Positions 1 to 64,000 are shown, numbered from the stretch's first letter. The stretch: DNA of 64,000 nucleotides from Flaccisagitta enflata (GCA_965153355.1 OZ231126.1:868001-932000), one strand, 5' to 3'. The notes: generated by a model not told the origin, from the letters alone. A program made the numbers and translations.

Positions 1-283
1 TTTGGGGGAAACAATGATATTGTATACGGTATGATGGCGCTCATTAGCAATGAAAGCCGATGATTGGTAAAACGCGTTAGCGGTAACAGATCAGATGAAA
101 AACAAAAGGTATGCAAAAATCGAAACAGAAAGCCCAAATCATATCATCATATCATATCATATCAGTTGACAATTTGACATTGCAGTGTTGAATCGATATG
201 AATGATTACAGAGACAACTACACGTTAAGCCTGGTAGAAAGTCGAGCAAATGCGTTACAAGAGACAGACAGAAAGACGAATGT

Positions 284-5844
<5,561 letters not shown>

Positions 5845-5848
5845 CTGT

Positions 5849-5930
<82 letters not shown>

Positions 5931-5981
5931 GGTTGTTGTTGTTGTTGTTGGTGTGGTTGTTGTTGTGGTTGTTGTTGTTAG

Positions 5982-6065
<84 letters not shown>

Positions 6066-6091
6066 GGTTGTGGTTGTGGTTGTGGTTGTGG

Positions 6092-6142
<51 letters not shown>

Positions 6143-6329
6143 TTGTCGTTGTTGTTGTATGACAACAATATGGAATATATTTCGAATCTTCTTATTTTAT
6201 GGAATGATTTTGGTCACTATGCTTTGTTTCTTTTTGTTGTGTTCTTGTTTATGCTTTGATTTCCTTGTCATGCAAGGGGCATGTTAAATTGTTTATTTGA
6301 TTGTTCTCCTCTCTTGGGAGTGAATTTTT

Positions 6330-13400
<7,071 letters not shown>

Positions 13401-13761
13401 ACGAGAAGATTTGTATTTCGCAGACAAAAAGGCAACAAAATCAAACGATCGAAAAAAAAGCGAAAAAGATCTGAGAGAGGGGGTTTAAGATGGTGGGTTG
13501 AGATCGACGAGAAGACACAAACAAAAAGCGCATTTGGACAATGTTAACACAATTTACGTTGTCATTGGCCAGCCTATCTGGTTTGCAATGATTTTGTTGA
13601 CGTTGTCATGTTTCACATCATTCATGAAAACATTCTTTTTTTTTCTGGAAATCTAGAGATCTGGGAATCAATCAATCTTTCTGTCAATAAATCCATCAAT
13701 ATATCAACCATTTAATCCATCAACCATTCAATCAACCAATTAACTAATGTATAGATACATA

Positions 13762-13804
<43 letters not shown>

Positions 13805-13822
13805 GATGCCAACCCTTTCCAA

Positions 13823-26357
<12,535 letters not shown>

Positions 26358-26590
26358 TTTCTACACAATTGTGTTTAGTAATGTTTATTTTATTTTATTT
26401 CTTTTTTTTTTTTAATATAATGATTTCAATTTGAATATTTCCGGAGGCAATTATTTCTCTAATCTGCTGATCCTTTTTCGGTTAAATTTTCATAATTCTT
26501 GTCTATTAGTCTATTACTATCAGTATGAAAGCTAGCTAATTCTTTCTGAGCAGCAAGGATGAGCTATTCTGAGTTTTTGCCATGAATCAG

Positions 26591-26623
26591 ACCGGAAGTG
26601 ACGTTCTGGTCGCCGCCATCTTG

Positions 26624-26624
<1 letters not shown>
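26591..26624 (-). promoter_or_regulatory. Candidate promoter motif cluster (ETS-CRE composite and YY1) about 240 nt upstream of the pannexin ATG
   Basis: ACCGGAAGTGACGT followed by CGCCGCCATCTTGG (CAAGATGGCGGCG on the sense strand). Confidence 0.4.
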
Positions 26625-26682
<58 letters not shown>

Positions 26683-27958
26683 AAAAATGAATGTGAAAAA
26701 AACAAACGCGATATTAAACGAATTTTACAATCAAATGTTAATTCAGACTCAATAGAATAATAGAATAATATCCACGATCTGTGAGGCTTGTTTATTTTGG
26801 AATAAATAGATAAGCGCTAAACAGGGAATAATCTGGCCGTTTTCCTCTTCATCATCTTTTAATTTTTTTCCGTTAGGGTCCATCTCATATTACAAAACAT
26901 GGCAAAGGGAAAGCGAAACTGCTGATTGGTTAAAACTACTATATCATCAATGATAGAATATAGAAAATATTTTTACCTGATCCACAACTTTTTACTGTAT
27001 TCTATGTTTTTTAGAACTATGAAAATGATGATTTTCATAACAAATTAGATAACTGAAAGAAAAAAAAAATCAAATAGATATTTTCTCAGATATCTAAGCT
27101 ATGCAGATTTTACATGAATAACAAACAAACAAAAAGGAATGTCCCTGAAGAGTTGTGAAATGTGACACGCGACACGCAACATGCGACACGCGACTCTACA
27201 GCCTGTCATGTCAGTTAGTCGGTCAGTCCATCCATCTATTTGCCAAACGTAACATTTCTGAAGTAAGAGCGGTTTTTGCATTTCTGCCCCGGCCCATCTA
27301 TCCGCAACTGTCCTGCCGTGTATCCGGCCTTGTTCATTTATAAACCAGATTGAATTTTTTTTTTGCTCTCAATATATATATATTTAAATGCAATACATAA
27401 TTATCCTAATTTTCAGTCAAATAGAGGTTTTTCTCTTACCAGTATAGATAGATTTCTATCTACCATTTTACCTCTGTGTTTATTCTTATTTCCTTTTCCA
27501 GTTATTATTTCTTTTAGCTTTTTTTTTTCTCTTATTTCAACAATCCTACAATTTATCAATAAAATCATGTGTGAATTTTGAGACGTTCCCTAACGCATTT
27601 TGCGGTTTCTCAGCACGCGTGCGTAGCAGACGATTTTTGGCTCCATCGCAGCAGTAGCTGCAGCAGCAGCCGCAGACGACCCCGCGTTCCTCCACAGCAG
27701 CAGCAGTAGAAGAAGCAGCAGAAAAGACAGCAGCCGCATGGAAAGAGATTCTCCTTCCTTTTCCTTTATTTTCCTCCTTTTCTTTTTAAAATTTCTCTCC
27801 GTGTTCTCCTCCTCTTCCTTGTCCTCCTCTTCCTTGTCCATCTCTTCCTCCTCATCCTCCTTTTCATCCTTTCCTTCTTTTCCACCTCTTCCTCTGCTTT
27901 TCTCGGTCGCAATTTCTTTTCTTTTCTTTCCTCCTTTCCTTTTATACCTTCTCACAGT

Positions 27959-28535
27959 GGGCCTTAATTGGATATGAGTTCGAAAAATTCCTCGATGGTA
28001 GTGACTCGTGTAAGTTGGTACAATTTTTAGTGGAGAATAAATGTTGACCCTTAAAAAAAAAACTTTCCCTTAAAAATGACTAAAGCGTTTTGAATTTCTC
28101 AAATATTTGATTGTTTTTTGAATTTCTGATTCAAGATTCATTTTCATGATAAAATTTACAATCATTTGATAGGTCACGCTTTATAGTTTTATCAATAAAC
28201 AAAATTTCCAATTTCTATACTACCATTACAAAAAAAGTAACGGTGGCCTAAAACATGAAAATCTTATTTTTTCATGAAACTATATAGTATGACCTATCAA
28301 TTGATTGGAAATTTTACCAGGAATATGAATCTTGAATCAGAGTTTTAAAATAGATATATCCTTCAGATCCATATGAAAATATTAGGGAAAATTGATAATT
28401 TTTAATGAATTTTACAAAAATTTTCAAGGGAAATTTTTTCTAAAGGTCAACATCAATTCTTCATAATGAATTGTACCTACTTATACACATCACTACCATC
28501 GAGGATTTTTTTGAACTCATATCTAATTAAGGCCC
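27959..28535. mobile_element. Foldback MITE
   Basis: gggccttaattggatatgagttc ... gaactcatatctaattaaggccc; near-palindromic; internal sequence shared with the element at 53235-54042. Confidence 0.7.
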
Positions 28536-28594
28536 GCTTTGTTCATTCTTTCCCCTCTAACTTTTATCCAAGTCTATTTAACAACAACAACCAA

Positions 28595-28695
<101 letters not shown>

Positions 28696-29044
28696 CATCA
28701 ACGATCTTGTCGAGGTTGTTAACTGAGCATTGGATGATTAGGAAAAAAGTTCAAGATCGCACACTTTTGCATGAGTTGTATTCTATGAAACCTAAAAAGC
28801 AGTGTATGCAAGATTCGTTAACAGCAACACTTTTTTTACCGATAAAGCGGCTAATCGCCGTAGGAAAAAAAGTCGTAAATGATGGGACTTGCATGTTTGA
28901 GGACGGCGCTAAATTAAGCCTTAAAGTGAAGCTGCCAATACAGAAATAACTATGTACAAAATCTCTCATGGAACAATAAGTTGAATGCCTCGAAGGCGGG
29001 TATGCCTTATGAGCGGGTGCGCTCTAGCTGTGCTCCACTGTGCT

Positions 29045-29141
<97 letters not shown>

Positions 29142-30102
29142 ATGTTGTTTTGGACAAGCACATTTCGTGATTCCTTTTTGGGCAGCGGCCCCAAAGGGGC
29201 CAATATATAGGGGAAAAGCTCCCGCACTCGTTGCCTAGATAACCTCCTTATTCACTAGCTGATAGGTTCATCAGATCTTTTTTTCATATTTTGTTATTCC
29301 CTAAACAGAAAAGAGAGAAATTAGGACCGCTGTCCTAATAGTGAAGAACAATATATGCTGAAGGCACAATTCGCGGTTTCCTAGGCGGAGCATGGGTAAA
29401 ATAAGCCATTTTTGAAATCAAATAAATTCAACATATCTATACATCATTGTGAAGGTAATACATTACTGTATATAAATTCACAATTGAAATTTGTTAGCAG
29501 GGTCAAATCTTTATGCAAATTAGGTTATAATGACAACATTTGAAATTTTCCTTTTTTTCAAAATTTAATCATTTGATGAAGTAAGATTGACCAGTAAAGG
29601 TCTATATTGGTGCAAATACTCAGGGGTAAATGTTTTTGCGCTATATCGATCAATGTGCAGGTGTAGTTTTGAATATTATTGAATGCAAAGACCCAGAAAG
29701 TCCAAAATATCAATATTTTGCATGTAGACTAAACAGTCATAAACACAGCGACTTTAAAGACTGGATCTATGAAATTTGAATCTAATATGTATCTATCTAA
29801 AAACCCTTACTAAAATCTGACATTATTGAAATATATCTATTTACATATATGTATATATCCATATATATTTGAAGGTTCTATACCTGCCCGCATTGGTGTG
29901 AAAACTACCAGATGTAAAGATTGTGATTAAGATCATGCCGAATGTCTTTCTAACAAAATCTCTCTGAAATAAAAATTGAAAATTTTCATAGATATCCTTC
30001 ATTCATTCATTCTTTCTATCTATCTTTCATTCTTTCTTTCTGTCTTTCTATCTTTCTGTCTTTCTTTCTTTCTTTCTTTTTTTCTTTCTTTCTTTCTTTC
30101 TC

Positions 30103-30142
<40 letters not shown>

Positions 30143-30411
30143 TTTTTCTTTCTTTCCTTCTTTCTTTCTTTCATTCTTTCTTTCTTTTTTTTTTTTTACT
30201 CTAGCTTTCTGAATGACGAATTTGGCTAGATGTCGTCTGTCGATTGGTGAAATATGATTCTAATAACCACAATAATTGCAATTCTATCATGGTATCTTCT
30301 TTTCCTTTTTCTTTTTCTTCTTCTTGTTCTTCTTCCTCTTCGTCTTGTTCTCTTTTATCTCTTTTATCTCCTCCATCTTCTTCCTTTTCATCTTCTTCTT
30401 CTTTGTTTTCT

Positions 30412-30466
<55 letters not shown>

Positions 30467-33400
30467 TTACTTCTTCTTTTACTTCTTCTTTTACTTCTTC
30501 TTTTACTTCTTCTTTTACTTCTTCTTCTACTTCTTTTTCTACTTCTTCTTCTCTGCTTCATCTCCTTTATCTCCTCTATCTTCTTCCGTTTCATCATCTT
30601 CTTCGTTTTCTTCTTAGATCCGTTATTGCGTGATGGAACTGCATCTCTCTCTCTCTCTCTCTCTGTGACAAAAATGTAGAAAAGTGATTCTACATAGTAG
30701 AACTGGACAAAGTCGGCGTAGGCGTTACTGTCGGCATAGGCGTCAGTTGACTGAAGATGAGACAAAAGAAGTTTGACAGAAGTCATCCTGAAATACTTTT
30801 TAATTGATGACACGTGACTCCACACCCTGTCATGTCCGTTGGTAGGTCAGTCCATCTATCCATCCGTCCACCAATGTCCAGAATTTGCAAGTTTTTTTTT
30901 AGACGCAGACACTACTCTACACCGGTCGGTCTGTCTGTCGGTTGGTCAAAAATATTTCTAAACTTGCGAGCAAATTTCGCATTACTGCTCCTGCCCATCT
31001 ACCCGTGATTGGATTGCCTTGTATCCAGCCTTGTTTTTCATTATTGCCCATGCCCAAAAGGTAGGGGTATTTTACATTCCTATTGAAAAGTTTTCCTGTT
31101 AATGCAGCAAAACACCTTCAATAGTCGTATTTTCAAAAGTCATTTTTTGTGTAAAATGAAACTAAGATTCAAAAATGCGAGTTCAAATTTTGGCAAAAGA
31201 GTATCTTGGACTTATCACTCTTAGTTTAATCTCTTTAGTCGCTAGCCAAGTGAATCTATGAGGCTTTATATAGTACTCTTGTATGGTATTAGAGGCTCTT
31301 CTCCTAAGAAGGTTCGGAAGTTTGAAAGATGATATTAGATCTCTGCGTAAGATCTAGTTCAAACCATCGGTGGAAATTTCAAGGATGTCAGATCTCCGCG
31401 CGAACAATCGGGTTCAAATTGTTGGTGGAAATTTTCCATATTTCGAAAAACAAATTTGAAGCTTCTCTATTAACAATGTATTGACATAATGGAAATGATT
31501 AGACGTTTTTGTACAACATTGGAATACCCCTGATTTATCTTACAGTTAATCAGTCCTTTCTCTCTATTTAGCCTCTCCTGCTCATCGTCATCCCCACCCT
31601 CATCCTTTGTTTCTCTACTTTCTTGTGTCTCTTTGTCTCATTTCTGTATCACCTGATGAATACAATTTTCCAATGTTGTACAAAAGGGTCTAATCATTTC
31701 CATCATACCAAATCTACAACCGTCCAACTTTCACTCTAATTCCCTATTGACGCATTGAAATACTGTTGTTTGTCATCTCGCTCGAAACATTATTCCATTA
31801 AGCTTGAACAGAAACAAGGCTGGATACACGGCAAGACAGTCGTGGACGGTTGGGCAAGAGCAGTAATGCAAAAACTGCCCAGAATTCAAAAATGTGATGG
31901 ACAGACCGACATACCGACGGACCGACACGGCAAGGTGTAGAGTCGCGTGTCCGCGACTAAAAAGAACAAGAAAAGTTGTTTATTTTTTTAGTCGTTTTTA
32001 TTTGCAGACACGCAAATCTTTAAGAGGCTTTGTCCGACTGTCCATCCATTGGTCCGTCCATCAGTCCGTCCTTCTGTTGGTTGGTTAGTCGGTCAGTTGG
32101 TCCGTCCATTGGTCTGTCCGTCCAAACGTGAGCCCGAGTCGAAAAGCGGAAAAACAAGCGTTTTAGAACCTTTTTGAGCAGGTGTCTCTGTTGGAAAGGG
32201 GGTTAGGTGGGGCGTTGGGTGTGGATGAGTTGGCTGCCCCTGCCCACCCGTCCGCAACGTTATTGTGACCATGCATAACGTTATTGCAATAAGATGGAAT
32301 TGTTACTTGAATATATCTGAAGCTTACTTACTTCGTTTTTCAAAATCTTAGAGCAATTGTAGCGGAATCTGAGAAAAAACATCAAAAATACAAATAATTT
32401 TGCTGTTTTTACAGCATTTCACAGCATATACCGATACTAATTTTCGACATCTAACGATCAACTCTTTCCAAAATAGTGTCCCTAGACCAGTTACACTTAT
32501 TTTGAGTACGGGTAAATCAATGCTGCAGTATATCAAAGAGAAATACTGAAAAAAAAACAGTAAAGAATGCTGTTTTTACAGCATTTTACAGCAATAATTC
32601 AAATTCAATCAGGAAATTTTAGAGAATTTAGTATGAAGTGATAAAATAAGTATTCCCGATGCCCATCCCATTGTTGATTTTTACCTCCTGTTCTTTTTTT
32701 GACAGCCTAAAGCCTTCAACAATGCGTGGCTTTAAAAAAGATTGAGGCAGCTATAAGAAATGTGTCCACACCTAAAGACATTGAATCACAAAAATACTCA
32801 TAAATCGAGAATGCCTTGACTGAGGGACTTGAAATTTTAGGGTTAGACGCAGAATTTGATGCTCTTTCAGACCATACCCAGTGCAAACTACCCTAGTTTC
32901 TTATAATGGGTCTCAATACTAGGAATCACAGCGTGACATAAGCGTGACAGGGTGTGGACACATTTCTTATAGCACATTGAAATTTTTATATTTCTAGATT
33001 GAGACATGGCAAAGTCATGAAATTTGGCATGAACACTCTCATATGTCTTTACTAAACGGGCAAAAAAGAAAAAGTTGATAAAATCAAAGAAAGATGATGT
33101 TTTTTTATCAACAATTGGAATTTTTCCCAAAAATCGTCAAAAATAGTACTATTAAAAAAATTTAAGAAATTGAAATTTTTCCATTATGAACAAGGACCTG
33201 TCAACAAAAGATTTCAAGTCCTCAAAACCATAACCAGGACCAATGAAAATGTTCCATATCTTCATATCACATCATGTTTTTTTTTCAAATTTTACAGTGA
33301 TTATAGTCAGTGTGACCTAAATAGGACATATAGAAATTGGTCAAATCAGCCCTTTTTCGGGTCTTATATCCTAATGATATATCGATACTGAAGAAAGTAG

Positions 33401-36073
33401 CTTGTTACCACAGTGCTACTTGATGTCCCTGACCACCTAGGGAAACTTTTCTCAAAAAAGAAATTGAGAAAGGATACTTTATATGTCATCTTATAAGGGT
33501 ATTTCCTTGGCCCGGAGAATCCCGAATTTTGCCTGAATTAAAGTTCTTATCGTGAGCTCAATTGGGCAAGTATATCTAATTTTAAAGTGCCGGGACTAGG
33601 AATACAGAAAGGAAATTGTTCAAAATTATCTTTTATTTCTGATGACTTAAACTTTCACACACAGGGGAAAGTTCGCCTTCTTCTTTTTCTCCTTCTCCAT
33701 CCATCCACCCCCTGGAGTCAAAAATCCCTGCCTTTAGACACAAATCCCTACTTTGAGGCTCAAATCCCAGCCTCAAGGATCAGATTCCACCCTCGAGACT
33801 CAAATCTCAGCTTCAAGACTCAAATCCCAGCCTCGAAGCTCAAATCCCAGCCTTGAGACTCAAATCCTAGTCTCCAGGCTCAAATCCTAGCTTTAAGGCT
33901 CCAATCCAAGCCTCAAGGCTCAAATTCCACCCTTGCGGCAATCCCAACCCTTGAGTTTAAAATCCCAGCCTCAAGGCTAAAATCCCTTCCTTGAGGCTCA
34001 AATCTTTACCTTGAGGCTCAAATCCCAGTCTCAATGCCTCAATCTAAGCCAAGCTCCTCATTGGCTCCTCATCACTGGCTCCTCCAGGGCCGCTGCCCCT
34101 CTCACTACCACATCCTAACATACGCTGACTTTGGGGCAACGGTTACCGCTGACCATCTGACGCTTTTGCGATTACTTTTTCTTGCATTTACAAATCAGCA
34201 ACAACAACAACAACTACAACAACAATGTTATTAATATCGGATGATATGGAAAAAAGTCCAAGATTTAGCTCAAGTTGTACTCAATGAAACCTGAAAAGCG
34301 GTTAATGCAAGATGTAAGAAATAACACTTATTTTGATGATGATGTATAAATTGAATATTTGAAATATATCTCGAGAGAAAAGTGCTATATCAAAAAGGAT
34401 TTCACTATGATAAAAGTGGTCTGATAGTAAAAGCAACTGTAATATCATTAATGAAAAAAAATTGACTCACATCACATATTGTTTGTCATTCATGAAAGGT
34501 ACTATGATTGCTCAATGCCTACCTGTCTACAACTTGACATCGATGTTTCAAATTTTTCAGCATGTAAGAAATAAAGTCAATCATCAATTATCATGAAACT
34601 TGGGATAGTGAACATTAAATCAATTCTTTAAGAAATAATTGTTATCAAAATCAAAATCAAAACATGTTTAGAAAACGCGCTTTCGGAATAAACAAGGCCG
34701 GATACACGGCAAGACAGTTGCTGACGGTTGGGCAGCGGCCGTAATGCAAAAACCGCTCATAATTCAAAAGTATTTGTAACCGCCGTACCGACCGACACAG
34801 CAAGGTGTAGAGTCGCGTGTCGCGACTAAGAATCTACAAGAAAGGATTACAAATGCCAAGAATGTAAAATCAAAGAGGGCGTGTTTCGCATGTCTCTATC
34901 TTTATCTCATTTCCCTTTATCTTTCATGTCTCTATCTCTATCTCTCCAGGGCGTGTTTCTAGTGATGACAATGATTTCAATCATTTACCGTTAATTCGTA
35001 TGTCTCTATCTTTGTCTCATTTCCCTTTATCTTTCATGTCTCTATCTCTATCTCATCAAGGCGTGTTTCTAGTGATGACAATGATTTCGATCATTTACTG
35101 TTAATTCGTATGTCTCTATCTTTATCTCATTTCCCTTTATCTTTCATGTCTCTATCTCTATCTCTCCAGGGCGTGTTTCTAGTGATGACAACAAACGCGA
35201 TTGTTCCCGTTAAACACATTTATAGCGTGAACATATACAGATTTCAACCATCCCAGTGATCCCACTACAGTGCGGGCGAAGTGAGTGAGGGAGCCCATGA
35301 ATAGAGTGAGTGAGCCAAGCGAGCATAGTGCTATAGAACGAGTGAGTGGAGTGAGCTCTACAAGCGAACAAACATAGCGAGCGACCAAGTGGCCCTTTCA
35401 AAACGGGATTATCTTGTCTAGAAACAGGCCCAGATAGTTTTCAAACAAGGCCGGATACACGGCCGATACCAGTTGCGAACAGGTGGGCAGCGGCGGAAAG
35501 GCGCGTTTTTACACTTTCCAACTCGATCATTATGGACGGACCGACGGACCAATGGATGGATAGATGGACGGACGGACAAAGCCTCTTATAGAGTTGCGTG
35601 TCCGCAACGAAAAATGAAACGCTGCAAATAATGCATACAGGTGATATCGAAAGCAACAGCGAAACACGACCTAAATCACTCTTTATCATTATAGGGTGGC
35701 ACCAAAGACCGTCACGTATAGAATTTGTCATGATGACTCATGAACTTAAAAACAGAATGTTAAAAAAAAAAACAAAAAAAAAAAAAAAAAACAAAAAAAG
35801 AAAAAAAAAAAAAAAAAAACAAGCATGACTGACAAATCTGAAATTATACGTACACATGTGCTCTCTACCAGAAGCTTTCTCGAGTAAATAAATGAAAGTC
35901 CTTTTGTCTATCTTTGTAAGAAATGAAATTAAGATATTGTAGATGGACTGACATATCAACGAACGGAAAACCACTGAAAAACTGGGATGGATGCATACCA
36001 GAATTAGTCTTGAAAGCAATGAGAAAAAAGTCGTGTTCTATTGCATAGAATCAACGCACCAAGAATGATCTTT

Positions 36074-37966
36074 TCACCACTCAATCTGAAACTTGATTGC
36101 TTGCACTATGATAAAGATGAAAACGGCGAGGAGAAATGTTATAAATGCGGCACCCACGAAGCCTCTTGTCAACCGTTGATATTCTTGCGCCTCAGACACC
36201 TAAAAGAGAAACATCTGTAATAACCATTGATCATTTCAGAAAAAGGTCATATCCTCAATCAAAACAAACATGTATCAAAGTATTACAAGTTTCCTGGTTG
36301 ACCTGAACCAATCACTTTTATTTTTTGTAAAAGACAACTTAAAGGTCAAAAAGCACAAAACGCAAAAAGAAAACTAGTGCTTATGGTTTCTTCAAAAAAT
36401 AAAAAGAATTGTTTCCGTAAAAAATTATAAGAAAGCAGTTTCAATACTGTAAAGCATTGTTTCAGGGATCAATCGTTTTCTGCAACAAAGTGTTAGATGA
36501 TATGATTATTTGATTCTCGGATCCGTTGTGGCGAGTCGTAACTGTACAAAAAAGGGAGGCGGAAGTTTTTGAAAATCTTAAAGCAACTTTTATTCTAAAC
36601 CAGTCCCAGCCTTTTTGCTGTTTTTATCGAGGTTTTTGGAGGGGATGGTGCATACAGAATGATTAATTTGAACTGGCAAAAAAATGATTATTATCATTTT
36701 CAAACAGTCCGATACTTGATGCTTCAAAAACTTTTTTTTTGGTCTAAATAAAAAAATGTGTCCACGACATAAATTTTAAGCACTGCATATCCTCACAAAC
36801 AATTTGACCTAAACCAACGTGATCTTGACAGTAGGAATATCAAAAATTTGATTTTAAGACAAAATCTGGTAACAAAGCTATTTTTACCAGTTGAATTTGA
36901 TCACCCCGTAACACGAAGCTTACATTTCCATTTTTGAGAGCTTCTCTCGTTCGTATCGCGTTGAAGAGAGCCACAGAACCGAGACAAAACCAATTGCAGA
37001 AGATGCAAGAAAAGATGGCCAATGGTAAATATCCTTGTCTGATGCCCGATCCTGGGGCCAGGGGCACAAACTGGGTATTAGCTGGCACTAAGGTTGGCGC
37101 CATTGTTACTTGTTGATAATTGACGGTAGAAGAAGGAGCCAATGTTACGGGTGCGTAGTTGATATGGGTCGGGGTTGCTGCCGGTGGTGGCGGGTAAGGC
37201 GTAGATACTGATGGGTAGGGCGTTGTTGCTAACGGGTAAGGGCTTGTTGTTGATGTTGGTGGGTAAGGTGATGGCCCAACAGGGCTCGGCGCGTGGAAGT
37301 TGACGTGTCCCGCACTTGCTGATGGTTGATATGGGTTTGGTGTCAACCCCATGGACCCAAAGTTGGTATGGGTAGGAGTTGATGCTGATAGGCAGGGATG
37401 TGGACACCGGACAGTGGACAGAGGGTGACACCACGCTACCTCTGAGCTATCCCCCCCCGTGACACCTCGTGAAAGGTGAGTTCTGGGGACCTGGGGCCCT
37501 TCCGAGAAAAATATTTTTTTGAAAATGGCTTTTCAATTCATTTGATTGAAAATTTTGTGATTAAGTGTTTAAAAAATAACATGAGGCCCATGAAAGGCTG
37601 ACAAAATGTCAGTGACAAGGGACTCTTGCAAGACCCAATTTTTTTGTTGAATTCGTGTATCTTTTATCATTTGACTTTATGCAAAAACAACAATTATAAT
37701 TGGACGCACTACGAAATCGAATAGGGGGCTGTAAAAGAGCAAGTTAGGGGGCCCAGCAGTTCTGTCCACATCCCTGCTGTTGGGTAAGGGGTTGGTGCCG
37801 GTGAATAAGGAGATGATCCTGTAGGTGGCTGGAACGGGGCATGTCCTGGCCTGGCCTGGCCTGGACTCGGTGTTTGGTTATAACTAATCTGTCCAGAACT
37901 CATTGATATGACGGAGTCGTAATCAGGAGGAGGAGCTGAAGGCTTTTTCTCCACATCGGAATCCAT
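36074..37966 (-). CDS. Pro-rich CD225/dispanin-family (PRRT/IFITM-like) membrane protein, about 259 aa
   Basis: Exons 37774-37966, 36924-37384 and 36074-36199. N-terminal PPPDY (PPxY) motif and P/Y/T-rich repeats. CD225 domain GYLPLAIFSCIFCNWFCLGSVALFNAIRTREALKNGN|VSEAQEYQRLTRGFVGAAFITFLLAVFIFIIV. Intron 2 is canonical; the intron 1 donor is non-canonical (see findings). Confidence 0.85.
37393..37776. mobile_element. hAT-type non-autonomous element forming intron 1 of the CD225 gene
   Basis: 14-bp perfect TIR CAGGGATGTGGACA ... TGTCCACATCCCTG; 8-bp target-site duplication (TSD) ctgatagg (37385-37392) and ctgttggg (37777-37784), 6/8 identical. Confidence 0.8.
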
Positions 37967-38257
37967 TTTTAAAGTTAAATTCTTGTCTGAAATGTAAAAT
38001 CTATGACTCTTCTAAGTCAATGAAAGTCATGTAGAACTGTTGTTGTTTGTTGTCCATATCCACAACTTTCATATTTATAGGAGAAATATGTATAGGCACC
38101 AAGAATCGATGTGAGATGCACATTTAGCGCAGAAGCAGCGTTGTAGTGGTTGCATGAATTGCTCCAGTGGCAGAAATTGCTGGGACCTCTAAACATTTCT
38201 ATTCGGTTCCTCGTGATTGCCCTTATGTTTGGCTTTGCATCACCCGATTCTCGTTTA

Positions 38258-38439
<182 letters not shown>

Positions 38440-39016
38440 GTGCACAACAGCAAAATCAATAAATATTAAGTTTTTAGCCAAAATTGCTTGTTTTTTCAAA
38501 GAAAACTCATAATGACACTTCCCCTAGCTACTATTATACTTCACATTTGAACTCCAATTGGCAATTTAAGGTTTCTAGCAGCCAGTGGTGATTAGGCTGC
38601 ATGGTTTTATAAAAGGTAAGAAATGACCATCTCAACATTGATCTTCACTTTTTTTGTAAAATAAGCCAACCGATATCACCACTTCTTGTTTTTTAGTGAT
38701 AACAACATAATGATAAGCATTTAAGGCCAAAATGAGAAAAATCCTTGCTGCTTAGAAGCTGTAACTGAATAAAACGAATATGAAACACTTTTTTCAGCAT
38801 TTTTTCAGTAAAAAAACAGACTCACTGTACCCCATCCATATCCCCAAAATAAGACCTGTTGTCTGTTCAATGTAGAGGGCTACATGAACAGACTTTAATC
38901 ATAAGGGTAATGCTACAGAATAAACATAAGAGCACTGTTGCTAATGTTTTTGACTCGATGTCAGGACTCATCCAAAAACGGCTGAAGTGCTCTACTCTCT
39001 ATCTCTCTCTCTCTCT

Positions 39017-39062
<46 letters not shown>

Positions 39063-39079
39063 TTCTTTCTTTCTTTCTT

Positions 39080-39428
<349 letters not shown>

Positions 39429-39546
39429 AGAAAGAAGAAAATAAAGAAAGAAAGAGAGAAAGAGAGAAAGAGAGAAAGAAAGAAAGAAAGAGAGAAAGAG
39501 AGAAAGAATGAAAGAGAAGAGGAAAAAAGGAAAGAAGGAAAGAAAA

Positions 39547-39589
<43 letters not shown>

Positions 39590-39592
39590 GAA

Positions 39593-39688
<96 letters not shown>

Positions 39689-39814
39689 AACAAGGAAGAA
39701 AAAAAGAAAGAAACAAAGAAAGAATAAAGAAAAGCAGAAAGAAAAAAAGAAAGAATAAGAAAGAAAAAGAAAGAAAGAAAAAAAGAAAGAAGAAAAGAAA
39801 AAAGGATAAAAAGA

Positions 39815-41843
39815 ACAGGTCCTTGAAGGGCAATATGTAGTTAGCGATACCGTTGCCCTGCTTTACTGATTGTGAATTGGAGTGAGGGAAGCAGGGCAGC
39901 GGCCCCAAAGGGGACGAAGTCCTGTAGAACACAGGGGGACTTTTGTTCGTCCGTTTGTCCAAATCCATCCCCCAGGCCTCTGGAGGATATCTGCCTCTCA
40001 GGCCTAAAAACTGCCCTCTCAGGCTGGGAGGGGAAACATAAAGCCTGAGAGGGCCTGAGAGGGCGGATTTCAGACCTGAGACGGCAAAATTCAGGCCTGA
40101 GAGGGCAGATTCAATGCCTGAGAGTGCAGATTTCAGGCCTGAGAGGGCAGATTCAAGGCCTGAAAATGCATATTTCAGGTCTGAGAGGGTAAATTTCAGC
40201 CCTGAGAGGGTAGATTTCAGGCCTGAGAGGGCCTGGGGGGGACGCACGAACAAACAAACGAACGCACGAACGGACGAACGAAAGTCCCCCTGTGACATCG
40301 TCCCCTTCAGGGCCGCTGCCCAAAAAAAGGAAAAAAAGAATAAATGAAAAAAAGACAAAAAGAAAAAAAAAAGAAATAAAGAAAAAAAGAAATAGTCGCA
40401 AAAGCGTTAGATGGTCAGCGGTACCCGTTGCCCCTTTGTGAGTGTATGTGGGTGTGAGGTGGTTAGAAGGGCAGCGGCCCCAAAGGGGCTGATGACCTAT
40501 GCTGTTTTTATTTGAGCCTCAAGGCTGGAAGTGGGGCCTTTAGGTTGGGATTTGGGCCTTGAATCTGGGATTTGAGCCTTGAGGCTGGGATTTGAGCCTC
40601 AAGGCTGAGATTTGAGCCTTGAGGCTGGGATTTGAGCTTCGAGGCTGGGAGTTGAGCTTCTTGGCTAGGAACTGAGCCATGAGGCTATAATTTGAGCCTC
40701 AAGGCTGGGATTTGAACCTTGAGGCTGGGATTTGAGCCTCGAGGCTGGCATTTGAGCCTCAAGGCTGGGTTTTGAGCCTGGAGGCTGGGATTTGAGGCTC
40801 AAGGCTGGGAGTTGAGCTTTTAGGCTGGATTTGAGCTTTGAGGGCTGGAAAATGAGCCTTCAGACTGGAAAATGAGCCCTGCGACTAGAATTTGAGCTTC
40901 GGTGCCGGGGGGGGGGGGACGGAGGAGAAGAAGGAGAAGGAGGAGAAGGAGGAGGAGGAGAAAATCTCCCATATGTGTGAGAGCATAGGTCATTGGCCCC
41001 TTTGGGGCCGCTGCCCAAAAAGGAAAAATAGAAAGATAGAAAGTAGTAAACAGGTCGCCCAAGGGCAATATGTGGTCAGCGATACCCGTTGCCCTGCTTT
41101 GAGTGATTGTGAATTGAAATGAGGGGAAGCAGGGCAGCGGCCCCGAAGGGGACAAAGTCCTGTAGAACACAGGGGGACTTTCGTTCGTCCTGCCTGAAGA
41201 AGTGGATGATATGCTATAGAGGGCTGACTGAAGGCCTTCAAGAGCCTAAACTGCGGTCTAAGAAGGCTGATGTAAGGCCAGAGAATGTCAATTTGAAGCT
41301 TGAGAGGGCTGACTTGAGGCTTGAGAGCGCTGGATTAAGGCTTGAAAGGCCAGAGGATTGACTTGAAGCCTGAAAGCAATAAAATGAGGCTTAGATGGCT
41401 GATTTGAGGCCTGAGAAGCCTAATTTGAGGCCTGAGAGACCAGGTTGGAGGACTGAGAGGCTGGATTTGAGGCCTGAGAGACCAGGTTGGAGGACTGAGA
41501 GGCTGGATTTGAGGCCTAAGAGACCAGATTTGAGGCCTGAGAGGTCAGGTTTGGTGTCTGAGAGGTTGAATTTGAGGCCTGAGAGGCCAGATTTGAGGAC
41601 TGAGATGCTGGATTTGAGGCCTGAGAGGCTGGGTTAGAGGCCCGAGAGGCCAGATTTGAGGCCTGAGAGGCCAGATTTGAGGCCTGAGAGACCAGATTTG
41701 AGGCCTGAGGGGCTTGATGAGGGGGGGGGACGGACGAATGAACGAACGAACGAACGAACGAACGAACGAACGAACAAACGGACGAACGAAAGTCCCCCTG
41801 TGTTCTACAGGACTCTGTCCCCTTCGGGGCCGCTGCCCAAAAA
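39815..41843 (-). mobile_element. Cluster of three family-B elements (inverted repeats enclosing a 20/21-bp minisatellite)
   Basis: Copies at about 39815-40325, 40393-41020 and 41049-41843, each carrying gggcagcggccccraagggg ... ccccttyggggccgctgccc arms around (gatttgaggcctgagaggcca)n or (gatttgagcctcgaggctgg)n. Others at 4594-4703, 33660-34180, 47503-48044, 51293-51679 and 56550-56980. Confidence 0.75.
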
Positions 41844-42196
41844 GCCCGACCAGGCAACGATGCGTCCTCACTGTGTCTCTGCTAGATTTGGACGGACAAG
41901 CAGATGACGACATGTATAGTATCGAAGAGGCTCTTAAAATATCCTAACGACTTGATACATGACATCCTCGCGGCTGAAAAGTGCCATAAACTGCGATATC
42001 CAAGGAGGCGTGATGGACGGACGGTCGGACGGTCGGACAGACGGACGGACGGATGGACGGACGGACGGACGGACACACCCTCTTATGGAGATGCGAGGAC
42101 GCACCTAAAAAGAAAAAAAAGAAAAAAAGAAAAAAAAAAGAAAAAAAGAAAAAAAGAAAAAAAGAAAAAAAGAAAAAAAGAAAAAAAAAGAAAAAT

Positions 42197-42286
<90 letters not shown>

Positions 42287-42321
42287 GAAGATGGAAAGGA
42301 AATTTGAAGAAAGAAAGATGA

Positions 42322-42404
<83 letters not shown>

Positions 42405-42838
42405 GAAGAAAGAAAGAGTCGCATGACCGTGTCTAAAAAAAGATACTGCATTTATAAAGGTGTCACAGTTTTAAATTTCCAATTTGTTTAGGTTGATTGC
42501 GGAATTTCTTTTCTTTTTTTCTTTCTTTCCTTTTTTTTTAAACGTCGAATTTGTAAGGCTAATTGCGGAACTTCTTTTCTTTGCAAAACTTCTTCTTTTT
42601 TTCCTTTTTTTTTTATCAGTAATGGTACACGTCGTTAAGTTCTTTTAGTTCCTTGTCTCTCCGTGAATTACCCAAAGCCGAATTCTTATCTGAAAATGAG
42701 GAGGGCACTAAAGGCTAATTCTCAAACCACTCAAGGCCGAATCGGTCTAGGGTGGATTCAGTTTTCAGTGCCCTTAGAGTTGATTTCAATTCTACTTAAA
42801 AAAAAAAGAAAAAAAGAATTACCGTGAAAAATCAAGAC

Positions 42839-43413
42839 TTAACAGTGGCAAAATAAAAAAAGAGACAAAATGTTTTTCAATGTTTCACATTAATCAAATG
42901 AGAAAAACATAGCAAAACCCATTTGAAAGCTCTTCGAAAGATCTTTGAAATGAGACCATGCTGGTTGTCATAGCTTTATTTCTTTAGAAATGACATAAGA
43001 ATGAAGAGTAGATGGTCAAAAGTGAAACTTTTTGTTAGTTCATAAAAAACATGAAAAAAAGATTTAGTTGAACTTTTTTTTCAACTTCGTTTCAAAGATT
43101 TTTAAATTTTCTTTCATTTAAGACCAATCTCAGATTTGTAACTCAAACCGTTTAAGAGTTACAGCTCCTCAAAGTGAACAACTTCTTTTCAAAACCTTTT
43201 AAATTCAGTTGCATCCCAAAATTGAATATAGCAATGTTTTTATTCATTCTTGTGCCATTTCTAAACGAATAAAGCTAGAATAACCAGCAATGTCTCATTT
43301 GAAAGATCTTTTGCAGAACTTTCAAACGGTCACTGATTTTTTATAGTTTAAATCTTCAGTTCAGCACAAATCAGCTAAACAAGTTGTCTCTTTTTTTATT
43401 TTGCCACTGTTAA
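42839..43413. mobile_element. Foldback MITE
   Basis: ttaacagtggcaaaataaaaaaagagacaa ... ttgtctctttttttattttgccactgttaa. Confidence 0.7.
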
Positions 43414-43869
43414 TTTGCAATGAGCATTGTTAACCCCTAGCTAGTCTTCAATAAGGAGGTAGATATCATCAGGCTTTTTGAACCCCCTGAGAGTGTTTAA
43501 AAAAACAAAAAAACAAATTGAACAGAAGTACACTCGAATTGGGGGCATACACTGAATCACGAAATTCATGCTTAAGTTAAAATTATTTCAACTGAAGCAC
43601 GCCCAAGTGCTTCAGTGGAATGAGAAATGTTTTTTGAGCTTCAGTGGGATGGAACATAACTGATTTTTGTCACAGTAAAAAAGATTGAAGAAATATTTTT
43701 TTCATCTGAAGAAATAAAAAAAATCCACTTTTTTTTTTCACCTCCCTCTATTTCTTGTTGATATCAGAAAAAAAAAAATTTCAACAACAACTTAATTTTT
43801 GTCCCTTGAAAAAAACAAGCCCAACAGGCCAACAGTCGCGTGCTAAGTTACACAAAACTATACAACTTC

Positions 43870-44126
43870 ATACTACACACAACTGCATAACTTCATACTA
43901 CATACTTAACATACTACATACTTACTTACTACATACTTACATACTACATACTTACATACATACTTACATACTTACATACTTACATAATTACATACTTACC
44001 TAATTACATACTTACATATTTACATACTTACATACATACTTACATATTTACTTACATACTTACATACTACATACATACTTACATACTTACATACTTACTT
44101 ACATACTTACTTACATACTTACTTAC

Positions 44127-44157
<31 letters not shown>

Positions 44158-44158
44158 C

Positions 44159-44189
<31 letters not shown>

Positions 44190-44318
44190 CATACTTACAT
44201 ACATACTTATTTACATACTTACTTACATACTTACTTACATACTTACATACTTACTTACTTACATACTTACATACTTACTTACATACTTACATAAATACTT
44301 ACATACATACATACATAC

Positions 44319-44349
<31 letters not shown>

Positions 44350-45580
44350 CATACTTACTTTGATACTTAGATACTTACATACTTACATACTTACATACTT
44401 ACATACTTACTTACTTACTTACTTACTTACATACTTACATACTTAAATACATACATACATACATACATACATACATACATACATACATACATACATACAT
44501 ACTTACATACATACATACTTACATACATACATACTTACATACATACATACTTACATAATTACCTACATACATACTTACATACATACTTACATACTTACAT
44601 ACTTACATACTTACCTACATACTCACATACTTACATACTTACATAATTACTTACTTCCATACTTACTTACTTACATACTTACATACTTACATATTTACAT
44701 ATATAATTACTTACATACTTACATACTTACTTACATACTTACATACTTACTTACTTACATACTTACTTACATACATACTTACTTACATACTTACCACATA
44801 CTATACATATTTACATATATATTACATGCATTACATACTTACTTACATACCTACTTACTTACATACTTGCTTACATACTTACATACCTACATACATACAT
44901 ACTTACCTACATACTCACATACTTACATACTTACATACTTACATACTTACCTACATACTCACTTACATACTTATGTACTTACATACTTACTTACATACTT
45001 ACATACTTACATACTTACATACTTACATACATACTTACCTACATACTCACATACTTACATACTTACCTACATACTCACATACTTACATACTTACTTACTT
45101 ACATACTTATATACTTACATACTTACATGTTTACATACTTACATACATGCATGCTTACTTACTTACATACTTACATACTTACTTACATACTTACATACAT
45201 ACTTACTTACATACTTGCATACTTACTTACATACTTACATACTACAACTTCATACTTCATAACGTCTGTCCCAAAAAAAGTTACATTCTGAACCAATAAC
45301 GAGTGTCCAATAAAAAGTTGACAAAATACCCAAAATACCCAAAAATACCCAATGATACCCAAAAATACCCAAAAATACCCAAAAACACTTAAAAATACCC
45401 ATTAACACTCAAAAATACTAAAAATACCCAACAGTACTCAAAAATATCTGAAAGTACCCTAAAATACCGAAAGTACCCTAAAATAACTTAAGTACCCTAA
45501 AATACCCTGAAGTACCCTGAAGTACCCAGAAATACCCTAGAGTACCTTAAAATACCTTAAAAAATCCAAAAAATACCCTA
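43870..45580. repeat. (ACAT/ACTT)n satellite followed by a 10-bp AAAATACCCA-type array, inside a family-A element (43812-45686)
   Basis: Arrays are directly visible; bounded by aaacaagcccaac...gtcgcgtgc and agagtcgcgtgcacgcgactaaaa. Confidence 0.85.
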
Positions 45581-45849
45581 AAAGTCAAAAATTTAGAAAT
45601 ATTTGTGACGGACGGACGGACGGACGGACGGACGGACGGACCGACCAACAGACCAAGGTGTAGAGTCGCGTGCACGCGACTAAAAATTGCAGGTAAGAAA
45701 ATTGGGGTACATATCGTTGTTCCGAATTTGGAGCCCTGAGATGTCCCATTTTGATTGTTTTCTTGATGTTCCTAATTCTGAGCAGTGAGATAATGTATTA
45801 TCACTGTTCCTAATTTTCTTTATTACTTTCTTTTCTCCCTCTTTCTCTT

Positions 45850-45987
<138 letters not shown>

Positions 45988-46523
45988 TCCTGGCTTATGT
46001 TAAAACAATTGGTCCAGATATAAGTATGCATAAAAACAAAATAAAATGTTAAGCAAGGAATTTTATGTTACACAATTTTATGTTATGTTAAGCAATTTTA
46101 TGTTATGTTAAGCAATTTTATGTTATGTTAAGCAATTTTATGTTAAGCAAGAAATAATAAAGATATTTTGGAGAAAAAATATCTAGCATTTTTGCTTGAT
46201 AATGTCATTTTAAAAAAAAAATCATTTAGTTCTTAGGCAAAACTTAAAACCATATTTTGTGTCCTGAAACAGTGTCTTTTTTGCTTTTAAGCTTTTATAT
46301 CTTTACCTTAAAATAATATAAAAATGACTAGTTTGTTTTTGATGCTTTAAAAATTTTGAATCACAGTTCAACATGGAATTGATATTGTTTTTAAGTTGCA
46401 TACTATGCTACTCCTGGGCCGGATTAACCCTGTGCGGGGCCCTGGGGCACTCCAATGAGCGGGGCCCCCCATTGTCCCCCCTCCAATTTTAGCAAGCAGA
46501 GAGAGAGACAGACAGAGAGAGAC

Positions 46524-46586
<63 letters not shown>

Positions 46587-46591
46587 GAGAC

Positions 46592-46795
<204 letters not shown>

Positions 46796-47341
46796 CATAT
46801 AACAGTGAAAACCAAAGAATAAAGAAAAGATTACTGATTCTCAGTGCTCCAAATTTGGAGCACTGAGAAAATACGATTTTTAGGAGCACTGAGACTTTGT
46901 AACCTCGGAGCACCGCGTCGCGCCCAAAAATTGTTTTCCTTAAGAGACACAAAAATCTAAATGATAGGAAAAAGATTAACAATAAAAACAAAATTCATGA
47001 AAAAAAAGATTGCAGGTAAAACTTTTTTTCCTTCAAAGACAAAAAAATTGACATGATAGGAAATATTTACAATGAAAACAAGATTGATAAGGAAAAAAAA
47101 TTAGAGATATTCAAAAATATCAGTTTAGAAAGGAAAAAAAAACCTCTTTTGTTTCAATTAAAGAAATCAAATAAATTTCTTATTTCACTGAAATGGTTGC
47201 ACTCAATCATTGCAGTATGAAAAAAGGTAAAGAGTCAATCCACTAAAGCACGAATTCCAACTTTGTGCTCCAGTGGAATAGGCCTCTTTTCCAGATCAGA
47301 GTTAGTGATTCAGTGAATAGGCTCTCAAATTGGCCAAGCGT

Positions 47342-47433
<92 letters not shown>

Positions 47434-48904
47434 TCATGTCCCTTGGTCCGCTGGTTGGATAAGATTTGTACAGTGCGACGCAACAAGTTGTAAAAGATGT
47501 AACTAGTCATCCAAGGATCGCAGATGGTCAGCGGTACCCGATGCCCTGCAGGGAGTTATCCAGTGATAAAGTGGAGTGAGAGCAGGGGCCCATGTCTTGT
47601 GGGGGGAATTTCCAGACGTCCTGGGGGGGCATATTTCAGGCCGTAGATTATTGATTTTGGCCACTGAGGGCATAGTTGAAGGCTGAAGGGCAGATTTGAG
47701 GTTTTGAGGGCAAATTTGAGCCATAGAGGGCTGGTTTGATGCTGTAGAGGCTAATTGAAGGTCTGGAGGTCAGATTTGAGGTCTGAAGGTCAGATTTGAG
47801 GCTGAGGGGCTGATTAGAAGCCTGGAAGGCTGATTTCAGGCCTCAAAGGCTAAATTTAGGGCTGGGAAGGCAAATTTGAGGTCTTGATGGCCAATAGGGG
47901 GGGGGATGGAAGGACGGAAGGACGGAAGGACGGAAGGACAGAAGGACAGGATGGAAGGACGGAAGGACGGAAGGATGGACGAACGTCTGGAAATTCCCCC
48001 CTGTGTTCTACAGGACATTGGCCCTTTGGGGCCGCTGCCCAAAAAGAATGATTGTATCTTTCTTCATTGCACAAGACCAGATCTTTTTCATTTTTTTAAC
48101 CTCATTTTATGCCATTGAACTTTAACAGCTTGACTGCTGAGTGCCAAGCATCTCAGCAATAATGCAACAACTTCCTAAAATTTTCAAACCCAAATGAAAA
48201 GAAAGGAAGAATTTGGTTTTCACTATCAGTCAGTGCGTGGAAAATGCTTGATTTTGCTCATAGATATCATCCCGATTAGTTAAAATTAAGCTGACATGCA
48301 ATTTCATAAACAAAATCAGTGAATATATCTATATCGCTTGGCACTGCAAGATGACATCATTAACTTTAAAACACTCGTGAATCTGTATAAACATAGACAA
48401 AAACATCCGTAATAATTTTTGCGTGTAACCCGCTCCAACGGACCCGCTTTTAATGGGATTCCGCATTTACCATTTAAGATTTTATGTTCCCATGAAATCC
48501 CTTAGAGTCGGGTTTGACTTTAAGTCTTCCCCCGCCCAACCATCCAAATAGAATAGTTAAATCAATGTAACAATCATTTTTGTCGAGTACATGTTTTCAT
48601 GGAAGACTTCCCCTGGTGGAAGACTAATGACTATCATAGATATTGATTATCAAAAAAAAAGTTGATGTTTTTGGATGCAATATGCAAGTGTCAATGTTGT
48701 CAATGTGATCTTTTCATTACAAAATTCCCTCCATCTTTAGTTCAGCAGAGGACGCAACAGTTGACAACAACCCATTTGGCCAAGTTTTAAACCGCTCCTT
48801 CTTCGTCATGGGGAAGTAACTAGAAAGAGAGACCTTGAACTCACAAATCGGATGATAGGGGCACGATGTTGAAGGTTGCCTCGTGATACCGCGCGCCGGG
48901 CACG

Positions 48905-48945
48905 TATAAAAGCCACCCTCTCATTGCGCATCCCTCTCATTTTGT
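48905..48945 (+). promoter_or_regulatory. Candidate TATA box and initiator for the HoxX-like gene
   Basis: GC-rich stretch, then TATAAAAG (48905-48912), TCATTTT about 32 nt downstream, and a possible UTR-exon donor aat|gtaatc near 49034. Confidence 0.3.
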
Positions 48946-49035
48946 CCTGCACCTTTCTCCTCGTCGCGCTTCGATTCGATTTGCATGACTTGAACCAATT
49001 GCCATATAGCATAAGCCTGGGTCATAATCAGAATG

Positions 49036-49092
<57 letters not shown>

Positions 49093-49312
49093 ATATGAAA
49101 GTCGGACAACATTTTTCACCAATCAATCAATCAATCAATCAATCCGTCATATGTACAATGTCTTGTATTGTTTTTTCTTCAAGAGGTAGTTCCAAAAGCA
49201 AATTTATCGGTTAATTGGTAATTCTTTATGCAGTTATCGATCAGTCAACTGCTCCTGCCCCTCCTCCTCCTCTTCTTTATCCTCTCTCTCTTTTTCTTTC
49301 TTGATTTTGATA

Positions 49313-49885
49313 CAGTAGATGTCGTCTAGAGTTGGAAATACGGGGGAATTCATTACAAGAAGACAAATATGTTTAAAAGACTGATATTTAGAATATAAAC
49401 TAATCAAAGGATGTTTTATTGCCCATGGGTGTTGGTTGCCATGGAAACACATTTCCATATATTCATGCTAAAGTATCAATATTTTGAGAAATTTTTTGAC
49501 GGAACATTGTTTAGAATAAAATTTGCTACAACTTTCCCACAATATGTTCTGTAAGAATATTGCTCGTTTAGTCATTGCTAAGGAGCGTAACTATGTGTGA
49601 CAGCCCCGTGATGCTCCCTAGCAATCGCCAAACGAGCGATATTCTCACAGAACATATTGTGGGAAGGTTGTAGCAAATTTTATTTTAAACACTGTTCCCT
49701 AAAAAATTTCTCAAAATATCGATGTTTTAGCCAGGATACATAGAAATGTGTTTTCAGGGCAACTAACACCCATATGCAATAAAGCATCCTTTTATTAGTT
49801 TATACTTCAAATATCAGTCTTTCAAGTTCATTTGTCTTCCTGTTATGAATTCCCCCGTATTTCCAAGTCTAGACAACATCTACTG
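49313..49885. mobile_element. TA-flanked foldback MITE (CAGTAGAT family)
   Basis: TA|CAGTAGATGTCGTCTAGAGTTGGAAATACGGGG ... CCCCGTATTTCCAAGTCTAGACAACATCTACTG|TA. Confidence 0.8.
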
Positions 49886-50246
49886 TACAATTTCCTTTAT
49901 GATCGTTACCTAATGTATTGGAATGTAAAAGAATGATTGATGCCTTGTCTTTGAAATGGTATGTTATGACAATGGTTCCATTAAAAGAGTTGCTAAAACT
50001 CTTTATGATAGAACCAATGTTGGGTTGGCAGCTTTTTTCGTTCAGGATTTCTATAATTTCTTTTGGATACAATTTTTGAGCATTGGTTTAAATATGGACG
50101 TTAAGTCGATTTTCGTATCGGGTTCGACTTTTTGGCGCCTAAATCTAGAATGTCGCAGTATATCGACATCACAAAATTTATTTCCACCCATCCAGACTTA
50201 TTTCTATTTATTTCATTTTTATTTTATTTTTTTTTTATTTTTATTC

Positions 50247-50346
<100 letters not shown>

Positions 50347-50708
50347 TTCATTTTTATTCTTTAGTCTTATTTTTATTTTTATTTTTATTTTTATCTTTAT
50401 TTTTATTTATATTTTTATTTTTATTTTTATTTTTATTTTTATTTTTATTTTCATTTCTATTTTTATTTTCATTTATTTATTTATTTCATTTATTTATTTA
50501 TTTTTATTTTTATTATTTTTATTTTACTTTTATCTATTTCTACTTATTTCAGACTTATTTCAGGGCATAATTGAAACTTGTTCTCTCCAAATTTGCGACT
50601 TTACAATTTGGAAGACTGTCTTTTCGACAAAACCTAATGGGATAGAAGAGAGTGAATTAGTCTTCTAATTATCTCAAATCGCAAATCGTGGTGCATCAAA
50701 GGGTGAAA

Positions 50709-61774
<11,066 letters not shown>

Positions 61775-61979
61775 GTAACATTAACAATAATTTCCCGTAA
61801 CAATCGCGTTTTAAACGGTCGCTCGCGACGTTCGTTCGCTCGCACCGCTCACTCCGATCAGTCGCTACACATGTTCCACTCACAGCTCCATTTAAGGGTT
61901 TGCTCACTCACATTGCTCACTCCCTCATGAGATAATTGAAATTCATAAATATGTATTCATGTTGAAAACAAGTTTCATG

Positions 61980-62455
61980 AGAACAATTGAGATTCTTGTC
62001 GTCAGCAGAAACACTCCCTGGAGAGATAGAGATAGAGACATGAGAAAAAAAGGGTATTGAGACAAAGATAGAGACATACAAATTAACGGAAACAATCGAG
62101 ATTCTTGTCGTCAGCAGATACACTCCCTGGAGAGATAGAGATAGAGACATGAGAAAAAAAGGGTATTGAGACAAAGATAGAGACATACAAATTAACGGAA
62201 ACAATCGAGATTCTTGTCGTCAGCAGATACACTCCCTGGAGAGATAGAGATAGAGACATGAGAAAAAAAGGGTATTGAGACAAAGATAGAGACATACAAA
62301 TTAACGGAAACAATCGAGATTCTTGTCGTCAGCAGATACACTCCCTGGAGAGATAGAGATAGAGACATGAGAAAAAAAGGGTAATGAGACAAAGATAGAG
62401 ACATACAAATTAACGGAAACAATCGAGATTCTTGTCGTCAGTATAAACACACCCA
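61980..62455. repeat. 109-bp tandem repeat (4 to 4.5 copies) built from a MITE end plus flank; related array in reverse at 34878-35190
   Basis: Unit aacaatcgagattcttgtcgtcagcagatacactccctggagagatagagatagagacatgagaaaaaaagggtattgagacaaagatagagacatacaaattaacgga. Confidence 0.85.
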
Positions 62456-62747
62456 TTGACGCGTTTTCCAACTACGGGTTCTGTCCTACCAAGATTCTGG
62501 GCGTGTTTCTAGTGGAGACAAAAAACGTGTTTTTTCCTGTGAAACGCGATCACAGCGTGAATAAGGCCTTGCGGGTTTGGCCGTGAGAAGGCCGAGGCTC
62601 GGTTTTGTGGCCAAACCCGAAATTCGGTTTTGCTTACAAAACTGAACTTGTTTTCTAAGAGTTTTTTGCTTCTATATCATTCTTTCATTCTTCCACTCCT
62701 CAAACTATTTTCTGTTTTTTTTTTCTCATCTTTATGATCATATTATA

Positions 62748-62838
<91 letters not shown>

Positions 62839-64000
62839 TTTTTTTTGTTTTTTTTTCTTATTATGTTGTTCAAACAAATTCTTTTTTCCTTCTTGCTCAC
62901 ATTTTTTGCTGTCTCACTATGTCTATGTCTGTTTGTTCTTTTTCTATTTTGTTTCTCTTTTTTTTTCCCTTTTTTAGTCGCGTGCACGCGACTCTACACC
63001 CCGCTTGGGTGCTTCGCATAGCAAAAGTTGGTTATTTCTTTTCGCCCTCTTTACCTTATGTGGAGTGACCAATTTTAGGACCCTTACCATTTTTGTTTTA
63101 TCAAAAATCGTTCATCTTCCATTTTTTAGAAAATTGCTTTTGAGGACCTAATTTGCATAATGCAGTGGGATAAAACAATATGCTGACATTGTTTGAATCA
63201 GCTTTTATAATTTTTTACTCTTCACAGAATTACTATTCTGTCTTTTAATTTGCTCTTTCATAACTGATGTTCTGATATTTTAGCTTTTTTTTTATACATC
63301 ATGATTTTTTAAAACAAAAAATTGTCCTTTTTGTAACAAAACTACACAGGATTTTGCTGAATTCTGGGAAATCAGTGGAAACTTTAAGGCCAAAACAAAA
63401 ACGGAAGATGAAGGAATTTTGAAAAAAAGAAAATGATCATCTTCATGATTTTTACTCCTCCACATTACCTTAGTAGGGTGAAGGGATACTCCCAACTTTT
63501 GCTATGCGAAGCACCCAACCCGCTTTGTCGGTCCGTCCGTCGGTCCGTCCGTCGGTCCGTCCGTCGGTCCGTCGGTCCGTCACACTTTACTTTTTTTGTA
63601 ATAAAGCATCAACTCTTAGGTCATTTTAAGTCTTTTTTAGTCATTAATAGTTATTCTAAGTCATTTTGAGTCATTCTAAGTCATTTTAAGTTATTCAAAG
63701 TCATTTTAAGTTATCTTAAGTCATTTTTGGTCGTTGGGTTTTTTAGACATTTTAAGTCCTTTTTGGACATTTTAAGTCATTCTAAGTCATTCTAAGTCAT
63801 TCTAAGTCATTTTAAGTCATTCTAAGTCCTTCTTACCCTGTAAATCTCGCACGCGACTTATAGGTGTTGGCCTTGTTTTCTTTCATTTCTTTTTTCTATC
63901 TATTTTTTTCTCACTTTAATTGAAAAACCGATATAAGCCCGACATAAACCCGAGGAAAGGTTTTGGGGTATTCCGAACCCGAACCTAAACCGAGGAAAAA

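What the first reader, a model, noticed from the sequence alone, without database searches (positions are those of the whole stretch)
37385..37784. Transposon-made intron (introner-like) with a non-canonical donor in the CD225 gene
Seen: the whole of intron 1 is a 384-bp element with 14-bp TIRs (CAGGGATGTGGACA) and an 8-bp TSD, inserted mid-coding sequence. Removing it plus one TSD restores ...PYPTASTPTHTNF.... The acceptor AG comes from the downstream TSD copy. That copy differs from the exonic one (CCCAACAG vs CCTATCAG) by two changes to T, as expected if it were adapting into a polypyrimidine tract. No GT donor gives the needed phase 1. The frame-preserving options are GCA G|GGATGT (a GG-AG intron adding one Ala) or ACA G|CAGGG (CA-AG); the nearby GT (AT|GTGGAC) frameshifts. 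Established: an 8-bp TSD with CAGGG termini is typical of hAT elements, and DNA-transposon-derived introns with non-canonical donors are reported in some algae and larvacean tunicates. Inference: an intron gain caught with its transposon hallmarks still visible.
Basis: partly seen in the sequence, partly recalled or inferred. Interest (0 to 1): 0.75.

Follow-up and report, generated by a model that had tools for sequence, protein, structure and literature searches.

The report
Small transposon splitting a CD225 gene
A 384-base miniature transposon of the maize Ac/Ds type sits in the first coding exon of a small membrane-protein gene of an unnamed marine eukaryote, and no RNA data were available to show whether the cell splices it out as a new intron or the gene copy is simply broken.

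Summary
On the minus strand a 384-bp element (37393-37776) has perfect 14-nt inverted ends (CAGGGATGTGGACA) and an 8-bp flanking duplication that now matches at 6 of 8 bases. It interrupts the first coding exon of a CD225 gene. Removing the element plus one duplicate (392 nt) gives one open 258-codon frame. Three relatives (P0002, P0003, P0004) run straight across that point with no gap. A fourth (P0001) reads through the same element end and the same altered duplicate, so the insertion is shared by two diverged gene copies. The element looks like an Ac/Ds (hAT) MITE.

The intron reading is untested. The one RNA run gave no reads on the locus. No GT or GC donor is in frame with the duplicate-derived AG, and this gene's other intron is canonical. 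The ends also fit the N3-CAG...CTG-N5 rule of Euglena nonconventional introns. The best U1-like site, CAG|GGATGT, is one base short of a canonical donor.

My best single reading (0.45) is a tolerated insertion that disrupts this copy. Precise non-canonical removal remains open at about 0.2. Interest is moderate.

The parts
37777..37966 (-). Coding exon 1 of the CD225 gene, from ATG 37966. It ends in codon phase 1 and encodes MDSDVEKKPSAPPPDYDSVISM...PYPTA.
   Evidence: Open frame. tblastn of P0003 residues 1-61 on 37954-37757, 59% identity, E 9e-17. BLASTP against P0003, 63% over 56 aa.
37777..37784 (-). Upstream (exonic) copy of the 8-bp target-site duplication, CCCAACAG on the gene strand.
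37393..37776 (-). 384-bp non-autonomous hAT-like (Ac/Ds-like) MITE, 43% G+C, with no long ORF.
   Evidence: The end motif and the 8-bp duplication were compared with PMC3260210.
37763..37776 (-). Inverted end at the 5' side in gene orientation, CAGGGATGTGGACA. It holds CAG|GGATGT, which matches the donor consensus at 7 of 9 positions but has G at +2, and the out-of-frame GT at 37769.
37393..37406 (-). Inverted end at the 3' side in gene orientation, TGTCCACATCCCTG. It is pyrimidine-rich and supplies most of the 15 of 20 pyrimidines before the AG.
37400..37421 (+). Subterminal 7-nt repeat GTGGACA, 3.1 copies, at one end of the element only.
37385..37392 (-). Downstream copy of the target-site duplication, CCTATCAG. 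Its AG (37386-37385) is the only acceptor that restores the ancestral junction.
36924..37384 (-). Coding exon 2: a Pro/Tyr-rich region plus the first half of the CD225 domain.
   Evidence: Pfam CD225 E 2e-6. P0001 at 72% identity over 178 aa.
37350..37352 (-). In-frame ATG (Met of ...GSMGL...), a possible downstream start. It is Met in this gene and in P0001, the two element-bearing copies, and Val in P0003 and P0004.
36200..36923 (-). Intron 2, canonical: GTAAGC ... TTCTCTTTTAG.
   Evidence: Joining across it keeps the frame.
36074..36199 (-). Probable coding exon 3 (VSEAQEYQRL...IKFQIEW, then TGA). It is hydrophobic as expected for the second membrane segment. No Pfam hit on its own.
   Evidence: The assignment is inferred from splice signals and frame.

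Best explanation
A short non-autonomous transposon of the hAT (Ac/Ds-like) kind cut into the first coding exon of one member of a small, fast-changing CD225 gene family and duplicated 8 bp of the target. The insertion is not brand new. A second, diverged family member carries the same element end at the same site, and a DNA run of the same organism holds it with allele-level differences.

As the sequence stands, an ordinary spliceosome has no in-frame GT/GC-AG pair that removes it. The most likely single outcome is that this copy's full-length message is disrupted. The element would be retained, which gives a stop after 22 element codons. Alternatively the weak GT at 37769 would be joined to the strong AG at 37385, which gives a frameshift. 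The loss would be tolerated because other family members exist.

Shown: the insertion, its ends, the duplication, the ancestral uninterrupted state and the shared insertion. Inferred: the fate of the RNA.
For: - Transposon hallmarks and frame logic are established.
- No in-frame canonical pair ends at the duplicate AG. All 3 GT donors in reach are phase 2 and the AG is phase 1. The 2 phase-1 GC sites (TGG|GCCCCC, CTT|GCTCTT) look nothing like a GC donor.
- Donor matches to MAG|GTRAGT are 5 of 9 for the precise site and 4 of 9 for GT 37769, against 7 of 9 for this gene's real intron 2 donor.
- The organism uses ordinary signals nearby. Intron 2 is GTAAGC...TTTTAG. Two consensus-like sites lie in the neighbouring gene, AAG|GTAAGT and TTCTTGCAG| (those are inferred from open frames only).
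- The family tolerates decay. Of the 4 relatives that span the region, 2 (P0003, P0004) have lost a recognisable CD225 domain.
- One X1 contig (depth 88.5, shorter side 27 nt) skips 37384-37434, that is the 3' inverted end and the duplicate. This suggests the region is not tightly kept.
Against: - The insertion is shared with P0001. Its first residues CPHPCLSAS are the translation of the 3' inverted end plus the altered duplicate. Yet exon 2 stays open in both copies.
- All gaps between the two copies are in frame. The CD225 part is 44 of 50 identical, while the read-through of intron 2 diverges at once. This hints at continued selection on exon 2 after the insertion.
- Exon 1 is still intact and keeps the PPPDYDSVI motif shared with P0002-P0004.
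- The inverted ends are still 14 of 14, while the duplicate has 2 changes in 8.
- The 3' side is a good acceptor, with 15 of 20 pyrimidines followed by AG.
- The ends fit a splicing code known in Euglena.
Confidence: 0.45

Rival explanations
1. The element is a true new intron removed by non-canonical splicing. One route removes exactly 392 nt (element plus one duplicate). Because of shared bases the cut can be written as CA-AG, GC-CA, AG-TC, CA-AT, AG-GC or GG-CA. The other route removes 389 nt from CAG|GGATGT to the same AG, a GG-AG intron that adds one Ala. The 15-bp terminal stem brings the two junctions together.
For: - Precise removal recreates the sequence seen in 3 of 4 relatives.
- The insertion is shared with P0001, with open exon 2 in both copies.
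- The acceptor is good, 15 of 20 pyrimidines then AG. CAG|GGATGT matches the donor consensus at 7 of 9, the same count as the gene's real intron 2 donor.
- The RNA fold closes the whole element with the 15-bp stem: MFE -118 kcal/mol, z -3.0, 0 of 100 shuffles as stable.
- With the intron written as 37779-37388 the ends are N3-CAG...CTG-N5 with complementary bases behind the CAG. This is the rule shown by knock-in tests to suffice in Euglena (PMC12501133, passages).
- GV/AG introns are a recognised class in larvacean tunicates (PMC13326754, section 21).
Against: - There is no GT or GC at any in-frame 5' position, and +2 G is very rarely used by ordinary spliceosomes (established knowledge).
- The other splice sites seen in the window are canonical.
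- The Euglena rule prefers a purine as first base of the downstream exon. Here it is C (37387).
- The Fritillaria YAY signature before the 5' site is absent.
- The N3-CAG...CTG-N5 fit follows automatically from any CAG...CTG element with an 8-bp duplication, so it is not independent evidence.
- An intron old enough to be shared might be expected to have gained the one G-to-T change that would make CAG|GTATGT.
Confidence: 0.2
2. The element is partly spliced through cryptic canonical sites that keep the frame. GT 37769 (GAT|GTGGAC) would be joined to AG 37483 or 37447, leaving 33 or 21 element-coded residues in the disordered N-terminal region. Or it would be joined to AG 37315 or 37285, deleting 23 or 33 residues of exon 2.
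For: One search lists these as stop-free in-frame GT-AG pairs. The altered region is a low-complexity Pro/Tyr-rich tail that already varies by in-frame gaps among relatives. The downstream frame is open for 49 codons into the element.
Against: GT 37769 matches the donor consensus at only 4 of 9 positions. The strongest acceptor (37385) is out of frame with it and would compete. A 49-codon open stretch is not unusual by chance (about 0.1, my estimate).
Confidence: 0.12
3. The gene now works from a downstream start. Translation from Met 37352 (transcripts starting in or near the element, or reinitiation) gives a CD225 protein without the first 75 or so residues, and exon 1 is a relic.
For: The residue is Met in both element-bearing copies (this gene and P0001) and Val in P0003 and P0004. 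Exon 2 stays open and conserved in both element-bearing copies.
Against: Exon 1 is intact and keeps the conserved PPxY-like motif. The ATG has T at -3, a weak context. Only one residue in four sequences supports it. No transcript start is known.
Confidence: 0.13

Closest known systems
Maize Ds1 / Ac-Ds non-autonomous hAT elements, including Ds elements that behave as introns (adh1-Fm335, waxy, shrunken2 alleles)
   Same: The first 8 nt of the inverted end are identical to the Ac/Ds 5' end C/TAGGGATGAAA. The target duplication is 8 bp. The size is about 400 bp like Ds1, there are short subterminal repeats, and there is no coding capacity (PMC3260210, passages). The element sits in an exon.
   Different: For maize, removal from the message was shown with cDNA. 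I saw only the titles of Dennis 1988, Wessler 1991 and Giroux 1994 in a reference list; the papers are not held. Here there is no RNA evidence. The inverted end is longer (14 against 11 nt) and differs after position 8. The host is not a plant, and no autonomous partner is known.
Introners / introner elements of algae, dinoflagellates and other aquatic eukaryotes (Gozashti et al. 2022, PMC9860276; review PMC11282704)
   Same: A MITE-like element with inverted ends and a target duplication. One splice site comes from the duplicate, and element plus one duplicate is the spliced unit, so mRNA length is unchanged (passages).
   Different: Introners are defined as families with many near-identical intron copies in different genes, with GY-AG ends and RNA support. 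Here there is one site shared by two related genes, no family could be counted, and there is no GT/GC. Introners were found in only two animal groups.
Nonconventional introns of euglenids (PMC3935182; PMC12501133)
   Same: Three bases, then CAG at the 5' end. CTG then five bases at the 3' end. Complementary bases behind the CAG form a stem that joins the ends. Direct CAG repeats make the junction 'slidable'. A MITE origin has been proposed.
   Different: The first base of the downstream exon is C, not the preferred purine. The 3' end is pyrimidine-rich. Nothing shows that this organism is a euglenid (39.5% G+C). Removal is untested.
Non-canonical introns of larvacean tunicates (Fritillaria AG/AC and AG/AT; GV/AG class in other larvaceans; PMC13326754, PMC11282704)
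   Same: Non-GT introns at lineage-specific positions, thought to derive from MITEs. A GG-AG reading is possible here.
   Different: The YAY triplet before the 5' site and at the 3' end is not met together with an AG start. Neighbouring splice sites here are canonical, whereas 95% of F. borealis introns are not.

Membership tests
hAT-superfamily MITE (Ac/Ds-like) | 8-bp target-site duplication | tested here: met
   The 8-bp flanks match at 6 of 8. Removing the element alone leaves a frameshift, and removing element plus 8 bp restores the frame and the relatives' sequence.
hAT-superfamily MITE (Ac/Ds-like) | Short terminal inverted repeats starting C/TAGGGATG | tested here: met
   Perfect 14-nt ends CAGGGATGTGGACA. 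The first 8 nt equal the Ac/Ds end printed in PMC3260210.
hAT-superfamily MITE (Ac/Ds-like) | Several copies in the genome and a related autonomous element with a hAT transposase | not testable with these tools
   No genome is held and there is no second copy in the window. Summed contig depth over 37394-37545 is 860-1341 against about 100 beside it in two DNA runs. This suggests that one end is repeated, but the figure is not a copy number.
Introner (intron-generating transposon family) | Removed from mRNA | not testable with these tools
   The only RNA run offered had no read on the locus. No transcript-derived protein of the family is in either protein library.
Introner (intron-generating transposon family) | Many near-identical copies forming introns in unrelated genes | not testable with these tools
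   Only this gene and P0001 carry it, at the same site. Scans of metagenome, viral and prokaryote contig sets found no copy.
Introner (intron-generating transposon family) | GY-AG splice sites supplied by element and duplicate | tested here: not met
   The AG from the duplicate is present. No in-frame GT exists, and the 2 phase-1 GC sites are unlike donors.
Euglenid nonconventional intron | 5'-N3-CAG ... CTG-N5-3' with complementary bases inside | tested here: met
   Intron written as 37779-37388: CAG|CAGGG...CCCTG|CCTAT, with a 15-bp stem. Rule from PMC12501133.
Euglenid nonconventional intron | Purine as first base of the downstream exon | tested here: not met
   The base at 37387 is C.
Euglenid nonconventional intron | Host is a euglenid with the matching removal machinery | not testable with these tools
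   The organism is coded. A sub-threshold Innexin match at 24463-24909 (E 0.0037, 17 bits against a cut-off of 25) hints at an animal but was not confirmed.
Ordinary U2-type GT-AG intron | GT (or GC) at the 5' end, pyrimidine tract and AG at the 3' end, frame kept | tested here: not met
   The 3' side is good, 15 of 20 pyrimidines then AG. The 5' side fails.
CD225 / dispanin family (the host gene) | Match to Pfam PF04505 above the curated cut-off | tested here: met
   E 2e-6, 28.3 bits against 27.1, covering profile 5-39 of 68 in exon 2. The rest would lie in exon 3, which has no hit alone.

The most novel reading that the evidence does not exclude
An organism that otherwise uses ordinary GT-AG introns, probably a marine animal, removes a hAT-type MITE together with one copy of its 8-bp target duplication exactly from pre-mRNA, without a GT donor. 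The guide would be the terminal CAG...CTG stem, the same N3-CAG...CTG-N5 geometry that Euglena uses. That would mean a transposon-erasing splicing activity exists outside euglenids, and that this locus is an intron caught just after birth and already inherited by two gene copies.
Probability: 0.12. Interest if true: 0.8.

Novelty: new member of a known kind. Interest (0 to 1): 0.4.

Why it matters
Clear cases in which a DNA transposon still shows its inverted ends and target duplication while lying exactly where an intron would have to be are the raw material for understanding how new introns arise. Most known cases come from algae and protists, and very few from animals. This locus has three useful properties:
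- The uninterrupted ancestral state is seen in relatives.
- The insertion is shared by two diverged gene copies.
- One base change (G to T at +2 of CAG|GGATGT) would make a textbook donor.

If RNA shows clean removal, the locus would be a natural test of whether terminal-stem-guided, non-GT excision exists outside euglenids and larvaceans. If RNA shows retention, it is an ordinary gene-disrupting MITE in a redundant family.

Tried and rejected
RNA evidence:
- No RNA holder was listed by the run search.
- The one RNA run of the same study (X4, polyA, raw reads) was laid. Of 12,162,974 records read (about 6 in 100 of the run), 0 lay on 35950-38200. The tool calls this no test, and I draw nothing from it.

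Whole-genome search: no genome is held for this window.

Other copies of the element:
- Self-BLAST of the window found none. The best stray hit was 21 nt.
- The two-end pattern gave 0 hits in metagenome contigs and 0 in prokaryote genome contigs.
- An end-plus-subterminal pattern gave 0 hits in viral contigs.

DNA of relatives: the search for related loci with the family alignment A2 confirmed none of the pattern matches. These were 0 of 141 in metagenome contigs, 0 of 42 in genome contigs and 0 of 46 in viral contigs.

Protein searches:
- Exon-1 read-through ORF at near lengths: 6 candidates, none significant.
- HMMER over 1.84 billion representatives with the 230-aa read-through ORF: only 5 hits, none to the element-coded part alone.
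Whether those contigs are genomic therefore rests on inference. Their CD225 match stops at profile position 40-42 of 68, and they continue 'VSP' as a read-through of a GTAAG-type donor would.

Other ideas dropped:
- The stretch GGGGGGATAGCTCAGAGGTAGCG looked like a tRNA-like or SINE origin for part of the element. ARAGORN found no tRNA and Rfam found nothing at E up to 1.
- Empty-site allele: no joint of that kind appeared in X1, X2 or X3. X2 has no depth over 37546-37849, which proves nothing.
- Organism: Rfam and tRNA scans of the whole window were blank. The Atlas look-up of a neighbouring ORF was uninformative, and a second look-up did not complete. The Innexin-like ORF was not confirmed. 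An Atrophin-1 match at 28969-29247 lies in Arg/Glu-type low-complexity sequence, and I do not trust it.
- Earlier findings of this scan: 5 look-ups, none on this genome or sequence.

Full report
WHAT IS THERE. The gene lies on the minus strand. From an ATG at 37966 an open frame runs to 37777 and then continues into foreign sequence, stopping after 22 more codons. A second open frame, in another phase, runs from inside that foreign sequence through 37384-36924. It matches Pfam CD225 at E 2e-6, 28.3 bits against a cut-off of 27.1, profile positions 5-39 of 68. It ends at a consensus donor, GTAAGC at 36923. About 720 nt further on, a TTCTCTTTTAG acceptor at 36200 opens a 41-codon hydrophobic exon ending in TGA.

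Between the two frames lies a 384-bp stretch (37393-37776). Its ends are a perfect inverted repeat: arms at 37392-37406 and 37763-37777, 15 nt and 100% complementary. The outermost pair belongs to the flanks. The 14-mer CAGGGATGTGGACA occurs nowhere else in the window. The eight bases on either side read CCCAACAG and CCTATCAG on the gene strand, a 6 of 8 match whose chance is 0.004-0.011.

THE 8 BP IS A TRUE DUPLICATION. Removing only the 384 bp leaves a frameshift and a stop. Removing 392 nt gives one open frame of 258 codons across all three exons, with the junction ...PYPTASTPTHTNF....

WHAT RELATIVES SHOW. Two protein libraries hold only five relatives:
- The word-indexed search found 3 of 231 candidates.
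- HMMER over 1.84 billion representatives found 5 hits at E up to 0.001.

Four of the five reach the junction. P0002, P0003 and P0004 run straight across it. P0003 reads ...TPYPPASTPTHINF... and P0004 reads ...TPSAPASTPTHSNF.... P0003 is collinear with exon 1 and exon 2 by tblastn and BLASTP. P0001 instead begins MEGVTPCPHPCLSASTPTHTNF. Residues 7-15 are the exact translation of the 3' inverted end plus the altered duplicate, and tblastn places them on 37406-37380.

All the relatives that keep a CD225 match stop at profile position 40-45 of 68. P0001-P0003 then continue 'VSP', as a read-through of a GTAAG-type donor would. I therefore take these short contigs to be genomic, not mRNA.

On that reading, the uninterrupted state is ancestral, and the insertion is shared by two gene copies that differ by about 19-34% in protein. 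It is a gain, and not a very recent one.

A DNA run of the same organism (X1) has contigs bridging both element junctions without a difference: 37357-37479 and 37761-37884. Its contig across the element interior differs at 8 bases and 4 gaps in 273 nt, much like the flanks. The insertion is therefore not private to the assembled haplotype.

WHAT KIND OF ELEMENT. The first eight bases of the end equal the Ac/Ds 5' end C/TAGGGATGAAA. Ac/Ds elements make 8-bp duplications, and Ds1 elements are about 400 bp with little else in common with Ac (PMC3260210, passages read). One end carries 3.1 copies of a 7-nt subterminal repeat. There is no coding capacity. I file it as a hAT-like MITE.

Its copy number could not be measured. 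Summed contig depth is 8- to 15-fold raised over 37394-37545 in two DNA runs but not over the rest. No other copy turned up in the window or in three public contig sets.

IS IT AN INTRON? No RNA evidence could be had (see Tried and rejected), so the sequence has to carry the argument.

Against an ordinary intron:
- The only GT donors in reach (37769, 37712, 37709) are all phase 2, while the duplicate-derived AG is phase 1.
- The two phase-1 GC sites look nothing like donors.
- GT 37769 matches MAG|GTRAGT at 4 of 9 positions.
- Joined to the strong AG at 37385, GT 37769 would shift the frame.
- This gene's second intron is canonical. So are two consensus-like sites in the neighbouring gene, though those are inferred from open frames only.

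For some form of removal:
- The 3' side is a good acceptor: 15 of 20 pyrimidines, mostly the inverted end itself, followed by AG.
- CAG|GGATGT matches the donor consensus at 7 of 9 positions, as many as the real intron 2 donor, failing at +2 and +4.
- Both element-bearing copies keep exon 2 open. All gaps between them are in frame, and the CD225 part is 44 of 50 identical, while the translation of intron 2 diverges at once.
- Exon 1 is intact and keeps the PPPDYDSVI motif shared with the uninterrupted relatives.

A GEOMETRY WORTH NOTING. The duplicate ends in CAG and the element begins with CAG, so the cut can slide from -3 to +2 without changing the mRNA. Written as 37779-37388, the intron has three bases, then CAG, a run of complementary bases, CTG, then five bases.

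This is the rule that knock-in tests showed to be needed, and with synthetic introns to suffice, for nonconventional introns in Euglena (PMC12501133, passages and section 5). Earlier work described the same CA/TG positions, direct CAG repeats at junctions and a proposed MITE origin (PMC3935182, passages). The predicted RNA fold closes the element with the 15-bp stem, at -118 kcal/mol and z -3.0.

The fit is not independent evidence. Any CAG...CTG element with an 8-bp duplication meets the rule, because 3 + 5 = 8. One preferred feature, a purine as first base of the downstream exon, is not met: the base is C. Nothing shows that the organism is a euglenid. The window has 39.5% G+C and is full of microsatellites and a 132-bp satellite. 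It also carries a sub-threshold Innexin-like ORF that would point to an animal, but this was not confirmed.

VERDICT. The insertion, its family type, the ancestral state and the sharing by two gene copies are shown. The fate of the RNA is not. I weigh four outcomes:
- Disruption of the full-length message in a redundant family, 0.45. Two of four relatives have already lost the CD225 domain.
- Precise or near-precise non-canonical removal, 0.2.
- In-frame use of cryptic canonical sites, 0.12. GT 37769 pairs with AG 37483, 37447, 37315 or 37285.
- A downstream start at Met 37352, 0.13. That residue is Met in both element-bearing copies and Val in P0003 and P0004.

The suggestion that the two T changes adapt the duplicate rests on two bases.

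COMPARISON WITH THE KNOWN. The closest relatives by structure are maize Ds1-type elements. Some of these act as introns, but I saw only the titles in a reference list. By mechanism, the closest are algal and dinoflagellate introners, where a duplicate supplies a splice site and element plus one duplicate is spliced out (PMC9860276, passages; PMC11282704, passages). Introners were reported from only two animal groups. The locus is best called a new member of a known kind: a MITE in a coding exon that may or may not be on its way to being an intron.

Noticed in passing
window 36178-36481 (core 36212-36244), inside intron 2 next to the exon 3 acceptor: A very high-copy repeat. Summed contig depth is 1e4 to 1e5 against about 100 beside it in two DNA runs of the organism. 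The 32-nt core is also present in a marine metagenome run, with many different flanks. It has no clear inverted ends and only one weak second copy in the window, at 3714-3782.
   Followed up: partly
window 37384-37434: One contig of DNA run X1 (depth 88.5, shorter side 27 nt, 3 nt of microhomology) skips these 51 nt, that is the 3' inverted end and the downstream duplicate. The junction recreates ...GGTAG|CATCAAC, so an AG still stands before the same exon-2 start. It may be a second allele or a paralogue.
   Followed up: no
window 37473-37481, plus strand: The element carries a perfect donor consensus, AAG|GTGAGT, on the strand opposite to the gene. A copy inserted the other way round would bring a strong 5' splice site about 85 nt inside its end.
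   Followed up: no
window 8006-8519; 49332-49866; 47601-48001: Three other MITE-like elements. The first is 514 bp with 17-nt inverted ends and a perfect 9-bp duplication, AGGGTAGGG. The second is 535 bp with 22-nt ends and a 7 of 8 duplication. The third is 401 bp with 19-nt ends and a 6 of 8 duplication.
   Followed up: no
window 37845-37864: A (CCTGG)4 microsatellite lies inside coding exon 1. It accounts for five extra residues (QARPG) compared with P0003.
   Followed up: no
window 37921-37947 (residues PPPDYDSVI): The N-terminal motif PPxY followed by YxxV/I is kept in this gene and in P0002-P0004. It recalls the PPxY and YxxPhi signals of vertebrate IFITM proteins; this comparison is recalled, not tested.
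   Followed up: no
window 16196-21781: A satellite array of a 132-bp unit, 42.3 copies at 96% match. The whole window is unusually rich in di-, tri- and tetranucleotide repeats.
   Followed up: partly
window 24463-24909, minus strand: An ORF with a sub-threshold Innexin match (E 0.0037, 17 bits against a cut-off of 25, profile 43-109 of 333), including a YVPYALLFEAFLSYIPY stretch. No neighbouring exon matched and no relative was found among longer proteins. If real, it would mark the organism as an animal.
   Followed up: partly
window 37907-38064: A marine metagenome run (X3) holds a 169-nt contig covering the 5' leader and the first 20 codons with 3 differences. It then diverges, so a close relative or paralogue occurs in sea water samples.
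   Followed up: no
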